A DNA stretch of 64,000 nucleotides from a phage. The notes below the pieces were generated by a model. It did not search any database. It was not told where the DNA came from and saw nothing but the letters and a program-made list of their open reading frames with translations. This document shows, piece by piece, positions 1 through 64,000 of the stretch. The DNA lies in the sequence record PZ445447.1; one strand, written 5' to 3'. Each line of letters begins with the position of its first letter. Position 1 is the first letter of the stretch. Both the position numbers and the translations under genes were made by a program.

Positions 1-4
1 AAGC

Positions 5-397
5 GTGATGAAAAATATTTGGGATATCGATATCTTTGAAGCCTCTAAGCTTGATGGTGCTGATGGAGTGATTATGGTGTCTGATGGCAAGGCAACACTA
101 ACTTCTGGGGATATCATCTATGCCTTGGACGAGCTGGCGCTTCTGAAATCTACCGGTAACACTTTAGAGGAGCGTCTTCAAGGCTTCGCCTTCAAAGAAG
201 GCACAAATACCGCCATGATGTGCACCACACGGACAGTTCAAGTTGGTAACGGTGTCTATATGATCATTGCTGTGTGTCCTAAATTCAGCAACGTCAACAA
301 AGATGATGCTGACGCTGTCAACGATGTGGTTGTTCTCTTCGTGGGTGACGCTATGGCAGATCTGATGAATGCAGGAGAAGCAGCAAATGAAGACTGA
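5..397 (+). CDS. hypothetical protein (true start may lie upstream of window)
   Basis: ORF from track in the co-directional gene array; no recognisable motif. Confidence 0.35.
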   Translation: MMKNIWDIDIFEASKLDGADGVIMVSDGKATLTSGDIIYALDELALLKSTGNTLEERLQGFAFKEGTNTAMMCTTRTVQVGNGVYMIIAVCPKFSNVNKDDADAVNDVVVLFVGDAMADLMNAGEAANED

Positions 398-689
398 AAA
401 CATCACCCCCGCAGGGTTCTTAAAAGTATACCGTGAACTGCTATATACTACAGAGGACAGTGTTCTAGAGTATCCAGAATATCTTTTGCTGTATAAGTAT
501 CTGCAGGAGGCTGGTGAAAATCTGCCAGTTAGTGCAGAAGGTGGTCCGAACTGGATATACAGCGCATGGAGAAAGGTTGACATTCTCCCCGACCCAGGTA
601 AAGATATGGTAGTTTGGCAGCTTATTAACAACATCGGGATTCCAATCTTTGATGAAGCTGTTAAAATCTATTTTGAACTTGACGATTAA
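369..689 (+). CDS. hypothetical protein
   Basis: ORF in co-directional array; start overlaps upstream gene end; no motif recognised. Confidence 0.4.
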   Translation: MQEKQQMKTENITPAGFLKVYRELLYTTEDSVLEYPEYLLLYKYLQEAGENLPVSAEGGPNWIYSAWRKVDILPDPGKDMVVWQLINNIGIPIFDEAVKIYFELDD

Positions 690-706
690 TATCAGGAGAC
701 CTTAAG

Positions 707-952
707 ATGACTGAAGTAGTTGCTCGCGCAGGACAGAAAGTACGTTGTGTTGAAGTAGGTTTTGGTGGCAAAGGGTGTCAAAACTTGACTCAAGGTAAGG
801 AATACGCTGTTATTTCTGGTGGTGGCGACGAAAGTATTGTGTTCGAGGGCCACATCCTGGATGCTGAAAACTTTGAAATCTTTGACGACGATGGGGATCC
901 GATCACCTGCCTGCTGGACGGGAATTGGGGAACTTTCGAAGTGATTGGCTAA
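707..952 (+). CDS. hypothetical protein
   Basis: ORF preceded by AGGAG-like RBS (aggagacc) about 8 nt upstream of ATG. Confidence 0.5.
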   Translation: MTEVVARAGQKVRCVEVGFGGKGCQNLTQGKEYAVISGGGDESIVFEGHILDAENFEIFDDDGDPITCLLDGNWGTFEVIG

Positions 953-1035
953 CAAATACCTATTGTAATTTACAGAAGGGGATGCTAAAATAGTGTCTCC
1001 TTCTATGTTGTTCAAATAAAATCGGAGATTCCATA

Positions 1036-1401
1036 ATGGAACAAATGAACGATCAAGCGTCGGTTGCGATGAACGAGCAAGAACAACCTCAAGAATTTTT
1101 CTTAGGGTTAAGTAAAGATCAAGTGTCTCTTTTGCTAGTGCTTTCTTCTTTCATGGGAAGACTTCAGGAGCTCACACAACAACCGGAGGCTGAACAATTA
1201 TTTCAGGCTCTGCGTGAAGAAGAAAAATATCGTCGTTTGGACTATGCCTTAGGTTGGGTAGCTCAACAACGAGATATGCTGATGGCCCTCTCTGGGACCA
1301 CAAGTTTTGCAATGGGCCTGTTGGCTCAAGTTCAGGACAAATTAATTCAAGCAGGGTTTGCACACACGGCAAACACTAACGAAGAACAAGGAGACAAATA
1401 A
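1036..1401 (+). CDS. hypothetical protein
   Basis: ORF with purine-rich RBS (cggagatt); stop overlaps next start (TAATG). Confidence 0.5.
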   Translation: MEQMNDQASVAMNEQEQPQEFFLGLSKDQVSLLLVLSSFMGRLQELTQQPEAEQLFQALREEEKYRRLDYALGWVAQQRDMLMALSGTTSFAMGLLAQVQDKLIQAGFAHTANTNEEQGDK

Positions 1402-2672
1402 TGAGCGTTATTCAACAATTCGCTAACCCGATGAATCCGCGTGAAACTGTTTTACTGGCTCACGGCATGATTAAACGCGTCAGCATCAAGCCTATCAAAG
1501 GTGCTGATCCTACAACAGGTATTAAAACCACTGTGTGGCAAGGTAAGAAAATTGAGTCCAGCCACACCATCTCTTTACTGATTTCTGAACTGGATTCCTC
1601 TGATAACCTGCTTCAAGGTGGTGAAGAAGTCTGGATCAGCATGGGTGATAAACTGCTTAAACCGGGTCATCAAGACTCTGTCTCTGTTAAGATTGATGAC
1701 AAGTGGGAAACCGTAACGCCAGGATGGATCGTAAATATCCCTTTGAAGGCAAACGAGCATAACGGTAAGACCTACTACAAGGGCTCACTGGCTAAGATGG
1801 TTAAGCTGGGTGCAGGAGAGGCTCCAGCAGCGACTCAGCAGCAAAAACAGCAACAAGGTGCACAATCACAAGGCCAGAAGCAGAAACCTCAGCAGAATGC
1901 CAATCAGGACGTTTTACGCATCTATGGCGATGTGACTCAGATTGTTGGCAACGTGGTTACTGTTAATGACCACAAGATTGGCGAAGGTGCTATGGTTGTC
2001 ACTGATGAGCAGCTTAAAGACCTGGTGGTAGGTGGTCGTGTTGCAGCCATTGTTGACAAAGACACCGGAAACATTATCAGTGGTTTCAAAGCCTACCCAC
2101 CTAAGGCAGAGAACGGCACTCAAGGCTCTGGTGGCAAGCGTAAATCCTCTTACGACCCTATTGGTGTGGAGACGGGGCATAGCATCAATGCGTTGCAGAT
2201 CATCCTGGATCGCGGGTTTAAGGTGGACGACCCACTAGGCGTGGCTAAAACACTGCACGTAGTCACCATTGAGCTTAAGAAAGAGTATGCTCAAGCCACC
2301 AACCGAACTGAAGATGAGGTAGGTGCCAGTGTCGGTAATGCGGTGTTGAACGCTTGTCGCCGTATTGACAAGAAAACGAAAGTTGATGATTTTGCAGTGG
2401 CAATTACTGCAGAAGCAAAAGATGTCTTGACTAATCTGGCTGAGCCGTTGTACGATTGGATCAAGAACGGTGCTGGGTCCACTGACCATCAAGAACCTCA
2501 AGCTGCCAAACAGGAAGCTGCTTCACAGCAAAATACTGTAGACGCTCCTCCTGTAAATGACGAGGAAGATGACCCAATGGATCAGAATCCAGCACAGTAT
2601 GACTTCTGTGATGACATACCTTTCGCTCCGGTGGGTTTGCAATATGGCAAAAGTAGAATCCACGCATTGTAA
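1401..2672 (+). CDS. putative ssDNA-binding-like protein with SSB-tail-like DDIPF motif
   Basis: 423 aa; Gln-rich linker, acidic C-terminal region containing D-F-x-DDIPF 16 aa before the stop (bacterial SSB tails end ...DDDIPF); N-terminal OB-fold not verified. Confidence 0.45.
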
Positions 2673-3267
2673 GAGGTGCATCAAGTGTGGAGAGGTGAAA
2701 AACCTCTCCGAGTTCTACAAACATCCAAAGATGTCTGACGGTCATCTTAATAAGTGCAAAGAGTGTTGCAAGAAGGCCAGCAGGGAGGCTGACCAATTTT
2801 CCCACGACTCTTCAGAAAAAGGTGTGATCCGCGTGTTGTACAAGACTCAAAAGTGCAACAGTAAGAAGAGAGGTCACCCACCTCCGACTTACACCAAAAA
2901 AGAGTTTAAGGAGTGGCTATACCTAAACGGTTACAAAGAGTTGTATGATCAATGGGTAGCCAGCGGATACGACAAAAGGAAAAAGCCTTCTTGTGACAGG
3001 ATAGATGATTTCAAAGGGTACTCTTTTGATAATATCCGTTTAACGACTTGGGGAGAAAATAAAGACAAGCAGACAGAGGATATTCTGTTACATAGAAGCA
3101 CCAGCGGTAGACGGTGCAAAAATGTAAGGAGGTTGGACATGAATGGTAACGTTCTTAAAGAATGGGTATCCCACAATTCTTGCCGAAGAGAAACAGGGAT
3201 ATGTGTTGATTACTACATTCATGAAAAAATTCCAGCTCCCGATGGATACCTCTATGAATACTTCTAA
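2644..3267 (+). CDS. zinc-ribbon protein, possibly homing-endonuclease-related DNA-binding protein
   Basis: ATG at 2644 chosen over longer track ORF; N-terminal C-x2-C...F...DG...CKEC block paralogous to N-terminus of the Endo VII-like ORF at 63303; no catalytic motif recognised. Confidence 0.4.
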
Positions 3268-3282
3268 CATTTAGTTAACATA

Positions 3283-3311
3283 GCCCTGCCCGAAAGGGTG
3301 GGGCATTTTTG
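3283..3311 (+). terminator. putative rho-independent terminator
   Basis: GC hairpin (ccctgcccgaaagggtgggg) followed by cattttt. Confidence 0.5.
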
Positions 3312-3329
3312 TATAAGGAGATCTAAAAA

Positions 3330-3746
3330 ATGACATTAGAAGATATCATTGTTAAACCTGAGAACTATGACCAATACAACCTGTCAACTCAATCTGTAGA
3401 CCTTGGATGCGCCACGGTCAGTGCGTGGCTGGTTAACGGAAAAGAGCTGGATAAATGCTTAGAAGCTCACATGTCTATTAACAAGTTTCTGGATGAAAAT
3501 ACTCACTGGCTTGAGGGTGCAGGCGTATATGCTTCATGGTTGGAGAGTATGGGATTCGACTACCAATCTGAAGAGGGGTGGTGGAGCTATTTAGCTATCT
3601 GCCCAGAGACGCTGCAATGCTTCATGAAATATTCTGAAGATTTGGAGTACCGGGCGGTGGTTGATAGTGCTATTGCCCGTTATAGCCGTAAACCTTTTTC
3701 CCACGACATTAAAACTGTGGAAGAATTTGTTGAAGTTTTCTGTTGA
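3330..3746 (+). CDS. hypothetical protein
   Basis: ORF with AAGGAG RBS (ataaggagatc) upstream. Confidence 0.5.
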   Translation: MTLEDIIVKPENYDQYNLSTQSVDLGCATVSAWLVNGKELDKCLEAHMSINKFLDENTHWLEGAGVYASWLESMGFDYQSEEGWWSYLAICPETLQCFMKYSEDLEYRAVVDSAIARYSRKPFSHDIKTVEEFVEVFC

Positions 3747-3842
3747 CACAAGTTGAAAGGTGTGTAATTATAACTTCATAGAACGGGAGGACGTGATGAA
3801 CGAAGAAAACTGGGATGTATAACTAACAGGAGGCCACTGCCC

Positions 3843-4040
3843 ATGATTTATAGAATCCGTGTAAGAGAAGATGCACCAGGCTGTTACTTTGACTGGCGTG
3901 GGTGGTGGTTTCTCCACCCGATGGATGGACTCACAGATAGAATGCTGGATGCTGCCCTTTATACAGATACCGATATAGAATATAATCTCTATCTGAAGGA
4001 CGGTATAGATAACGGCCTATTTGAAGCAATTCCTGTGTAA
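3843..4040 (+). CDS. hypothetical protein
   Basis: ORF with AGGAGG RBS (caggaggcc) upstream. Confidence 0.45.
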   Translation: MIYRIRVREDAPGCYFDWRGWWFLHPMDGLTDRMLDAALYTDTDIEYNLYLKDGIDNGLFEAIPV

Positions 4041-4108
4041 GAAACTGTGATAGCCATGTTTTATGATCTTCCTGTAGCACCACCACCTGTTGAACCCGGA
4101 GAACTAAG

Positions 4109-4534
4109 ATGATCTATGAAATGCCAAAACTGATTCGTGATGATGCCCAAAACGCTCACACCATTATTATGGGCAAACGCATGGATATTATTTGTCATAA
4201 AGACTTCTGGGAAGGGAGTTACTTCACAGAGTATTTTGGTAAACTGGACAATGGTCTGCTGATCCAGTTCTACACCGATGCGGAAAACAACATTCACTGG
4301 GAGTTCGAAACTGAAGATATCCATAAACTTTTCACCTTCCTTGGTATTAAGGTTGAGGCCAAGTTTGAAGAAGGTGAGTGCGACGATTGTGGATTCTATG
4401 AGGTAACAGATTTCTACCTTCCAAGTGGTAAAAATCTCTACTACGAAAGCCATTTCGGCAACTCAAATATGCCACAGGGTTGGGATGAGTTTTTGGAAAT
4501 TGCAGAAGAGGAGCTGGAATACCGTGATTATTGA
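4109..4534 (+). CDS. hypothetical protein
   Basis: ORF with GGAG RBS (ccggagaac); acidic C-terminus. Confidence 0.5.
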   Translation: MIYEMPKLIRDDAQNAHTIIMGKRMDIICHKDFWEGSYFTEYFGKLDNGLLIQFYTDAENNIHWEFETEDIHKLFTFLGIKVEAKFEEGECDDCGFYEVTDFYLPSGKNLYYESHFGNSNMPQGWDEFLEIAEEELEYRDY

Positions 4535-4982
4535 TACTGTAAAGGGAGATCTAATCTCCATTTTCAAGAAAGGGTCAGGCCACATGATCCACGGTTGTAA
4601 CTGCTTTCACACAATGGGTGCAGGTATAGCGAAAGATATTGCCCGTGAGTTCCCTCAAGCACTGGCAGCCGACAAAGAGACTGCTTATGGTAATCTAGAC
4701 AAGCTGGGTATGTTTTCTTGTTGGGAGCATTTTGCCAAGGCCAGGGTCGTATATGGAATCAACCTGTATACCCAGTTCTACCCAGGGCCCAATGCTGAAT
4801 ACTTCTCAATCATGAAAGGTTTTGAGCGAGTCAACGAGGTATTCAAAGGTATGTCATTGCCGTTCTACATTCCTAAAATCGGATGCGGTATTGGAGGTCT
4901 AAAGTGGGAACATGTAGAAGATGTAATTAATCTTGCAACCACAGATATTGATGTGGTTGTAGTAGAGTACAAAAAGTGTTGA
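4521..4982 (+). CDS. macro domain protein (Poa1-like ADP-ribose processing)
   Basis: GDLIS...HMIHGCNCFHTMGAGIAKDIA matches the macro-domain N-terminal strand plus H/N-C-x-x-x-MGAGIA signature of Poa1-like macro domains; start assumed GTG 4521 overlapping the upstream stop. Confidence 0.6.
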   Translation, partial: TVIIDTVKGDLISIFKKGSGHMIHGCNCFHTMGAGIAKDIAREFPQALAADKETAYGNLDKLGMFSCWEHFAKARVVYGINLYTQFYPGPNAEYFSIMKGFERVNEVFKGMSLPFYIPKIGCGIGGLKWEHVEDVINLATTDIDVVVVEYKKC

Positions 4983-5233
4983 CGACCATCTTCTGAGGTG
5001 ATATAGTTTCCACAACAACTAAGAGAGGAGAGCACTGTGGAGACTAAAATCTTAATTCTTGCTGTGGTAGATACAACCGAAGGAGCTATATTCGAATCTG
5101 CAGGAGGGTATTTCTACCTACCATACGGAAAAAGAACTTCCGAGCCAAGTAAAGATTCAATCCTCAAAGTGTTCCCGTGTGCTTTCTGGCTGGAGATTTT
5201 GGTATAAGATTGCAGATGATTTGGGAGAGAATT

Positions 5234-5428
5234 ATGAGAAACAAGAAAGAACTTTACTCTGGTGAGTGGATCAACGATCAACAGGTGGGAGAGGTAACCT
5301 GCTTCCGATGTTTTACCAGGTACAATCTTAAAACTGCACCAAAAAGTGTTCCAAAGACTGATGGTTATTATATAAAAGAACCTCATTGCCCAAAATGTAA
5401 ATGCCGATTGTACTGGAGCAATCTGTAA
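5234..5428 (+). CDS. small zinc-ribbon protein
   Basis: ATG 5234 after gggagag RBS; CFRCF...CPKCKC cysteine pairs. Confidence 0.45.
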   Translation: MRNKKELYSGEWINDQQVGEVTCFRCFTRYNLKTAPKSVPKTDGYYIKEPHCPKCKCRLYWSNL

Positions 5429-5491
5429 GAGGTTGACATCTGAAAACTGCAGTGTATAATATACGCATAAACTAACAGAGAGCGATGTATT

Positions 5492-5683
5492 ATGGTAATT
5501 TTTAACCGGGATGGTATCATAGTTAGACAGCACCCGTTCCTTGAATACTATCAAATTGAGCAATGGTGCTACGGGGATTGCAGTCACTCCTATGGGCAAA
5601 GTTGGGGATATCGTACAGTTTTTGAATCAACAGACCTTGACAAAGTAAGACAGAAAGTTTTAGAACTTATTAACAACAAGTGA
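5492..5683 (+). CDS. hypothetical protein
   Basis: ORF in array; weak RBS. Confidence 0.4.
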   Translation: MVIFNRDGIIVRQHPFLEYYQIEQWCYGDCSHSYGQSWGYRTVFESTDLDKVRQKVLELINNK

Positions 5684-5692
5684 GTATGATAT

Positions 5693-6025
5693 ATGGTAAC
5701 ATTAGAAAGACGTAAAGCTATCGCTGCCACACTGGCAGACATCTTTTGGGATTGTAATTTAAAATCTACCCGAAATTGTGGCGCATCTGTAGATGTATTA
5801 TTCCCACGGCCTACTATTGTTGCAATGGGCAACCTTCTTGATGTGGTATATGGAGCATGGGACAAGGAAGGTGGATTCTATATCTGGCAACCTGACTACG
5901 GGACTTGGAAAGAGGTTAGTGGTTCTACGGACTTCACTCCTGCAGTGGCTAAAATGGATGGCTGGAAAATCTATGTCGGTAACGACATGGAACTGAAAGG
6001 CGAAATTGTTTACTGGTTACCTTAA
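5693..6025 (+). CDS. hypothetical protein
   Basis: ORF in array; no motif recognised. Confidence 0.5.
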   Translation: MVTLERRKAIAATLADIFWDCNLKSTRNCGASVDVLFPRPTIVAMGNLLDVVYGAWDKEGGFYIWQPDYGTWKEVSGSTDFTPAVAKMDGWKIYVGNDMELKGEIVYWLP

Positions 6026-6045
6026 GAAAGTGCAGGGGATAAAGT

Positions 6046-6291
6046 ATGAACAAAGGGTGGACATTTGTAGACGGCGTTGAAAACATGCCTCTAGGAAAGT
6101 ATATTGTAGCCATGGCAGATGAGAATGGCAAGGTTGATTTCGGAGCTTGCGAGATTGTTCTTGCAGGATCTGGTGACCATGTGCACAAAACTGGGATAAT
6201 TAACGGTCATTTCTACTTTGATTACAACCCTGTTGTGGCGTATATGGCTATGCCAGAGTTAGAGCTCCCAAAGGAGGGTGCAGATGTTTAA
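6046..6291 (+). CDS. hypothetical protein
   Basis: ORF with purine-rich RBS (gcaggggataaagt). Confidence 0.5.
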   Translation: MNKGWTFVDGVENMPLGKYIVAMADENGKVDFGACEIVLAGSGDHVHKTGIINGHFYFDYNPVVAYMAMPELELPKEGADV

Positions 6292-6481
6292 GCTTAAATC
6301 TGCATGGAACATCGCTGTGGGGGATGAGATCCGCATCCCAGGTGGAAAGACCATTATGAAGATATCACGTATCGAGTATGAAGGTGATCGTGTATTTCAT
6401 ATCTTTGCAGAAGATGGTCGAGAAATTTATATACAGGCAGGCTCTCACATCTATATTCGTAAGAAAGGGGACGACAAATGA
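6278..6481 (+). CDS. hypothetical protein
   Basis: ORF with AAGGAGG RBS; overlaps neighbours by a few nt (translational coupling). Confidence 0.5.
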   Translation: MQMFKLKSAWNIAVGDEIRIPGGKTIMKISRIEYEGDRVFHIFAEDGREIYIQAGSHIYIRKKGDDK

Positions 6482-6810
6482 CAGAGATCATCGTTTCAAC
6501 TGCAGGGTATGTATTCCTGACAATCATTGCGTTGGCTATTCTGGTGGCGGTGTATGGATTTGTTATCCTGCCTATTCTTGAGACATTTAGCTTGTGTCGG
6601 TGTTGGAGAAAAGCTTACGGACCACAACCGTGGAAAGACTGGTTTCATTTGGTGCGTATAGCGTTCTCTTATGCCTATGATCACTCCAGCAGTGCATGCG
6701 TAACCGGGTACCATGCCTACAACTGGAACTGGGAAGGGCTTGGGAGATGGACTGTTACAAAAACTATACCCTTACGGTTGTATAAAGGAAAGAACACACT
6801 GGGAGCCTGA
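6478..6810 (+). CDS. membrane protein (one predicted TM helix)
   Basis: hydrophobic stretch YVFLTIIALAILVAVYGFVILPIL near N-terminus. Confidence 0.5.
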   Translation: MTEIIVSTAGYVFLTIIALAILVAVYGFVILPILETFSLCRCWRKAYGPQPWKDWFHLVRIAFSYAYDHSSSACVTGYHAYNWNWEGLGRWTVTKTIPLRLYKGKNTLGA

Positions 6811-6845
6811 TATTTTAAGTTATCAGATTGCCAGAGATCAGGAGG

Positions 6846-7300
6846 ATTTCTAAAATGGATTTCCTCCTTTTGATATTTTACCTACCAGGATATTTTAAAA
6901 TCCTTAGAAAATCAGAAAATGGATCGAAAACTAAAATGGATTTTTCAGAGCAGGCACGACGAGATGAACCACTCATCCTATCGTCTGCACCATATTCCAG
7001 ACCACCATTACAGATTTCCCGCACATGCTCACATCCTTCTACTAGAACTTCCCCCACTTACCCTTGACCTTTTATAGTAATAATCCAACCACTACCTTGA
7101 AGTTGTGGCGCAGCTTTCCAAGTACTCGATCTGTTTTTCGTTTCAAAGATTGAATTTTCTGAAAATTTTTCTCGATAAATTTCTCAGTACTCGATCTGTT
7201 TTTCGTTTTCTGAATCGGATTTTCTGGAAATCGTTCCGGCTCTCGACCTGAAATTTTTGGGGACGAAATCGATTTTTCGTTTTCAGAAATGGATTTTTAA
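6846..7300. repeat. AT-rich iteron-like direct repeat array
   Basis: agtactcgatctgtttttcgttt occurs at 7121 and 7186; aaatggat(t) at about 6854, 6917, 6936, 7288; gattttctg(r)aaa three times. Confidence 0.6.
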
Positions 7301-7414
7301 AATTTCTATATGGGAATATTTTAGTGGATACTATTTTATAGGAAATTGTTACGGAGGGTAATTAGCGTGCTAATTAAATTTATTAAATGCGAGGAGTTCT
7401 CATTTAGAATTTTG

Positions 7415-7745
7415 AATGATAATCATTCTCGTTTGCAGAATAACGGGCAGGCCCGGTGATTGTCTCCCGGCCCCTACTGCCCCGGCTTGTTATTATAGTA
7501 ACACACAGGACAAAGAAAGCAAGAAGTTTTTGCATAAATTTTTAGACGATAATGATAATCGTTCTCATTTCATGCAGCGCCCATCCCCGGTGGTTGTCTC
7601 CCCCGTCACCGGTGCCTGCCGTCCTTTCGATAGGTATATTTTGCCACCTGGCGGGGCCGCTGTCAACACTTTTCAAAAAAAAAAAAATTTCTAACCTGAT
7701 GCGCTGACCGCTGCAACCTGGCGGGGCCAGCCTGGCAGGGCCTAA
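7415..7745. repeat. GC-rich motif repeats (non-coding)
   Basis: gataatc(a/g)ttctc(g/a)ttt...gcag twice; ccggtgrttgtctccc twice; cctggcggggcc twice; A13 tract at about 7670. Confidence 0.5.
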
Positions 7746-7830
7746 CTGACCAGGTAGGAGAGAATGAAGGCTTGCAAACCTGGTGGGCCTATGCTATAGG
7801 ATAGGTAACAATTGAAGAGGAGGTACAAAA

Positions 7831-8007
7831 ATGGAAGGTAATATGATCCCCCTGGAAAATGTAGCTATTAATGACGCTGAGGCTATCGCCCTGGTTGAAA
7901 AGGCTATGGCGGGAGCGTTGGAACATAAAGAAGAGTACGAAAAAATGGTGGTTAACCTGGCAGGGGCGGCGGCTGGAGAATTCTACCCAAAAAATAATTT
8001 TAACTAA
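7831..8007 (+). CDS. small hypothetical protein (58 aa)
   Basis: ATG 7831 preceded by gaagaggagg RBS; below the ORF-track length cutoff. Confidence 0.4.
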   Translation: MEGNMIPLENVAINDAEAIALVEKAMAGALEHKEEYEKMVVNLAGAAAGEFYPKNNFN

Positions 8008-8092
8008 TGGTTGACAGCTCGGACAGTTCTTGTTATTCTTATCCTCGCAAGGTGAACAACACCACACCAATTAACAGAGAGGATAAAAAATC

Positions 8093-8290
8093 ATGAACGC
8101 CTACGGAATTAAAGTACGTCGCAACACTCGCCAGGTGGTCACCAATCAAGTGATTTGCCGGGTGGATGTAACCATCAACAACGGGCAAGGCCTTTATAAA
8201 TTTCGTCGCGGTCATAGCTATACCCTGCAACAGCTTAACCGTTGCGCCCTGACAAAAGGTCAGATCAACCACTGGTTTAATAAAAAATAA
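8093..8290 (+). CDS. hypothetical protein
   Basis: ORF with agaggataaaaaatc RBS; upstream TTGACA at about 8011. Confidence 0.5.
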   Translation: MNAYGIKVRRNTRQVVTNQVICRVDVTINNGQGLYKFRRGHSYTLQQLNRCALTKGQINHWFNKK

Positions 8291-8353
8291 TGTTGACATA
8301 TGGTCTGACACAAAATACACTGAAATCACAAAAGACACTAAGAGGATAAAATC

Positions 8354-8752
8354 ATGAAAACCACTACCTTTAATTTTGATAATGCGGACTTTTCTTTTTC
8401 TGATGTCAAGAACTGCCGCCGTGATCGTGGATTTTACAAGGCTTATAATCTGGTGGGCCTGGACGATGACAATAATTTGCACGAAGTAGCTGAGATCCGG
8501 TATTATGCCGCCGCCAGTGGTAACACTCACTACTGCGTGTTTTGGATTCACGACAACAAGAACAATAAGTACGGTTATACTGGCGGCAAGGCGAGCGGTC
8601 ACGGTTACGATAAAGCTAACGCAGCACTTGAGAGCGCATTAAATGCTATGGGGATCACTGCCGACGGCTGGATCTACGAAGAAGAGTTTTTGTCGGCACT
8701 TGCTGACCACCTGGGCTATAAAAAGCACATTGTGACATGCGCCCACGAATAA
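8354..8752 (+). CDS. hypothetical protein
   Basis: ORF with taagaggataaaatc RBS; upstream TTGACA at about 8294. Confidence 0.55.
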   Translation: MKTTTFNFDNADFSFSDVKNCRRDRGFYKAYNLVGLDDDNNLHEVAEIRYYAAASGNTHYCVFWIHDNKNNKYGYTGGKASGHGYDKANAALESALNAMGITADGWIYEEEFLSALADHLGYKKHIVTCAHE

Positions 8753-8755
8753 AAA

Positions 8756-8817
8756 TCATTGACACGCTGCAAAATTTAAGTAAACTAGACACAAAAGGCG
8801 GGAATGTTTCCCGCCAG
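8756..8817 (+). promoter_or_regulatory. promoter plus 5' stem-loop cassette
   Basis: TTGACA 8757, -10-like taaact, then hairpin ggcgggaa-tgtt-tcccgcc before the RBS of the next gene. Confidence 0.5.
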
Positions 8818-8835
8818 CACAAAGGAAAAAAGATC

Positions 8836-9231
8836 ATGAATAAGAACGTACGCCGCATCATGAACGAACTGGCAAACGATGAAAAAATTATTGACATGCA
8901 TTTAGTCAACATTTGCCGCCGTTGTGTAACATATAACAACCGCGCCGCAAAAGCGCGTGAGATGAACGCAAAAGGCACCTTAAAGCCCTTTCAGGTGGTT
9001 GTAAAATCTATAACCAGTGCAGCAGGCCAGGCGCATGACCACAACAACGGGAGCACTAATATTGATCCGTCTTACGTAATGAAACGGATCCGGACTTGCA
9101 AGAATAAAGAGCAGGTGTATAATGTCATAGACTGGTTGGATTCTATGGGCGATGTGGTTTACAATAGGTTTTCTGCAGCTATCGAGATCCAGCTTGACAG
9201 GTTGGACGGTAAAGTACTGAAAACTTACTAA
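8836..9231 (+). CDS. hypothetical protein
   Basis: ATG 8836 after aaaggaaaaaagatc; in frame with longer track ORF. Confidence 0.55.
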   Translation: MNKNVRRIMNELANDEKIIDMHLVNICRRCVTYNNRAAKAREMNAKGTLKPFQVVVKSITSAAGQAHDHNNGSTNIDPSYVMKRIRTCKNKEQVYNVIDWLDSMGDVVYNRFSAAIEIQLDRLDGKVLKTY

Positions 9232-9280
9232 GATTATTTTTAGATGGCCTTGACTTCAGGGCCATCAATAAAGTAAACTA
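9232..9280 (+). repeat. repeated terminator/promoter stem-loop cassette (copy 1 of 3)
   Basis: gattatttttagatggccTTGACTtcagggccatcaataaagtaaact; inverted repeat gatggcc/ggccatc encloses a -35-like TTGACT; near-identical copies at 9863 and 13603. Confidence 0.55.
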
Positions 9281-9311
9281 ATCCCAGTTAAGCGAAAAAG
9301 GAGGCTTGAAG

Positions 9312-9431
9312 ATGAGCACTGCACGCCAACACACAAAGGTAACGATTATCGTTTGCATCATTGGTTACATCCTGGCGCAAATGTTGATGGGTAGCGCCAA
9401 TGATTTCGCAAAATTTTTCTTAGACTTTTAA
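9312..9431 (+). CDS. small hydrophobic peptide (39 aa)
   Basis: ATG after aaaaaggaggc RBS; hydrophobic core IIVCIIGYILAQMLM; below track cutoff. Confidence 0.3.
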   Translation: MSTARQHTKVTIIVCIIGYILAQMLMGSANDFAKFFLDF

Positions 9432-9459
9432 TTGACAAGCTAACTTAAATCAGTATAAT
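9432..9459 (+). promoter_or_regulatory. sigma70-type promoter
   Basis: TTGACA (9432) - 16 nt - TATAAT (9454). Confidence 0.6.
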
Positions 9460-9511
9460 ACTAAGCACATAAACGGGAAAACTTCCCAGAACACCAAAAG
9501 GAGAAAACATT

Positions 9512-9862
9512 ATGAATACTTCCATCACTATGACCGCCGAAGAAAAAGCCCTGCAGATCGCCGCTCTGAAAAAACAGATTGCAGAACTTGAAGACAAGAT
9601 CGACAATTTTGAAATCGACGAAGACAAGTACGACGATAAATATGATGAATGGTTAGACGAGATCTACGGCGAAATTATGATCGGAAACATCTCTTTTCTT
9701 CCGTCGCGTATCCTCAAGGAGCTAGATCCTATCGCTTACCGCTGCGGATTTAGCGACTACATCGACAGCCTGGATATTGAGGACGATGAAGAATACCAGG
9801 AATTACAGACAGAGTTAGAAGAAGCAAAAGAAGAGCTTGCAGAACTGGAAGAAAACGAGTAA
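9512..9862 (+). CDS. acidic coiled-coil protein
   Basis: aaaaggagaaaacatt RBS; D/E-rich heptad-like sequence. Confidence 0.55.
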   Translation: MNTSITMTAEEKALQIAALKKQIAELEDKIDNFEIDEDKYDDKYDEWLDEIYGEIMIGNISFLPSRILKELDPIAYRCGFSDYIDSLDIEDDEEYQELQTELEEAKEELAELEENE

Positions 9863-9910
9863 GATTATTTTTAGATGGCCTTGACTCCAGGGCCATCAAT
9901 AAAGTAAACT
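9863..9910 (+). repeat. repeated terminator/promoter stem-loop cassette (copy 2 of 3)
   Basis: gattatttttagatggccttgactccagggccatcaataaagtaaact directly after the stop of the upstream gene. Confidence 0.55.
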
Positions 9911-9951
9911 TTATACTGTTAACACTGAACTAATGCATAGGAGTTAAAACC

Positions 9952-10197
9952 ATGGCAGCACTAATCACCAAATATTATGCCCCTACCAACACCAAAAGCG
10001 CCCGTATCATGGTAAAAGGATTCGGACGTAAAAAGGTGTACACCTGGGATTATGCCTTAGACACGGAAGACAACTACACCAACGCGATGACCGATTTTAT
10101 TAATGATCTGAACACGCGGATCTTGACAAATTATAAAATTACCGATATTGCCTATATAGGGGAAGGCGGGATCTGTTTTGTCGGTATCGTCAAATAA
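9952..10197 (+). CDS. hypothetical protein
   Basis: ORF with taggagttaaaacc RBS (same RBS string recurs at 14551). Confidence 0.55.
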   Translation: MAALITKYYAPTNTKSARIMVKGFGRKKVYTWDYALDTEDNYTNAMTDFINDLNTRILTNYKITDIAYIGEGGICFVGIVK

Positions 10198-10272
10198 GCT
10201 GTTTTTTCGGTGGTCCTGGTAGCAGGGCCATCTATAAAGATAGTTTATCAATACAATGAAAGGAGAAAGTAC

Positions 10273-10626
10273 ATGATCAGCGGGGCAAGTTTTATTATTG
10301 GCGCTATTGCTACGGCTTTAATTGTAAACAAGATCCAATCTAAAAACGAAAAAGATAGCAACGCCCTTACAGAATACCCGTTTTGGGTATTCAACGACAA
10401 TGAAGACTATATTATCAAGTACAAGAATGAGAAGGGCGACCAGGTAACACCGCGACCGATCCCGGCTTACAAGATGCAAGAAACACTATACCGCCTAAAG
10501 GCTGGAGGCGCAAAAATCGTAGACTTTTGGGGATACGATCACACAGATCAGGAAGTTATAAAGCGCCGTATCCGGGCTATTCAGGCCAATATTGAAGTTA
10601 GCAAGGGGGGAATATATGAAGATTAA
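10273..10626 (+). CDS. membrane-anchored hypothetical protein
   Basis: ATG 10273 after gaaaggagaaagtac; N-terminal TM helix ISGASFIIGAIATALIV. Confidence 0.5.
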   Translation: MISGASFIIGAIATALIVNKIQSKNEKDSNALTEYPFWVFNDNEDYIIKYKNEKGDQVTPRPIPAYKMQETLYRLKAGGAKIVDFWGYDHTDQEVIKRRIRAIQANIEVSKGGIYED

Positions 10627-10813
10627 TTTTGAGAAGATTGTAAAGCGATCTCATGCTTCCGAAGAGCTGCCGGAACGCCGCCAGCGCAACAATAAACTGA
10701 ATAAGCCAAAAAGATTTGGGAAGATCTGGCGGAATCATTATGATCGCAAATTACCGGGCCTGCTTTTGGAACGTGAACGACAGGCGGAACGATACCGCCA
10801 CAAAGGCAAATAA
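10616..10813 (+). CDS. basic hypothetical protein
   Basis: ATG 10616 after aagggggg; Arg/Lys-rich. Confidence 0.4.
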   Translation: MKINFEKIVKRSHASEELPERRQRNNKLNKPKRFGKIWRNHYDRKLPGLLLERERQAERYRHKGK

Positions 10814-10821
10814 CAACCAAC

Positions 10822-10850
10822 GCCCCGCCATTGTGCGGGGCTTTTTATTT
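10822..10850 (+). terminator. rho-independent terminator
   Basis: hairpin ccccgc-cattgt-gcgggg followed by ctttttattt. Confidence 0.65.
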
Positions 10851-10984
10851 CTATCCTACAAATAGCGCCCCTGGTTGGCCCTGTAAGCGCCAAAAAGGCC
10901 CCACCTATGCAATCGCCCCCCTTTAACCTGAAAACATCGCTTAGGGCCGTTTTATGGCGTTAAAAATATCATTGACAGTGATTT

Positions 10985-11012
10985 TATTTAAAGCTTGACA
11001 TCTTAAACAGGT
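10985..11012 (+). promoter_or_regulatory. sigma70-type promoter
   Basis: TTGACA (10985) - 16 nt - TATACT (11007). Confidence 0.55.
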
Positions 11013-11054
11013 TAGCTATACTAACCACATCAAAGAGAGAAAGGAGTAAACGCC

Positions 11055-11315
11055 ATGCGTAAATTAAAAAATTTTGATAAAGTTGATGTTGTCCTGAATA
11101 ATTTTTACTACTGCAACAACAAGGCCATTTGGTGGCGTGATAGTTCCACCGATAAAGTCAAGGCGCGCTTTCTCCAGGGGCACTGGCAAGGCCGCCCAGT
11201 GATTAAAATCATGGGGCAATTGGTAGCGTTTAAAAATTGCCGCCGTGTTGATGACGTTGAAGAGATCTTGAATATTTTACGCCACAATAATTTAAAAAAT
11301 AGTGTTGACAAGTAA
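11055..11315 (+). CDS. hypothetical protein
   Basis: ORF with gagaaaggagtaaacgcc RBS. Confidence 0.55.
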   Translation: MRKLKNFDKVDVVLNNFYYCNNKAIWWRDSSTDKVKARFLQGHWQGRPVIKIMGQLVAFKNCRRVDDVEEILNILRHNNLKNSVDK

Positions 11316-11389
11316 ATCTCAATAAGTATACTTAAGCACACAGGCGGGAAGTTTTCCCGCCACTAACAAAGAAAATAGGAGAAAATATC

Positions 11390-12013
11390 ATGACCACCGT
11401 TAACATTACCACAGGTTGCAATTTATCTTTCGACGTGCTGACCGACGAACAAAAAGAAAAAGCTATTGAAATGGTCCGCGAAAGAGAAGAACACAGCGGA
11501 GAGGATTTTTTCGCAGAAAGTGTAATTGAATATTATAAAGAACAAGTTTTTCCAGAGTACGGCCTTGAAGATACCGATGTACATTGGTCCGGCTTTTGGT
11601 GTCAAGGCGATGGCGCGTCAATTAGTGCTGAAAATGTAGACTTAGAGAAATTCTTGCGTAAAGTCAAGGCCCTGACCAAGTTCCGATCAATTCGTCACTT
11701 GTTCGGCACAATGCACGATGGCGAACTATCAGCCAGTGTTGAACGCGACAAGTACAGCCATTACAGCCATGAAAACACTGTAAGCGGATATATTGATACT
11801 ACCTGGCTAGATCTGACCGCAAAACAAGAAAATAAAGTAGAAGATCTGGAAGAGCTGATCACCGAGACGGTACGGGAGCTATCCCGCAAGGTTTATGTAG
11901 ACCTGGAGGAGGCCTATCTTGAACAGTTTACTACCGAAAACCTGATCGGCCTTATTGAAGCCAATGATTGGCGGTTTGATGTGGATGAATATGGAGAAAT
12001 GAGTTTTTCATAA
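11390..12013 (+). CDS. hypothetical protein
   Basis: 207 aa; aataggagaaaatatc RBS; upstream TTGACA (11301) and hairpin gcgggaagttttcccgcc. Confidence 0.6.
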   Translation: MTTVNITTGCNLSFDVLTDEQKEKAIEMVREREEHSGEDFFAESVIEYYKEQVFPEYGLEDTDVHWSGFWCQGDGASISAENVDLEKFLRKVKALTKFRSIRHLFGTMHDGELSASVERDKYSHYSHENTVSGYIDTTWLDLTAKQENKVEDLEELITETVRELSRKVYVDLEEAYLEQFTTENLIGLIEANDWRFDVDEYGEMSFS

Positions 12014-12104
12014 ATAAAGTGTTGCAATAATCTAAAAACCTGCTATATTAAAACTTAAGGGGGCGAGATGACTTGCCCCCACACAAAACAAAGAGGAAAA
12101 CATC

Positions 12105-12485
12105 ATGAAAAACACTACTAAAGCTATTGACACCGTTATGTTTAACCTGGTTACATTCCGTGAAGATATGAAAGATCTTCCACGTGAAACAGTGTGCGAC
12201 CATATCGAAAACTATCGCAAACTAATCAAAGAGTTGCCTTTAAAACGTGACCAGTACGCGGCTAACGCTATGCTTAACGCCATGATCAAGAAAATGATTC
12301 AGTGCGATTTGACTTTAGCTTATGATTATGCAGGTGGTCGTTTTGCAGTATACAATCAGCCCGTGCCTGGTATGAGCACCACAGAAGAATTGCACGCGTT
12401 AAATCTAAAACAAGACGTATGGGATAACATGCCCCGCGTGGTGGTGTGGGCAGAAAGCGGAAAGATTTACGGCGATAATTTTTAA
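12105..12485 (+). CDS. hypothetical protein
   Basis: ORF with aagaggaaaacatc RBS; upstream hairpin gggggcgagatgacttgccccc. Confidence 0.55.
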   Translation: MKNTTKAIDTVMFNLVTFREDMKDLPRETVCDHIENYRKLIKELPLKRDQYAANAMLNAMIKKMIQCDLTLAYDYAGGRFAVYNQPVPGMSTTEELHALNLKQDVWDNMPRVVVWAESGKIYGDNF

Positions 12486-12494
12486 TCAGGTAAC

Positions 12495-12522
12495 AGGCGG
12501 CATATTTGCCGCCTTATTGTTA
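12495..12522 (+). terminator. putative rho-independent terminator
   Basis: hairpin aggcggca-tatt-tgccgcct followed by T-rich tail. Confidence 0.5.
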
Positions 12523-12549
12523 AACAGAACTGCAAAAGAGGTACATAGA

Positions 12550-12921
12550 ATGGAATTTATTATTTTGGCTGTAGTAGTTGCCTTGTTCAACGCCTGGATC
12601 GCTGGCAAGATGGGTAGATCCGCTTTTCTATGGTTTGTTATATCTATTTTCCTGGGAGTGGTTGCAACTATTGTATTGGTTATCCTTGCAATTGTTGACA
12701 AGGGGAATAATAGAAAGGGTAAAGTATTTTCAGACCTGTACGACGCTCAAACGTTTGTCAACGCCTATTATAGTGATCTTCCAGTCTCCCTACGTTGCAG
12801 CCTTGCACAACAGGTTTTCGATGAAGCTAAAACCAGAGATCACGCCCATGAGATTTGTTTAACTGAGGCGGATCGCCTATTTGAGAGGAATAGAAAATAT
12901 GTGGACCAGCCGTTTAAATAA
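12550..12921 (+). CDS. membrane protein (two TM helices)
   Basis: ATG 12550 after aaagaggtacataga; two hydrophobic helices in first 50 aa. Confidence 0.5.
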   Translation: MEFIILAVVVALFNAWIAGKMGRSAFLWFVISIFLGVVATIVLVILAIVDKGNNRKGKVFSDLYDAQTFVNAYYSDLPVSLRCSLAQQVFDEAKTRDHAHEICLTEADRLFERNRKYVDQPFK

Positions 12922-13399
12922 TGCCACGTTAATTAACCCCTTTAGTGAAGATTTGAAGCCAGCCGCCTGGCGGGATGGATTCAATAACGAAAGCTTTATT
13001 TTCAGGCCTGATCTTAAGGAATTTTATAACAATGGATCGAACAACGACAGAGATAATTTTTCTTGTAATGTGCGTGGTGATAATACTCCTGGGGGCCATT
13101 GCAAACCACGTCACTGCTAACAGGAGGAAAGGGGGAGACGATGACACCCAAGGATAAGCCCCGCACCGATAAGGCGCGCCGTGTTATGGTATGGCTTGAG
13201 ATCATCGCCCTTGAAATATTGTTAGGCGTAGGGATGTATTTTATCGCTGTAAGTAACTGATAACGGCCCCGATCCCTGGGGCCTAACTTTTCAAATTTTT
13301 TCTCCCTGAGTGTTGCAATCCGATCCAGAATATGGATAATAACAATCAACGGGGAGACACTCCCCACCGCATAGACAAAGTTCCAAAAGGAGAAACAAA

Positions 13400-13600
13400 A
13401 TGAGCAACAATATCCGCGTTATTAACTTCAAAAAAGAAGAAAAAATTGCCGTGCTGATTGACGGTCAAGAAATCTTTAAAGGTGATTATGAAGATCATCA
13501 AACGGCGATTAGTATCACTCGCGTGATTGGTTACCATAATTTTTACCCTCAAGGCGCTGAGGCAGCAGTAAAACGAATTAAAGAGATTGTAGGCCTGTAA
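13400..13600 (+). CDS. hypothetical protein
   Basis: ORF with aaaaggagaaacaaa RBS. Confidence 0.55.
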   Translation: MSNNIRVINFKKEEKIAVLIDGQEIFKGDYEDHQTAISITRVIGYHNFYPQGAEAAVKRIKEIVGL

Positions 13601-13602
13601 AA

Positions 13603-13650
13603 TTTATTTTTAGATGGCCTTGACTCCAGGGCCATCAATAAAGTAAATTT
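13603..13650 (+). repeat. repeated terminator/promoter stem-loop cassette (copy 3 of 3)
   Basis: aatttatttttagatggccttgactccagggccatcaataaagtaaattt directly after the upstream stop. Confidence 0.55.
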
Positions 13651-13691
13651 AAACCCTGTTAAAATAATCAGTGCAAAAAGGAGTAATGATC

Positions 13692-13991
13692 ATGTTTATC
13701 CAGGCTAATAATCTTTATTTCTTTGATGGTCAGATCGTAGACGGCGTGGAGGTGGAAATCACCGGGTGCCCTGGCGGTCAGGTTATGACTTTTCGGAATA
13801 ATGCCTTTGATGATTCTCATATCGTTATGAGAATGGAAGTTAGTAAGCTGGATGACAAGAAAACACTTATCGACTATTCCGTCAAAGATCATCCAGACTA
13901 CCACATGATCTATGGTGATTTGTGCATTGTTGACCGTGACAAGGTGGGCGGCATTGTGATCGCTATTGTGAACGATGTTTTCTCAAACTAA
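13692..13991 (+). CDS. hypothetical protein
   Basis: ATG 13692 about 10 nt after aaaaaggag RBS. Confidence 0.5.
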   Translation: MFIQANNLYFFDGQIVDGVEVEITGCPGGQVMTFRNNAFDDSHIVMRMEVSKLDDKKTLIDYSVKDHPDYHMIYGDLCIVDRDKVGGIVIAIVNDVFSN

Positions 13992-14008
13992 TTTCAGCAG
14001 GTGATTTT

Positions 14009-14359
14009 ATGAAAGTAAAACTATATTACCTTAATGAGCTTAACCCCCTTGCCCAGGTCCGCGCCCTGGCTAATACCTTGATTTGTGAGAAATCTGTATA
14101 TTGTGTTGAGCTTAACGCCATGCGTGAACGTCTCAAAGGTGGTTACTTTGACATCCATGCTGCAATCAACGGCCTGAATATGGAATTTATCCGCTTACGT
14201 AACAGCCGCCAGAATCTGGCAAGAATGGAACAAGATCCGGCCCACCTTCGTAAGCTGGTTATTGAAAATCATCTGATGTTTAATGCCGATGGTGATTATT
14301 ACCATTTTCACCGTAAACGCTGGTACCGTAGCGGCAATATAGGAAAGAATGCAAAATAA
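14009..14359 (+). CDS. hypothetical protein
   Basis: ORF with gcaggtgatttt RBS. Confidence 0.55.
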   Translation: MKVKLYYLNELNPLAQVRALANTLICEKSVYCVELNAMRERLKGGYFDIHAAINGLNMEFIRLRNSRQNLARMEQDPAHLRKLVIENHLMFNADGDYYHFHRKRWYRSGNIGKNAK

Positions 14360-14394
14360 GGCCCCTGGCAGGGCCTGCAGCGATATAATCACAT

Positions 14395-14428
14395 AAAGGC
14401 TATGCGGTTGCATAGCCTTTATTATTTT
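14395..14428 (+). terminator. putative rho-independent terminator
   Basis: hairpin aaaggctatgc-ggtt-gcatagccttt followed by attatttt. Confidence 0.55.
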
Positions 14429-14565
14429 GGCGTTACAGCGGCCCCCAAGGCGCTTAAAAAATTTTTAAAGAAGTACTTGCATCAAGTCCTACAATATGGA
14501 TAATAAAGGGTGTCGGGGGGCGGGGAGGCCTCCAATCATTAACCGGATAGATAGGAGTTAAAACC

Positions 14566-14850
14566 ATGGCTATTGTTACCGTTGGCGATGTAATAGAAAT
14601 GGAAGCCAAATACTTAAAAGCTGGTATGCATATCATACGGAATGATCAAGAATTGTTATTAACCATGGTTGAATATAATCCCGGTCAGGATTATCCAAGC
14701 ATTGACTACTTTTTCCAGTATGTTGATGAAGAATTAAAAGAGGATGAGGCTTATCAGGGTGAATTTTGTAATTTCTTTTGCTCTGATGAGGTTGTAAAAG
14801 TTATCTATCAACCTGGCGTACCTTTCCCGCTGCACGCTATCAATAAATAA
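14566..14850 (+). CDS. hypothetical protein
   Basis: ORF with ataggagttaaaacc RBS. Confidence 0.55.
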   Translation: MAIVTVGDVIEMEAKYLKAGMHIIRNDQELLLTMVEYNPGQDYPSIDYFFQYVDEELKEDEAYQGEFCNFFCSDEVVKVIYQPGVPFPLHAINK

Positions 14851-14906
14851 ACCTGGCGGGGCCGAAAAGGCCCCCCAATTATGAAAATAAAGAGAGGCAA
14901 ATCATC

Positions 14907-15140
14907 ATGATGGAACAAATTAAACGCGCCGAGGCTATTAATGGCAACGTGATCTATTTTGTCAGCAAAAACGAAAAAGGCGTACCCTATGCGGCTGTAA
15001 TAGTACAGCCTGACGGCGATTATTGGTGCACTGTGTACGGCGCTTATTCTTTTGGGCGTCCAGTGCATGATAAAATTTTGAAAGTAGCGAACCCTACCGG
15101 GAAAAATATTACAGCAGAAAAATTTTTTGAAAATAGTTGA
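14907..15140 (+). CDS. hypothetical protein
   Basis: ORF with aagagaggcaaatcatc RBS. Confidence 0.55.
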   Translation: MMEQIKRAEAINGNVIYFVSKNEKGVPYAAVIVQPDGDYWCTVYGAYSFGRPVHDKILKVANPTGKNITAEKFFENS

Positions 15141-15215
15141 CATGACCTTATAAGACTGTAGAATATAAATCAAAGGGGGCAACAAGCCCCACCAACCACA
15201 AAGAGGATAAAAATC

Positions 15216-15395
15216 ATGGCTATTATTGCAAAGACTGAGATCGTAGGCTTAGATTCTATTCTCCTCGCATATGAGGAAGCTATAGAAATGTATGTGGTTT
15301 CCTATGGTGAATATATCCGTGAATATAAATCTATTGATCTAGCTTTTGAATGTTATATTCGCCAGGTCAATAAAGCATATGATGATTATCGTTAA
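15216..15395 (+). CDS. small hypothetical protein (59 aa)
   Basis: ATG after aagaggataaaaatc RBS; upstream TTGACA at about 15137 and hairpin gggggcaacaagcccc. Confidence 0.4.
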   Translation: MAIIAKTEIVGLDSILLAYEEAIEMYVVSYGEYIREYKSIDLAFECYIRQVNKAYDDYR

Positions 15396-15813
15396 AATAG
15401 TTTGACAACAGTCAACAATCTGGTAAAGTGTACTACATAGCGCGGGAATACTTCCCGCCATTAATGAGGGTAATTTAATGAAAACTTTCAACGCAACAGC
15501 CTCGACAATTGGTTATATTATTACAGTACAGGCCGTGGATCTGGTAGCAGCAGCAAACAAGATTAAAAAGATGATTCCGCCAGGTAGTGAATTTTCCGTT
15601 TGGGAAGTAAAATAAATCTTGACAATAGTTTATTACTTGATAGACTGTATTTCGTAGGGCGGGGCAATAAGGCAACGCCCATTAATGAGGGTAGAATCAT
15701 GTTAGAGAAAATTTTCACGGTTGTAGTAGTTGGCCTGGCATTATCGGTTGGAGTGGTTGCAACTATGGCTAACATGATCCTATCTTCCCACGGTATCGGT
15801 TAAGGTGAATCAA

Positions 15814-16029
15814 ATGATCACGAATAAGACAGGTAAAACAGAATTTTTACGCGGCTTGCAAATAGGTAAGCCTGAGATCTGGCATTGCACTAAAACACCA
15901 CGTGACGAAATGAAAGACTTCACCGCCACGCTGCAACGGGTAAAGATATCCATCACGCAGAAAAAGGCCTTGATAGTGGTGGAAGGTGAGATCCCTCAAA
16001 CCGTTGTTATAGTTGAGCGTACAGCATAG
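15814..16029 (+). CDS. hypothetical protein
   Basis: ATG 15814 after aaggtga RBS (track ORF begins at an upstream GTG). Confidence 0.45.
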   Translation: MITNKTGKTEFLRGLQIGKPEIWHCTKTPRDEMKDFTATLQRVKISITQKKALIVVEGEIPQTVVIVERTA

Positions 16030-16120
16030 TTTAATTTATAGCGATACCTGAAAATTAACCAATAAATCATAAACAGGCGGTTACCGCCGCCTTAAACGTA
16101 GCAGAAAGAGGCTAGACACA

Positions 16121-16405
16121 ATGAAAAAGATGATCGCAGTAGTTGCCCTGGTTGTTGGACTTAATGCGCCTGTAATGGCTAAAGAGCTGGCAAAAGAGGT
16201 TAATCTAACGGATATCCATGCCGTCAATCAAATCGGGGTTACTTATCGCTTATGCCTTGCCGCTAAAACTTTTAATGACGGCACAACAGAGTACTACGGA
16301 TTCGAGGGTATCCGGTGCGGTGAGCTTGCTCGCGACCTTAAGGAAGATCCAGACCTGGAAGATCTGCCCATCACCGTAAACGGTAAAGCTTACGTAAACC
16401 GTTAA
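16121..16405 (+). CDS. secreted/periplasmic hypothetical protein
   Basis: N-terminal signal peptide MKKMIAVVALVVGLNAPVMA; agaaagaggctagacaca RBS. Confidence 0.6.
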   Translation: MKKMIAVVALVVGLNAPVMAKELAKEVNLTDIHAVNQIGVTYRLCLAAKTFNDGTTEYYGFEGIRCGELARDLKEDPDLEDLPITVNGKAYVNR

Positions 16406-16554
16406 CCGTGAAAAAGATAATCATTACCTTGGGGATTGTGGCGGGATCGCTGGCGCTCTTTCCCCTTATGGTTAGATATGTGCTGATCAGTATTGTCCTG
16501 GTGGTCAGTGATCTACTAGAAACGGTTGGCACCTTGTTTTAAAGAGCGATAAAA

Positions 16555-16746
16555 ATGAATGTTGAACAAGTTAGAAAGGTATTGGCGGTACTGCGTTATC
16601 ATAATCATAGAAAGGTCATAGACGATCCTGATTATGTTGATTCAAGTCTGGAAGAGGATACACTACAAGCCATAAGTAACATGCAAGAATTGCTAAAGCG
16701 CATGACAGAGAAAAACCGACCGGACTACATAGGCGAAAAAATATAA
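16555..16746 (+). CDS. hypothetical protein
   Basis: ORF in array; weak RBS. Confidence 0.45.
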   Translation: MNVEQVRKVLAVLRYHNHRKVIDDPDYVDSSLEEDTLQAISNMQELLKRMTEKNRPDYIGEKI

Positions 16747-16957
16747 TCCTTATTAACTAGAAAACAGGGCTTGCAATGGTCCTGTTTTTTGTTATACTTA
16801 TTACACGGCAGGCACCTGGCGACGGGGGGAGACAATCACCGGGCCTGCCTGTCATATAAGAACTATAAAAACCGTTGACATCTGCCAGGTGGTGGGGTAA
16901 CATTTATCTTGAAGGGGCAAAAGTGCCCACACAACAACCAGAAGAGAGGAAAACATT

Positions 16958-17230
16958 ATGTCAAGCTGGATTAATCAAGAAGTCGAATCACGTTTTAATG
17001 CTATTTGGGATCTCATCGAAAAAGAGGACGGAACATCAAGCCCTTATCTCAATAATCTTGAATTCCATTTCGTGGAAGCGATGAACGCAGAACATGATCA
17101 CGAAGGTGGTGCGGATGAGTTCGCTAAAGGGTATGGCTTCAACAATGCCAACGAAATGATCGAGGCGGTTGTACTCCAGGCTGAGGAAGATTATCAATTA
17201 AAAACGCTTGAATTCTGCCGCCGTAAGTAA
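16958..17230 (+). CDS. acidic hypothetical protein
   Basis: ORF with gaagagaggaaaacatt RBS; preceded by TTGACA (16877) and hairpins. Confidence 0.55.
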   Translation: MSSWINQEVESRFNAIWDLIEKEDGTSSPYLNNLEFHFVEAMNAEHDHEGGADEFAKGYGFNNANEMIEAVVLQAEEDYQLKTLEFCRRK

Positions 17231-17290
17231 TAAGATAATGACACGGGCCAAAAGGCCCACTAATCAGAACCACACAAAGAGAGAAAGAAA

Positions 17291-17509
17291 ATGACAACCC
17301 GTAAAATTAAAGTTGTTTGCATTGAATCGACTGGGGGCGCTTTTGTAGTTGGTCAGGAATATAATGCGGTTTTAATGGGTACGGATTGGAAGGTTAAAGG
17401 CCTTAATGGTTACGAGTACGGCACTACTTGCGGCTTGCGTGGTCGAATCGGATACGTGAGTTTAGACAACAAAGAAAAATTTGTTTTCGACACCGTTGTG
17501 AGTAAATAG
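17291..17509 (+). CDS. hypothetical protein
   Basis: ORF with aaagagagaaagaaa RBS. Confidence 0.55.
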   Translation: MTTRKIKVVCIESTGGAFVVGQEYNAVLMGTDWKVKGLNGYEYGTTCGLRGRIGYVSLDNKEKFVFDTVVSK

Positions 17510-17587
17510 CATGAATTGCTAAAGACTGATCTGCGAACTGCTGTATTATCAACTAATCAAAACGAACCGCATAAAGAGGAAAACATC

Positions 17588-17851
17588 ATGAAACGTCTGG
17601 ATCAGCTTAAATTAGTTCAGTACATGGCCTACAGAATTCTTGAAGTCCAAAAAGGTAGCAAAAAAGAGGTTTGCGAGAAAGCTTATAAGATCTTTACTCG
17701 CAAAAAAGATGACTGGATGCTACGCCAGACCAAAAAATCCGATATCCTGGGGTACCTGGAAGAAGAGATCCGGCTTGAAGAACAAGAAGAGATCCGCCGC
17801 AGTGAGGCAGATTATCAGGCAGCTTGGGAAAACTGGATGAGCAACAAATAA
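17588..17851 (+). CDS. hypothetical protein
   Basis: ATG 17588 after cataaagaggaaaacatc RBS. Confidence 0.5.
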   Translation: MKRLDQLKLVQYMAYRILEVQKGSKKEVCEKAYKIFTRKKDDWMLRQTKKSDILGYLEEEIRLEEQEEIRRSEADYQAAWENWMSNK

Positions 17852-17995
17852 TACAACAAGTTACGGTCAGGGGGGTAATAAAGCCCCTTGATCACATAAA
17901 AATTATGCTATCCCTGGTTGACAGGGATCGGCAGTTTTGCTATATTCTTTTTTGAAGGGGAGTTGTAAGAAAATTAACTAAGAGGTAAAAACACC

Positions 17996-18415
17996 ATGAA
18001 CATTAAATCTAATAATCCGGCATATAGCTTTGATAACGCTTTTTGTCACGGTCCGGCGGCGAAAGGATTCGAAATCGATGGTAAACTAATTATTGTCAAT
18101 GTTGACGGGGAAGAGGTTGCAGTATATCCGGTGGCAGACGTTAAAAGCCGTCTACAATGCCGCATGGATGTTACCGCCTATCAGCTTGATCCGGTCCGCA
18201 TAGTTGCCCTGGTCCTGGAAGAAGAAATTAAAGCCATGCACCATAGCAACAGATTTATTGGTGACGCGCAGGATAATATGAAAGTATGCCGCCATAAAGT
18301 TAATGAAGTGCTTAAAGAGTACGGCTATAAAGATCTTATGATCAAACGCGAGGAAAAATTCCGCTACCGTAACGACCTGGCAAATCGGATTTTTGAAATA
18401 TACGAATCATTATAA
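17996..18415 (+). CDS. hypothetical protein
   Basis: 139 aa; ctaagaggtaaaaacacc RBS; promoter TTGACA (about 17920) - 17 nt - TATATT with the -35 inside hairpin ccctggTTGACAggga. Confidence 0.6.
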   Translation: MNIKSNNPAYSFDNAFCHGPAAKGFEIDGKLIIVNVDGEEVAVYPVADVKSRLQCRMDVTAYQLDPVRIVALVLEEEIKAMHHSNRFIGDAQDNMKVCRHKVNEVLKEYGYKDLMIKREEKFRYRNDLANRIFEIYESL

Positions 18416-18434
18416 TTTTTTAACTGAATTATCA

Positions 18435-18459
18435 AGGGGCTTAGGCCCCTTTCTTTTTG
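18435..18459 (+). terminator. rho-independent terminator
   Basis: hairpin aggggc-ttag-gcccct followed by ttctttttg. Confidence 0.6.
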
Positions 18460-20927
18460 TCTGCTCTTCCCCCTACCATAAACGGCCCTACCTGGCAAGT
18501 GGAATAATTGACGAGCCATCAATCCCACACACTGTACAAACATACATATAAAATAACTATTGCATAATTTTTCATTGTGTGGTAGCAGGGCCATTTTTAC
18601 ACGTTTTTCCTTCCAAAATTGCACGTAATGCAGCATTTGCACAAAATTTAACCTGATGCATATATTCAATAGCTTGTCAACAACTAAAAATCTTTATAAG
18701 TCATACACTTACATAACTACAAAAGCGTTTTCTACGTGAAAAATCGAGTATAACTATAGCCGCCAGATCTCAGAATTTACGTACGCTCGCCATTCTATAG
18801 CCTGCTAAGCATTTATTCCAACCATAGAATAACGGAATAGTCAATACCTGCATAAAATAATTATTCGTGTAAACTGCATAACATAAATCGGCCCAGGTGT
18901 CAACATTTTTCGTAAACAGTCTGGAATTGTCACGTTAGGTTACCATAAGCAGAGAAATCTTCAGTCGTCTAATGTTTACTGTACGTTACTATATTAACTG
19001 AAATCATTAGATGACTAATAGAAAGATAAGAAATAATTAACAATACAATTATTTTATCTGTAACAATAAGGCAACTATGCAAACGAATGGCATGGCGCGA
19101 CGGAGTCGCGACATAATATAAAAGCAGTAACCATCACCCCCGTGATAGTTTGTCTGCAAACTATTAATCAGATCATAGTTGCCTTGTATTTAGTTAATCA
19201 TGACATAACAAGCAAGGCAACTATAGATCTGCTAATAGTTGCCCTGCTTTTATATTATGTCATGCTAATTATAATCAGTGCGATTATTGTCATGTATAAT
19301 TATTGTCATGCAAACGAATGGCATGGCTGATTATCGGTGTGTAAACAGTCAATCATGTAAATGGTTAGCATGTGAACAATCAGGAATGTAAACAATCCAG
19401 TGTGTAAACTAATAGGTGTGTAAAAGTGTCATGTTGTGTCAGTTAGGTCACATTATGTCAGACAAGTTTTTCTCCTCTTTGTCAAGTGCTGCATGAAAAA
19501 TTTACAAGCTTGTATGGTAGCATTTTTGCGGCCCTGTTTACATTCAGGAGTGTATGTATAATCCTTGGTGTGTGGGCGTTTAGACGTCTGGACGGTAAGA
19601 AGTCTGCAGGTTAATATCTAATCTATCGGCTGCTAACTATATCCCACACAAATAGTAAGAAATATAATTGTTATGTGCGTAAACAGTAACCCATGTTATC
19701 AATCCCTGTATGTATCGCCAGTGGTGCGCATAATGGGTATTATGTTAAATTGCCCGTAATGATAAAGGTTCTCACAATGATAGGTATTCTCATTCACCCT
19801 CACAAAATAGATTGCAAATGTTGTGCCACTGTGTGAACGGCCTCACCTATTAATTTGCCTCACTGCCTCGATATTTGAGAATTATTATAAGAATGAGAAG
19901 TATTCCCATTTCGTCCGCCTGGCAGCACTCCAGTCGCTACGGCTCATGACAGGGCAGCACTCCTGTAGGTCAGGTCAAAATCGTGGTAGAATTGGGCCTG
20001 TTCAGATATTTCTGGCTGACTCTTCAGGTCTGTGTGGGAAAAGCCAACCTCTCCGGCGGGGCAGGGGGTCATGACGGGAAAATTGCAGGTCAATTAAAAA
20101 ATTTACGTGGTGTATGAAGCGCTCTTCAGGTAAGGCAGGTATTAGAGGATGAAACCCTCTTCAGGCAATGATATTTGTGGGTGTGATATTTGCTGGAAAG
20201 CCAGATATGACGGGACTCCCGGCGGGGATGGGGTAGTACAGACAGGGAAAATATGGGGATGTAGTTGGGTAAATTGATCAGGCAGGTAGAGTATGGATTA
20301 TGTTACAGGTATGTTAAATATGGAGGTTGAATATCTGTAAGATTTGTGTGTAAAATCAAAGACTTAAGTGGTGTTGTGGTATTTTCTATAAATAATTCAA
20401 GTTTAATAGGTAATATTTGTCTCTATCCACTTTGTGTGGTAAACAGATTCAGATGAAATTGGTTTACAAGTGTATACATAATATACAAATTAAAGATACA
20501 AGAAACCCCCCTCCCCTTCGGCTACCATTCACCTTTTCCTCTGACTGGTACTTAAACACTTATTCAGACTCTTCAGGTTATCACCCATATATCATATGGC
20601 AGTGACTGGTGTCCTCCGGCCCCTCTTTCGTCACCCGTCCGCTTCGCCATGCTAATGCCATAGCCAATGGTTCGGTTGTTCACCCTGTTCACTCAGGTGT
20701 ATCTCCATACCCCTTCAAACCGAAGAGAACAGAAAACCCGAATTACTCGGTAAAAGAAAAGAGAAGAACTTAATTTTATCAAGATAGGCAAGAATGTCAA
20801 GGCATGACTGCTCACTAAACAAGCAAACAGTCATGTGTGGGAGGTAAGTGATTGTGGTTGTAGGAAATTTAGTTGAAAGATGTGTTATAGGTGCTTCCAG
20901 CACTTTAGCCGGGTAGCTAATTGTGTG
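18460..20927. repeat. repeat-rich non-coding zone between converging gene blocks
   Basis: no convincing ORF; gcaaacgaatggcatggc at 19079 and 19310; ggcaactat in direct and inverted copies around 19067-19240; tgtaaaca-type motif four times in 19340-19420; ctcttcagg four or more times in 19990-20570. Confidence 0.6.
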
Positions 20928-21143
20928 TCAGTCCAGCGGTTCATCCTCTACTTCACTGAAATCAATGTTCATGGTCTCTTCCCAACCATCGATCTCAGCA
21001 CAAGAGTGGAGTTCTTTAGGGTTTACTCCCAAAGCCTCAGCAACAGAGTCTATATTTAACACCTCTGGCAGGTATGATTCATCGAATTCAAGGTAAATCA
21101 GGCCACGAGTGTTGTCAGCTCCACCAAATATCTCTATCTTCAT
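20928..21143 (-). CDS. small acidic hypothetical protein
   Basis: 71 aa ORF, D/E-rich, starts MKIEI like neighbouring small genes. Confidence 0.5.
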   Translation of the reverse strand: MKIEIFGGADNTRGLIYLEFDESYLPEVLNIDSVAEALGVNPKELHSCAEIDGWEETMNIDFSEVEDEPLD

Positions 21144-21264
21144 AAAATCTCCTCTGGGAATGAAAGTGTGAACAGGGTTTTATACGTTCTAATGCACAGG
21201 AATTATACACGTTTGCCTCTTCAGGCCATGCTTTAGCATGAGGAACCTGTGTGGGCTCGGTGCT

Positions 21265-21504
21265 TCATAGTCTACCACCTCTGAACTCTTCGTGCTCAGG
21301 CATAATAGAGAACCAGATATCTACGATGTCCTCCCACGTCAGGTCATCAGCCTCAGGATCTATCTGGGACGAAGATGAAGAGTCCTCAGAATCTAAGTTT
21401 TCCTCTTTAACTGGCTCAGCCAAGGGACACATGGTCACTCCTTTGGATGTCTCTTCAGATGCATGTGTGTGTTGATCATGTTCCACCCGTGAGTATTCCG
21501 GCAA
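21265..21504 (-). CDS. small highly acidic hypothetical protein
   Basis: 79 aa ORF with D/E/S-rich run EENLDSEDSSSSSQIDPEADD. Confidence 0.45.
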   Translation of the reverse strand: MPEYSRVEHDQHTHASEETSKGVTMCPLAEPVKEENLDSEDSSSSSQIDPEADDLTWEDIVDIWFSIMPEHEEFRGGRL

Positions 21505-21839
21505 CAGCTGCTATGGACGTAATGATCATCAGGATCACCACCAAAACCTCTGACAATGTTTTCATTGTGTATCCCATATTCTCCAAATGATGTGTGGATA
21601 TTATCACTGGAGCGGTAATGTGTCAACAGAAACGCCGCGAGGGTTTGGTTAAAATCCGAGCGTATGGTGATTTGGGTCAAAACGGACGTGCGTTCTCGCT
21701 ACGCTCGAAAGAGAGACTTGTTTGTAGAAAGCTCTTAAACGCTCTGTAACGAGATTATCTGTCCAAGGTATGCAATCGTGCACCAGATAAAGAAAAGGAC
21801 GCCACAGAGCGTCCTAGGTGTCTTAAATTTGATATTTTG

Positions 21840-22151
21840 CTATACCCATGAGGGCTTATCAAGGTTGGAGTAGCTGAAAGGTGTCAAAAGGTGACTGTCA
21901 AAATCTCTCAAACTATCCAAATCTTTTTCCTCGTCCTGACACCATCTGTGCCTACATTTATTGTTGTAGTGCATAGAATGCATAGCGTTCTGCAACTTAA
22001 CAGGTACAAGTGATTCAGGAGTAGATAGTATTGTTGGGTATGCCAGAATCACCTCAAACAGTGGAAACACATCGAAACTAAAGTCTACCTCTGCAGAGGT
22101 TGATGGCATATAGGAGTATTTAGCCGCCTTTGTAGACATAATCCACCTCAC
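21840..22151 (-). CDS. hypothetical protein
   Basis: ORF; start overlaps stop of upstream gene (coupled). Confidence 0.5.
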   Translation of the reverse strand: MRWIMSTKAAKYSYMPSTSAEVDFSFDVFPLFEVILAYPTILSTPESLVPVKLQNAMHSMHYNNKCRHRWCQDEEKDLDSLRDFDSHLLTPFSYSNLDKPSWV

Positions 22152-22474
22152 ACAGGTTTGATAATACCTTTACCGAATAATTCTTCGTATCTAATCTTAT
22201 CCGGATCCCATTCTTGGATAATTTCGAAGACAATATCCAACCCAGGGATAATCACTTCTCCAGTGTCAAGTTTGGCAAGAACAAAACCAGAAGGCTGAAT
22301 GGTTTCCCAGTTGCGCCGATTGGAATAGAAGACCTCGAAAATATCGCCGACCTTTATCTGTTGATCAAGATGTTCAAGATTCTCTTTCATATAGACGCAG
22401 CGGATTTTTCGTGCAGGCCATAGACCACCTGCATCACGTTCATTTAGCTCTTTTACAGTAATCGGTATACCCAT
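22148..22474 (-). CDS. hypothetical protein
   Basis: ORF with purine-rich sequence upstream (gaaggagatttgag on the minus strand). Confidence 0.55.
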   Translation of the reverse strand: MGIPITVKELNERDAGGLWPARKIRCVYMKENLEHLDQQIKVGDIFEVFYSNRRNWETIQPSGFVLAKLDTGEVIIPGLDIVFEIIQEWDPDKIRYEELFGKGIIKPV

Positions 22475-22499
22475 CTCAAATCTCCTTCATAGATAGTAA

Positions 22500-22528
22500 A
22501 AAGAGGGGCCCAAGCCCCCCTCTTTGTC
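22500..22528 (-). terminator. putative rho-independent terminator
   Basis: minus-strand hairpin agagggggg-cttgg-gcccctct followed by ttttact. Confidence 0.5.
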
Positions 22529-22529
22529 A

Positions 22530-22835
22530 TTATTCTACAGAGCGTTTGAACAGAATGTCTGCCTCAGACATGTGCTCAACCTCTTCTTCGATTTTAGCGC
22601 GACGTTTTTCAGCCTCATAGCGAATATCGAACTCGGTAGCCACCAGAGATTTGATGAATTTAGGAGAATACAGGTGATCCTGCTTCTCAACGAGAATGAT
22701 ATCCTTAATGGCATCTTTCAGATCTTTAATCTGAAGTTGGAGTTCTACCAGTTCTTCGATTGTTTTGCGAAGGCGATCACGCTCTGCAGTGTCAGAAGGA
22801 AGAGAGGTGAACAGTTCAACTTTAGATTTAGCCAT
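22530..22835 (-). CDS. hypothetical protein (coiled-coil)
   Basis: 101 aa ORF, charged heptad-rich; purine-rich sequence upstream. Confidence 0.55.
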   Translation of the reverse strand: MAKSKVELFTSLPSDTAERDRLRKTIEELVELQLQIKDLKDAIKDIILVEKQDHLYSPKFIKSLVATEFDIRYEAEKRRAKIEEEVEHMSEADILFKRSVE

Positions 22836-22863
22836 AGTAAGAGTCTCCTTATGTTGTTTTAAA

Positions 22864-23181
22864 TTAACGTTCTACAAAAATACCGTTCAGTTCAATAACC
22901 AGGAATTTCTGGTCTTCACTATCGTCTCGTGCCAGCACCTCACAGACGTATCGGTCATCCCCATCATCATCGCAGTCAAATACAAGACTGAGGACTTTAT
23001 CATGGTAAACCTTCGCCACTACCGCCTCGTAAGTATTGCCGATTGTGAATCCAAGATAATCTCCGATGCATTTGACAACAACATGGTCTCCAGCATTTAA
23101 GTCAATCTTCGTCATTACTGCGCTCCTTGGGTAATAATACTGTATGTAAAACTTTAACCAGAGATGTGAATAACGCCCCAA
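22864..23181 (-). CDS. hypothetical protein
   Basis: ORF; true start may be the internal MTKIDL. Confidence 0.5.
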   Translation of the reverse strand: MGRYSHLWLKFYIQYYYPRSAVMTKIDLNAGDHVVVKCIGDYLGFTIGNTYEAVVAKVYHDKVLSLVFDCDDDGDDRYVCEVLARDDSEDQKFLVIELNGIFVER

Positions 23182-23270
23182 AACACACCGATAGCGCTAA
23201 AACAGACAAGGCCATCATTAAAGCTTCAGTAAAATCAGTCATTCCTCACCTCTTGTTAGTCACTATACTA

Positions 23271-23534
23271 TCATTTATCCTTGTCGTCAAGAACTTTTTT
23301 AAATCTTTCAGGGATATCTCCCGTTCTTAGATAGTTCATGACCTCGCAAGGTTCCCACTTGAATTTCTTACAGAGCAGGGCGGCTGAGATTGTTTCATTG
23401 CGAAAAGAAAGGATATTAATATCCCACTCTGAGAACCCCAACTTCCGAAGGGTAGCTACAGAAATCCTCACCGCAACCCAGCAGCAAAAACATGCAACAA
23501 ACGCCACTGCTACAACCCACATCAGGATGTTCAT
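23271..23534 (-). CDS. small membrane protein
   Basis: N-terminal hydrophobic helix MNILMWVVAVAFVACFCCWVAV. Confidence 0.5.
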   Translation of the reverse strand: MNILMWVVAVAFVACFCCWVAVRISVATLRKLGFSEWDINILSFRNETISAALLCKKFKWEPCEVMNYLRTGDIPERFKKVLDDKDK

Positions 23535-23623
23535 ATAAGCACCTTACTGAAATACAAGACACAGTGTTAAGGTTACTGACCAGCAAATAATTAGCAGGAC
23601 CATTGCAACCTTGGCAAGATTTA

Positions 23624-23911
23624 TCATAGTGCCTCTAAGATTTCATATCCTTCAGGTCGAAATACAAGCCACTCCGTGGCTCCGTTTGGTCGATACGCTT
23701 TATACAGAACAACCTGGTCTCGGCACATGCACATGGCTACATAGTTTTCATCCACACCTGCAGCCTGCATTGCATCTTCTTCTCCGGCAACTGCTTTGCT
23801 TACAACTTCCTTGGTAGGCAGGTGTGCGATCAGCTCGTCACCATCATTAATTCCAAAATGGCTGAGTTCGCCGTTGGTATCTTTAATCTTAATCTTAACC
23901 AGATCTTTCAT
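23624..23911 (-). CDS. hypothetical protein
   Basis: ORF in tight co-directional array. Confidence 0.5.
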   Translation of the reverse strand: MKDLVKIKIKDTNGELSHFGINDGDELIAHLPTKEVVSKAVAGEEDAMQAAGVDENYVAMCMCRDQVVLYKAYRPNGATEWLVFRPEGYEILEAL

Positions 23912-24240
23912 TAGTCTTCCCCCAGGTTCAAAGGTCCTAAGATTTCATATGCCAGATTAGAAGTTACAAGAGGGTCTTCTGCGTCTTTAGTATTATACCA
24001 CCCGTGAATAACCAGAGTCCCACTTTGTTTCATGTCCAACTGGAACTCTTCTGCCGTTTCCTCATCCAGCTCCAAGATTTCCATAAGGTATTTGATGTTA
24101 GGGAGGTATGCAGCTGTTACAGTCCCCTCTACCAGACCTTCAGGCCAACCTACATCTGGATGACAAGTAGGAACCAGGTTGGTCAGCTTAATGGTGTACG
24201 CTTTTTCTGCACGAGCCTTCAGTAACGGGTCAATCTTCAT
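23911..24240 (-). CDS. hypothetical protein
   Basis: ORF; stop/start overlap with neighbours. Confidence 0.5.
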   Translation of the reverse strand: MKIDPLLKARAEKAYTIKLTNLVPTCHPDVGWPEGLVEGTVTAAYLPNIKYLMEILELDEETAEEFQLDMKQSGTLVIHGWYNTKDAEDPLVTSNLAYEILGPLNLGED

Positions 24241-24590
24241 TATTCGTCCTCCTCTTCGGTACCTGCTTCCAGTAATAAGTTAAGAATATCTTCTGCACAA
24301 GGTTCATAGAACTCTTGGCCTTCATTATCGATGATTTTGTAGTCATCTCCACGAATAATCAGGGGATCACTCTCAAAATTATCGAGACCTTTAACAACGA
24401 CAACACGATCGATTGCCATCATTGTAAGAACTTTATCGACATCTTCCTCTGCTACACCATACTGCAGCAGAATGTCTTTGGTAGGAGGAACAGCATCCAC
24501 CACAACGCCGTTACCAAAACCTTCTGGAAGTTTAGCTAAAATATCTTCCGGAACCACATTCACATCAAAACCGGTAATTTCTACTTTCAT
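24240..24590 (-). CDS. hypothetical protein (MKVE start, acidic C-terminus)
   Basis: 116 aa; possible divergent member of the small paralog family. Confidence 0.55.
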   Translation of the reverse strand: MKVEITGFDVNVVPEDILAKLPEGFGNGVVVDAVPPTKDILLQYGVAEEDVDKVLTMMAIDRVVVVKGLDNFESDPLIIRGDDYKIIDNEGQEFYEPCAEDILNLLLEAGTEEEDE

Positions 24591-24851
24591 TTACAGCACC
24601 TCTTCGTCAACTACTTCATAAAAATGGCCTGGGATTGCAATAGCGTTCTCACCTTCACCTACAAACACAGTTCCGTCAAGAATCAACATCATAAGAATTT
24701 CTGTAATATCCTCTTCCGGAACATTGCCAAAACCTTTAATCAGCTCGTAGGTTGGAATATTTACCTCTAAGATGTCACCATCTTTAGAACGGAAATCAAC
24801 ACCGTCCTGAATCTCTGCCGTTTCAAGGTTTTTCAATTTAATCTTCATCAA
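24591..24851 (-). CDS. hypothetical protein (MKIK start, acidic C-terminus)
   Basis: 86 aa; ends ...YEVVDEEVL as in paralog family. Confidence 0.55.
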   Translation of the reverse strand: MMKIKLKNLETAEIQDGVDFRSKDGDILEVNIPTYELIKGFGNVPEEDITEILMMLILDGTVFVGEGENAIAIPGHFYEVVDEEVL

Positions 24852-24927
24852 TCGGTCCCCTGTCTTGTTAAGATGAAGGTATTATTTCACACAGGGTTGG
24901 CGTTGTCAACACCTGTGTGCAAGAAAA

Positions 24928-25323
24928 TTACTGAAACAGTGCGGATAAATTACCTTCTGGTGGGAACTTATCTGCCAAAAACGGTGTTAGCACAGTAGCC
25001 TTCTGAAGATCTGGGGTCCACTCGTTGTTCAGAACATCCCAGTAGTACGCAATGTTGCTGTGTGGGTGCCGCATTACGAACTTTTTCCCTTCGTAGTCAT
25101 CTGAAACCTCTACAGAAGAAATAACAACAGAATCTTCAAGGGTTTCTTCATAGAAGGATCCACCTTCAAATTTCCAACGAGATGCAAGAGCCCCTGCCTT
25201 GAACGCTGCAGATAACGGACTGTCGGCAAGAACATACATTTCTTGCACTCTGTCGCTGCGATCTTTGCTTCTTACGTTGTATACAGTATCTGAGCTATAC
25301 TTAACACGGTATAGGCTTACCAT
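24928..25323 (-). CDS. hypothetical protein, 131-aa paralog copy A
   Basis: shares FV.xHPxS....YW......WTP block with 27135..27533. Confidence 0.55.
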   Translation of the reverse strand: MVSLYRVKYSSDTVYNVRSKDRSDRVQEMYVLADSPLSAAFKAGALASRWKFEGGSFYEETLEDSVVISSVEVSDDYEGKKFVMRHPHSNIAYYWDVLNNEWTPDLQKATVLTPFLADKFPPEGNLSALFQ

Positions 25324-25682
25324 TACCGCACCTCCTCAATAACTTCCACATCTGAACCTACCACAAATGCAAAAGGACAGGTTTCATGAAAGATATCCGG
25401 ATCGCCGCCAAGCTTGCTAACAATTTCTCCACCACTAATAAACACAAGCTCACCGATATTCATCAGATTGCTGAAATAGTACCCATAATGATTAAAGAAT
25501 GCAGCAGGGTCAGGTAGACTAGTAGCCTCAAGCACTACATCGGTTGAGGTTACTTTCTTATCATAACCTCTCGCCTTTTGAGATGCAAGATCTGCAGAAT
25601 CCTCAGGCGACCGGAGATGCACAGGAATTGTTTCACCAATAAAGCGTACTTTCATATTATCACCCAACAACCATAGCTTCAA
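25323..25682 (-). CDS. small paralog-family protein
   Basis: LVFISGGEIVSKLGG...VVGSDVEVIEE resembles 27546..27800; start probably the internal MKVRF. Confidence 0.5.
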   Translation of the reverse strand: MKLWLLGDNMKVRFIGETIPVHLRSPEDSADLASQKARGYDKKVTSTDVVLEATSLPDPAAFFNHYGYYFSNLMNIGELVFISGGEIVSKLGGDPDIFHETCPFAFVVGSDVEVIEEVR

Positions 25683-25923
25683 AAGGAGTCATGAACGAAT
25701 AAACGGCATCATCATCTGCTTCAGGGAATGCTCCCAAAGACTTCATATCTGAGCCCTTGACAAATACAAGGTTTTGATCAAAGGCTTCTTGGGGGTCAAT
25801 CCGATACATATTTCGTAAAATATCGCTTACCTCCTCATCAAGAGGTGAGTATGCTGTGCACGTTTTTCCGATCAAGCTTTGAGAATCAGGGTATCCACCT
25901 GAAGTTTTAAAATAAACAATCAT
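25660..25923 (-). CDS. small paralog-family protein
   Basis: VFVKGSDMKSLGAFPE block resembles 27790..28017 and 29585..29818. Confidence 0.5.
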   Translation of the reverse strand: MIVYFKTSGGYPDSQSLIGKTCTAYSPLDEEVSDILRNMYRIDPQEAFDQNLVFVKGSDMKSLGAFPEADDDAVYSFMTPFEAMVVG

Positions 25924-26014
25924 ATAGTATCACCTCTGGTAAGAGATTGGGACTCCTTTCCCACAAATAATTACAAATCTTCCTTAGCGAGGAAGTATGC
26001 TAATCCAAGCAGGA

Positions 26015-26284
26015 TTATTCCTCTACAATCTCATACACATCAGGAGTTACAATCAACTCTTCTCCGTTACCCGGTGCAACAAACACCACCAAACCTTCAG
26101 GTGTGTGCTTTTTAGCCATCTCGATAACATCTTCTCGCAGAGCTGGCTCCATAAGATCAAAACCTTCACCTAGGGCATCACGAACCACCTTCATATAGTC
26201 CACTGGTTGTGCTTCAACAATCATGCCTTCAACCAGTCCACAATTTTTGTCTGCCAGCTCAGTTTGGAATAATTTAATTTTCAT
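26015..26284 (-). CDS. hypothetical protein (MKIK start, acidic C-terminus)
   Basis: 89 aa; ends ...YEIVEE. Confidence 0.55.
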   Translation of the reverse strand: MKIKLFQTELADKNCGLVEGMIVEAQPVDYMKVVRDALGEGFDLMEPALREDVIEMAKKHTPEGLVVFVAPGNGEELIVTPDVYEIVEE

Positions 26285-26421
26285 TTAGAGGTCTCCTCAA
26301 TTATTTGATATTAATAGCCGTAACCTAACACATTAACTACAACTGCGATTGCAAACATAATTTCAAAGCATGCAATCTCTACATTTGGGACTAATTTCTT
26401 AATCACACCCATTGTAGCACC

Positions 26422-26742
26422 TCATTCTCCAAAGTCAATCTTTACTTTGCCTTTCCCCTTACCTTTCTTTCCACCGCATTTAGCCAGCTGACGTGCTGCA
26501 ACATCTACCATACGGTCAGTTGCCTCGTAAGCATCACTGCCTTTAGCCTTGGCAATAACTTCTTTTCCAGAATTGTCAAAAATGAACGCCATAACTTCCT
26601 GGTGATCATTTTCAACTTTTACACTCACACGTGCATAGTTAACAGAGGGATGTAAACGCTCCAGCTTGGACATTTTGCGGGAAATAAAAGATACCATACC
26701 TTCTGTGATTTCTACATTGTTGCCAGTGATTTCAATCTGCAT
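26422..26742 (-). CDS. hpf: ribosome hibernation promoting factor / RaiA-family protein
   Basis: MQIEITGNNVEITEGMVSFISRKMSKLERL... aligns with E. coli HPF MQLNITGNNVEITEALREFVTAKFAKLEQ...; Lys/Gly-rich C-terminal tail. Confidence 0.8.
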   Translation of the reverse strand: MQIEITGNNVEITEGMVSFISRKMSKLERLHPSVNYARVSVKVENDHQEVMAFIFDNSGKEVIAKAKGSDAYEATDRMVDVAARQLAKCGGKKGKGKGKVKIDFGE

Positions 26743-26826
26743 AACGTGTTCCTTTTAAGGAAGAGGGAATAACTATCTCTCTTTGAAAACAATGATACTA
26801 AATCTGAAGCGTTGTGTCAACAGTTT

Positions 26827-27117
26827 TTACAGCTTGTTGTCGATAGTTTTTAAAATATCCACAGCAAGATCTGCCATTTTTCGAACATACTCTGCAAACT
26901 CAACAGGATCCTTGATCAAAGAATTCACAGGGTCGTACCCTAGAGCGTTTAAAATGGCTGCAGCATCTACAACCTTCTCATCATTTGCGAAGATCTCTCC
27001 GTCAAACTTGTAGGTCCATTTTGAGTCAACCTTAGCAGAGCAGGGTTTGTCCATGCTTGTTACACCATCGTCTTTAAACTCTCCTGCGTTATCAATATTT
27101 AGAATTAAATCCATCAT
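26827..27117 (-). CDS. hypothetical protein
   Basis: 96 aa acidic ORF. Confidence 0.5.
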   Translation of the reverse strand: MMDLILNIDNAGEFKDDGVTSMDKPCSAKVDSKWTYKFDGEIFANDEKVVDAAAILNALGYDPVNSLIKDPVEFAEYVRKMADLAVDILKTIDNKL

Positions 27118-27134
27118 GGTGACACCTCACTGTT

Positions 27135-27533
27135 TCAGTTTAGCTTTTCTTCAACAACCCCATAACTTGGGGCAGAGTCAAGAGCTTTCTGGTTTAAAAG
27201 TGGCGTAGCAGAATCTGCAAACGGTGTCCAAGTTTTTGTTCTGGCATTCCAGTAATGCTTCACTCTGGAATCTGGATGCACTATAACAAAAACTTTTTCA
27301 CTTGTCAACACATTAATTTCTTCTACACCCTTGCTGATAATTTCTCCGTCATAGCCCCCAGTCTGGTATCCTTCGTACCAGGTTCTTGCATAGGCATAGC
27401 CAGCCTGCCAGCATGCAGCCTCCTCCGAGGTGGAGACTACGTAGAAGTCTTTCTCAAATTCTGGAATACGCCCTTGCTTTACGCTCCAAGCCCCGCGAAT
27501 TTTCATTGTAACTTTAAACAGTTTATTTTTCAC
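27135..27533 (-). CDS. hypothetical protein, 131-aa paralog copy B
   Basis: FVIVHPDSRVKHYWNARTKTWTP matches copy A FVMRHPHSNIAYYWDVLNNEWTP. Confidence 0.55.
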   Translation of the reverse strand: MKNKLFKVTMKIRGAWSVKQGRIPEFEKDFYVVSTSEEAACWQAGYAYARTWYEGYQTGGYDGEIISKGVEEINVLTSEKVFVIVHPDSRVKHYWNARTKTWTPFADSATPLLNQKALDSAPSYGVVEEKLN

Positions 27534-27545
27534 AACGGTTACCCA

Positions 27546-27800
27546 TCACAGCTCTACAATATCTGCATCTGACCCTACCCCAAAGGCATAGTAGGACTCT
27601 TCCCCGAAATAATATTCAGGTGCACCAGCGGTGATCAGGTCTGATCCCAAGATAAACACCACGTTGTGGCCTACATAACTGTGATGTTGCCGCACAGGAT
27701 CATCCCACGGCAACCCTTCAAAGTATACCGCAGGAACGACCTTTCCATTCAGGAAGGATTGTCCCAAGTAGACGTTAGAATCAAGAATTTTAACCTTCAT
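27546..27800 (-). CDS. small paralog-family protein
   Basis: MKVKILDSNVYLGQ... shares N-terminus with 27790..28017. Confidence 0.55.
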   Translation of the reverse strand: MKVKILDSNVYLGQSFLNGKVVPAVYFEGLPWDDPVRQHHSYVGHNVVFILGSDLITAGAPEYYFGEESYYAFGVGSDADIVEL

Positions 27801-28017
27801 GATCGTCCTCCACTACCTCTACATCCTCACCTAGGGCAAAGTTATAGGTCCACTGACTGTCAAAGCATTCCTGAGATGCACCAGCGGCAATAAGATCTGC
27901 TCCTTTTATTTTTAAAAGGTCAGGGTAATCTTCGTTATGGACAGCAGTAAACACTTTTCCTACTAAAGGCTCCTGACCAATATAGAAGCTTGAATCTAAA
28001 ACTTTAACTTTCATCAA
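27790..28017 (-). CDS. small paralog-family protein
   Basis: MKVKVLDSSFYIGQ...KIKGADLIAAGA...VEVVEDD. Confidence 0.55.
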   Translation of the reverse strand: MMKVKVLDSSFYIGQEPLVGKVFTAVHNEDYPDLLKIKGADLIAAGASQECFDSQWTYNFALGEDVEVVEDDHEG

Positions 28018-28301
28018 CGGTCTCCATCAGGTGGTTGTGGGACGTAAACACTGTTACGAATATCGTCAGCAGTGTAGTAATAAGTGGTTCCAACCCTGTC
28101 TCGGGCTGCAATGTACTCTGCTATACCAATAAGTGCCATTGATTTGGTGGCGTATCTTCCCCACTCGTTAGCTCCCCAGTAGAATTTAGACCAGTAAGGA
28201 ATAAGACCGAACAAATATACCTTTTGACGAACTTCCCAGTAAGTGCCTTTTCCGACAAGTTTAAACTCGACTTCACTACTGTTAATCTTTTTCATTATCA
28301 A
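28014..28301 (-). CDS. hypothetical protein
   Basis: 95 aa, aromatic-rich. Confidence 0.5.
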   Translation of the reverse strand: MIMKKINSSEVEFKLVGKGTYWEVRQKVYLFGLIPYWSKFYWGANEWGRYATKSMALIGIAEYIAARDRVGTTYYYTADDIRNSVYVPQPPDGDR

Positions 28302-28382
28302 TCTCCCTCTACCGTGGTAGGATTGTCAGTAAGAAATTGAGCATTGGCTGGAGGCACGTTTTTACATATTTAACAAACATCG

Positions 28383-28586
28383 TCACCCCTCATCGCACGT
28401 CTGATATAGCCACTCTATAAAATCTTGATACCATTCGCCCTCTGAGCGCTCCGTAGGCCAATAATCTTCACCCTCTCGTGCATTAAAATCTGAGTATTCA
28501 ACTTTCCACTCCTTTACCAGCTCGTGGAGAAGGTTTTCAGCCTGCTCTAAAGATTTATTTTTTACCATTGCTGTCTCCTTTTTCAA
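28383..28586 (-). CDS. hypothetical protein
   Basis: probable start at internal ATG (MVKNKSL) after aaaaaggagacagca RBS. Confidence 0.45.
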   Translation of the reverse strand: MKKETAMVKNKSLEQAENLLHELVKEWKVEYSDFNAREGEDYWPTERSEGEWYQDFIEWLYQTCDEG

Positions 28587-28787
28587 GATAGTTATACATC
28601 AGAACTGCACCACCTAAGATGGCTACCAGTAACAATACCCCAGATAGCATCTCAATAAACATGGCTTGAAACACTGGAAGGCCTCCCTAAATTAACGCAC
28701 CATTTTAAATACATGCTCTTTTCCCATAAAGGTGCCTGGCTAAGATCTGCGTAGAACGCAATCTCTTTAAGAACAGTATAAACAGTT

Positions 28788-29024
28788 TTAGGTGCGGTCT
28801 CCATCCCTACCCTCCTTTTTCTCCTTACGGATATTCTTGTAGTAATCAACCAGGCACATTATCACGATGAAGATAACAACAGGCCAAAAAGGTGCAGCAG
28901 TGATGATGGTGATAAAATCATCAAACTTCACCCTTCGTCTGGACACGATGCATACACCTGTCAAGAATACCGCTGTTATAACGGACATTACCAGGTAACC
29001 TATTAGCACAACATTTATACTCAT
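28788..29024 (-). CDS. small membrane protein (two TM helices)
   Basis: two hydrophobic helices then basic tail; holin-like topology, unproven. Confidence 0.5.
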   Translation of the reverse strand: MSINVVLIGYLVMSVITAVFLTGVCIVSRRRVKFDDFITIITAAPFWPVVIFIVIMCLVDYYKNIRKEKKEGRDGDRT

Positions 29025-29054
29025 TGGTCCTCCCTTTGTAGGTTAAACTGTATA

Positions 29055-29588
29055 CTACAAATGGCAACTGAGGGTGTCAAGAAAATTATCCCGTTCTTTC
29101 TCAGAGTTTTCATGGGTGTAGCTGAAAAACATATCGAGAATAACCTTATTGATATATTCCAGCTCCTCTGTGTTCAGATGCTTAGCAGGATCTACAATGA
29201 CATCCCAAATATCATACAGACCACACTCATGATACCCATAACGCCACTCAATTGTCAAGCTGAGCGGCAAATCTTTACCGTCACAAACAACCTTCCATCT
29301 ACATATGTTGGTATCTGGTCGTATCTGTGCACGGTACACCTGTACAAAATCCAATTTGAATTTGAGGTACTCGTCATACAATTTAAGCACAAAGCTCTCG
29401 ATTTGTGGAGACACTTTTGCAGCAAACTGTGCGTATTTGTACTTGCACTGGATGATCTTTCTGCGTTTTGCAGTTAAATTTTTTGCCGCCAGTTGTTCTT
29501 CAGTGTATCTCCACCTACGATCAACAAACGCAACAGGGTCTTTGTCCCCATAGAGGTCTTCCCAGTTAATCAGAAGCATACCTGTCAC
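29055..29588 (-). CDS. hypothetical protein
   Basis: 177 aa; no motif recognised. Confidence 0.55.
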   Translation of the reverse strand: MTGMLLINWEDLYGDKDPVAFVDRRWRYTEEQLAAKNLTAKRRKIIQCKYKYAQFAAKVSPQIESFVLKLYDEYLKFKLDFVQVYRAQIRPDTNICRWKVVCDGKDLPLSLTIEWRYGYHECGLYDIWDVIVDPAKHLNTEELEYINKVILDMFFSYTHENSEKERDNFLDTLSCHL

Positions 29589-29818
29589 TCCTCCACAACT
29601 TCAAGGCCTTTACCGCCTCGCTCTGGCAGATTACTTAAAGATAGGTAATACATATAATCAGGAGAGATCCTGCCAGACTCTGCACCTGCAGCTAGTAAAT
29701 CCTTCCCTTTAACCAGGACAACATTCTCGTTTGCAGATAGCCGTTTTGCTTCCACAATTTTACCAACACAGTCAACCAAGGAAGGGTACCCTAAATCTGT
29801 AAGAAATTTAACTTTCAT
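29585..29818 (-). CDS. small paralog-family protein
   Basis: MKVKFLTDL...VLVKGKDLLAAGAE...GLEVVEE. Confidence 0.55.
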   Translation of the reverse strand: MKVKFLTDLGYPSLVDCVGKIVEAKRLSANENVVLVKGKDLLAAGAESGRISPDYMYYLSLSNLPERGGKGLEVVEE

Positions 29819-29857
29819 GCTACCTCCTGCTTCTACCGTCCCCGGTAAGATAAATTA

Positions 29858-30256
29858 TTACTGAACAGAGCGCGGAGCTGGGAAGGATAACTCTTCTAAA
29901 GAGAAGATTTCATTCCCCACAATCCATGTTGCAGGATCATCTGGGTTGACTGGATAGATAATCATCACCTCGTCAGTGTTACATACCCGCTTTTTACCTG
30001 TGGAGTCATCAGCAACCAGCATGCGCGGTTCTTCAGAAATGCACAGGTAGCCTCCTCGGCCCACTGTTCCTTCCACAGGATCTTGTCCTTTGATCACGAT
30101 GATTATCTTCTCTCCTGAGGTGATATTACCTTGCACACTCACCGTTTGACCAACTTTAGATGTGCCGAACTTGGTGGTTTCAAACATTAAATCTCGAATT
30201 ACTGTTGCATAGTCTCCAGACACTTTCTTACCTTCTTTAGTGATCTCAATCTTCAT
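29858..30256 (-). CDS. hypothetical protein
   Basis: 132 aa, MKIEIT start. Confidence 0.55.
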   Translation of the reverse strand: MKIEITKEGKKVSGDYATVIRDLMFETTKFGTSKVGQTVSVQGNITSGEKIIIVIKGQDPVEGTVGRGGYLCISEEPRMLVADDSTGKKRVCNTDEVMIIYPVNPDDPATWIVGNEIFSLEELSFPAPRSVQ

Positions 30257-30519
30257 ACACTGGGCTCCTTAAATGAATCTATGTAATCAATTAAATCCCA
30301 AGCATCCCTATGACCTGTCAGAGGGTATACTTCTCCAAGAGGGATCATAGCAATAAGTCTATCAAAAACCCAAGCTGGACGCAACATTTTATGGTGATAC
30401 TCCCACTCACCCTCTACAGATTTTTTCTGAGTAATCAGGATCTCTGTGTAGTGTTTCGCCTGTCTTGAGTAAATTGAAAATGACTTGTACATAAATGACC
30501 CCCTTGTTGATAACAACAA
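30253..30519 (-). CDS. hypothetical protein
   Basis: 88 aa; start uncertain. Confidence 0.45.
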   Translation of the reverse strand: MLLSTRGSFMYKSFSIYSRQAKHYTEILITQKKSVEGEWEYHHKMLRPAWVFDRLIAMIPLGEVYPLTGHRDAWDLIDYIDSFKEPSV

Positions 30520-30526
30520 TACACAA

Positions 30527-30880
30527 CTACCAGGTTACTGTCAAGTAGGCAACCGTGTTATTTTTCTCTGGAGAGATGCCAACAACATCTACCTGCAGAC
30601 CTCCTGCCCTCAAATCCCCAACAATATGCGGGAAGTAATCTGAGAGATGTGAGGGTAGATTTATCGAAAATCCGCATCCCAGAAAGCCTGCTAACGCTTT
30701 ATTTTGTATCTCCCCTACAATCGCATCATAAATGGAGTTAAGCTCGTCAGGGAGCGTTACAGGACGTTTTAGCGCTAACTGGTGCAACTTGTCCTTAGCA
30801 CTCATTTTCATTTCAAATCTGCCTCTGGTGGTGCCAACCACATAAATGGCGGCAAGTCTAGACGGTTTTTCTTGTCCCAT
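30527..30880 (-). CDS. hypothetical protein
   Basis: overlaps 3' end of upstream methyltransferase; real start probably the internal MKMSAKDK. Confidence 0.4.
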   Translation of the reverse strand: MGQEKPSRLAAIYVVGTTRGRFEMKMSAKDKLHQLALKRPVTLPDELNSIYDAIVGEIQNKALAGFLGCGFSINLPSHLSDYFPHIVGDLRAGGLQVDVVGISPEKNNTVAYLTVTW

Positions 30881-31341
30881 ACAAAATATGCATATGCCTG
30901 ACCATCCGTTCTACCATTGGATTGGAATGACGGGCGCTTAGATATTGTGATCACAGTGGTAGGTGCATTATCAAGCCACCATTCAAATCTGGCCTTGCTT
31001 TCCAGAAAATTAAGACGCAAAAGCATAATAACTACGTCGGCATCTTTCAACGCCTTGTCTACAAACTCACGAGCCAGACTGTATGGTGGGTTGGTGATAA
31101 TACAGTCAACATGGTTGTATTCTGTATTCAGATAGTCAACACCTTCTTGGATTTCTCCCCATGCAGATCCTAACGGCATACGGGAGTAGAACACACCTGA
31201 GGCACTATTCCTGCAAGGCTCTAAGTAGGTCCAGTCTTCTGGGAACGGAATAAGGTCATACAGCCCTTCTGCACACCACTCCGGTGTTACATACTCATCG
31301 TAGGCGTTACGTTGTTCATCAGGTTTTCTAGCACAAGTCAT
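30808..31341 (-). CDS. DNA methyltransferase (NPPY motif, amino-MTase type)
   Basis: catalytic motif IV DCIITNPPYS; small single-domain MTase. Confidence 0.7.
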   Translation of the reverse strand: MTCARKPDEQRNAYDEYVTPEWCAEGLYDLIPFPEDWTYLEPCRNSASGVFYSRMPLGSAWGEIQEGVDYLNTEYNHVDCIITNPPYSLAREFVDKALKDADVVIMLLRLNFLESKARFEWWLDNAPTTVITISKRPSFQSNGRTDGQAYAYFVWDKKNRLDLPPFMWLAPPEADLK

Positions 31342-31354
31342 GCAAATCTCCAGA

Positions 31355-31385
31355 TCATAAAAGCCCTCCGAAGAGGGCTTTAGAA
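31355..31385 (-). terminator. putative terminator/attenuator
   Basis: minus-strand hairpin aaagccctc-ttcg-gagggcttt followed by tatgatc. Confidence 0.45.
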
Positions 31386-31392
31386 TTAATGT

Positions 31393-32442
31393 TTAAGCTT
31401 CTTCGACAATTCCTGCACCCAGGATTTTTTCATTGAGCTCTTTTGCTGTTTTAATAATATTGTCCACCAGACGCTTGCGCGTCTTATCTTTCACCTTAAC
31501 CTCTTCACCGCCGTTCAGAGTAGTCTTCAATTGAGACAGAATATCCTGAAGTTCAACGACAGAGAATCTCTGCAGATCTTCTGAAGTAATCTCACTCAGG
31601 GCAATTCTGACAGTCTCGCCACTTTCCATCTGCAGATTCAGGAACACAGTGTGAACATCACCTTTCGAACCACCCGCTTTTGCAGATTCAACAGCATGAA
31701 CTAACTCATCTAAAGATGTGCACTGGTGAATCTCCGGAAGACCTGCTTCACCTAACACGCCTTCTTCATCACCTTTTGCCAAAAGCTTTTTCGGTTTTTG
31801 TCCGTTCTGGATGCGTTGTATGTTGCCTTCATCCAGAATAATAGCTCCAGTGCGTGCTGCCAGCTCTTCTCCGTCCAACCACACTTCGCCACCAGCTGTG
31901 ATGGATGCGATCTCATCTTCTGTCAGCACCCCACCGTAGTATTTTTCGATCAGGCGTTCAAAACGTTTTTTCCAGTAGCTGACCTGAGTATTCATGTTCA
32001 CACCGTTACCATAAGTGCCACCTTGATAGTAGTGGAACATAAACTCTGTGTCCGGAGCCACAGTACGTTCTTTACAACCAAGCCATAAGATTGTTCCAGC
32101 AGAGCAGCACATCCCTTCAGCATGTGCAACAACGCTTGCCTGAGACTCGCGGAATGCCTGCAGATAAGCCATTGCAATGTGCACGCAACCCCCAGGACTA
32201 TTGATGATCACCCGAATGCTTTCTTCCGGCTGAGCCATACGGATCGTCTGCAGACGAGACATATGATCTTGTAAGTCTTCCAAATCGTCGATATAAAGAA
32301 CGTGGTCAACAACAGGTGTTGGGTAGCTGTATGTTTCCATAATACCACCCGGCATACCAAACATTTTATTACTCATAGGTTCGAAACCGTTCTGTTTTTC
32401 TTTCATGCCGTGTACCATGGTGCTGCGAGGTGTTAAATTCAT
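31393..32442 (-). CDS. ClpP-like serine protease with C-terminal extension
   Basis: INSPGG and GMCCSAG (Ser nucleophile context) plus FMFHYY (His) resemble the ClpP/S14 catalytic triad region; about 150-aa acidic C-terminal extension. Confidence 0.6.
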   Translation of the reverse strand: MNLTPRSTMVHGMKEKQNGFEPMSNKMFGMPGGIMETYSYPTPVVDHVLYIDDLEDLQDHMSRLQTIRMAQPEESIRVIINSPGGCVHIAMAYLQAFRESQASVVAHAEGMCCSAGTILWLGCKERTVAPDTEFMFHYYQGGTYGNGVNMNTQVSYWKKRFERLIEKYYGGVLTEDEIASITAGGEVWLDGEELAARTGAIILDEGNIQRIQNGQKPKKLLAKGDEEGVLGEAGLPEIHQCTSLDELVHAVESAKAGGSKGDVHTVFLNLQMESGETVRIALSEITSEDLQRFSVVELQDILSQLKTTLNGGEEVKVKDKTRKRLVDNIIKTAKELNEKILGAGIVEEA

Positions 32443-32502
32443 GAGAAATCCTTAATATTGGAAGTTGAAAGCTATTTATTTAAACCTGATTCACATTTAC
32501 CT

Positions 32503-32814
32503 TTATTTAGCAATCACTAGGGAATACTTACGATTGTCAGAAGCATCACAGCTCAATGATTGCCAGTCTACCACATACCACGTATCATTGTCAACAATTA
32601 CTTTATCGCCTGTTCTGTAGCAGGTGCTGCTTTCAATAATCCGAGACTCGATAAAGAATCTGTGTCGGCGCTCACGTAGCAACGCTAAGTTGATTATATT
32701 ACCACCACTGTCCTTGATCCACACATTCTTGGATCCTTTATTTGCCAAAATTGTCTCGCCGTTATAGACAAACAGGCAGTATATTTTATTCAGTCTCTCT
32801 TGTATTGTAGCCAT
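32503..32814 (-). CDS. hypothetical protein
   Basis: 103 aa; no motif recognised. Confidence 0.5.
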   Translation of the reverse strand: MATIQERLNKIYCLFVYNGETILANKGSKNVWIKDSGGNIINLALLRERRHRFFIESRIIESSTCYRTGDKVIVDNDTWYVVDWQSLSCDASDNRKYSLVIAK

Positions 32815-32917
32815 ACTATCTCCTTCTACTTGTCTTGTCCGATAATAATATCTAAATCTTACCTGTTTGTCAACAACTGTTTTAGATATTTAAGGGTGGA
32901 ATAACCACCCTTCTGTA

Positions 32918-33706
32918 TTACTCGGAAACAGGGGTCCAAATATGATTTGCACGATCCTCGATAAGATTGAGTGCAATCTGACGACCCAACCCGGAACGAA
33001 CGACATCATCTGGACTATCAAAGCTGATCATTCCAACCTCAGGATCTGGATGGCGAGTAAAGAAATCCGTCACCCATGCAAGGCCAGATTTACCAGGGAT
33101 GTCACGTTGGCTATTATCACCCATAATTACAAGGGTGGCTTGATCAGAGATCCTTGTGATAATTGACAACATTTCTTCAGGGTTAGTTTGCTGTGCCTCG
33201 TCAATCAGGACAAAGCATCGCTCATCGAAACTACGACCACGAATGCTTTCAACTTCACAAATCTCGATACGACTGTTCTGACCGTCTCCCAGCATTGCGG
33301 CAAAAGCACCTTTGCCAACACGGAGACAAATCGTGTCCATCATGCTTCGAAGATAGGGCCACAGTTTCTGCATTGCATTTCCAGGTTTAAATCCTGAAGT
33401 CTTTCCTGTCTGAACGTAAGGGCGTGCAACAATGATCTTATCAATCTCGTTCTTACGCAGAAGATCACCTGCATATGCAGATGCCATGAACGTCTTACCA
33501 GACCCAAACACACCGTTTACAATAATAATCTTACGTGACCCTAGATAATCAAGATACTTTTGCTGCTTCTTGTTCATTGGTCGGAGAGCTGGAGCGGTGT
33601 GCTCTCTTTCGTCAGCAAATTTCTCAGCAGCCTTACGCAGGCGATCAGATTTTCTAGCCTCTCTAGCTTCATCACGCATGCGTTTTGTTTCTTTAGCTCG
33701 ACCCAT
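32918..33706 (-). CDS. phoH: PhoH-like ATPase
   Basis: Walker A GVFGSGKT, Walker B-like FVLIDEAQQ, typical PhoH length. Confidence 0.8.
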   Translation of the reverse strand: MGRAKETKRMRDEAREARKSDRLRKAAEKFADEREHTAPALRPMNKKQQKYLDYLGSRKIIIVNGVFGSGKTFMASAYAGDLLRKNEIDKIIVARPYVQTGKTSGFKPGNAMQKLWPYLRSMMDTICLRVGKGAFAAMLGDGQNSRIEICEVESIRGRSFDERCFVLIDEAQQTNPEEMLSIITRISDQATLVIMGDNSQRDIPGKSGLAWVTDFFTRHPDPEVGMISFDSPDDVVRSGLGRQIALNLIEDRANHIWTPVSE

Positions 33707-33744
33707 GTTGGGACTCCTTTCAGATTGAGATGTGCCAAGTACTT

Positions 33745-34095
33745 TTACTGCAACAGTTTTTCAATAGCCGCTTCCATGCTGCTTGCAACAGCCTGAACTC
33801 GGATATTCATCTCTTCTTGGTGGATCAGCTCCTTAAGCTCTTTAATGGTAAATTCTTTAGAGAAACCTTCCACCATAATCTTGTGTAAGGCTTCTTGCGT
33901 GTCTACTTGCAAGAACTTTTCCAGTTTGTTGGCAGAGGCTTCTAAATCAGCCCGAATGCGAGGGTCATCTGTGCGATTCAGCATTAGGCGTAAGCCATCA
34001 AGATTAGTAGAAATAGCGTCTGCATGTTGAGTAACTAACCGTGGCAAAATGAGATCTACAAACTTATTAGCCAAATCGATACGTTCTTGTGTCAC
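33745..34095 (-). CDS. hypothetical protein
   Basis: 116 aa helical ORF; start likely GTG overlapping the upstream stop. Confidence 0.5.
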   Translation of the reverse strand: MTQERIDLANKFVDLILPRLVTQHADAISTNLDGLRLMLNRTDDPRIRADLEASANKLEKFLQVDTQEALHKIMVEGFSKEFTIKELKELIHQEEMNIRVQAVASSMEAAIEKLLQ

Positions 34096-34206
34096 TGTTG
34101 CACCCCCTCTTCATCCTCATGATGTTTCTTTTCACGCTTGTGTTTTTTCTTGAGCTCAAGCGCAATTTCTTTTTTGTACGCCTTCTTCAAGGCTTTTTTA
34201 GCCATT
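34096..34206 (-). CDS. small Lys-rich protein (37 aa)
   Basis: ATG 34206 after GGAGG RBS (gcagaggaggtgccaa); MAKKALKKAYKKEIALELKKKHKREKK...; below track cutoff. Confidence 0.3.
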
Positions 34207-34269
34207 TGGCACCTCCTCTGCTTTCATTTTACGATAATTATACCTATCTGAACAAAGCTTTGTCAACAG

Positions 34270-34743
34270 CTAGTCTACCTGGACCCAACCGCCTGATACT
34301 TTTTTAAACATTCTTTGGTTATCGCTGCCTCGGAACGGTTTCTTGGTTGGTAAATCTTTTACATACTTACCGTCAATGATGATATCAGCCAGTTTAAGAA
34401 CATCACTAGAGATATGGTCAAATGTGAACCCAGTATATACAAGAATAGTTTTCTTGTCACCAAATTTTTCCTTAATTTTCTCCATCAGGCTAATAATATC
34501 TGGCTCATTATAGTATGCTAAGGGTTCTCCACCCAGCAGAGAGATACCGCACACAGACGGGTTATCTAAATCTGACAAGATTTTTTGCAAGTCTTCTTCA
34601 GTAAACTCTCTCCCCTTATCTTTTGACCAAAATGCCTGATTAAAGCAACCAGGGCAAGCGTGTGGGCACCCAGATACCCATAAGGCAGTTCTAATACCTG
34701 GCCCTTCGGTGTAAGATATTTCTGTGTATCCGGCAATATTCAT
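34270..34743 (-). CDS. nrdG: anaerobic ribonucleotide reductase activating protein (radical SAM)
   Basis: CPHACPGC radical-SAM-type cysteine cluster near N-terminus; 157 aa; directly downstream of nrdD. Confidence 0.8.
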   Translation of the reverse strand: MNIAGYTEISYTEGPGIRTALWVSGCPHACPGCFNQAFWSKDKGREFTEEDLQKILSDLDNPSVCGISLLGGEPLAYYNEPDIISLMEKIKEKFGDKKTILVYTGFTFDHISSDVLKLADIIIDGKYVKDLPTKKPFRGSDNQRMFKKVSGGWVQVD

Positions 34744-34856
34744 AGATACTCCGCATCACATTTAGGGCAATGCCAAATAAAATCGTCCAGTGCCTTGCAC
34801 CAACGAAGATTGCAACGACAACCACACTTGCAAATTTTATAAATACCTGTAGACAT
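34740..34856 (-). CDS. small zinc-ribbon protein (38 aa)
   Basis: ATG after GGAGG RBS (gctaggaggtacagt); MSTGIYKICKCGCRCNLRWCKALDDFIWHCPKCDAEYL; stop overlaps the nrdG start (ATGA). Confidence 0.4.
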   Translation of the reverse strand: MSTGIYKICKCGCRCNLRWCKALDDFIWHCPKCDAEYL

Positions 34857-34919
34857 ACTGTACCTCCTAGCTCACTGTATGTCAATAATATGCCACATCC
34901 TTGTGGCTTTTGTCAAGTA

Positions 34920-36128
34920 TCAGCAACCACAACTTCCGTAGTGCTTAACCCGTTCTATAACTTCCGCTTGCTTACCTTTATTGTAAGGACGGGAGTTTGG
35001 ACTAGACAGGTACCCGGATACACGTCTGATCACACTGATCGTTCCCTCTTCATGGTTTCCACACTCTGGGCATACGAATCCCTTAGCTGTTGCACTGAAC
35101 TCACCAGAGAAACCACACTTAAGACATTTATCCACAGGCTGGTTGATACCAAAATACATAATGTGTTTATATCCGAAATCAACAAGAGCTTCCAAAGCAT
35201 CTAAGTTGTTTTTCAGATTTGGTGTCTCTACGTATCCGATGTTGCCACCAGAGGATATCATAGCAAAACCTTCTTCATACTCCCACTTATCAAAAGGAGA
35301 GCTATTGATCCATACTGGCTGATGGAAACTGTTGGTGAGATATTCATGCTCGTGCTTCAACACTTCAGGATATTCACGATCCAGACAGGTTGCAGCTTTA
35401 TAGCATAGACTCTCAGAAGGGGTGCCGTACAAACTAAACGCTAGTCTACTTTTCTTCTTGTATCGCTCACAAGCATCTCTCATGTGCTGAAGTATTCCAA
35501 GAGCTAAAGCCTTGTCACCCTCTCTGCCCAAAATCTGACAGGTTTCATACACACCAATATACCCAATACTGATGGAAGCGTACCCGTCATAGAAGAGTTT
35601 ATCAATACTCTCTTCAGGATCCAGGCGAGCAAGAGCGCCTTCACACCACATGATAGGGTTCTGCCCTGCCTTAGTGCCTTTCAGACGGTTAACCCTTACA
35701 AGGTGAGCTTCATATGCCAAATCCAGATACTCGTCAAGAACGGAAAAGAAATCAACACCTTCCGTCTTAGCTTTTGCCGCAATCATTGGCAGGTTAAGAC
35801 TAACAACACCCAAGTTGAATCTGCCGAGGTATTTCTCCTCACCTGTTTCCAAGTCATTGTATTTGCTAAGAAAACTCCGGCAACCCATGCTCGTTACTTT
35901 ACCATCTGTCGAGCCTGTCACTTTACGATTTAGTGGAACAGAAACAAAGTCAGGATAAATCCGCTCTGCAGAGCATTCCAGAGCTAATCGTTTCAAATCA
36001 TAGTTAGGATCTCCAGGGTTCATGTTGACACCCTCTTCTAGGAAGAACAACACTTTAGGGAACACAGGTGTGATACGTTCTTCACCAAGACCCATTTTGT
36101 GGACTTTCAAGTAGTTTTTGGTAATCAT
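34920..36128 (-). CDS. nrdD: anaerobic ribonucleoside-triphosphate reductase, C-terminal part (exon 2 or split-gene half)
   Basis: C-terminal zinc ribbon CLKCG...CPECG followed by the glycyl-radical motif RRVSGYL; N-terminal boundary depends on the intron 3' splice site. Confidence 0.8.
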   Translation of the reverse strand: MITKNYLKVHKMGLGEERITPVFPKVLFFLEEGVNMNPGDPNYDLKRLALECSAERIYPDFVSVPLNRKVTGSTDGKVTSMGCRSFLSKYNDLETGEEKYLGRFNLGVVSLNLPMIAAKAKTEGVDFFSVLDEYLDLAYEAHLVRVNRLKGTKAGQNPIMWCEGALARLDPEESIDKLFYDGYASISIGYIGVYETCQILGREGDKALALGILQHMRDACERYKKKSRLAFSLYGTPSESLCYKAATCLDREYPEVLKHEHEYLTNSFHQPVWINSSPFDKWEYEEGFAMISSGGNIGYVETPNLKNNLDALEALVDFGYKHIMYFGINQPVDKCLKCGFSGEFSATAKGFVCPECGNHEEGTISVIRRVSGYLSSPNSRPYNKGKQAEVIERVKHYGSCGC

Positions 36129-36979
36129 TCTACCAAAGACTGAGGTGTCCAGACCTAAACTTAATGTGATGAATGGAGTCTGCTGTCTCCTCCCTGTGTT
36201 TCCACAGGGCCAGACTATCTCTTACTCTACTTCAATAAGATAATAACCCTTTATTGTGAGATGCTTACCTTCGGCATTTCCTTCGATAGCCCTATGAACG
36301 TTACCTACGTTCAAATTTAAGGCTTTTGCACAGGCATAGAGTGAAGGATATTCACCCACCAAGGTTTTACCTTTGTATGCCTGCACTTTCCTATAGCACT
36401 TACCTGGACAAAGTCCTGTTCGGAAAGCATGTCTCTTATTATCTTCCGGCAAAACCCACTCTAGGTTAGACGGATGATCATTCAATGTATTGCCATCTTT
36501 ATGATTCACTTCCCAGTTTTCAGGGTCTACTGGGACATCTGGCAAACAATACAAGGCAACAACCCTTGAGGTTTGGATTCGAATCTTTTTGCCTTTGTGG
36601 TTGAAAGAGTACATATAACGGCGTTTAACATGCTTGTTACCTTTTCCATAACCTCCCCACAATATTGGGTGCAGCATTCCACGTTTTCCGTATACGTTTC
36701 CAACCTCATCAATCACATAGTTTGATTCTTCACCATTAAGAATGATCTTTTTCATAGAGCCTCTCCATTTCGAAGTTAGCATTTCAACTAACCCCTACAC
36801 TACTTGGTTCAGAAATGTTTGTCAAGCATCTCTGCCTTTCGTTAGTCGTTACAACCGTTCCAACTCCTGTAAGAACTAGTCACGGGATTGGCATAGCTTT
36901 CGCCTTAGCGTTCCCCGTTAGCCGGATTTACCGACCCCTCTTATGAGGTTAGGAGAGTTTTACAACGGCCAGTTTGTTA
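36129..36979 (-). mobile_element. putative group I intron carrying a homing endonuclease gene, inserted in nrdD
   Basis: upstream reading frame stops immediately after ...NG (ggt|taa); exon end caacggU can pair with gccgttG 10 nt downstream (P1 with U.G at the splice site); GNRA-capped hairpin ccctgtg-gaaa-cacaggg near the 3' end; HNH ORF inside. Confidence 0.5.
36222..36782 (-). CDS. HNH homing endonuclease (intron-encoded)
   Basis: motif NHKDGNTLNDHPSNLEWV...EDN typical of phage HNH endonucleases; probable start at internal ATG (MKKIILNG) after ggagagg RBS. Confidence 0.7.
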   Translation of the reverse strand: MLTSKWRGSMKKIILNGEESNYVIDEVGNVYGKRGMLHPILWGGYGKGNKHVKRRYMYSFNHKGKKIRIQTSRVVALYCLPDVPVDPENWEVNHKDGNTLNDHPSNLEWVLPEDNKRHAFRTGLCPGKCYRKVQAYKGKTLVGEYPSLYACAKALNLNVGNVHRAIEGNAEGKHLTIKGYYLIEVE

Positions 36980-37840
36980 ACCGTTGACAGAAGTTAACGT
37001 ATTGATTTGATAGAGCAAAGTCTGCATGCTGTCAAATACGTCTTTATCTGTCATTTGCATTGCAACAGTCTCAGCATCTGGCAACCAATGTTCCTGGCAA
37101 AATTTAAGGTTCTTCTCATAGGTCGCTTCAGCATACTGTGCCAGATAATGATCAATATGGCTCATAGTCTGACCACCATATTGAGCACTAGCTACTGCAC
37201 TAGAGATTTGGCTAAGGATTGTTGTTGCAACCCCTATTGACTTCGGCTTACTGACATGGGCGTTACCAATGTTGAATCCGTTTTCCAACATATCTGGATA
37301 ATTTACCAAACAACAGTTTGTTAACGGACTGATCAAGTAGTCAAGATCATGCACATGGATGAAGCCCCTATTGTGCTCTTCTGAGACACGGTCTGGCAGG
37401 ATCTGTGTTGATGCAAGGTGTTTGCTAAGGATGCCTGCAAGCAGGTCACGATGAGTGTGTACATGATTGGTAGGCTTATTTGCGTTTTCTTTTGTAAATT
37501 CATCACAAGTTCGATCCAAGAAGCCACTAATATCTGCAAGCAGTTTTCCACCTGCCTCTCTGTTATTATCTCTTGTCTGTCTATACTGGATGTATTCTCT
37601 GGCTGCACATTTTAAACCCATATCCATAAGAGCGTCTTCAACAAGGATATGGATATTTTTTACAGAGATCGTGCACTGATCGGTTGGTAGATTGTTAGCA
37701 ACAACTTCATTAACCGCGCAGGCGATCCGGTAAGCTTCTTCTTCAGTATGTCCAGACTCAAGTAAGGCGGACTCTGCCGCCTTGATCACCTTAATTCCGT
37801 TATAGAACTCTTCTCTACCGTCCCGTTTTACAACTTTCAC
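36977..37840 (-). CDS. nrdD: anaerobic ribonucleoside-triphosphate reductase, N-terminal part (exon 1 or split-gene half)
   Basis: 287 aa beginning MKVVKRDGREEFYNG (ATP-cone-like N-terminus); continues class III RNR architecture with 34920..36128. Confidence 0.8.
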   Translation of the reverse strand: MKVVKRDGREEFYNGIKVIKAAESALLESGHTEEEAYRIACAVNEVVANNLPTDQCTISVKNIHILVEDALMDMGLKCAAREYIQYRQTRDNNREAGGKLLADISGFLDRTCDEFTKENANKPTNHVHTHRDLLAGILSKHLASTQILPDRVSEEHNRGFIHVHDLDYLISPLTNCCLVNYPDMLENGFNIGNAHVSKPKSIGVATTILSQISSAVASAQYGGQTMSHIDHYLAQYAEATYEKNLKFCQEHWLPDAETVAMQMTDKDVFDSMQTLLYQINTLTSVNG

Positions 37841-38115
37841 TTTTTCTCTCCAAAACCATTCTTAACAAAAGAGATGAAATCGTCGGCACCGCCTATATGG
37901 ACACTTTCAAGAGCGCTTTCTAAAAAGATCTGCGGCAACGTTCTGGGGACGATTGGACTACACTTCTCAATAAGCTCTTCTTTTGTGTAGCCCTCTCCAA
38001 GTGTCTTATATACAAAAGGTATACCTTTGCTGACTGCAAATTCTTTTGCTCTGACACAATGTGGGCAGTTATCCTTACCGTAGATGATGATGAAAAAAGA
38101 TTTTTCGCAGCTCAT
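37837..38115 (-). CDS. glutaredoxin-like redoxin (NrdH/NrdC-like)
   Basis: active-site CPHC in IIYGKDNCPHCVRAK; 92 aa; sits between nrdD and nrdB. Confidence 0.7.
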   Translation of the reverse strand: MSCEKSFFIIIYGKDNCPHCVRAKEFAVSKGIPFVYKTLGEGYTKEELIEKCSPIVPRTLPQIFLESALESVHIGGADDFISFVKNGFGEKK

Positions 38116-38118
38116 ATA

Positions 38119-39207
38119 TTAAAACTCCCAAATTTCTTCTTCAGCGTCGTTAACAGTTGTGTTGACGCGGTAGTCAGTGTTCGACATTTCTTGGTTTGCC
38201 GTCTGTTGCAATGAAGGTTTCATCCACACCTGCATAAACGGTAGCGGGTCCTTTGTTGGCGGCACAAAGTCTTTGTCGATGTCGTAGTAATCATAAATCG
38301 GTGAGCAGTTATAGTCAACCCATTCTTTAAGCAACGGTGAGTTAAGACCTATAATCGCTCTTCCTTCGCTGAAAATATAGTCACTCCAACCGTACTCTTT
38401 GGTTCGTACTTCATCAAGAATCTCTTTTAACTCCCCCTTTATCTCAAGGAAGCTTTTCTCCCATGCGGGATCATTAAGCAGGATATCAATGATGGCAAAA
38501 TCACCTTTCGAATGCAGCATTTCGTCAAGCATGATTTTTTGAACAAGCTGCGCCACCTGAACAAAGATACCCTGTTCAGCTACTGCGAAAGTGCATGCAA
38601 AACTTGCAATAAACTCAATACTTTCCAGGGCTAAAAGTGCAAAAAGCGCTCTAAGAATGCATTTCCGCACAATATCTTCTTCAACACTAGAAGGATCCAG
38701 TCGGTATTTTGCACCAATAACCTCAAGCTCTTGCATGTATTTGACAATAACGCCAGATCTGCTCAGAACGTTTTGGTTTTCCTGAATCTCTTCTATAATC
38801 TCACGGGCATTTGGGAGGCATTGTCTAACAATCTCTGAGTAAGTTAGTGCGTGAAGAACTTCAATCTCTGACTGTTTCATCAATAGAGTGAAAAGCTCAC
38901 TATTAGTGATGAATGGTGAAAAGAGGCAGATGATCGATCTTGCCGCAACGCTATCAGCCTCCCATTGCCACATCAAGGTCTGCACCATCACGTCATAAGT
39001 TGACTTGGAGCATGTTACAAAATCTGAAATAGATTGCGACAAATCCACTTCATCCTCTGCCCAATCTTGCTCTTTTTGTTTTTTGTATAGTTCAAACAGT
39101 TGTGGATATTTTTTGTTGATAGAGTCATACATACCCATTTGCTGTCCTAGAAACAGCGGATAGTCACCAGTTTTATGAGCGGTGTTCTCAGCATTAAATA
39201 CAGCCAT
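38119..39207 (-). CDS. nrdB: ribonucleotide reductase class Ia small subunit
   Basis: iron-centre region ESIEFIASFACTFAVAE (E. coli NrdB EAIRFYVSFACSFAFAE); 362 aa. Confidence 0.85.
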   Translation of the reverse strand: MAVFNAENTAHKTGDYPLFLGQQMGMYDSINKKYPQLFELYKKQKEQDWAEDEVDLSQSISDFVTCSKSTYDVMVQTLMWQWEADSVAARSIICLFSPFITNSELFTLLMKQSEIEVLHALTYSEIVRQCLPNAREIIEEIQENQNVLSRSGVIVKYMQELEVIGAKYRLDPSSVEEDIVRKCILRALFALLALESIEFIASFACTFAVAEQGIFVQVAQLVQKIMLDEMLHSKGDFAIIDILLNDPAWEKSFLEIKGELKEILDEVRTKEYGWSDYIFSEGRAIIGLNSPLLKEWVDYNCSPIYDYYDIDKDFVPPTKDPLPFMQVWMKPSLQQTANQEMSNTDYRVNTTVNDAEEEIWEF

Positions 39208-39246
39208 TATTCTAACCTCTAAAATGGGGCCGAAGCCCCTTTAAAA

Positions 39247-41562
39247 TTATAGTGCACAACTTTCGCAATACGGATCTTCAACCGAACTATCTGCAATCAA
39301 AGGGTAGTTCTTTCTGGTTTCATCTTCAGCCTGTTTCTTGGCATGAAGTTCCTCTGCCAATGAGTCACCAGCACCAACCCTGGAGTTTAAATAATACCAT
39401 GTCTTCATCCCGAATTTAGTGGCACGGATAAGGTACCCTAGCTGCTCCTTCATTGAAATTTTACCATCTTTCAACTTGGTGTAATCTATGTATAAATCCG
39501 CGCTGATTGCCTGACCTGTAAATTTTTGAATCACAGCATACATATCGATCATGTCGTTAGTATCAACGTCCCAAGCCGAGGTGTAATACTCTTTCAACTC
39601 ATCATAGTCAGGAACGATAAACAGCACCTGCCCTTGTGGCGACTTTTTAAAGATAATGTGCTCACGGACAGGATAAACCCCGTTAGTGGTGTTTGTTGCC
39701 AGCGAAGAGCTTTCATTAGGCATATATGCTTCAAGAACGCTATTACGTAGCCCACCATTCTCAATGATTTCTTTACGTAACCCTTCCCAATCCTGTTTAA
39801 GAGAAGGATCTTTCACCACGCTATCGACCTCTTTGTTATAGGTGTCGATTGGTAACCAACCTTCTGGATATTTTGTTTTATGCATCCACTCGCAGACACC
39901 ACGCTCTTTTGCCAACCGTAAACTTGCCTTATGCAAGCTGTAGCTGTGAAGTTCTGCAAGATCGTGAACGAGCTGTTTACTTTCAGGAGACCCGTAAGTA
40001 ACCTTGTGGCTGGCAATAAAATGTGCAACATTGGTAAGGCCAACCCCGATGGATCTGCGTTTTTTAACTGTGCTTTCCATATTTTCATACGGATATGTCA
40101 TGATTTCCATAACATTGTCAATCATAAGCACCGTATAGTATGCAACATCCTCATACTCCTCTGGAGTAACCCTCCCAGCTACAAGAGATGACAGGAAGCA
40201 CAATGCAACCTCTCCATCATCAGCATCGTACTTGAAGATATTACGCATATCTGAATAGCCTTTTGTCGGGAGGGCTATTTCTGCACACAGGTTGCTTGAA
40301 TAGATCACATCTTTAAAAGGTGTATGTCTATTCATCTCATCTGTCCAGTATACGTACAGCCTTCCCACCTCAGTGCGCTGCGTGATCAGTTCAACAGCAA
40401 GATCTCTAGCTCGGATCCATGTTTTAGGAATACTGTCATCTTTAGCAATACGATCAACCTCTGCATCAAACTCCTCCATAGACATGGTGAAGATACCCTC
40501 ATGCAGTTGAGGCGCGTGCTTATAAGAAACAAGCATCCAATCTAAATTCTTAGCCACACGGTTGATAAACGACCTATTAATACCGATGGAGTAGTCCATG
40601 GTGTTGATTCTTTTTGAAGCAACAGTCATAGGGTTTCTCAAACGGATTAGCTCATCAATCTGCGGGTCCAGTGCAAGGAATGATACTGTTGCAGAACCAC
40701 CACGTGATTGTTGTCTGTTCTCCTTAACCCCAGCATCAATACCTCGATAATATGGAATCTTACCCATATGTTTAATAGTGTTACCACGAACACCATCGCC
40801 TGCAGATCTTGAGGATAAGTAGTAGCCGATACCTGCTTGGTTAACCGTCATTGTGTACGCAACTTCACGTGCCACACCAATAGATTTTGCTGTATCGTCA
40901 GCTTTTATTACACAACAAGATGCATACCCTGTCTTACCTGTGCGCAGCCCGTTTAAGTACGGTGTTGGGGCATTGATCTTTAAGTCGGACAGATAAGTGT
41001 ATAATTTTACAACATCGTTGATACGACGTTCTTTCGGCATATTCTTCATGACAGCCATTGCTATCCCCATAAACATCATCTGGGGAGATTCAAACAAGGT
41101 GTCTTTAAGAGTATCCTTGATCCCGTATTTGTCGCGAAACTGTTTAAGGACTGCATAGCCATAACCGAGATCTTTACTGTGGTCAATAACAGCGTCTAAA
41201 GTGTTTAGCTCGGTAAAGCTATAACCCATATCCTCCCAATAACCTTTCTCAACCATGTCATTGTAAAATGATGGTAAGGAAGGGATCTTTGTAAACCCTC
41301 CAAAAGCCTCTTTATAGATCTGACCAATAAGAACACGACCAGCCATACGGGAATGTGCTTCGTCTTTACGGCTAACACAAGAGTCTATAATAGCTTGGTT
41401 AACTTCTTTGGTTGTACATCCATCATACAACCGCTTGTAGGCATCCAGTGCAATATGTGACCAATTGCCGTTACCATCGTCACCGAAAATAGCTGCCTTA
41501 TTTAAACGTTCTGGATCGAATGCCACTTCACATCCGTTGCTTTTAATTACCTTGGTGATCAA
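39247..41562 (-). CDS. nrdA: ribonucleotide reductase class Ia large subunit
   Basis: 771 aa; N-terminal ATP-cone; conserved SSNLCAEIALP active-site segment. Confidence 0.9.
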   Translation of the reverse strand: MITKVIKSNGCEVAFDPERLNKAAIFGDDGNGNWSHIALDAYKRLYDGCTTKEVNQAIIDSCVSRKDEAHSRMAGRVLIGQIYKEAFGGFTKIPSLPSFYNDMVEKGYWEDMGYSFTELNTLDAVIDHSKDLGYGYAVLKQFRDKYGIKDTLKDTLFESPQMMFMGIAMAVMKNMPKERRINDVVKLYTYLSDLKINAPTPYLNGLRTGKTGYASCCVIKADDTAKSIGVAREVAYTMTVNQAGIGYYLSSRSAGDGVRGNTIKHMGKIPYYRGIDAGVKENRQQSRGGSATVSFLALDPQIDELIRLRNPMTVASKRINTMDYSIGINRSFINRVAKNLDWMLVSYKHAPQLHEGIFTMSMEEFDAEVDRIAKDDSIPKTWIRARDLAVELITQRTEVGRLYVYWTDEMNRHTPFKDVIYSSNLCAEIALPTKGYSDMRNIFKYDADDGEVALCFLSSLVAGRVTPEEYEDVAYYTVLMIDNVMEIMTYPYENMESTVKKRRSIGVGLTNVAHFIASHKVTYGSPESKQLVHDLAELHSYSLHKASLRLAKERGVCEWMHKTKYPEGWLPIDTYNKEVDSVVKDPSLKQDWEGLRKEIIENGGLRNSVLEAYMPNESSSLATNTTNGVYPVREHIIFKKSPQGQVLFIVPDYDELKEYYTSAWDVDTNDMIDMYAVIQKFTGQAISADLYIDYTKLKDGKISMKEQLGYLIRATKFGMKTWYYLNSRVGAGDSLAEELHAKKQAEDETRKNYPLIADSSVEDPYCESCAL

Positions 41563-41867
41563 TTTGCTTCCTCCACTTCACTAACGTATTTATCAAGGCA
41601 GGTATCAGTATCTTGCTGGATAAAAGTATCCTCTTCTACAGAGATATTTATAATTTTACCTGTATACTCGTCATAATAGACATCATCATACATTTTAATA
41701 TCGTTTGTCAGGCCATTGAACCAAAGCCAACCAACATACTCTGCCCGACTTGCAAAACCAAGATCCTTCCACTTGGAGTTATGACTCATCTTCACCACCT
41801 TAGCTTTCAATACCGAATAATTTTTCCAGGCGATGCAGATCTTCAAAATTGAAAGGTTCATCAACAA
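41559..41867 (-). CDS. hypothetical protein
   Basis: start likely the internal MSHNSKWKD; coupled to nrdA. Confidence 0.45.
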   Translation of the reverse strand: MLMNLSILKICIAWKNYSVLKAKVVKMSHNSKWKDLGFASRAEYVGWLWFNGLTNDIKMYDDVYYDEYTGKIINISVEEDTFIQQDTDTCLDKYVSEVEEAN

Positions 41868-42300
41868 TATGAATATCTTCAGCCTTTTCAGATTGTTTTG
41901 TATACTTTCTTACATTAACACGATCCTCTACAGGGATATCATACGGGAGATCTTGAACAAGCATTGCCTCACCAGGTGCTTTATCTACATCTAAAATATC
42001 TACACCGTTATACATTTGTGGGTATCTAAAGTCTGCACGCATGACACCAGCAAATACATCTGCCTTTCGATAATGTGTTGGCTTATTTTTGCATCGAACG
42101 TTTTTTCCACGAAGAACATCAATACTTTTTAAATCAAACCCTACGGCAAAGAGTGCAGCTCGGAGACCGTTTCGTGTGCGAACGTTAAACCCGGGGACGG
42201 TAGATAGAAAATCTAAAGTAACTGAAATAAATGTCTTTTTAGGAATCATAACATTACTCATATCTGTCTCCATTTCTGGCTCACCAACAAAGTGAGCCAT
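41800..42300 (-). CDS. hypothetical protein
   Basis: 166 aa; no motif recognised. Confidence 0.5.
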   Translation of the reverse strand: MAHFVGEPEMETDMSNVMIPKKTFISVTLDFLSTVPGFNVRTRNGLRAALFAVGFDLKSIDVLRGKNVRCKNKPTHYRKADVFAGVMRADFRYPQMYNGVDILDVDKAPGEAMLVQDLPYDIPVEDRVNVRKYTKQSEKAEDIHIVDEPFNFEDLHRLEKLFGIES

Positions 42301-42359
42301 TATTATAGATTATCTAATACTATTAGTCAACACAAAAGTTACCTATCGCTGTGATAGGA

Positions 42360-43343
42360 TTAACCTTTCACGAAGTGGTTATTAAGCAGTTGTCTGTGCT
42401 GAACCCACCCACAAAAGTTGGCAGACCAGAATTTACCATCACGGTCTTGATGGGTTACACCTTCCTGCCAAGTACTGATGTCTTGTGTGATTTCACATGA
42501 AGACAGGTAGTAGTTTAAACGTTCCATTGCGTTATCGTGATCCATAGGTGTTGCCTGGTGCTCGTAAGGGCTTGCATGAATACGATCCCCACCAATCAAT
42601 TTTTTAGCCACACTATCTGCCTTTTCAAACGTGCTGTCAATATTTCGATAAGATACTTGTGCACAGCAACTAGCACTGATAGACAGAGCTTCTTTAGTAT
42701 CGAGAATGCAGAGCTTTCCTTCTGTGTCACGTACAGCGTAGTTAAACTCCCCGTCCAAATAAACGTGCTCTACATATGGAGTGTGCCATTGACCCGGTTT
42801 AAGGATTTCAGGAGTGCTATTCACAAGAGCCTCCCACATACAATTAGCTAACATCTGAATCGTAGGATCCGCATCGTGCCAGCAACGGAGGTGGAAAAAA
42901 TTATTCCACTCGGTGCTTGTTACAACTGTTTTCATGCGCTGAAAAGGCTCCACTAAGCGGTTACATACTTGCTTATGGTAACCAGCAAGGGCAAACTTCT
43001 CTGCATGCCAAGCGGCGTTTTTTGCAGCTTCTTTCCAAAACTCTTCCGGAGTTAGCTCCATATCAGTGTACTCTACACGGATCTTTTGATCGTGTTCCCC
43101 ACCATCTTCCATTCCTCGCTTATTTACACCGAAGCGAACTGGCATTGCCGGATTCTCCACAATCTGTTGCAGCATCTTTCCGACAGGCACTGCACGGGAA
43201 GACATGGCGTTTCGGCTGAACACTCGGTGCGTCATAAGCTCTGAGTGAATAATTCGAGGATACTCTAGCTCAAAAGTGGTGATGCGCTTACCTTTCTCGG
43301 AAATGCTGTCAGCAATGATCTTTGCAGTGCACAGTTTTAGCAT
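42360..43343 (-). CDS. thyX: flavin-dependent thymidylate synthase
   Basis: ThyX signature THRVFSRNAMSSRA (RHR-x7-S-x-R pattern); longer than typical ThyX, so extra domain possible. Confidence 0.7.
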   Translation of the reverse strand: MLKLCTAKIIADSISEKGKRITTFELEYPRIIHSELMTHRVFSRNAMSSRAVPVGKMLQQIVENPAMPVRFGVNKRGMEDGGEHDQKIRVEYTDMELTPEEFWKEAAKNAAWHAEKFALAGYHKQVCNRLVEPFQRMKTVVTSTEWNNFFHLRCWHDADPTIQMLANCMWEALVNSTPEILKPGQWHTPYVEHVYLDGEFNYAVRDTEGKLCILDTKEALSISASCCAQVSYRNIDSTFEKADSVAKKLIGGDRIHASPYEHQATPMDHDNAMERLNYYLSSCEITQDISTWQEGVTHQDRDGKFWSANFCGWVQHRQLLNNHFVKG

Positions 43344-43543
43344 TATTTAGCTCTCCTTGTTTTAATTTTGGAAATTTCGTCTGGGTTTATGTTGGCCTTA
43401 AATGCAAGGTATCTGTTGAACATATCGGAGCACATGTCTTGGGTGATCCTGGAGGCATACACCAGCTTACCTCCCAGATCATACACCTCTAGCCAGTCAC
43501 CGTATCTGACTACAGGATCGCCACCTTTAGAACATCTGCCCAT
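43343..43543 (-). CDS. hypothetical protein
   Basis: 66 aa; coupled to neighbours. Confidence 0.5.
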   Translation of the reverse strand: MGRCSKGGDPVVRYGDWLEVYDLGGKLVYASRITQDMCSDMFNRYLAFKANINPDEISKIKTRRAK

Positions 43544-43544
43544 T

Positions 43545-44138
43545 TCAAATACCTTCTAAAAACTTTCCTATTTTATACCAGCTATTAGCGGTATAGTCAA
43601 CACTGACCTTTAACTCCTCAAATTGCTCATAAGGCGTATCTTTTAGGATTTTAATAACTTCAGGGCGTGAAGCGAATTGGTTCAGGTATTCATGCCTGTC
43701 GTCAATTATAACATCTACAGCCACATTTCCCTTGAAATGCGTGGCGTAGAAGCCGTGACCCTGGGTGTGATCGTCCAGATCCATAAAATCACTAGTCCAA
43801 CGCTTTAAGAACCTTGATTTAGATGCAAGGTGACCTTTCTTGCATACCGAGATAAATGCAAGCTTGTGACCACGAGCCACCAAATCTTTCATAACCTCAA
43901 TAGCCCCCTCTTCAGGCTTAAGAAAGTCGTAGAGGAACGGGTCACTCCAGAAATCAAAAGGCCCTATGATGTTTTCTTTGGGGCGATCAGGCCAATACTT
44001 TGACAGATCGTAATACATCAGCCCATTAGAAGGTTTAGCGACTGTCTTACTGGCTGGACCATATAAACGCTCCAACCACTCCCACCATGCTGTTCCTGAA
44101 TCTACCAGTGTCAAATCTACATCAATACCGATTAACAT
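43545..44138 (-). CDS. HAD-family phosphatase, putative 5'-(deoxy)nucleotidase
   Basis: HAD motif I DVDLT near N-terminus and IIDD motif; nucleotide-metabolism context. Confidence 0.55.
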   Translation of the reverse strand: MLIGIDVDLTLVDSGTAWWEWLERLYGPASKTVAKPSNGLMYYDLSKYWPDRPKENIIGPFDFWSDPFLYDFLKPEEGAIEVMKDLVARGHKLAFISVCKKGHLASKSRFLKRWTSDFMDLDDHTQGHGFYATHFKGNVAVDVIIDDRHEYLNQFASRPEVIKILKDTPYEQFEELKVSVDYTANSWYKIGKFLEGI

Positions 44139-44749
44139 TCTTCTTGGGCCTCTTTAGAATCAATATACTTGCACACAATCTCCGATGCACATTCCCAAGG
44201 TGCACCTTCAGGGTTTACAACATCGAACTCAATTCCTTTTATTCCGTTCTTTTCCAGACTTAGATAGGTTCTGGAATCATTTCCCCAGTCATATCCGACA
44301 CGGTGAATACGGAACAACAACAGATCTCCACCTGTGCTGTACGCGTACTCGCTAAGGCATGCCAGCTCCTCTTTGAATCCACCATCGGAGTAAACAACAA
44401 CCCCTTTACCTTTAGGGAAATCTTTCTTCAAAGATGCGACTGCGGCTTTACCGAAAGCATCTTCACCAAAGATAGGTTTAATCAGATTTTCACTACAATG
44501 GATCATCCATTCTCGCGGAGAAACATGCTTGCCGTCTATCATTAAGAAAGGGCAAGGCTCTTCTTTGTAGTGGCGGTCATAAAGTGCATTCCAGATTTGA
44601 GGAGTTACGCCAGCTGCCTTAATTGCCACACTGAAGAGCATCTCCTTAACCTCACGGTGGTGTGAGTTAGGAATAGCTTCCAACAAGAGATCTGCAATGT
44701 GATCCTTACCACTGCTGGGTGGGGCGTTAAGAACAATAATATCCATCAA
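44132..44749 (-). CDS. P-loop kinase, putative deoxynucleoside monophosphate kinase
   Basis: Walker A NAPPSSGKD at N-terminus (GxxxSGKD as in phage dNMP kinases); adjacent to nucleotidase and thyX. Confidence 0.55.
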   Translation of the reverse strand: MMDIIVLNAPPSSGKDHIADLLLEAIPNSHHREVKEMLFSVAIKAAGVTPQIWNALYDRHYKEEPCPFLMIDGKHVSPREWMIHCSENLIKPIFGEDAFGKAAVASLKKDFPKGKGVVVYSDGGFKEELACLSEYAYSTGGDLLLFRIHRVGYDWGNDSRTYLSLEKNGIKGIEFDVVNPEGAPWECASEIVCKYIDSKEAQEEC

Positions 44750-44949
44750 AAACCTCCGTGGTATTCTTCAACTGCATCAATAATACTTTTACACTTATCT
44801 ACCAGCTCGTTAGCCACTACAGCATCGTCTTCCCAAACAGCTTCCTCGATCTGATCAAGTAATGATCGCATCTTACCCATCATTTCTGGGATAAAGTCTT
44901 CTGAAAAGCTGTCTGGAATTGTTAACTTTAGTGTCATTGCGGTCTCCAA
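44746..44949 (-). CDS. hypothetical protein
   Basis: 67 aa acidic helical ORF. Confidence 0.5.
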   Translation of the reverse strand: METAMTLKLTIPDSFSEDFIPEMMGKMRSLLDQIEEAVWEDDAVVANELVDKCKSIIDAVEEYHGGF

Positions 44950-44964
44950 TCATACTATGCGTTA

Positions 44965-45423
44965 TTAGAAGTTTGTTTTTACACGTCCCTTTTCATCAAC
45001 CTCGTTGTTGGCTAGAAGCGTTACAAAGTCTGTGAAACGGACATGAAGAACTCTTTTCTTATCAAGGTATCCTAAAGCCACCCCTGAGAAATTTAGCATC
45101 AAAGGGGCTAAAGAAGCTCTGGCACTGAAATGCTGTTGTTCTACCCTTCCAACACCCTTAGTGTAGGATGGGTTAAGATTGTAAGTTCTGAATCCCAGTT
45201 TTGTTGGAGCTTTAGAATTAAAAACAACTTTATAGCGTTTCTTACTCAACTTATGCTCCAGGATAAGCATTCCCTTATCACCCTTGATGAGTTGAAAATC
45301 TGTAAAGTGTTCTTTTAAGACAAAAGGTAGTGCCAGCCCCATCGCCTGCCCCCTTTGTACCGCTGTCTCACCAAAAGCTTTTGCATCAGTAAGTTCTTTG
45401 GTCAAGTCTATGCTTTTGATCAT
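44965..45423 (-). CDS. hypothetical protein
   Basis: 152 aa; no motif recognised. Confidence 0.5.
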   Translation of the reverse strand: MIKSIDLTKELTDAKAFGETAVQRGQAMGLALPFVLKEHFTDFQLIKGDKGMLILEHKLSKKRYKVVFNSKAPTKLGFRTYNLNPSYTKGVGRVEQQHFSARASLAPLMLNFSGVALGYLDKKRVLHVRFTDFVTLLANNEVDEKGRVKTNF

Positions 45424-46234
45424 ACCTAGTCTCCAAAATGTATTGTAGTTCTTTCTTACCTATACTCTTCATTCCAGCAGTCTTACCTGCTTCTTCTTGA
45501 AAAGAAGAATAGCATTCAGCAAACACTCTGTCAACACCGTCGACTAAAGATTTTATGAAATATGTCGATTCTTCAGATTTTGGATCATCATCCCCCAATA
45601 CTTTTCCAGCATTATACCCAACACGTCTTACACAGAAGTCGTAGTCATCTGGAGTGCTAAAAGAAAATAACTTATTCTCTCCAATCTCTACAGGATCCCT
45701 GTTGCACGCCTTTTTCTCCCAAATTTGGAAAACACACGGCACGTCATAAGGTTTGCCATTAAGTAGAAACGAGTTCTTAGGGCACCTTTCACTGTAGACA
45801 AGGTGCATCGACATGTCCAGTTTGTTTGCAAAAAATATTTTTTCAAATGTCCGTGGCAAGATGAAGGCTATAGCCCCTCCAAGCTCTAGCAATGATGCAC
45901 AATGGTTAAAGAATTTGCAAGCTAAAGATGAATTCTTGCCAAATGGTGGGTTACCTATGAAGACATCTGCCTTGGGATGCACCTCCAAGAAGTTTGCCTG
46001 AATGCACGGTGCTGGTCCTTCAAATTCAGGATCTGGTACTAGATCGTAAGACAGTATCTCTGAAAATAGTTTTGAAAAAGAACCCCTTCCAGCAGAAGGC
46101 TCAACGTATGCACAATTTCCATACTTATCTTTTACTTTACCAACAAGATATTCTGCATACTCAGGGTTTGTGTAATATTTGTCGTTGGACTCTTTCTTGC
46201 TCAAAGTGCCTCCAAAAGGAAAAGGGAGGCGCAA
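45386..46234 (-). CDS. DNA methyltransferase (NPPF motif, amino-MTase type)
   Basis: motif I VEPSAGRGSF and motif IV FIGNPPFG. Confidence 0.65.
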   Translation of the reverse strand: MRLPFPFGGTLSKKESNDKYYTNPEYAEYLVGKVKDKYGNCAYVEPSAGRGSFSKLFSEILSYDLVPDPEFEGPAPCIQANFLEVHPKADVFIGNPPFGKNSSLACKFFNHCASLLELGGAIAFILPRTFEKIFFANKLDMSMHLVYSERCPKNSFLLNGKPYDVPCVFQIWEKKACNRDPVEIGENKLFSFSTPDDYDFCVRRVGYNAGKVLGDDDPKSEESTYFIKSLVDGVDRVFAECYSSFQEEAGKTAGMKSIGKKELQYILETRYDQKHRLDQRTY

Positions 46235-46245
46235 GCCTCCCTATA
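46212..46245 (-). terminator. putative rho-independent terminator
   Basis: minus-strand hairpin gggaggc-ttgc-gcctccc followed by ttttcctttt. Confidence 0.5.
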
Positions 46246-46250
46246 CTTGA

Positions 46251-47240
46251 TTAGATTATCTGAATCAGGGTGTTTTTCATTTCTTCTCTGGTACGGATGT
46301 TGTTACGGTCACGAACAACAGATCCACAACCTTCGCAGCGATATGTTTTAAATGCACTCAGTTGAGTATACGCCAAAGCTTCTTCCTCGTGAAGGTGTTC
46401 TCCACCACAGCGTGGGCAACGAACTTTTGGCTCCTCATCCTGGTAGTACAATGACATGTTGGGGTGCTGCTTAGCAAACGGGCGTGCCAGCAAATACAGG
46501 CCTTCCAGAGATAGGATATCACCAACATTGTACTCCCGCATCTGTTTAAACGCCTCAAGATCACCATGAACACACTTGATCCACATTTCAAATGTGTGGT
46601 CAATCAGTTTCTGTCGGGCAAGTTGGAAGTATTTGCATGCATACTCCAAAGTGTTTGCATTCAAACGGAATGCCTTCTTGATCATTTTAAGGGTGTCAAC
46701 CTCTTTGTATGGGCTTGTTGGCGGCAACCCGTGAAATGCAAATCGTTGGTTTGCCCACCCACAGTCAAAACCTGAATTGTGGGCTACTGCGACATCACAT
46801 TTATCCAGATAATACCACAAGTCCTGAATCAATTCGAGGTCATTGTGAATATCCTCATCCCACATTTTGTAATCTGGAAGAGCGCAGTCAACCACACTAG
46901 GACTGTCTAACCACTTACCTGCGAAAGTTAGCATATAGGGCATAATTTCAATACCGCAGGTTTGAATGTTGGTCTTATAGTGCCCAAAGAACCAGCCGTT
47001 TGTTGGTGATGTTTCTGTATCATACACCCAAACTTTAGCTCCTTTGTGTTCTTCAAGGAAGCGCTCCGTTGCTTCTCCTACAATCTCTGACATATTCTCT
47101 TGTGCACGTTTAAGCTGTAGTCGGATCCAACTCTCACGTGACTCACGGCCTAAAAATTCACGAGCAATTTGTCTATTAGTGTATCCCTGCTGCTTTAGTG
47201 TTAAAATTTGCTCAAGAGTTAACTTTGTCATCATCGTCAA
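46251..47240 (-). CDS. DnaQ-like 3'-5' exonuclease with N-terminal HTH and C-terminal zinc ribbon
   Basis: Exo I VYDTETS, Exo II VAHNSGFD, Exo III YNVGD; HTH LTLKQQGYTNRQIAREF; CPRCGG...CEGCG. Confidence 0.65.
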   Translation of the reverse strand: MTMMTKLTLEQILTLKQQGYTNRQIAREFLGRESRESWIRLQLKRAQENMSEIVGEATERFLEEHKGAKVWVYDTETSPTNGWFFGHYKTNIQTCGIEIMPYMLTFAGKWLDSPSVVDCALPDYKMWDEDIHNDLELIQDLWYYLDKCDVAVAHNSGFDCGWANQRFAFHGLPPTSPYKEVDTLKMIKKAFRLNANTLEYACKYFQLARQKLIDHTFEMWIKCVHGDLEAFKQMREYNVGDILSLEGLYLLARPFAKQHPNMSLYYQDEEPKVRCPRCGGEHLHEEEALAYTQLSAFKTYRCEGCGSVVRDRNNIRTREEMKNTLIQII

Positions 47241-47246
47241 AATTCC

Positions 47247-47468
47247 TTAGTAAAACTGAAGAATGTCTTTTAAAGCGAAGTCACGATATTCGCCCTTGTC
47301 TACATCAAAGGCATGCATCAACCACTGCTCTTCTTTATGATACTCTGTAGAGCCAAACCATAAATTAGGCTCAGTAACGCAGCGATCTGCAACAACACCT
47401 TTACAGTTACGGTATTTCATCCTGATCAGGACTGAGTCGCAAGGATTGAATACCTTTTTCATCCCCAT
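47247..47468 (-). CDS. hypothetical protein
   Basis: 73 aa. Confidence 0.45.
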   Translation of the reverse strand: MGMKKVFNPCDSVLIRMKYRNCKGVVADRCVTEPNLWFGSTEYHKEEQWLMHAFDVDKGEYRDFALKDILQFY

Positions 47469-48012
47469 AGAAATCTCTCTCCTCAGTTTTCTTTATAAAC
47501 TCCTGCATGTAGAACTCAATAGCCTCATGCTTGGTGCACTCCGGATTAATGACAAGATTGAGATCTGATTCTGCTCGTGCAATGATCGTAGCTTTAGAGC
47601 ATCTCCTCAAGAACTTTGTCATATCATCTCTGTAGTTTTTGTGGAGCGGGAAGTCGCTGTAGTCTTTCTCCAAATAGTCAGCCATCCGGCGCAACGCCTC
47701 TGATAAACTGCAATCTGTATACTCGTTACAGTATTTCATCCAGTATTTAAGCACATACCCCTCAAAGGTATTAGTGCATTGAGACAAAACACCCCTGCAA
47801 CGACCAGTCAGATGATCATGATCTAAACAAGGCTTACGAAGTGGCTCGCACAAGATTGGATCAAGACCATCCTGCTCCTCTGACAATTCTTTTCGAAAGT
47901 TGGCTATGTCCTTAGAATCTTTTAACCACCCGTTATGAACGGGAGCTTTGACAGCTTTCTTTCTTATTTTACGCTTTGCGATAATCCCTCCAGATGCGCC
48001 CTGCCTATCCAA
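47407..48012 (-). CDS. Endo VII-like His-Me finger nuclease
   Basis: CLDHDHLTGRCRGVLSQCTNTFEG matches the endonuclease VII-type DHDH-x-TG-x2-RG-x-L-x2-CN core. Confidence 0.55.
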   Translation of the reverse strand: MDRQGASGGIIAKRKIRKKAVKAPVHNGWLKDSKDIANFRKELSEEQDGLDPILCEPLRKPCLDHDHLTGRCRGVLSQCTNTFEGYVLKYWMKYCNEYTDCSLSEALRRMADYLEKDYSDFPLHKNYRDDMTKFLRRCSKATIIARAESDLNLVINPECTKHEAIEFYMQEFIKKTEERDFYGDEKGIQSLRLSPDQDEIP

Positions 48013-48593
48013 TAAGCATCTGCAAGATCGGCCTTACCTTGTACCAAATTGATCCCATCTAGGAACCCAGGTTCAGATACTTCGCAGGCCTTAACCATCA
48101 ACTTTTTATCCATCGTAACAGGTTTCTTCACAGTATGCTCTTTACCTGTCCTTTTGTCAAGCTTTTTCTTCTCCTCAAAAGCAAGTTCCTCAGGAAGATG
48201 ACTACGAGCAAACTTTTTGGCAGTTGTTGGTGTCACTGTGTGGACCTTAAACAGGCCGTCATTTTCACAATCAGCTAAAGCATCCCAAAGCATAACTTCG
48301 AGACCGTAAAACAACCCAGCCAGTTCACGTGTGGCATCCCCGCGTGATCCAAAGGAAAGCCCTTCCATAACCACGGTGTCAACGTGGTGCGTGTGGATAT
48401 AATATCTGACCTGTTTGCAGATCCAGTCAATACGCTCAGCAGCTGTTGCAAAAGAAACCGTCCCTGGTTTCTTCTCTTTTGCAGATGAGCTTTGAGTTCG
48501 TAACACAACCTTGTGAACAGGCTTTCCATCGTCCCATACAACGCAAGCTGTGTGTGTCAACGACTGGTCTATGGATAATAGACGCTCTCTCAT
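47964..48593 (-). CDS. RuvC-like (RNase H-fold) resolvase/nuclease
   Basis: N-terminal LSIDQSLTHTACVVW (Asp in first strand), VVMEG and DLADAYWIG acidic residues consistent with RuvC-fold; not verified. Confidence 0.5.
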   Translation of the reverse strand: MRERLLSIDQSLTHTACVVWDDGKPVHKVVLRTQSSSAKEKKPGTVSFATAAERIDWICKQVRYYIHTHHVDTVVMEGLSFGSRGDATRELAGLFYGLEVMLWDALADCENDGLFKVHTVTPTTAKKFARSHLPEELAFEEKKKLDKRTGKEHTVKKPVTMDKKLMVKACEVSEPGFLDGINLVQGKADLADAYWIGRAHLEGLSQSVK

Positions 48594-48925
48594 GCTTCCT
48601 CATCCTCCTCTCCTTCATCAGGAGCATAAGCCTTATCTTTGAACAGGACGAGAGAGCAAAGCTTAACATCTGTTTCCACACTGGTGAACATGCATAACCG
48701 CTCACCCTCAATCAGCTCACAATCCTCTTTTAAAACAGCAGACCATACACGGTCATCTGCGTAATCATCCGTGTACAGGATGTATGAAATAGTGTCATCT
48801 TCATACAACCGCCACATACCTGTGGCAACAATAAATGTATTTTTTGTTTTAATGGTCCCTGTTGTATGATCATCCTCAAAAACAGCTTCCATAATTGCAT
48901 TATCTACAGAATTTTTAGTCATCAA
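48590..48925 (-). CDS. acidic hypothetical protein
   Basis: 111 aa, D/E-rich C-terminus. Confidence 0.5.
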   Translation of the reverse strand: MMTKNSVDNAIMEAVFEDDHTTGTIKTKNTFIVATGMWRLYEDDTISYILYTDDYADDRVWSAVLKEDCELIEGERLCMFTSVETDVKLCSLVLFKDKAYAPDEGEEDEEA

Positions 48926-50061
48926 ATTGCTCCAACATTTCTAAGAACGTTAACAAGTTTTGTTTGATCATTGAATGTTCGCTTCATATACAAACAGTCA
49001 AAAATTATACTCATCCATTGACCTACGGAAATTCTACGATCAACACCATTGAAGTCAGTATACTTAACAACACCTTTCGGGAACCACTTCTTGTACTGAT
49101 CAATAATAGCCACCCACATCTCCTTTGGAGTGCTGCACTGAGACAGTAGGTAGAATGCTGAGGCATCCCCGAACTTACCCTTACCGATAAGTCCTTGATA
49201 CGGCTTGATATTGTCAGCAGAGTCACCACACAGCATTTGGTATCCGAAGAACAGCATTCCGTAACCACCAACCTCTCCATTAGGCTTCATGAAGATGTTT
49301 CCCATACCGTTATCGATCAGCATAGGGGTTTCCCTTACAAAATCTCCCTTATCGTTTCGCATGGGATCGAACACAAGCCCCGGTAGTGTTCTTTGGTCCT
49401 TATCAATAGAGATAATAAACTTGTTGAACTTACCTGTTTTTTGGTAGTGGTTCCAACCTTCAAATTGCTGGATAGCTAACCAGTCGTCAGCCTCGATACC
49501 GTTGATCACTTGAGCATTATACTGCTTTTGGAGATACTGTCTTGCATCTCCAAGCAGCAGTGGTCGAAGAGTATTGTTACGGTTGGCTTTGTATCTTTCC
49601 GGCATGGGAAGATCTAGTCTGAAATTACCTGTGCCTCCAAGTACCCCCACGCACCGATCTTCCGGAATACCGAGATAATTAAGGACTGCATTAGCTTTAC
49701 ACTTAATTGTGTGCAAGCAGTTCTCTACAGGATCAGGGGTTTGGATATCCAAGACATCGAAATCTTCTCGTGTCCACGGAATAAACTCCTTGCCAGCCTT
49801 TTTACATGCAGCTTCACGGTTGGTATTCTCAGCTTTTAACCAACCACCAACGGTGTTCTTCTGCCGCCCCCAGAACTCTGTCCGTGTTTTAAACATCTTC
49901 TTACGTCCGGAGGCTTTGTGTGTTACCTCAATTGTCCTTTTTTCACAACTTGCTGCAGCTTGATATGCAACCTGATCGAAGTCATAATAAACTATAGCGT
50001 CAGGTTCAAGAAGATCAGCCAGACAATCTATGGACTCAATAAGTGGATATTCTCTACTCAA
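48922..50061 (-). CDS. FEN-family 5'-3' exonuclease / RNase H
   Basis: GIEADDWLA (EADD metal site) and H3TH-like CGDSADNIKPYQGLIGKGKFG. Confidence 0.7.
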   Translation of the reverse strand: MSREYPLIESIDCLADLLEPDAIVYYDFDQVAYQAAASCEKRTIEVTHKASGRKKMFKTRTEFWGRQKNTVGGWLKAENTNREAACKKAGKEFIPWTREDFDVLDIQTPDPVENCLHTIKCKANAVLNYLGIPEDRCVGVLGGTGNFRLDLPMPERYKANRNNTLRPLLLGDARQYLQKQYNAQVINGIEADDWLAIQQFEGWNHYQKTGKFNKFIISIDKDQRTLPGLVFDPMRNDKGDFVRETPMLIDNGMGNIFMKPNGEVGGYGMLFFGYQMLCGDSADNIKPYQGLIGKGKFGDASAFYLLSQCSTPKEMWVAIIDQYKKWFPKGVVKYTDFNGVDRRISVGQWMSIIFDCLYMKRTFNDQTKLVNVLRNVGAI

Positions 50062-50362
50062 AGACCCTCCTGTTAGTTATTCTGCAAGATGGTTGGATGC
50101 TGTAATGGAATGCATCATCACTTTCTGCAATAAGTGACTCAACATCCCAATACTTTTCAAAAAGGAACGGATTAGAACCCCAGTGATGAGTTATTTTCAT
50201 CAAGGAGTCTGGTATCAGATAACCAGAGATCTTAACTACATCGCCAGGTTGAATTGTGTTTTCATGAAGGTTGCTTGCCTTCTTCAGGATCATACCTTTA
50301 TGATTCTCGTTTGCATACAACTGGACAATATCTTTATCTTCAATAATAAAAATTTTAAGCAT
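50054..50362 (-). CDS. hypothetical protein
   Basis: 102 aa. Confidence 0.5.
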   Translation of the reverse strand: MLKIFIIEDKDIVQLYANENHKGMILKKASNLHENTIQPGDVVKISGYLIPDSLMKITHHWGSNPFLFEKYWDVESLIAESDDAFHYSIQPSCRITNRRVFE

Positions 50363-50421
50363 ATCTAGTTCTCCTGGTTTATAAATATCTGAACGATAAT
50401 ATCAGATTAATAACACTTTTG

Positions 50422-50715
50422 TCAAGACTTTTTAGTCTTTCTTGGAGAGCTTTTTGTTGATCTTTTCCTTTTGTGGTAGATTCCAAGTGCAGCGTTTTCT
50501 TGGGCGCACGTTTTAACAGTTCTCAGACAAGAACTTTCAGCTTTAGGCAGGTTTAACTCCCACCAACCAAGCCAGTAAAGTTCTGATTCAGACAACTGCT
50601 CAGATTCAGCCTTCCGATACAAGGCTTGCATACCTCTGATGATATCGTCCAGAGGTGTATCGAATACAAAAGCTGTCTTATCGAATTTCTCTTTTACAGG
50701 TCTCTTAGCCATCAA
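50422..50715 (-). CDS. hypothetical basic protein
   Basis: 97 aa, Lys/Ser-rich C-terminus. Confidence 0.45.
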   Translation of the reverse strand: MMAKRPVKEKFDKTAFVFDTPLDDIIRGMQALYRKAESEQLSESELYWLGWWELNLPKAESSCLRTVKTCAQENAALGIYHKRKRSTKSSPRKTKKS

Positions 50716-51220
50716 GGTAACCCTCTATCCACGAAAAGTCAGTCTTCCATTCTGGAACTTTACTAAGCTCACGCCACTCTGCAAAGCAGTCTCGGTAATA
50801 CGCCTCTGCCATACTCTTGGTGATCTTATTCACCTTAGCCAACTGATTAACTGCCTGAGCATACTTTCCACGGATATTTGCTAACCCAGGATGCACCGAT
50901 GTGTGACAATCCGGGCACAGTGCTATCAGTCCGACAAGCCGGATCACTCCCTCTTCGAAAGTGTAAAGTTCATGACACTCCACTGGGTGTTTGCTGCCTT
51001 TACCGCCGCACACCTCACAAGTGTAGTTGGCTTCTCTATAGCACTTCTTACGTATCTTATCCCACTCACTCTTCTTCACAGCGTTTCGGAGGTTATTATA
51101 CCAAGCTGTTTCTGGGATCAGTTGCACAATAAGCCTGCGTTCAGACTTCATTAAACGTCCGTCTTCCACGTGTTCTCCCTCATTCAAAGAAATGGGTGCG
51201 AGGGCAGGAACCTGCCTCAC
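50705..51220 (-). CDS. zinc-finger protein, possible HNH-like nuclease
   Basis: CEVCGG...HPVECHE...LCPDCH cysteine/histidine pattern; start probably the internal MKSERR (about 51151). Confidence 0.4.
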   Translation of the reverse strand: MRQVPALAPISLNEGEHVEDGRLMKSERRLIVQLIPETAWYNNLRNAVKKSEWDKIRKKCYREANYTCEVCGGKGSKHPVECHELYTFEEGVIRLVGLIALCPDCHTSVHPGLANIRGKYAQAVNQLAKVNKITKSMAEAYYRDCFAEWRELSKVPEWKTDFSWIEGYLDG

Positions 51221-51386
51221 CTTGTTTCACAAGCTCGTAGAGCTCACCTTGACTTGTCTCATAAAGGCAAATACGTTTACCATTGTCCCGATATACATCG
51301 ACAAGATACGCTGTTTCACCTGCAAACACGACACCACAGGACAGACATGCTACCATGAACAAAATTGCCAACAGAAAATCTTTCAT
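51180..51386 (-). CDS. small secreted protein or lipoprotein
   Basis: signal peptide MKDFLLAILFMVACLSCG with possible lipobox Cys; directly downstream of the endolysin gene. Confidence 0.5.
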   Translation of the reverse strand: MKDFLLAILFMVACLSCGVVFAGETAYLVDVYRDNGKRICLYETSQGELYELVKQGEAGSCPRTHFFE

Positions 51387-51449
51387 GGTTAAGCCCTCCT
51401 AAACATTTTATGAGGTAACAATACCACGTCCGTGTGGTTATGTCAATGA

Positions 51450-51920
51450 TCAATCAAGGACAACACCGCCTGCCTTTTTAAACACCTCGATCAACTTCTC
51501 GATCTTCTGTTCATGCTGACCATATCCAGCACCAGGTAACGAAGCCCAGCGGGAACGGCATTTATGGATAGCCTCGTGGATACGCCCTTCGTCAATGTCG
51601 GCGAGAGCCTTGCACTCACGGATCAGTTGCAACGCAATCTTGTCCTGACTGGCGGGGCCAAAATCTGGCAATCCTAACTGTTCCATGTAGTGTTTAGCAA
51701 ACTTCTCCAAAACCTGGTAACGACCAGCAGCGGAGGAGGTAAGTTTAGCATTTAGCTTAACGTACACACCTGGATGCTTGCTGTAATCGCTAAACAGCTT
51801 GCCACCAACTATGACATCGTATCCCCGATCCTTAGTGGGTTGCCTACCATTATCTGTGCCTTCCGAATATGCGATCATGTCCAAGAAAGCTTTTCGTTGA
51901 ACATTTTTATCAAGTTTCAT
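51450..51920 (-). CDS. endolysin, lambda R-like lytic transglycosylase
   Basis: QRKAFLDMIAYSEGTDNGRQ...GYDVIVGG...AGRYQ...WASLPGAGYGQ is near-collinear with lambda R (QRKAFLDMLAWSEGTDNGRQ...). Confidence 0.85.
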   Translation of the reverse strand: MKLDKNVQRKAFLDMIAYSEGTDNGRQPTKDRGYDVIVGGKLFSDYSKHPGVYVKLNAKLTSSAAGRYQVLEKFAKHYMEQLGLPDFGPASQDKIALQLIRECKALADIDEGRIHEAIHKCRSRWASLPGAGYGQHEQKIEKLIEVFKKAGGVVLD

Positions 51921-52043
51921 TTTTCATACTCTCCAGTTTACTCATAACTAACACGATCAACAACACTACACAGTGTGGTTATGTAGGTGCCGATTGAAAA
52001 CCATCATTCAATTGGCTACCGTTACCTACTGAACCTTCCTACA

Positions 52044-53327
52044 TCATTCAAGCACCTCCCAAGTGTCTGGGTTAACATTTCGGACGCAGATACCGACAGG
52101 GAATTGGTAGTTGTTGTCTTCTGTCCTTGCTTGGTATTTGAAGGTGACAAACTTGCCGATCATTTCCTGCATCCTGTCATAGCTACGCTCCTCGTGCGTG
52201 CCTTTCATCTTCATTTTAACAACAACACCTTCCTTGTCAACACAGATAAGAACACCTTCATCATTCTTATCTTTCTCAACGTCAATAACTTTCACCTCTG
52301 CGTCGTTGAACTTTTTCCATTTCAATGCTTCAGATGTTCGCTGACCATACTCATATTTACCGCAGAAATTACGCATGATAGTACCTTCATATCCTTCGGA
52401 CATGAATATACCAACAGATTCTTCGCAATGATCAACTGTGTACGCAAGCTCCGCGTCAACAACCTTGATATGATCAAGCATCAGAGTGGTAACGGTATCC
52501 TCTGCATCCATAAGATCCTTGCAGCGTCCAGACTCTGTTTCTGGATCCCACCACACCTTGTCGCTAGGAATATCAAAAATGTGATACTCCAGATCGTAGC
52601 TACAGTATCCACCGTAACGCAAATCATCACGAACAGGCTCAACATCGACAGGAATATCTACCTTGTTGAAGTTTTTGTATGTTGATAAGCCTGCCTTAAT
52701 TGCTGCATGACGGCGTTTTTTATCTGCCTCATAGTCTTTATCGATCTCGGCCTGAATCTCTTCCTGTGTGCGCCACCGTTTAGCAAGAGACACTATTTTC
52801 TGCAAAGGAAGACCATGAATGTATAGTTCCCCATCAAGTTGTTTAATCCCAGTGGTAGAATGGAAAGAACGAAGTTGCTCTAAAAGCTTTCCTTGAATAG
52901 GGTAGGACTTATTACCACGGGAAATAAATTTAGGCTCACCATTTTGGAAAACAACAAGCAGACGAAGGCCATCTAACTTACGCAAGATCCAGCAAGGTAA
53001 TTTAAGTGCCTTGCCACGCTTCAGGTAGTCATGCACCAGCATAGGTAAAAGATCAACACCCTGCTCGCAATCTTCCATGTTTTCAACATACCCCAGACGG
53101 ACTTGTTTTTCCCACTTGCTGATAGCCTCAAGCTCGGCCTGTTGCTCAGCTGTAGTCTCGTTGGCACGACCTACGTTTTTAGGTGTACATACCGTCTCTT
53201 TGTACTGCAATTTACCGTCAAGCTTGCCAAACTCTACGATAACCTTTTCGCCATCAGTGAATACTTTCCACTGTTGGTAGCTGCCATCTTTGTTCAGTGC
53301 GTACAGTGTTGTTTTGATTTGATGCAT
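52044..53327 (-). CDS. ATP-dependent DNA ligase
   Basis: nucleotidyltransferase motif I ILRKLDGLR (KxDGxR); 427 aa. Confidence 0.7.
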   Translation of the reverse strand: MHQIKTTLYALNKDGSYQQWKVFTDGEKVIVEFGKLDGKLQYKETVCTPKNVGRANETTAEQQAELEAISKWEKQVRLGYVENMEDCEQGVDLLPMLVHDYLKRGKALKLPCWILRKLDGLRLLVVFQNGEPKFISRGNKSYPIQGKLLEQLRSFHSTTGIKQLDGELYIHGLPLQKIVSLAKRWRTQEEIQAEIDKDYEADKKRRHAAIKAGLSTYKNFNKVDIPVDVEPVRDDLRYGGYCSYDLEYHIFDIPSDKVWWDPETESGRCKDLMDAEDTVTTLMLDHIKVVDAELAYTVDHCEESVGIFMSEGYEGTIMRNFCGKYEYGQRTSEALKWKKFNDAEVKVIDVEKDKNDEGVLICVDKEGVVVKMKMKGTHEERSYDRMQEMIGKFVTFKYQARTEDNNYQFPVGICVRNVNPDTWEVLE

Positions 53328-53596
53328 TACTCGGCCTCTTCCTTAAAAATTTTAAACATCTCTTCTTTACTCATTACCAACCAGTCTCCCATAAAGTCAA
53401 CTAACCAATCTCCCTGGTACAAAACCAAGTTGCCAAACGGCTCAACAAGCTCACACATGCGACGAATATCTCTGGTCCGAACAGGTGACGATGTAAACAC
53501 ACCTGTATCAATCCACCGTTGCAGATCAGATACTGATGAAGAGCTTCCATCAAACTGGTGTGCTTCTACAGGTTTAGCAAGATTAAATAACGGCAT
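53327..53596 (-). CDS. hypothetical protein
   Basis: 89 aa; coupled to ligase. Confidence 0.5.
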   Translation of the reverse strand: MPLFNLAKPVEAHQFDGSSSSVSDLQRWIDTGVFTSSPVRTRDIRRMCELVEPFGNLVLYQGDWLVDFMGDWLVMSKEEMFKIFKEEAE

Positions 53597-53891
53597 TGCA
53601 GTCCTCCTTCTGTAGTAGGTCTTTTATAGGATAAACAAGTAAGTGTGGATCGGAATAACGTATAGTCCTATTCTGCCACACTATGAACTTTATTACAACC
53701 AAATTTACAATATCTTTATCACCATGTAGCCCAACACACACATTTGTCCATATTTTGTGGTTGAAGATCTTGCTATCGATGTAGATTTTAGTGTCAAACT
53801 TATCTTCCATTCTACCTATAAGTTTGATCAGCTCCTTCATCTGGTCGCCAAACACAGCATCTTTTTCAAGATCTCTGGAATGCTTGTACAT
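53583..53891 (-). CDS. hypothetical protein
   Basis: 102 aa. Confidence 0.5.
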   Translation of the reverse strand: MYKHSRDLEKDAVFGDQMKELIKLIGRMEDKFDTKIYIDSKIFNHKIWTNVCVGLHGDKDIVNLVVIKFIVWQNRTIRYSDPHLLVYPIKDLLQKEDCNAVI

Positions 53892-53953
53892 AACTAACTA
53901 CCTCACTGCATACTTTCCATAATAAGTAAAGCCGGGTAATCCCGGCTATGTTG

Positions 53954-54667
53954 TTAAATATACTCTGTTACATCCTTGAAGCTCGAAGGCTTCATAATCT
54001 TACCTTTACTGTCAAGGAATATAATAACTTTATTACCGTTGTAGAACTCCTCTTTAGCAACGAAACCTTCGTAGCGACCACCAAAACGACGCTCAAGATC
54101 TTCAATCTCTAACTCTATGAGCAATTCAGTAGACATATCTGCACTGGCACCGTGAGAATATCGTAGATGGTTGATCCGTGCAAACTTGCTGTCATTAGAT
54201 TTGAGAACCTTCCGCATCATCCCACACACATCGCCGCGAAGCTGGAACAGCAAAGCTGTTGACAACTCCGCTAAGCGGTAAGCTGACGCTCTTTGCTTGG
54301 ATGTGTTTTTCGCAGCGATCAGTGTATCATAGAACTCACCGATCTTGAACTTAAGACCTCGTGGATTATCAAACAGGTTTGACCACTTTTCGTGATTATC
54401 ATTAACAAGATAAGCGGCATAACTTGTGACAACGTGAAGATCGCAGGCCTCTTTTAGCAGGTGATCTCCACCATCACCTTTCTCCAGCTCTTCCAAAACC
54501 TCATTGAACTCTTCCTCAATGAAGCTAAGCTGTAATTCGAATGGTGTGTATGATTTTTTCACTTTAGCTGCCACACGGTTCCAGTTTTCCACCCAGTTGG
54601 CAGACCAAAGGTAGTTTTCAGGCTGAGACAGTTTTTCCAGGTTGTCGATCAGTTTAGTATTCAGCAT
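53954..54667 (-). CDS. hypothetical protein, possible MazG-like NTP pyrophosphohydrolase domain
   Basis: EEEFNEVLEELEKGDGGDHLLKEACDLH loosely fits the MazG E-x2-E...E-x2-D metal-binding pattern; weak. Confidence 0.4.
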   Translation of the reverse strand: MLNTKLIDNLEKLSQPENYLWSANWVENWNRVAAKVKKSYTPFELQLSFIEEEFNEVLEELEKGDGGDHLLKEACDLHVVTSYAAYLVNDNHEKWSNLFDNPRGLKFKIGEFYDTLIAAKNTSKQRASAYRLAELSTALLFQLRGDVCGMMRKVLKSNDSKFARINHLRYSHGASADMSTELLIELEIEDLERRFGGRYEGFVAKEEFYNGNKVIIFLDSKGKIMKPSSFKDVTEYI

Positions 54668-54680
54668 TAAAGGTCTCCTT

Positions 54681-55442
54681 TTAAAGTTCCATAAAGTTTT
54701 CTACGGTCTCAATGAATGTTTTATCAGAGAAAGCGTCAACCGCCCCGTTAAACCAAACCGGGATGCCGCGATCCTCGTACTGGTAAATATCACTACGTGA
54801 AATGCCATTCTCCTCTAGATGCTGTGAGTCGTATTTGTTAACGATCAGCAGTTTGGTGCCCTTATTGCAGGCAGGGAATAGCTCCCAGTTAAAATTGATA
54901 ACTGTGTTGGAACACCCTACAAGGATAACCATATCATTGCTTGTAAGAGAAGTCAACAGGTCATACATGTCTGTATACTTCGGAGCTACTTCTCCGAAGA
55001 ACACCACATTAGGTTTAACCCAGGTATACTTTCCTGCATCTACCTCAGAGTATCCAATGTCCTTAATGACGTCACTTCCTTCATCGTCCTCATAGACTAT
55101 TTCTGGCAAATACCCGTGAACATGTAAAATATCTTCATGTTTTACACCAGCACGCTCCAGCAAATCATCTACATTGGTGGTAAGGTTGATCACACGACCA
55201 GACCAGCGGGAATACCACTCAGCGATCCGAAGATGTGCAAGGTTAGGCTCAACACCGCCTAGAGCTACACGACGTGCATTGTAAAAGTCATGCACCTTGT
55301 AGTAGTTCTTGGCAAAGGTGTGGATGTTGCACACCTCATCGATGCTGAAATTCTCCCACATTGCAGTGCTACCAGATCGGAAAGTGGGAATACCAGATTC
55401 AGCGCTCAAACCAGCACCGGAGATAATAATCAGTCGTCGCAT
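54681..55442 (-). CDS. Sir2-family NAD-dependent protein (sirtuin-like)
   Basis: NAD-binding signature ISGAGLSAESGIPTFRS, plus HG and VVFFGE; no canonical CxxC...CxxC zinc ribbon seen. Confidence 0.75.
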   Translation of the reverse strand: MRRLIIISGAGLSAESGIPTFRSGSTAMWENFSIDEVCNIHTFAKNYYKVHDFYNARRVALGGVEPNLAHLRIAEWYSRWSGRVINLTTNVDDLLERAGVKHEDILHVHGYLPEIVYEDDEGSDVIKDIGYSEVDAGKYTWVKPNVVFFGEVAPKYTDMYDLLTSLTSNDMVILVGCSNTVINFNWELFPACNKGTKLLIVNKYDSQHLEENGISRSDIYQYEDRGIPVWFNGAVDAFSDKTFIETVENFMEL

Positions 55443-55450
55443 AAGTGTCC

Positions 55451-55801
55451 TCAGTAGATGTTTTGTTTAATCTCTATTCCAAACTTTTTAAACGAGTCAG
55501 CTGCAAGCATGAATTTACGAGCCGCTGATGGGTTAGAAGTATGCACGAAAATCTTCACGTTGTCAACTACAGGGGGCTCACCAAATACAAATTTTTCCTC
55601 CAACATAGATAGGCAATCGTACCCTTCGAACAACTCTCCAAGGTCGTTGTCCATGTGCCACTCAGAAACGCGTCTGTAGAGCTTTCCCCTATCGTTAATA
55701 AAATCTATAAACTCGGAGGAATTCTTTAGCCAAATAGCGTCGGGGAGCCCATAATTTGACGGATCTCTCAAGTCATCCAGCCACACAATCAACTTCTTCA
55801 T
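55451..55801 (-). CDS. hypothetical protein
   Basis: 116 aa; coupled to the RNA ligase gene. Confidence 0.5.
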   Translation of the reverse strand: MKKLIVWLDDLRDPSNYGLPDAIWLKNSSEFIDFINDRGKLYRRVSEWHMDNDLGELFEGYDCLSMLEEKFVFGEPPVVDNVKIFVHTSNPSAARKFMLAADSFKKFGIEIKQNIY

Positions 55802-56733
55802 TGCATATAGTTCTCGTTGTGGAAATAGTAATCAAGTATCTCACGGCGTTCCTGCTCCAGGAGGCAGTTCCACACATCTTCTGTGTAATTGTTACGAATG
55901 AAGTTTACCATGCCGTAAAACTCTTCGTCAACACGTTTAAAGATATCATCATCCCAAATCTTCCAAGCTTTACCCCTCATTACGGCCTTTCGTGCCAGAT
56001 AGTATGGAGACTTGATCTTCAACTGCAGATCATAAGGGTAGTAAGGCTTACGAATCATATATCCTTCACCTCTTGTTTCTGCAGCTAACTCTTTTGCATA
56101 GCTGAACGGAATTTCACGCACAGTGTGAGGACGTTTTGCACCAAGGTATTTGGCAATCCCATCTAAAGCGGCTTCTGGTAGCATTATTCCAGAATCATTA
56201 TATCTGCAACCTATCAAATATGCGCCATGGTCTTCTTGAACAATATGCGGATCTGAAGGGTGACAAATTTCAAACATGAATGTCATGTTTTCATTGCCCA
56301 TAACCTTCTTGATAAGATCTAAATTACCACATTGCTCTTGGATGGTTTCCTTTGCAAGGTTACAATATGGAGAATCAAGAGACCCGGTTGTTGAGAACAA
56401 TAGGTCACCTTTATGAGATGATACCACACCAAGGAATCCGTTCTTTTTCTCTACCGCAGTCACAAGCTTATTGTCAGGCAGGTTGGTGGAGTTTTCTCCC
56501 AAGTTAAACACTTTTGTGAAGGGCCATGCCACAACATTTCCTTCATTACCGACAACAATGCCTCGGCACTCCAGTAATCGAGGAGACAAATGCCATAAGT
56601 TGTTGTAGAATACTTTTCTGGCATATTTATAGATCTTTAACCCAAGATCTGGGTAATATCTGCTGGTTACAAGACCTTTGTCAACTAGGTCGTCTGCATT
56701 AAAATACTTCATCATACGTTCCTCATTTGTCAT
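55798..56733 (-). CDS. RNA ligase (T4 Rnl1-like)
   Basis: WHLSPRLLECRGIVV...KVFNLGEN parallels T4 Rnl1 WLLPDALECRGIMF...KFFNLNEN; motif I VEKKNGFLGV (KxNG); FMFEICHP and LKIKSPYY blocks. Confidence 0.7.
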   Translation of the reverse strand: MTNEERMMKYFNADDLVDKGLVTSRYYPDLGLKIYKYARKVFYNNLWHLSPRLLECRGIVVGNEGNVVAWPFTKVFNLGENSTNLPDNKLVTAVEKKNGFLGVVSSHKGDLLFSTTGSLDSPYCNLAKETIQEQCGNLDLIKKVMGNENMTFMFEICHPSDPHIVQEDHGAYLIGCRYNDSGIMLPEAALDGIAKYLGAKRPHTVREIPFSYAKELAAETRGEGYMIRKPYYPYDLQLKIKSPYYLARKAVMRGKAWKIWDDDIFKRVDEEFYGMVNFIRNNYTEDVWNCLLEQERREILDYYFHNENYMQ

Positions 56734-56833
56734 TTTGTCCCTTTATCCTGCCACACAAATAACCTAGTGTCAACACTTGAAATTAACAAAACAGTTAGGT
56801 ATACTATCATCGAAATTAAAACGGAGGGTTACT

Positions 56834-57244
56834 ATGTCTAAAATGCTATATATCGTGCGTGGTCTACCAGGGTCTGGCAAATCAACACTGGCAAATGCGC
56901 TATCTTTAGAAGGTCTGTATCCACATTTTGAGAACGACATGTTCTGGTACGACGATGATGGAAATTACAACTGGGATGCAAGTAAAGTAACACTTGCAGC
57001 AAAATGGTGCAAAGATAACGTAGAAGATATGATGCGTATGGGATACGACCGTATCGTGGTAAGTAATACATTTACAAAAGAAAAATATGTGCAAGAATAT
57101 ATTGACATGGCGATCAGTCATGGGTATAGTTATACCGTAATCGTGGTTGAAAACCGCCATGGTAGTAAAAGCATTCATGATGTTCCAGACAGGGTTGTGG
57201 ATCGTATGGAACGCCAGCTTAAAAACTGCATTAAACTTAAATGA
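56834..57244 (+). CDS. P-loop kinase (polynucleotide kinase-like)
   Basis: ATG 56834 after acggagggtt RBS; Walker A VRGLPGSGKSTLA; 136 aa. Confidence 0.6.
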   Translation: MSKMLYIVRGLPGSGKSTLANALSLEGLYPHFENDMFWYDDDGNYNWDASKVTLAAKWCKDNVEDMMRMGYDRIVVSNTFTKEKYVQEYIDMAISHGYSYTVIVVENRHGSKSIHDVPDRVVDRMERQLKNCIKLK

Positions 57245-57251
57245 GGAATGT

Positions 57252-57806
57252 ATGAAATACTTTGTAACAAGCGACACACACTTTCTCCACCAGCGGGTCA
57301 TGGAGTTTGACTCATGTCAAAAACACAGATCTCAGTATGATCACAATCTTGACAGTATGAATGCGGGGATCATCACCAAGTGGAACTCTGTTGTGTCACC
57401 TGCAGACACTGTGTTTCACTTAGGAGATATTGCGTGCACTAATGATAAGAATATTAACAAATTGCTCCCAGATGTTCTAAATATGTTGAACGGACATATT
57501 ATTCTTGTTCGTGGTAACCATGACACAAGGACGACTGTCAGAATTATGAAAGAGTTCGGTCATGAGGTTGTAGATTATTACGAGCTTCGCCACAACAAGA
57601 ATTTGATCTGTATGAGCCATTACCAGTTTGCAAAGTGGAACAGAAAGCCTCACGGATCAGTCCAACTGTTCGGTCATGCTCACGGAACCACACAACAGTT
57701 GTTTGGCAGACAGTTTGATGTCGGTTGGGATGTGTGGGGGAGACTCTTACCATTAGAAGAGGCATACCGTATTGCAATGAGTTTTGCTATTGACAGCGGG
57801 GAGTAA
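57252..57806 (+). CDS. calcineurin-like metallophosphoesterase
   Basis: metallophosphatase motifs SDTHF, GDIA, GNHD, GHAH; 8 nt after the kinase gene. Confidence 0.7.
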   Translation: MKYFVTSDTHFLHQRVMEFDSCQKHRSQYDHNLDSMNAGIITKWNSVVSPADTVFHLGDIACTNDKNINKLLPDVLNMLNGHIILVRGNHDTRTTVRIMKEFGHEVVDYYELRHNKNLICMSHYQFAKWNRKPHGSVQLFGHAHGTTQQLFGRQFDVGWDVWGRLLPLEEAYRIAMSFAIDSGE

Positions 57807-57853
57807 TCCCTGCTATTTTAAAGAAAATTGCCACACAAGGAGAATCAGGAGAT

Positions 57854-58204
57854 ATGAAAGATGGGGATAAGCTGCTATATCTTAAAGTCCCCCTTGAAAT
57901 ACTATCTATGTCAAAAGTTTTGAATGACACAACTGGGGAGGTTGTTGTTCTTGACTTGTATGACAAGATCGTATACTGCTACCTGCACAACTGGTATAAG
58001 CTTGGAGGAAGTTCACGCTTCACACCCAGCACAAGGAAAATTGCAGCAGATGTTGGAATAAAGAAAACAAAAGCAGCAGCGTGCGTTAAAACTTTAGAAT
58101 GTGCGGGAGTGGTTGAAATATCCACACAAGGGAGAGGTAAAAGATGCACATTTTCCAAAGTTTTGCCACCAGAAGAAGTTATTCGAATGTCAACAACTGG
58201 TTAG
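57854..58204 (+). CDS. putative helix-turn-helix DNA-binding protein
   Basis: HTH-like RKIAADVGIKKTKAAACVKTLECAGVVEI; followed by the palindromic repeat array. Confidence 0.5.
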   Translation: MKDGDKLLYLKVPLEILSMSKVLNDTTGEVVVLDLYDKIVYCYLHNWYKLGGSSRFTPSTRKIAADVGIKKTKAAACVKTLECAGVVEISTQGRGKRCTFSKVLPPEEVIRMSTTG

Positions 58205-58276
58205 ACCAGTAAAAACTTAAATATCTGTACTATAAGGATTCGTATGTTTTATGTTCGCTCTGGAACAGAGGTTAGT

Positions 58277-58361
58277 AACTGTCCGTGATACGGACACTAC
58301 TGTCCGTCACGCGGACACATCTGCCCGTAATACGGACACTAACTGTCCGTGATACGGACAC
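58277..58361. repeat. four tandem 21-bp palindromic repeats
   Basis: units taactgtccgtgatacggacac / tactgtccgtcacgcggacac / atctgcccgtaatacggacac / taactgtccgtgatacggacac, each with inverted half-sites gtccg...cggac. Confidence 0.65.
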
Positions 58362-58489
58362 ATAAAGAATATAACTAAAATAACTAAATAATAAAAAATA
58401 AAAGATCTAGTACTTATGGTACTAAGTACATATACTTAACTTATGTAGAATATACTAGATCCTAAGTACCATGTTTTAAATTTATTACT

Positions 58490-58760
58490 TACTATGGGCA
58501 GTGTCGGCCCTTCATTGGCACTCGCCTACGAGGGGCGAGATGCCGGGCCTCCTTGGTGTACACAATAACAGAAGTGCATACATGCAGGTCTGTTAACATG
58601 TGTGGGAGCGAAGCGATAGCGCAGGCCAAAGGCCGAGCACTGATGTGGACCACCGACGAAAGCTTGCCAGCGCCGTAAGGAGTCGGTTGAGAGTCTCCCG
58701 CGCGAGCTTGGATGAAGTTTATGTGTGGAAACTGACAAGAAGGTCCCTAAATCGCTCCAC
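58490..58760. other. GC-rich structured non-coding island (candidate ncRNA)
   Basis: GC content well above flanks, several local inverted repeats, no credible ORF. Confidence 0.3.
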
Positions 58761-58864
58761 AGCCATATAAACTATACCAAGTAAGGCAATCGCACCAGTT
58801 TGATAGAAAAGCTCGTTACAAAGCGATACAGTGAGTTTTTCTATAACTTGAAGAGGAGGCAGCT

Positions 58865-59443
58865 ATGAGTCCACGCAAAGATGACCGTGAAAAGATTGCA
58901 AAACGTTATCAGAATGAAGAACAGATGGAGAAAACTTTCAAGTGGAAGCCAGGTTTCCAGCGTAATCATTCTAACGCTCGTGATCGTAAGCATCCGGATA
59001 AGTGGTTAACACCGCCAAATGATGGCATGCAGGTTGGGGATGAGAAGGAGCTGTCACCTGGAAAAGATGGCAACTACATTCGCACTAAGGAAGCAGGTCC
59101 AAAGGATGACAGCTATCTTGTAGATAAGGTTCTTGATGGTATTGATGTAGATGTTGACACTGCACGAAACCTTTTTCTTGGTTGGTATCGTACAGGGTTT
59201 TTCGACATCAAGGCTATTCGTCGTGTTTGTGATATTAAAAAGTCTGCATATGATGATGACTCTCTACATCGCACTCTGAGACAATACTCAGAGAGATACG
59301 GTCATCCAGTTATCACTCTTGACGATATTAACGAAGTGATGTATCATGCAGAGGTTGTTGCAGGTAGATTCGGTGATGCATATCTCGGTATTCTTTCTGC
59401 AAAAGATGAGGTAATGTTAAATAAAATTTACTATGAACGCTGA
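58865..59443 (+). CDS. hypothetical protein
   Basis: 192 aa; gaagaggaggcagct RBS. Confidence 0.55.
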   Translation: MSPRKDDREKIAKRYQNEEQMEKTFKWKPGFQRNHSNARDRKHPDKWLTPPNDGMQVGDEKELSPGKDGNYIRTKEAGPKDDSYLVDKVLDGIDVDVDTARNLFLGWYRTGFFDIKAIRRVCDIKKSAYDDDSLHRTLRQYSERYGHPVITLDDINEVMYHAEVVAGRFGDAYLGILSAKDEVMLNKIYYER

Positions 59444-59453
59444 GGAGCGCTTA

Positions 59454-59642
59454 ATGAACAACCCGGTAGCAAAGAACTGTAATAAGTTCAACAAGTCTGC
59501 AATTCACACTGACAGGAAAAAGAGCTGGTCTCCTGACATTGACGAGGAGCTTGAGAGTTACTTTGAAGACCTGGTCACTAATGCAGATGAGGTTGCGATT
59601 AAAGAATACGCAGACAGGAAGGATAAGGCCGGAATCTGTTGA
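59454..59642 (+). CDS. hypothetical protein
   Basis: ATG 59454 after GAGGAG RBS. Confidence 0.4.
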   Translation: MNNPVAKNCNKFNKSAIHTDRKKSWSPDIDEELESYFEDLVTNADEVAIKEYADRKDKAGIC

Positions 59643-59718
59643 CAAAAATAGTGTTACCTGATAAGATCTGCAATATGATGTGATGCAATTTTAACTTACG
59701 AGGTCTACAGGTAATGCT

Positions 59719-59961
59719 ATGTTTAAGGTTAAGCTCGTTTTTCGTTCCATGAATGAGGATTATTTAGAAGATGAAGGTGAATTTCGTGCACTGGATGATG
59801 CAATAGATTTTGCCAACGACTTAGCTTGTATGAATACAGGTTATGGGCTATGTTGTTGGGATGGTGGTGTTCAGATCGGTGATAGCAAGATCTTCTACTT
59901 CTACCCTGAGCCTGATAACAAACAAATTAAGTATGTTTTATTTATTTGTGCTTTACAATGA
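59719..59961 (+). CDS. hypothetical protein
   Basis: 80 aa; cgaggtctacaggtaatgct upstream; promoter-like TTGACA at 59640. Confidence 0.5.
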   Translation: MFKVKLVFRSMNEDYLEDEGEFRALDDAIDFANDLACMNTGYGLCCWDGGVQIGDSKIFYFYPEPDNKQIKYVLFICALQ

Positions 59962-60039
59962 GGTTGTTTTCGTGTATCATGATGAATATCCAATTTAAAG
60001 ATGAATTTGATGGCTTTATCTCTGGATGCTTTGAAACAG

Positions 60040-60250
60040 GGTTCGGAGAAGACTGAGTTCCCCTTAGAGGGCTTGATAGTGCACCACACTTAAAATGGTA
60101 GGGGCAGCCAGCACATGACGATGTGACCCCAGCCAACCTGTAACAAGGTCGAGCCGAAGCGCGGGTAATAGGCCTCTGGTAACCCACTTGTTGGGTCTTG
60201 CTGGCCCAGGACGCTGGACAAGTCGCAGGGAATACCACCCTGCGGCGAAC
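60040..60250. other. GC-rich structured non-coding island (candidate ncRNA)
   Basis: GC-rich with multiple inverted repeats between two plus-strand genes; the only ORF here is a low-complexity antisense one. Confidence 0.3.
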
Positions 60251-60279
60251 TTGACAATCAGTATTTGCTATGATAAAAT
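60251..60279 (+). promoter_or_regulatory. sigma70-type promoter
   Basis: TTGACA (60251) - 17 nt - TAAAAT. Confidence 0.5.
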
Positions 60280-60307
60280 CCACCTATCACGTGATAATGG
60301 AGGAAAC

Positions 60308-60646
60308 ATGGCGGATACAACTAAAAAGCGTCGCCGTAGAGGCAGACCTCTGAAAGAGGAGTCCAACGCCATTCAGCTAGAGAAGAACATCCTTGATATG
60401 AAGGAATCTTTTATAGCGATGGTTCCAGAAGCTCACAAAGTTTTAAGAGAGCTGATGTTGGACCCGAAAACCAAACAAAATATTCGTCAAAGCATTGCAG
60501 AGTATGTTCTTGATAAGGCAGACCGAATGCAGGAAGAATATGATGAGATGTTTGGTGAAGAGGAAGAGGTGGTAGTGGAAGAGGCTGAAAAACCAGCACC
60601 TTTTATGCCATTTACTACAGAAATACAGCCTGTTAGCAATAGCTAA
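60308..60646 (+). CDS. hypothetical protein with basic AT-hook-like N-terminus
   Basis: ATG 60308 after ggaggaaac RBS; KKRRRRGRPLKE then acidic C-terminus. Confidence 0.5.
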   Translation: MADTTKKRRRRGRPLKEESNAIQLEKNILDMKESFIAMVPEAHKVLRELMLDPKTKQNIRQSIAEYVLDKADRMQEEYDEMFGEEEEVVVEEAEKPAPFMPFTTEIQPVSNS

Positions 60647-60655
60647 AATATTTTC

Positions 60656-60684
60656 TTGACAAACTTTGCTTAACAGTGTAATAT
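60656..60684 (+). promoter_or_regulatory. sigma70-type promoter upstream of tRNA cluster
   Basis: TTGACA (60656) - 17 nt - TAATAT (60679). Confidence 0.55.
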
Positions 60685-60742
60685 TGTAAACATGGTCTCC
60701 CACCTTTTCTGGCGGCTAAGGTGTAAAAGAAAGCCACCCAGT

Positions 60743-60817
60743 GCCCTGTTAGCTTAGTGGATAAAGCAGCGGCCTTCTAAGCCGTTGACACTGGTTCGAG
60801 TCCAGTACGGGGTGCCA
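60743..60817 (+). tRNA. tRNA-Arg (anticodon TCT)
   Basis: manual cloverleaf: acceptor gccctgt/acggggt, D-stem gctt/aagc, anticodon loop cttctaa, T-arm actgg-ttcgagt-ccagt, encoded CCA. Confidence 0.8.
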
Positions 60818-60821
60818 AATT

Positions 60822-60908
60822 GGGGAGTTATCCCGTAGAGGTAGCGGTGTAGACTGTAAATCTATTGTCATTGCGACTCGGGTGGTTCGACTCCACCACT
60901 CCCCACCA
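60822..60908 (+). tRNA. tRNA-Tyr (anticodon GTA), type II
   Basis: acceptor ggggagt/actcccc, anticodon loop ctgtaaa, long variable arm, T-arm ggtgg-ttcgact-ccacc, encoded CCA. Confidence 0.75.
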
Positions 60909-61022
60909 AATTTATATTTTTAGATGCATAAATAATACAGATAATGGCATTGATATTTATCGTCGTTTATACTAGTCACTAACTGCTCGAAAATCAGTGT
61001 CATTATCAGTATAATTTATAAA

Positions 61023-61113
61023 GGAGGGTAGGGAGCAATGGTGCTCAAGCGGTCTTGAAAACCGTCCCGTTGAGGATGACTCGATGATGGTTCGATTCCA
61101 TTACTCTCCGCCA
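61023..61113 (+). tRNA. tRNA-Ser (anticodon TGA), type II
   Basis: acceptor ggagggt/actctcc, anticodon arm gcggt-cttgaaa-accgt, long variable arm, T-loop ttcgatt, encoded CCA. Confidence 0.75.
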
Positions 61114-61211
61114 CATTGTTGACCTTGTAATTAAGCGAAAGCCGGAAGCAGAACCGGATTATCAAATGTTACAGTCGTCATCGCCGACTAGCAACATGGT
61201 CAACATACTGA

Positions 61212-61310
61212 GCTAGGTAAGCCCTTTGGCAAGGGCGAGGATTTTTAATCCTGAAAATAGACGAGGTAGTCGTTGAATACATAGGTGGTTCGATTCCATC
61301 ACCTAGCACC
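61212..61310 (+). tRNA. atypical tRNA-like gene (anticodon ambiguous, TTT if 7-nt loop)
   Basis: acceptor gctaggt/acctagc, D-arm gccc-tttggcaa-gggc and T-arm ggtgg-ttcgatt-ccatc are canonical, but anticodon stem is imperfect and 29 nt lie between anticodon arm and T-arm; 99 nt total. Confidence 0.4.
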
Positions 61311-61315
61311 TTTTT

Positions 61316-61391
61316 GCTGATGTAGCACAATCGGTAGTGCAATTGATTTGTAATCAATAGGTTGTAGGTTCAAGTCCTGCCATCAGCACCA
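61316..61391 (+). tRNA. tRNA-Thr (anticodon TGT)
   Basis: acceptor gctgatg/catcagc, D-stem gcac/gtgc, anticodon arm attga-tttgtaa-tcaat, T-loop ttcaagt, encoded CCA. Confidence 0.8.
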
Positions 61392-61392
61392 A

Positions 61393-61467
61393 GGCCCTGT
61401 AGCTGGAAGGTTCAAGCAAGCGACTCATAATCGCCAGACGGTGGTTCAATTCCACCCAGGGCCACCA
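61393..61467 (+). tRNA. tRNA with CAT anticodon (Met or lysidine-type Ile)
   Basis: acceptor ggccctg/cagggcc, anticodon loop ctcataa, T-arm ggtgg-ttcaatt-ccacc, encoded CCA; 3-bp D-stem and A.C at top of anticodon stem. Confidence 0.65.
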
Positions 61468-61478
61468 AATAGTAAATA

Positions 61479-61555
61479 CTCCGCGTAGCTCAGCTTGGTA
61501 GAGCGCCTGATTTGGGATCAGGAGGTCGAGTGTTCGAATCACTCCGTGGAGACCA
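61479..61555 (+). tRNA. tRNA-Pro (anticodon TGG)
   Basis: acceptor ctccgcg/cgtggag, D-arm gctc-agcttggta-gagc, anticodon arm cctga-tttggga-tcagg, T-loop ttcgaat, encoded CCA. Confidence 0.8.
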
Positions 61556-61601
61556 CTTTCAGTTATACTTTAAACATATATAAACAAAAGGAACCTTTAA
61601 A

Positions 61602-61871
61602 ATGTATACACTTAAAATTGTAGAGCGTGTAAATCCAACTCATACCGTAGATTTTCGTGACGATTTCAATCCTCTGGCTGTAAATCTTCGAGAGTCATAT
61701 CATGAACTCAGCTGCGATGCAGTGGTGGTCTTTTTTGAAGACAACTCTGAAGGGGCGGTAGCTTGTGTTGTTGATAGTGAGCAGAAGTTTTATATTTACA
61801 GAGATGTAGATGCATACTTGATGAATGAAAATGCAGTTACTGTTAGAATCATCCACCGAGTGCCTCGATAA
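61602..61871 (+). CDS. hypothetical protein
   Basis: 89 aa; caaaaggaacctttaaa upstream. Confidence 0.5.
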   Translation: MYTLKIVERVNPTHTVDFRDDFNPLAVNLRESYHELSCDAVVVFFEDNSEGAVACVVDSEQKFYIYRDVDAYLMNENAVTVRIIHRVPR

Positions 61872-61923
61872 GTATTAGTCTCCTTTTAGTTAGTTTCGAT
61901 CTATTTAGGTTACTCAATTTTAA

Positions 61924-61958
61924 CCCGCCCCGTTAGCTGTATAGCTGCGGGGTTTTTT
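61924..61958 (+). terminator. rho-independent terminator
   Basis: hairpin cccgccccg...cggggg followed by gttttttcg. Confidence 0.55.
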
Positions 61959-61976
61959 CGTTTCTGGAGCCTTAAA

Positions 61977-62375
61977 ATGATTTCAGTTTTAACATGGCTG
62001 AGCAGGTATAAAGGGATCATAAAAGGTTTAGTTTTTGCAGCTGCGATAGGTACAGCTTATCTTGGGGCCGTGTATTGGTTTAACTCTAAGCTTAATGATG
62101 CCTACCAAGAAGGTGTGTCAGCAACAGAGTTAAAGTGGGAACGGATCCTTGATCAGCAACAAAAGCAGGCCGACAAAATTAAAATGGGCCACGCAGAGGA
62201 GGTTAAAAACCTTGAAAAATCCCTTTCTGATCTGCAGGATAAATTAAATATAGCTGAGAAGGCAGGTAAAGAAAAGCAGATTATCTACCTCCAGTCACCT
62301 GAAGGCAAGAAGTCAACACTTCCTGATCAGCTTATAGATATTTATAATGAGAGTATCAATCAGGAGGATCAATGA
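61977..62375 (+). CDS. putative i-spanin (Rz-like)
   Basis: N-terminal TM helix GIIKGLVFAAAIGTAYLGAVYWF followed by charged coiled-coil periplasmic domain; overlaps next gene by ATGA. Confidence 0.55.
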   Translation: MISVLTWLSRYKGIIKGLVFAAAIGTAYLGAVYWFNSKLNDAYQEGVSATELKWERILDQQQKQADKIKMGHAEEVKNLEKSLSDLQDKLNIAEKAGKEKQIIYLQSPEGKKSTLPDQLIDIYNESINQEDQ

Positions 62376-62659
62376 GAGTTGCTACACTGTTTATTGTGTG
62401 CTTGTTATTATGTGGGTGTGCAACCAGCGTTGAGAGAGAATACAAGATTGACCCTCCTGATGTAGGAAGGTTGATTGTTAAACCCCCGGAAGGTGCCATG
62501 AAACCACCTGCTAAAGCTATGCCTTTGAAGAAAGGTGCGCCAGATGCAGTGAATTCTGGCATTATGAGGGATAATAATCTGTCTTGTAGCAATGATAGAG
62601 CTAAATTGATCATTTTGCAAGACTATATTAGAACACTTTTTCCAAAGGAGAGAGGTTAA
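62372..62659 (+). CDS. putative o-spanin (Rz1-like lipoprotein)
   Basis: signal peptide with Cys cluster (FIVCLLLCGCATS) and proline-rich mature region (DPPDVGRLIVKPPEGAMKPPAKAMP); lipobox non-canonical. Confidence 0.5.
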   Translation: MRVATLFIVCLLLCGCATSVEREYKIDPPDVGRLIVKPPEGAMKPPAKAMPLKKGAPDAVNSGIMRDNNLSCSNDRAKLIILQDYIRTLFPKERG

Positions 62660-63087
62660 TGTCTAAGATTTACGGACCGTGTTCTGAAAAGCAGAAGATG
62701 ATCCTAGAAAACGATGCAGATATTTTGGTAATCGGCGGTGCCGCAGGGTCTGGCAAGTCGTTCCTCTTGCAATTGATGCCACTTAAAATTATTGATGACC
62801 CCCACAGCTCTGTGGTTATGTTCCGAAGAACAACCCCACAGTTGGAAGGTGAGGGTGGATTATGGCCTAAAGCAGTAGCTATTTATAGTGATCTGCCTGA
62901 AAACATTAAGCCAAAGTTTAGAGAGAAGGATCATAAGTTCATTTTTCCACGGTTTGATCCGAACACTGGCAAGTGGGATAGAAGCAAAAAGGGAGCTGTT
63001 GTAAAATACTGCCACATGGAGTATGTACAAGATAAGCTTAACCATCAGGGGCTTGAGTACACCATGGTTTGCTTCGATGAGGGTTAA
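62659..63087 (+). CDS. terminase large subunit-like P-loop ATPase, N-terminal fragment (gene interrupted)
   Basis: Walker A ILVIGGAAGSGKSF and Walker B-like MVCFDEG; the frame stops immediately after the Walker B at 142 aa. Confidence 0.5.
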   Translation: MSKIYGPCSEKQKMILENDADILVIGGAAGSGKSFLLQLMPLKIIDDPHSSVVMFRRTTPQLEGEGGLWPKAVAIYSDLPENIKPKFREKDHKFIFPRFDPNTGKWDRSKKGAVVKYCHMEYVQDKLNHQGLEYTMVCFDEG

Positions 63088-64000
63088 TTTGTAGCTCTCG
63101 TAAAACCTCCCTAATTGCGGGGAAATCTTTATTATTGACACCACCAACCTGTCATGGTAACATGACAGAGGCTTCGAAGAGAGATCGAAGGTATGGTAAC
63201 AGTGTGTTAATTTAGATAATCCGCAGCGAAGCATCCGAGAGGATGAACGTTCAACGACTAGTCGAAAGACGTAGAATCAAGCGATTCGAAACGGGAGGGT
63301 GAATGTGTAATACTAAGAAATGTATGGATTGCCAAAGAGTTCTACCTATTGATGATTTCTTTTTATCATCTAAGAGCAAGGATGGATACTCAGGTACATG
63401 CAAGGAATGCTATATGTACTACAGGAAGGGTGGATCTCGTAAAAACAAAAATATGGTTAAGAGAGATGATGCAGCATTGTTTATTCAAGACTTGCTGAAG
63501 AAAGGTGAACTTTTTGAATGCAAATCTTGTCATGAAAGTATGCTCGCTGATAGTTTTTACACAAAACGTGACTATGGTAAAGTATATCTGGTTACGAACA
63601 GGTGTAAGATGTGTGAAAAGTTTTATCAGATTGAGAAGAAATTTCACATAACAAAAGATGAATACTATCGTCTACTCTCAGATCAAGATCATAAGTGTGC
63701 CATTTGTAGAATATCCCTTGATGAGTATAGGACGCAAGGGTATAGAGATTTCTTTTGTGTTGATCATGACCATAAAACTGGTGCTGTAAGAGGGTTGCTT
63801 TGTGATAAATGCAACAGAGCTTTAGGTTTCTTCCAAGAGGATGAGGAAACTATTCTTAGAGCGGCAGAGTATTTACACATTCATAAGATATAGTCTGGTC
63901 TGCATGGAGACATGCAGCTGCCTGAAAATGGCGGGGCAAGACTAGCGACCTTGCCCGAACATAAACGACACAATTCGAATGGGAGCAGATAGACTACCTG
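63088..64000 (+). mobile_element. putative intron or homing-endonuclease insertion (runs past window end)
   Basis: structured sequence with GNRA-capped hairpins (ctgtcatg-gtaa-catgacag; ctgcatg-gaga-catgcag) flanking an Endo VII-like endonuclease ORF right after the truncated terminase-like frame; 3' boundary not in window. Confidence 0.4.
63303..63893 (+). CDS. Endo VII-like HNH homing endonuclease with N-terminal zinc-ribbon domains
   Basis: C-terminal HKCAICRISLDEY...VDHDHKTGAVRGLLCDKCNRALGFF is a textbook endonuclease VII core; N-terminal CMDCQ...DG...CKEC zinc-ribbon repeats; gggagggtga RBS. Confidence 0.7.
   Translation: MCNTKKCMDCQRVLPIDDFFLSSKSKDGYSGTCKECYMYYRKGGSRKNKNMVKRDDAALFIQDLLKKGELFECKSCHESMLADSFYTKRDYGKVYLVTNRCKMCEKFYQIEKKFHITKDEYYRLLSDQDHKCAICRISLDEYRTQGYRDFFCVDHDHKTGAVRGLLCDKCNRALGFFQEDEETILRAAEYLHIHKI

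What the first reader, a model, noticed from the sequence alone, without database searches (positions are those of the whole stretch)
60743..61555. Seven-gene tRNA cluster including an atypical 99-nt tRNA-like gene
Six genes fold by hand into canonical cloverleafs with encoded CCA (Arg-TCT, Tyr-GTA, Ser-TGA, Thr-TGT, a CAT-anticodon tRNA, Pro-TGG). The gene at 61212-61310 has good acceptor, D and T arms but an imperfect anticodon stem and 29 extra nucleotides between anticodon arm and T-arm; it ends in CC rather than CCA. It could be a tRNA with an unusual extra arm, a suppressor or decoy tRNA, or a pseudogene. The CAT-anticodon tRNA may be a lysidine-modified AUA reader.
Basis: seen in the sequence. 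Interest (0 to 1): 0.45.

Follow-up and report, generated by a model that had tools for sequence, protein, structure and literature searches.

The report
Conserved non-decoding tRNA-like RNA in phage
The seven-gene tRNA cluster of this rV5-like coliphage is real, and its odd 99-nt member is a strongly conserved tRNA-shaped RNA, found across the whole phage subfamily, that keeps the tRNA body but has no conserved anticodon loop, so it probably mimics a tRNA instead of decoding.

Summary
ARAGORN calls seven genes at exactly the stated coordinates. Six are ordinary tRNAs with encoded CCA: Arg-UCU, Tyr-GUA, Ser-UGA, Thr-UGU, CAU and Pro-UGG. The window is an rV5-like Vequintavirus, whose published description lists only six tRNAs.

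The CAU gene resembles E. coli and T4 tRNA-Ile2, which supports a lysidine-modified AUA reader.

The atypical gene (61212-61310, 'X') is not a pseudogene. Orthologues occur once per genome in every Vequintavirinae genus found. Across 44 distinct sequences, every tested cloverleaf pair is maintained, with 10-11 pairs changed on both sides, and the elbow tertiary pair G19:C56 switches to U19:A56.

The 'anticodon' hairpin keeps its stem, but its loop varies in length (6-7 nt) and sequence, often without U33. Two single-stranded linkers around a fast-evolving extra hairpin are almost invariant.

GenBank labels X as Lys, Stop, OTHER, ??? or nothing. Rfam has no family for it, and I found no paper describing it.

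Best reading (confidence 0.5): a stable, processed tRNA mimic. It possibly acts in the conflict over tRNA-targeting defences, because the rV5 loop imitates tRNA-Lys and an RNA-repair gene trio lies about 4 kb upstream.

Main rival: an unusual but working tRNA-Lys. The function itself is inferred, not shown.

The parts
60656..60684 (+). Sigma-70-type promoter-like site (TTGACA-17-TAATAT) upstream of the cluster
   Evidence: 10 of 12 matches. The same site is annotated P(tRNA) in the rV5 record. It is a consensus match only.
60743..60817 (+). tRNA-Arg (UCU), CCA encoded
   Evidence: Rfam tRNA 67.8 bits. AGA makes up 23% of Arg codons in the window ORFs, against 5.1% in E. coli O157 (PMC3606486).
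60822..60908 (+). tRNA-Tyr (GUA), class II with a long variable arm, CCA encoded
   Evidence: Rfam tRNA 29.9 bits.
60987..61015 (+). Second promoter-like site (TCGAAA-17-TATAAT) just upstream of tRNA-Ser
   Evidence: It is a consensus match only.
61023..61113 (+). tRNA-Ser (UGA), class II, CCA encoded
   Evidence: It is below Rfam thresholds (tRNA-Sec model 41.5 bits against 47) but 73% identical to T4 tRNA-Ser.
61212..61310 (+). Element X: the whole conserved tRNA-like RNA gene (99 nt, ends A73-C-C, no encoded A76)
   Evidence: The family model R1 scores it 98.7 bits, E = 7e-23, while no ordinary tRNA exceeds 27 bits. Orthologue alignments are A2, A3 and A7.
61212..61218 (+). X acceptor stem, 5' strand (GCUAGGU); pairs with 61301-61307
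   Evidence: All 7 pairs hold in 44 distinct orthologues, and 4-5 of them show changes on both sides.
61221..61236 (+). X D arm (GCCC-UUUGGCAA-GGGC), which can also form 6 bp with a 4-nt loop. It is preceded by A8 A9, and U sits at position 14.
   Evidence: Three D-stem pairs change on both sides. The second G of the loop GG (position 19) switches to U exactly when T-loop C56 switches to A (15 GC / 8 UA; 16 GC / 5 UA). The two extra U-A pairs never vary, so they are untested.
61238..61252 (+). X anticodon-like hairpin AGGAU-UUUUA-AUCCU (or 4 bp with the loop UUUUUAA)
   Evidence: The stem is kept through compensatory changes: A-U / U-A / C-G at the fourth pair, A-U / G-C at the first. The loop is not conserved: UUUUUAA, UUUAUAA, C-N-K-C-C-A (6 nt), N-AUCAA-N and GUGAUA.
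61253..61259 (+). X 5' linker GAAAAUA (unpaired)
   Evidence: GAAAA is present in all but one of the 44 distinct family members, L027, which has GUAAAA.
61260..61274 (+). X extra (variable-region) hairpin GACGA-GGUAG-UCGUU
   Evidence: A hairpin is predicted here in the 16 members folded individually. Its sequence and length differ between clades, and compensatory changes occur within clades, for example A:U to G:C between rV5 and Av-05.
61275..61283 (+). X 3' linker GAAUACAUA (unpaired)
   Evidence: AUACAUA is invariant in every family member, and no conserved pairing partner was found.
61284..61300 (+). X T arm GGUGG-UUCGAUU-CCAUC
   Evidence: All five pairs hold and one changes on both sides. 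T-loop position 56 covaries with the D loop.
61301..61310 (+). X acceptor stem 3' strand (ACCUAGC), discriminator A and CC
   Evidence: Most orthologues encode U73-CCA. The rV5 and Av-05 clade has A-CC-U, A-CA-U, U-AC-A or C-AC-A.
61316..61391 (+). tRNA-Thr (UGU), CCA encoded
   Evidence: Rfam 76.8 bits. ACA makes up 36% of Thr codons.
61393..61467 (+). CAU-anticodon tRNA, most likely tRNA-Ile2 (lysidine, reads AUA), CCA encoded
   Evidence: Rfam 60.0 bits. Its best E. coli match is tRNA-Ile, and its acceptor stem is identical to that of the T4 gene annotated tRNA-Ile.
61479..61555 (+). tRNA-Pro (UGG), CCA encoded
   Evidence: Rfam 66.4 bits. It is 82% identical to T4 tRNA-Pro.

Best explanation
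Element X (61212-61310) is a functional, conserved, tRNA-shaped non-coding RNA. It is neither a standard decoding tRNA nor a pseudogene.

Shown:
- It is one member of a single-copy orthologous family present in every Vequintavirinae genus found.
- Selection maintains the acceptor stem, D arm, T arm and the D-loop/T-loop elbow, that is, the L-shaped body.
- Selection also maintains a hairpin in the anticodon position, a second hairpin in the variable region, and two single-stranded linkers (GAAAA... and ...AUACAUA).
- Neither the length nor the sequence of the anticodon-like loop is maintained.

Inferred:
- X is co-transcribed with its neighbouring tRNAs. In most genera it starts 2 nt after the previous tRNA's CCA.
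- It is cut out by the host tRNA-processing enzymes: RNase P at the 5' end, and 3' trimming plus the CCA-adding enzyme where CCA is not encoded, as in this window.
- It then accumulates as a stable RNA of about 100 nt with a tRNA-like acceptor end and elbow.
- It acts by mimicry, occupying a protein that recognises the upper half or overall shape of a tRNA, and does not read a codon.

Most likely setting (a weaker inference): the phage-host conflict over tRNAs. X would act as a competitor or decoy for tRNA-directed defence enzymes, or as a spare they cannot use. In the rV5 lineage the hairpin has come to imitate the tRNA-Lys(UUU) anticodon arm, which is the target of PrrC (own knowledge) and of PARIS AriB (PMC12409363), and the phage carries an RNA-repair gene trio nearby.
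For: Family and selection:
- Homologues occur in 129 phage records when searched with the rV5 form and 189 with the Seunavirus form. Hosts include Escherichia, Salmonella, Cronobacter, Klebsiella, Proteus, Raoultella and Erwinia, and Pectobacterium phages also match.
- There is one copy in a complete genome (loci L048-L050).
- On 23 distinct sequences, 506 of 506 pair cells are standard pairs and 10 pairs change on both sides. None of 500 shuffles reaches either value, and versions with the partners slid along pair only 35-51%.
- This is repeated on 21 distinct metagenomic sequences: 462 of 462 cells, 11 pairs.
- The tertiary pair G19:C56 becomes U19:A56 in 8 and 5 sequences respectively, with no exception.
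- Within the genus Vequintavirus, X is almost invariant while the spacers diverge, and the few changes keep pairing.

Against decoding:
- Loop variants are UUUUUAA, UUUAUAA, CAUCCA, CAGCCA, CCUCCA, CCGCCA, CUUCCA, CAUCAAA, UAUCAAA, AAUCAAG and GUGAUA.
- The position corresponding to U33 is A or C in most clades.
- The discriminator is U in most members but A, U or C in the rV5 and Av-05 clade, where CCA is also not encoded.
- ARAGORN fails to call X in Av-05, TH18 and KE22. Rfam scores orthologues below every gathering cutoff.
- The LL12 record notes 'isotype prediction via tRNAscan-SE inconsistent'.
- AAA is not enriched in the phage: 58% of Lys codons.

Processing context: X starts 2 nt after the upstream tRNA's CCA in KE22 (tRNA-Ile ends at 1494, X starts at 1497) and in the other non-rV5 genera.

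Conflict context:
- The window encodes an Rnl1-family RNA ligase (55798-56733), a P-loop kinase (56834-57244) and a metallophosphoesterase (57252-57806).
- X's lower hairpin reads G30 A31 U32 U U U U A A U39 C40 C41. E. coli tRNA-Lys, written from my own knowledge, reads G30 A31 C32 U U U U A A U39 C40 A41.
- The AriB site is U36AAUC|A41, and an A41-to-C change reduces cleavage (PMC12409363).
- Septu and Retron-Eco7 PtuAB cut the variable arm of tRNA-Tyr, and phage tRNAs counter them (PMC13096335).
Against: - No expression, processing, charging or binding data exist for X. Everything beyond conservation is inference.
- In this window the loop can be read as a normal 7-nt loop U-U-UUU-A-A, with A73. 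By my own knowledge that is the full LysRS identity set, so a working tRNA-Lys is not excluded for the rV5 lineage.
- In the Seuna- and Mydovirus clade the loop keeps C-C-A constant while the two preceding positions vary. With U73, G1:C72 and C2:G71 this resembles the GlyRS identity set (own knowledge) and hints at charging, which a pure decoy would not need.
- The loop type follows phage phylogeny and not host genus, which does not suggest host-specific tuning.
- Phage V18 has deleted X together with tRNA-Tyr and tRNA-Ser and is viable, so X is dispensable at least in the laboratory.
- No candidate partner protein was identified. The curated BASEL annotation lists no CCA-adding enzyme or synthetase-like gene.
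Confidence: 0.5

Rival explanations
1. In the rV5 lineage X is a genuine decoding tRNA-Lys(UUU) with an unusual body. It would be charged by LysRS and read AAA/AAG, perhaps as a nuclease-resistant replacement for host tRNA-Lys, as the T5 tRNA-Lys is against PARIS.
For: - The Rfam tRNA model scores it 35.5 bits, above the cutoff of 29, with the loop aligned as UUUUUAA.
- BASEL, CPT and other annotators call it tRNA-Lys.
- A73 together with U34 U35 U36 is the E. coli LysRS identity set (own knowledge).
- The discriminator is A only in the clade whose loop is UUU.
- The C41 of X corresponds to the A41-to-C change that protects T5 tRNA-Lys from AriB (PMC12409363).
- RNA-repair genes lie nearby.
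Against: - The canonical register needs a G.G mismatch and has no nucleotide 26. The free hairpin closes to a 3-5 nt loop.
- The closest relatives, Av-05 and TH18, have UAU in the same place, with U73 or C73.
- All other genera have 6-nt loops or loops without U33 on the same conserved body.
- X is the only gene of the cluster without an encoded CCA.
- The tRNAscan isotype is flagged as inconsistent.
- AAA is not over-used by the phage.
Confidence: 0.2
2. X is a chargeable but non-decoding amino-acid carrier, or a decoy for enzymes that act on aminoacyl-tRNA. Host synthetases would load it through acceptor and loop identity elements: Gly-like in Seuna- and Mydovirus, Lys-like in rV5, Cys-like (U73 with C35 A36) in Henunavirus. 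It would be kept away from the ribosome by its abnormal anticodon arm.
For: - U73-CCA, G1:C72 and C2:G71 are conserved in most clades.
- Five loop variants of the Seuna/Mydo type keep C-C-A while the two preceding positions vary. That is the pattern expected if only C35 and C36 matter, as for GlyRS (own knowledge).
- The discriminator switches to A in the clade whose loop is UUU.
- Among ordinary tRNAs, the phages' own tRNA-Cys is one of the best scorers on the X model, at 27 bits. Its acceptor stem GCACGGU-U73 is close to X's GCAGGGU-U73.
Against: - The identity assignments rest on recalled rules and were not tested here.
- Av-05 and TH18 (UAU with U73 or C73) fit no identity set.
- The discriminator varies and CCA is lost in the rV5 and Av-05 clade.
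- No aminoacyl-tRNA-dependent transferase is annotated in the genome.
Confidence: 0.12
3. X is a cis-acting processing or punctuation element of the polycistronic tRNA transcript. It would be a tRNA-shaped handle for RNase P or RNase E, or a weak terminator, that sets the yield of neighbouring tRNAs and has no role of its own once released.
For: - X always lies inside a tRNA array.
- The upper half of the tRNA, which processing enzymes recognise, is the best-conserved part.
- In rV5 the T arm and acceptor stem followed by a run of T match a terminator-like pattern.
Against: - Its neighbours are themselves tRNAs and need no extra handle.
- The run of T is specific to rV5; other clades have CCAAA.
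- This reading does not explain the invariant linkers, the maintained anticodon-position and extra hairpins, or the encoded U73-CCA.
Confidence: 0.08
4. X is a suppressor or recoding tRNA: ochre 'tta', the quadruplet 'atcc' as ARAGORN prints it, or opal 'tca' in Erwinia phages.
For: GenBank records call it tRNA-Stop(tta) or tRNA-sup(tca). ARAGORN prints a four-base anticodon. The Henunavirus-type loop CAUCAAA resembles the tRNA-Sec consensus loop CUUCAAA.
Against: - The different programs read different 'anticodons' from the same sequence.
- UAA is the commonest stop codon in the window ORFs, 47 of 77, so an ochre suppressor would be harmful.
- The Henunavirus-type loops have A at position 33 and sit on a 4-bp stem.
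- Gene density in these phages is normal under the standard code.
Confidence: 0.04
5. X is a decaying tRNA pseudogene, a class II tRNA that lost its anticodon loop and CCA.
For: The anticodon loop is non-canonical, A76 is missing and the discriminator varies in the rV5 and Av-05 clade. V18 deleted it.
Against: - All stem pairs are maintained, with many compensatory double changes, across genera that share only about 70-75% identity.
- The tertiary pair covaries.
- The linkers are invariant while flanking spacers are unalignable.
- It is retained as a single copy throughout the subfamily.
Confidence: 0.03

Closest known systems
Class II (long-variable-arm) bacterial tRNAs: Ser, Leu, Tyr
   Same: X has a 7-bp acceptor stem, a 5-bp T stem with a UUCGAUU loop, the G18G19 / psi55-C56 elbow, and a hairpin in the variable region. 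It is co-located with tRNA genes. Class II tRNAs (Tyr, Ser, Leu) are among the best-scoring ordinary tRNAs on the X model, at 23-27 bits. The core of X's T arm, UGGUUCGAUUCCAU, is identical to that of the rV5 tRNA-Ser.
   Different: The extra hairpin is flanked by 7 and 9 conserved unpaired nucleotides, where class II tRNAs have one or two. X has A8/U14 where tRNAs have U8/A14. Its anticodon-position stem is 4-5 bp, with a 6-7 nt loop that is not conserved. Most members have U73, which by my own knowledge no E. coli class II tRNA uses.
tRNA-Sec (Rfam RF01852)
   Same: This is the best Rfam match for the orthologues in other genera, at 23-39 bits. The D arm can be drawn as 6 bp with a 4-nt loop. 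Both have a long extra arm. The Henunavirus-type loop CAUCAAA resembles the consensus CUUCAAA.
   Different: X scores below the gathering cutoff of 47 everywhere. Its acceptor plus T stems are 7+5 bp, not 8+5. It has U73, not G73, and A33, not U33. The rV5 form has UUU in place of UCA. The two extra D-stem pairs never vary, so they are unproven.
T4 stable RNAs species 1 and 2 (rnaC, rnaD)
   Same: These are small stable RNAs encoded inside a phage tRNA cluster. rnaC contains the T-arm-like sequence CCGGGUUCGAAUCCCGG. By my own knowledge their function is still unknown and they are co-processed with tRNAs.
   Different: There is no sequence or structure homology: the X model gives no match at E <= 1 over that T4 region. 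X keeps a complete cloverleaf with an elbow, which I did not find in the rnaC/rnaD sequences.
Phage tRNAs that neutralise tRNA-targeting defences (T5 tRNA-Lys against PARIS AriB; T5/T6 tRNA-Tyr against Retron-Eco7/Septu PtuAB)
   Same: They are encoded in phage tRNA clusters and differ from the host tRNA at the nuclease's recognition site. The authors raise the possibility that some act as inhibitors when abundant (PMC12409363; PMC13096335; PMC11464382). The rV5 form of X has a Lys-like anticodon arm carrying the protective A41-to-C change, and an altered variable region.
   Different: Those are canonical tRNAs shown to decode and to rescue infection. X has a non-canonical body, its orthologues lack any common anticodon, and no defence phenotype has been tested.
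Non-decoding 'pseudo-tRNAs' of bacteria (Bacillus cereus tRNA-Other; Staphylococcus non-proteinogenic tRNA-Gly)
   Same: These are tRNA-shaped RNAs that gene finders label 'Other' or pseudo. They are kept by selection and used outside ribosomal decoding (PMC3399842 for tRNA-Other; own knowledge for the staphylococcal tRNA-Gly).
   Different: They are of host origin, have ordinary length and lack the extra hairpin and linkers. No homology was tested or expected.

Membership tests
Canonical elongator tRNA (Rfam RF00005) | Score at or above the curated gathering cutoff (29 bits) | tested here: met
   X scores 35.5 bits in this window. The orthologues in Hena1, Mydo, GAP31 and L031 do not reach it; their best match is tRNA-Sec at 23-39 bits, below the cutoff of 47.
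Canonical elongator tRNA (Rfam RF00005) | 7-bp acceptor stem, 4-bp D stem and 5-bp T stem kept by base pairing | tested here: met
   All pair cells are standard pairs in 44 distinct sequences, and 10-11 pairs change on both sides.
Canonical elongator tRNA (Rfam RF00005) | D-loop/T-loop elbow (G18-psi55, G19-C56) | tested here: met
   G19:C56 covaries with U19:A56 without exception.
Canonical elongator tRNA (Rfam RF00005) | 5-bp anticodon stem with a 7-nt loop, U33, and an anticodon conserved among orthologues | tested here: not met
   In the window the stem is 4 bp plus a G.G mismatch with the loop UUUUUAA, or 5-6 bp with a 3-5 nt loop. Orthologues have 6-nt or 7-nt loops with differing sequences, and most have A or C at position 33.
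Canonical elongator tRNA (Rfam RF00005) | U8-A14 tertiary pair and a single nucleotide 26 | tested here: not met
   A8 and U14 are invariant. Nucleotide 26 is deleted in the Rfam alignment.
Canonical elongator tRNA (Rfam RF00005) | Aminoacylation and ribosomal decoding | not testable with these tools
   This needs tRNA sequencing, charging assays and ribosome binding.
tRNA-Lys(UUU) | UUU anticodon with A73 (E. coli LysRS identity set, own knowledge) | tested here: inconclusive
   UUU and A73 are both present, but on a non-canonical stem. The closest relatives have UAU with U73 or C73. The LL12 record notes an inconsistent isotype prediction.
Class II tRNA (Ser/Leu/Tyr) | Variable arm is a stem-loop joined to the core by at most one to three unpaired nucleotides | tested here: not met
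   The hairpin is flanked by 7 and 9 unpaired nucleotides, and these are conserved.
tRNA-Sec (Rfam RF01852) | Gathering score of 47 bits; 8+5 bp acceptor/T helix; UCA anticodon; G73 | tested here: not met
   Scores are 23-39 bits in other genera. The helix is 7+5 bp, the discriminator is U73 or A73, and the window has UUU.
tRNA-Sec (Rfam RF01852) | 6-bp D stem with a 4-nt D loop | tested here: inconclusive
   The extra pairs U14-A21 and U15-A20 can form and are predicted by the MFE fold. They never vary, so covariation gives no test.
tmRNA | tRNA-like domain with G3:U70, plus a tag-encoding reading frame | tested here: not met
   ARAGORN reports no tmRNA. Position 3:70 is U:A, C:G or A:U, and no tag frame is present.
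T4 rnaC/rnaD stable RNAs | Homology to T4 species 1 or species 2 RNA | tested here: not met
   The X covariance model finds nothing at E <= 1 over T4 70908-71171 (L024 1409-1672).
Anti-defence phage tRNA (T5 tRNA-Lys / tRNA-Tyr type) | Rescues infection in the presence of a tRNA-cleaving defence system and resists cleavage | not testable with these tools
   Only indirect context is available: a Lys-like arm with C41, and nearby RNA-repair genes (PMC12409363).

The most novel reading that the evidence does not exclude
X defines an undescribed family of phage-encoded tRNA mimics, present throughout the Vequintavirinae. They keep the acceptor end and elbow of a tRNA but replace the decoding end with a rapidly changing hairpin, and add a second hairpin held by two invariant linkers. 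Under this reading the family is an RNA-based counter-defence: an abundant decoy or inhibitor that traps tRNA-directed immune enzymes (anticodon nucleases, variable-arm nucleases or acceptor-end modifiers), working together with the phage's RNA-repair genes.
Probability: 0.2. Interest if true: 0.78.

Novelty: new variant of a known kind. Interest (0 to 1): 0.55.

Why it matters
Phage tRNA genes have recently been shown to work as counter-measures against bacterial immune systems that cut tRNAs, in addition to the older idea that they supplement rare codons.

X is kept across a whole phage subfamily with a complete tRNA body but no stable anticodon. Codon supply cannot explain that, so it points to a job done by tRNA shape alone. 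If that job is decoying or inhibiting tRNA-directed defence enzymes, it would be an RNA-based anti-defence factor in phages that are widely used for E. coli and Salmonella biocontrol.

There are practical consequences as well. The gene is currently annotated inconsistently, as Lys, Stop, OTHER or nothing, in well over a hundred GenBank records. This distorts tRNA counts and analyses of codon use against tRNA content. The covariance model built here separates the family cleanly from real tRNAs.

Tried and rejected
- **Homology to T4 rnaC/rnaD.** I fetched the T4 tRNA region and searched it with the X model. No match was found.
- **Wider family through a 5'-half DNA pattern in IMG/VR.** The nine new loci were all chance matches with no T arm or cloverleaf, most of them copies of one repeated unrelated sequence.
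- **Bacterial genomes.** There was one exact pattern match, in Sporosarcina. It has no cloverleaf and no model hit, so the family is not chromosomal.
- **MAFFT alignment of X with the phage tRNA-Ser, Tyr and Cys to find its parent.** The alignment was uninformative. Only local resemblances remain, to the Ser T arm and the Cys acceptor stem with U73, and I treat them as leads.
- **Pairing between the two linkers, or between a linker and another part of X.** A 5-6 bp pairing (AUGUGU with AUACAU) appears only in the Henunavirus type and is absent elsewhere, so I rejected it as a family feature.
- **A partner enzyme in the genome.** The curated BASEL annotation of a 100%-identical relative lists no CCA-adding enzyme, synthetase-like protein or aminoacyl-transferase. 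It lists only the ligase, kinase and phosphoesterase trio.
- **Literature.** Six full-text searches and ten papers read found no description of this RNA. The rV5 genome paper lists six tRNAs and omits it.
- **Complementarity to rRNA.** I noticed short matches between the loop or linker and 16S rRNA or Shine-Dalgarno-like sequences only by eye. They are too short to mean anything and I did not pursue them.


Full report
**What the window is.** The 1.1 kb around the finding is 100% identical to Escherichia phages rV5_ev168/ev158 and three BASEL phages, and 99.9% identical to phage rV5 itself. The window is therefore an rV5-like Vequintavirus (Vequintavirinae). In the rV5 record the cluster follows a promoter annotated P(tRNA) and precedes a small ORF, the two spanin genes and the large terminase gene. 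The rV5 genome paper reports six tRNAs and does not mention the seventh gene (PMC3606486).

**Checking the observation.**
- Rfam's tRNA model passes its cutoff for Thr, Arg, Pro, the CAT gene, the atypical gene (35.5 bits against 29) and Tyr (29.9). Ser is found only by ARAGORN and, below threshold, by the tRNA-Sec model.
- The six ordinary genes end in CCA. The atypical one ends A-CC and is followed by T5.
- The cluster is ordinary for a large myovirus. Arg-UCU, Thr-UGU and Pro-UGG read codons the phage uses far more than its host. AGA is 23%, ACA 36% and CCA 31% of their families in the window ORFs. The E. coli O157 values are 5.1%, 14.6% and 19.1% (PMC3606486).

**The CAT tRNA.**
- Its best match in 5,413 E. 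coli genomes is annotated tRNA-Ile, at 81.6% over the full length.
- Its acceptor stem GGCCCUG equals that of the T4 gene annotated tRNA-Ile, whose anticodon-loop sequence CTCATAA carries CAT.
- It has C4:G69 and C5:G68. I recall these as the acceptor-stem marks that the lysidine synthetase TilS uses to tell tRNA-Ile2 from tRNA-Met (own knowledge).
'tRNA-Met' in the rV5 record is probably a misnomer.

**The atypical gene (X) is one member of a conserved family.** BLAST finds X in 129 phage records, nearly identical within Vequintavirus and 93-94% identical in Av-05 and TH18. One Seunavirus hit at 75% was used as a new query and brought in 189 records from Seunavirus, Mydovirus, Henunavirus and unclassified relatives. 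Their hosts are Salmonella, Cronobacter, Klebsiella, Proteus, Raoultella, Enterobacter and Erwinia, and Pectobacterium phages also match.

Pattern scans gave the following:

| Collection | Result |
|---|---|
| IMG/VR | 17 loci matched |
| Metagenomes | 28 loci matched, 26 confirmed by the family model |
| 185,579 bacterial and archaeal genomes | only one chance match |

A covariance model built from 23 distinct members scores every family member at 85 bits or more. The fused remnant in phage V18 scores 33 bits and no ordinary tRNA exceeds 27 bits. The model finds exactly one copy in a complete genome.

**What is conserved.**
- On the 23 sequences, all 506 pair cells of the acceptor, D, upper anticodon-position and T stems are standard pairs, and ten pairs change on both sides. 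No shuffle of 500 reaches these values, and sliding the partners drops pairing to 35-51%.
- The 21 distinct metagenomic sequences repeat the result.
- The most telling column pair is tertiary. The second G of the D-loop GG is replaced by U exactly in those sequences whose T loop reads UUAGAUU and not UUCGAUU. This is the canonical G19:C56 elbow contact becoming U19:A56. X therefore folds into a real L-shaped tRNA body.
- The body departs from tRNA norms in fixed ways. A8 and U14 replace U8 and A14. The D arm can extend to 6 bp with a 4-nt loop. Two single-stranded linkers are almost invariant: GAAAA after the first hairpin and AUACAUA before the T stem.
- Between the linkers lies a hairpin whose sequence and length differ between clades. 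It is kept by compensatory changes within clades.

**What is not conserved.** The hairpin in the anticodon position keeps four base pairs everywhere, and its first and fourth pairs covary. Its loop differs by clade:

| Clade | Loop |
|---|---|
| rV5 | UUUUUAA |
| Av-05, TH18 | UUUAUAA |
| Seunavirus, Mydovirus | six-base C-N-K-C-C-A on a 5-bp stem |
| Henunavirus-like | N-AUCAA-N |
| One metagenomic member | GUGAUA |

- The nucleotide corresponding to the universal U33 is usually A or C.
- The discriminator is U, followed by an encoded CCA, in most clades. In the rV5 and Av-05 clade it is A, U or C and CCA is not encoded.
- No single anticodon, loop geometry or synthetase identity is shared by the orthologues.
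- This explains why ARAGORN misses X in three relatives and why Rfam scores it below all cutoffs in other genera.
- It also explains why GenBank calls the same sequence tRNA-Lys, tRNA-Stop(tta), tRNA-sup(tca), tRNA-OTHER, ???(atcc), a hypothetical protein, or nothing.

- A pseudogene is excluded by the comparative pattern.
- A suppressor is unlikely. The 'anticodons' reported are artefacts of different registers. UAA is the phage's main stop codon, and the opal-like loops lack U33.
- A tRNA with an extra arm is a fair description of the shape.
- Whether the rV5 form still decodes is the main open question. It can present U-U-UUU-A-A with A73, which by my own knowledge is the LysRS identity set.
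- Against decoding stand several points:
  - the G.G mismatch and missing nucleotide 26;
  - the tight hairpin predicted thermodynamically;
  - the missing CCA;
  - the UAU loop with U73 or C73 in the nearest relatives;
  - the annotators' note of an inconsistent isotype;
  - the absence of AAA enrichment.

**How it most likely works.**

*Shown:* strong selection on a tRNA-like upper body, on two hairpins and on two linkers, with no selection for a common anticodon.

*Inferred:*
- X sits inside tRNA arrays and starts 2 nt after the preceding tRNA's CCA in most genera. It is therefore transcribed with the tRNAs and released by RNase P and the 3' trimming enzymes.
- Where CCA is not encoded, the host CCA-adding enzyme would have to complete it. 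By my own knowledge this is known for CCA-less T4 tRNA precursors.
- The product would be a stable tRNA mimic. Its conserved surfaces are those read by proteins that recognise the acceptor end and elbow, not the anticodon.

*Weaker inference:* the arena is the conflict over tRNAs.
- The window encodes, about 4 kb upstream, an Rnl1-family RNA ligase, a P-loop kinase and a metallophosphoesterase. These are the same activities with which T4 repairs tRNA-Lys cut by PrrC (own knowledge).
- Recent work shows that AriB of PARIS cuts tRNA-Lys, Thr and Asn at U36AAUC|A41 and that A41-to-C protects (PMC12409363). The rV5 form of X reads U36AAUCC41.
- Septu and Retron-Eco7 cut the variable arm of tRNA-Tyr, and phage tRNAs overcome this when abundant (PMC13096335).
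- A decoy, inhibitor or unusable spare fits these facts but is untested.
- I give 0.5 to 'functional non-decoding mimic' and about 0.2 to the specific anti-defence reading.

**Comparison with known families.**
- X passes the Rfam tRNA cutoff in this window but fails the defining anticodon-arm features. It should not be filed as an ordinary tRNA.
- It resembles tRNA-Sec in its possible 6/4 D arm, its long extra region and, in some clades, a UCA-containing loop. It fails the 8+5 helix, G73 and the gathering score.
- It has no homology to T4 rnaC/rnaD. These remain the nearest conceptual precedent: stable RNAs of unknown function inside a phage tRNA cluster.
- It is best described as a new variant of the tRNA-like or pseudo-tRNA kind.

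**Limits.** There are no expression or biochemical data. The identity-element arguments rest on recalled rules. Alignments fitted to the model lean towards the structure, although A3 was a plain MAFFT alignment. V18 shows that X is dispensable in culture.

Noticed in passing
window 55798-57806: An RNA-repair gene trio lies about 4 kb upstream of the tRNA cluster: an Rnl1-family RNA ligase (55798-56733, minus strand; PF09511, 55 bits), a P-loop AAA_33 kinase (56834-57244) and a calcineurin-like phosphoesterase (57252-57806). BASEL annotates them as RNA ligase, polynucleotide kinase and phosphoesterase. The arrangement is reminiscent of T4 Pnkp/Rnl1 tRNA repair.
   Followed up: partly
L007 (Escherichia phage V18) 1451-1547: A natural deletion fuses the 5' half of tRNA-Tyr to the 3' part of X at a short shared sequence. 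It removes the rest of Tyr, all of Ser and the 5' half of X. The remnant scores only 33 bits on the X model.
   Followed up: partly
L022 (Raoultella phage Ro1) 8-400: An HNH homing-endonuclease gene is inserted between tRNA-Thr and X. This fits the reported association of homing endonucleases with phage tRNA clusters (PMC13096335).
   Followed up: no
window 62659-64000: The large terminase gene is split into separate ORFs (62659-63087, 63303-63893 and onward). It is contiguous in phage JeffSchatz. This matches the published introns and homing endonuclease in rV5 TerL (PMC3606486). Rfam reported no group I intron at gathering score in the window.
   Followed up: partly
GenBank MG0656xx records: Eighteen records named 'Campylobacter phage' are 99-100% identical to rV5-like coliphages over this locus. 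The host labels are probably wrong, or the preparations were contaminated.
   Followed up: no
window 60909-61022 and 61114-61211: Two spacers of about 100 nt are unusually long for a tRNA array. The first is AT-rich and carries a second promoter-like site (60987-61015). The second contains an inverted repeat (TTGACC ... GGTCAA) and diverges quickly between close relatives.
   Followed up: no
window 61316-61391: The phage tRNA-Thr(UGU) carries the exact AriB cleavage sequence U36AAUC|A41 described for E. coli tRNA-Lys and tRNA-Thr (PMC12409363). If it helps against PARIS, it is not through a change at that site.
   Followed up: no
L049 49020-49337 (JeffSchatz 99020-99337): A gene annotated 'ribosome hibernation factor' is present in the rV5-like genome, which is another translation-directed function in this phage. 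It lies outside the finding and probably outside the window.
   Followed up: no

Follow-up and report, generated by a model that had tools for sequence, protein, structure and literature searches.

Near the end of the 64,000-nucleotide stretch of phage DNA analysed here (sequence record PZ445447.1; hereafter, the window), a reading frame with the motifs of a packaging ATPase runs into a stop codon immediately after its Walker B motif, and a frame resembling endonuclease VII follows. The question raised by this locus is whether the first frame encodes a complete small protein or the beginning of a larger one, and, in the latter case, what kind of element separates the parts. Comparison with related phages points to a terminase large subunit gene (terL) split directly after Walker B by an 883-nt self-splicing group I intron with its own putative homing endonuclease, a reading to which we assign a probability of about 95%. 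All features described below lie on the plus strand of the window unless stated otherwise.

The source of this part of the window could be established directly. Positions 61977–64000 are 100% identical to positions 1–2024 of MZ501093.1, the record of Escherichia phage MaxBurger, an rV5-like coliphage (Vequintavirus) of the BASEL collection. The window end falls within terL, for which MZ501093.1 gives a joined CDS in two pieces (683..3113) that encloses a 'putative homing endonuclease'.

The interrupted packaging ATPase

The first frame (62659–63087, 142 aa) carries the Walker A motif LVIGGAAGSGKSFLL (GGAAGSGKS/GGAAGSGKSF) and the Walker B motif MVCFDE, and its product ends in ...EYTMVCFDEG followed by TAA, just as an earlier reading made from the sequence alone had described it. 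The coding part before the stop is terL exon 1 (62659–63084; 142 codons, the last of them GGT), the edge of which was taken from an alignment against the intron-less phage FV3. A terminase profile search, proposed in that earlier reading, matched the exon 1 protein to phrog_9526 (4.6e-76, profile positions 4–133 of 280), to phrog_979 (2.3e-47) and to Pfam Terminase_6N (25.6 bits), where the match covers positions 2–104 of 215 and hence the first half of the domain only. Judged by these matches, the 142-aa frame is an N-terminal fragment of a terminase large subunit. A complete small P-loop protein was considered and is ruled out, as the match to the terminase profiles stops after their first half.

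The continuation was found in frame downstream, where the sequence-only reading had advised looking for it. The first 33 nt of terL exon 2 occupy 63968–64000; they start ACA CAA TTC GAA TGG, encode TQFEWEQIDYL and are defined by alignment with FV3, magaca, JohannBauhin and the identical MaxBurger record. The expectation that the downstream exon would lie beyond the window therefore holds for the remaining 1089 nt and fails for these 33. The predicted spliced TerL has 515 aa and is in frame across the junction. It gives a single match to Terminase_6N (PF03237) over residues 25–294 that spans the junction and scores 72.2 bits, against the lower value for exon 1 alone, and a match to the nuclease domain Terminase_6C (PF17289) of 27.0 bits (cut-off 22.6). 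With ATPase and nuclease domains both detected, the spliced product has the composition of a T4-type terminase large subunit; a PDB sequence search with it returned nothing at E <= 0.01.

The boundaries of the insertion were computed by aligning the MaxBurger terL span with FV3 (intron-less, 1548-nt CDS), magaca and JohannBauhin. The terL alignment places an 883-nt insert in the window between ...TTCGATGAGGGT and ACACAATTCGAATGG..., directly after the Walker B codons (...FDEG). At the point where the window reads GAGGGT[883 nt]ACACAA, FV3 has GAGGGC|ACGCAG joined directly; the two differ in length by 883 nt, and excision of the insert yields an FV3-like 1548-nt CDS with the reading frame preserved. 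Shifting the boundary by one base gives wrong codons, and the chosen boundary gives the E-G-T-Q of FV3 together with a U at position -1 and a terminal G (G63967, in ...AAACG) at the 3' end of the intron.

Allelic comparison at the junction bears on the same assignment. All 10 sampled intron copies have the U at -1 as well as the terminal G. The 16 alleles fetched divide without exception at the last exon 1 codon, which is GGT in all ten that bear the intron and GGC in all six that do not; among the matches listed, all those that break off with exon 1 (query position 775–784), as an intron-less allele should, halt before the T at -1. The presence of T with the intron and of C without it fits the requirement for a U·G pair in P1. 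Correlation is imperfect at the start of exon 2, where alleles bearing the intron mostly have ACA CAA and those lacking it have ACG CAG or ACG CAA.

Two other kinds of element could have produced an interrupted terL, and the sequence refutes both. Inteins are known in this gene among relatives, as Av-05, L011 and L012 carry one in terL, though positioned at the P-loop. In the window, however, a stop codon follows exon 1 and the insert does not hold a single continuous in-frame ORF. The sequence-only reading had named group I and group II introns side by side, and only the former survives: no group II family was matched and no reverse transcriptase is present, RF00028 (group I) being the sole intron family found.

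Fold and conservation of the group I ribozyme

The insertion (63085–63967, 883 nt, starting UAAUUU and ending AAACG) was assigned as a group I intron of subgroup IA-like type from its match to Rfam RF00028, from the intron-less alleles and from covariation. The window copy aligns to the whole RF00028 model over 63075–63917 (48.7 bits, E = 4e-11), with 564 nt extra in P8. It lies 1.3 bits under the gathering score of 50, most likely because of those 564 nt in P8 beyond the ORF-less form: the 319-nt ORF-less allele, which is ~98% identical to the window intron outside P8, reaches 84.9 bits (rV5) and 84.1 bits (A135) against the same cut-off. A default Rfam scan of the whole window returned tRNAs only, and the intron emerged only in E-value mode. 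That an ORF-bearing copy can escape the default scan is a practical point for annotation.

A P1 helix, for which the sequence-only reading had seen no convincing pairing, is in fact present. According to the Rfam alignment and the MFE fold, exon GAGGGU plus intron UA (63079–63086) pair with the internal guide sequence UAGCUCUC (63092–63099), and the 5' splice site is marked by the wobble U63084·G63094 inside this helix. A P10 of 3 bp between UGU (63090–63092) and exon 2 ACA, read by eye, is possible. The helices P3 to P8 could all be located, and the 5' catalytic core spans 63106–63298. It comprises P3 (63106–11 with 63293–98) and P4 (63116–21 with 63220–25), both from the Rfam alignment and MFE folds; P5 with a P5a-c extension (63124–63217) and two GUAA loops; P6 (63232–45) with a GAGA loop; and the 5' strand of P7 (63256–60), which pairs with 63891–95 as GACUA/UAGUC to form the guanosine-binding helix and the P3/P7 pseudoknot. 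The P7 sequence is unchanged in 10/10 sequences. Between P7 and the P3 3' strand lie P7.1 (63261–70, GUC-GAAA-GAC, with a GAAA loop) and P7.2 (63274–87, GAAUC-AAGC-GAUUC), both with compensatory changes in relatives; this pair of helices places the intron in subgroup IA, the T4 type. The GUAA, GAGA and GAAA loops account for the GNRA-capped hairpins noticed earlier in the 215 nt at 63088–63302.

P8 (63301–14 with 63868–82) closes the loop that holds the endonuclease ORF. It is followed by J8/7 and the P7 3' strand (63883–95, AUAAGAUAUAGUC), by P9 (63900–17, GAGA loop), by P9.1 (63920–32, from the Rfam alignment and MFE folds) and by P9.2 (63934–56), after which a 3' tail runs to G63967. The sequence downstream of the ORF, previously described as hairpin-rich to the window edge, is thus accounted for by the P7 3' strand, P9, P9.1 and P9.2, except for its final 33 nt, which are exon 2.

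The computed fold is shared by distant relatives. When the MaxBurger, Av-05 and phiKZ-type introns were folded separately, an identical helix set was obtained, and the ORF-less allele of magaca folds with z = -5.0 versus shuffles. Covariation was scored in ten sequences, comprising eight Vequintavirus copies, Av-05 and a phiKZ-type relative. With the structure derived from one aligned row and two rows partly misaligned, 94.8% of cells are paired, versus 34–42% in slid controls. Compensatory changes were counted at 25 pairs, versus 4–10 in slid controls and 6.8 ± 1.9 in shuffles (0/500 shuffles reach the observed value); most aligned copies are 94–99% identical and much of this covariation stems from the two diverged relatives. 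In the MAFFT alignment, Av-05 was misaligned over the stretch between P7.1 and P8, both included, and the phiKZ-type sequence was misaligned in its 5' half, so that the pair counts are conservative for P3, P4 and P8.

A pathway can be proposed from this architecture. The terL pre-mRNA would adopt the P1–P9.2 core, in which the internal guide sequence would position U63084 as a U·G pair for guanosine attack after that nucleotide. The terminal G63967 would then guide exon ligation, and the product would be an mRNA for the 515-aa TerL with its ATPase and RNase H-like nuclease. We infer that splicing occurs in vivo; the literature searched contained no splicing or cleavage experiment on the MaxBurger terL intron.

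It is very unlikely, in our estimate, that terL is instead truly split by a free-standing endonuclease gene and never spliced, its halves being translated apart and assembled post-translationally. Such an arrangement reportedly exists in Aeromonas phage Aeh1, where NrdA is split by mobE and the halves assemble after translation. The stop codon that closes exon 1 would suit it, as would an in-frame ATG in exon 2, 33 nt past the junction, at which a second 'terminase' CDS begins in the annotations of magaca, ECP26 and slur12; furthermore, one endonuclease-associated interruption in phage CB7 did not splice (PMC7344957). A full group I core nevertheless surrounds the ORF, and the ORF-less form of the intron interrupts terL as well. 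The interruption also splits a single Terminase_6N domain, separating Walker B from the remainder of the ATPase fold, and the invariant U at -1 and terminal G would be left as retained features of an element that does not splice. What the earlier reading had suspected, an intron or homing-endonuclease insertion cutting a packaging ATPase after Walker B, is supported by the RF00028 match, the intron-less relatives and the two terminase domains of the spliced product. In biological terms this is a clean textbook example of a selfish intron, seated where an essential packaging ATPase is most conserved, right after Walker B.

The endonuclease gene within P8

The second frame (63303–63893, 196 aa), a putative homing endonuclease gene of the Endonuclease VII / His-Me finger type (HNH-superfamily), lies in the P8 loop. 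Its product matches Pfam Endonuclease_7 (PF02945) at 2e-21 (76.1 bits, cut-off 23.6) and phrog_2633 at 3e-33, and several PHROG 'endonuclease VII' families match as well. In the PDB it matches the sequences of Hpy99I (1e-5) and T4 endonuclease VII (6e-4) best, with which it shares the His-Me finger with zinc ligands; the core CAIC...VDHDHKTGAVRGLLCDKCN aligns with both. A catalytic DHDH...CN motif is present, and four to five more CxxC pairs, forming N-terminal zinc ribbons, lie upstream of the core, in agreement with the description of an endonuclease VII frame with zinc ribbons in the sequence-only reading.

The frame is intact in 4/5 copies and frameshifted in one metagenomic copy. Codon differences between endonuclease copies are mostly synonymous, at synonymous to non-synonymous ratios of 14:4 and 7:1. 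We infer an active homing endonuclease with the usual signs of occasional decay. In a mixed infection, the enzyme would be expected to cut intron-less terL near the insertion site, and repair would copy the intron in. The location in an intron loop, the presence/absence polymorphism and the mostly synonymous changes speak indirectly for a homing role.

The translation signals of the gene overlap the ribozyme. The sole Shine-Dalgarno-like sequence, GGGAGG (63293–98), is the P3 3' strand; the ATG at 63303 is inside the P8 5' strand; and the stop TAG (63891–93) forms part of the P7 3' strand. The folded ribozyme would be expected to hide the endonuclease start site, and a ribosome translating the ORF would be expected to unfold P8 and P7. 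With the start hidden by the fold and P8 and P7 unfolded by the ribosome, translation and splicing of one RNA would be mutually exclusive. For I-TevI, translation and splicing of one RNA molecule are known to exclude each other. A sigma-70-like sequence, TTGACA-17-TAACAT at 63135–63163, is the single good promoter-like site and could give the endonuclease its own transcript, which we take as a lead only; the promoter and terminator scan gave 8 sites versus 4.5 ± 2.3 in shuffles, that is, no excess.

Comparison of alleles suggests how the ORF may have entered. ORF-less alleles have an unrelated short P8, UAAGCG-GUUGUUGU-CGCUUA, so that what separates the two forms of the intron is an exchange of the whole P8 hairpin rather than a mere deletion. 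The diverged Av-05 intron has a short P8 similar to the ORF-bearing one (UGUGUAAUA...ACACA), and this sequence likeness suggests that the ORF was inserted into an Av-05-like P8 loop. We tentatively propose, at rather less than even odds, both that the endonuclease cassette is mobile on its own, apart from the ribozyme, and that an RNA molecule from which the endonuclease is expressed cannot be spliced. If both parts were true, Vequintavirinae terL would offer a natural, genetically tractable system for the whole homing cycle. At least four other self-splicing insertions occur in terL across the Vequintavirinae.

Three allele states and related systems

The population picture is based on 122 GenBank phage records matching the region, because an IMG/VR scan with the exon 1 protein gave only 6 loci. 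The ORF-bearing intron is present in 30/122 records and the ORF-less intron in ~23 more (at least 80% of the intron is present in 53 records); in the others the match ends at the end of exon 1 and there is no intron. The terL site is a three-state polymorphism: empty, ORF-less or endonuclease-bearing. Near-identical copies of the ORF in phage genomes are confined to the 30 ORF-bearing terL introns, all others being <60% identical. All three states coexist in closely related, available isolates (BASEL collection), which would make direct homing and co-conversion experiments feasible.

These distributions also bear on the idea that the intron is a decayed relic that splices inefficiently, its ORF retained for another job, such as that of a junction resolvase clearing branched DNA before packaging, like T4 gp49. 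The shared Pfam family of the ORF and T4 endonuclease VII, and its location within a packaging gene, would be in keeping with such a role. The ORF is, however, dispensable, as most of the 122 records have either the ORF-less intron or none, and in the metagenomic copy it is frameshifted. The RNA helices are maintained through compensatory changes, terL is essential, and MaxBurger is a plaque-forming isolate. We regard a relic of this kind as exceedingly improbable and retain the interpretation of a splicing-competent intron with a homing endonuclease.

The MaxBurger terL intron is already published and annotated (PMC3606486, MZ501093.1). An earlier account describes terL of rV5 as divided into three segments and accompanied by a homing endonuclease (Kropinski et al. 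2013, PMC3606486, 'Introns in terminase'), and gp065 of rV5 (NC_011041) is a three-piece joined CDS. The rV5 and MaxBurger elements interrupt the same gene after GAGGGT, and their ribozymes are ~98% identical outside P8. They differ in that rV5 has a 319-nt ORF-less intron at this first site, where MaxBurger has an Endonuclease VII-type gene in P8, and in that rV5 alone of the two has another intron 317 nt farther downstream, which encodes a different endonuclease, of the HNH type (gp066). According to the genome announcement of phage LL12, both terL and the DNA polymerase gene contain introns, and the BASEL paper mentions the annotation of intron boundaries. About half of the deposited rV5-like genomes that have the intron nevertheless record terL as two CDSs, labelled 'terminase' or 'hypothetical', on either side of a 'recombination endonuclease VII'.

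Group I introns in terL are also found further afield. In the Certrevirus CB7, a Pectobacterium phage of the same subfamily (Vequintavirinae) as MaxBurger, splicing of a terL intron was demonstrated by RT-PCR (PMC7344957), the sole precedent from experiment, and Lactobacillus phage LL-H has a terL group I intron (cited in PMC3606486). Both resemble MaxBurger in having terL interrupted by a group I intron, which may or may not encode an HNH-type endonuclease. By blastn, the T4 nrdB intron is 72% identical to the MaxBurger intron core, and a phiKZ-type intron (between gp71 and gp73) is 73% identical over 190 nt. The T4 introns (td, nrdB, nrdD/sunY) and the phiKZ-type intron likewise occur in phages, have the P7.1/P7.2 helices of subgroup IA and may carry an endonuclease ORF in a peripheral loop, but have other host genes and other guide sequences; in MaxBurger, by comparison, the ORF is in P8 and overlaps strands of P3, P8 and P7. 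The endonucleases of T4 introns are of the GIY-YIG (I-TevI, I-TevII) or HNH (I-TevIII) type and are not known to include the Endonuclease VII type.

A counterpart of the MaxBurger enzyme is F-CphI of cyanophage S-PM2, which belongs to the same catalytic family (PF02945). By tblastn, 61% of the query aligned at 31% identity (E = 4e-9) to the S-PM2 locus annotated 'F-CphI: endonuclease VII'. F-CphI is encoded by a free-standing gene adjoining an intron; the MaxBurger gene, unlike it, lies within the intron, and its nearest relatives outside Vequintavirus are <60% identical.

Relative to these accounts, the present additions are modest: the structure mapped to single bases, a polymorphism of three states in which T or C at -1 strictly follows the presence or absence of the intron, and an endonuclease gene whose translation signals overlap P3, P8 and P7. 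What is known of group I introns and terminases is unchanged by the MaxBurger terL intron.

A further break in the window lies in its nrdD region, which corresponds to 109370 onward in MZ501093.1. Read on the minus strand, it likewise has the sequence ggt|taa, as had been noted before.

Introns and an in-frame insert elsewhere in terL

Among the relatives, terL has a second intron site, which follows codon 248 and lies 317 nt inside exon 2; in the phage of the window this site holds no intron. The site is occupied by an intron of about 975–980 nt with an HNH ORF in rV5 (L005, 2691–3669 of the reverse complement) and in the relative sequences L008 (3904–4883) and L012 (4422–5394). In A135 (L016, 3423–3690) the intron at this site is ORF-less, 268 nt long and scores 87.5 bits against the Rfam group I family RF00028. 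Additional, different group I introns are found in the terL genes of the diverged Vequintavirinae contigs L012 and L011 (L012 3822–4070; L011 about 4866–5698). One of these, inserted behind CAAGGGT at a point 33 nt upstream of the insertion site seen in the window, reaches 49 bits with RF00028 (cut-off 50 bits); another follows codon 479 and scores 70.3 bits.

An in-frame insert of about 240 amino acids within the P-loop of terL is present in Av-05 (L006, 1971–2690), L011 and L012 (both about 2799–3518). The extein sequence GGAAG is followed by the insert, which runs CLS...TGN, and then by the extein sequence SGKS. As judged from its sequence, the insert shows features characteristic of inteins. 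The matching site in the window lies between 62748 and 62749, and the Walker A motif there is unbroken.

Rearranged and damaged alleles

In Av-05 (NC_025830.1, sequences L006 and L020, joined across the record ends) the exon segment comprising codons 131–248, situated between both terL introns, is inverted. The breakpoints fall within the shared sequence GATATAGTCT..CTGCATG..CATGCAG, corresponding to the P7 3' strand and P9, and the inversion reflects either misassembly at the repeat or recombination between the introns. In the intron-less allele of phage V18 (L019, KY683736.1, 2770–2795) two small changes coincide exactly with the intron insertion site: 9 nt (GGTTTGCTT) are duplicated and 1 nt is lost (GGG to GG). 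Their combined effect is a frameshift that divides terL into two annotated CDSs. They may reflect either an error in sequencing or a scar left by repair. The ORF-bearing copy of the first intron in IMGVR_UViG_3300010279_000001 (884 nt) contains a 1-nt insertion that cuts the endonuclease to 89 amino acids, while the ribozyme parts are intact.

A promoter-like site and a related intron

The P5 extension of the window's terL intron contains a sigma-70-like site, TTGACA-17-(TG)TAACAT (63135–63163), with 10 of 12 matches, and the start codon of the endonuclease follows 140 nt downstream of it. The TTGACA element is present in all five ORF-bearing intron copies versus only two of five ORF-less ones, the remaining three having TTAATA in its place. 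The overall number of promoter-like sites is not above that in shuffled sequences.

Pseudomonas phage fnug has an ORF-less group I intron, unannotated in its record, between homologues of phiKZ gp071 and gp073 (about 1405–1741). Its 3' half, from P7 to P9.2, shares about 73% identity with the window's terL intron.

The nrdD intron, neighbouring tRNAs and record labels

A second group I intron in the window, of 797 nt, interrupts nrdD (class III ribonucleotide reductase) on the minus strand (36183–36979). The border with exon 1 reads ...GTCAACGGT|TAACAA, P1 is formed by CAACGGU/GCCGUUG, and the last intron base is a G at 36183. It contains a 186-residue HNH-type ORF (36222–36782), and the MaxBurger record is annotated here with a homing endonuclease. 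The Rfam match is only 27.7 bits (E = 0.005, spanning 36192–36479). The rV5 nrdD gene is without this intron, and its codon there is GGG, not GGT. The full nrdD region is covered in only 28 of 121 records.

About 18 GenBank records of the MG0656xx series (for example A135), titled 'UNVERIFIED: Campylobacter phage', are labelled as Campylobacter jejuni phages. Over terL and nrdD their sequences match E. coli Vequintavirus at 96–100% identity, and the Campylobacter host label is probably wrong.

The spanin and terL genes are directly preceded by a seven-gene tRNA cluster (60743–61555; Arg-TCT, Tyr, Ser, Thr, Met, Pro), which includes an odd 99-nt tRNA-like gene (61212–61310) assigned a four-base anticodon, 'atcc', by ARAGORN and scoring 35.5 bits with Rfam.
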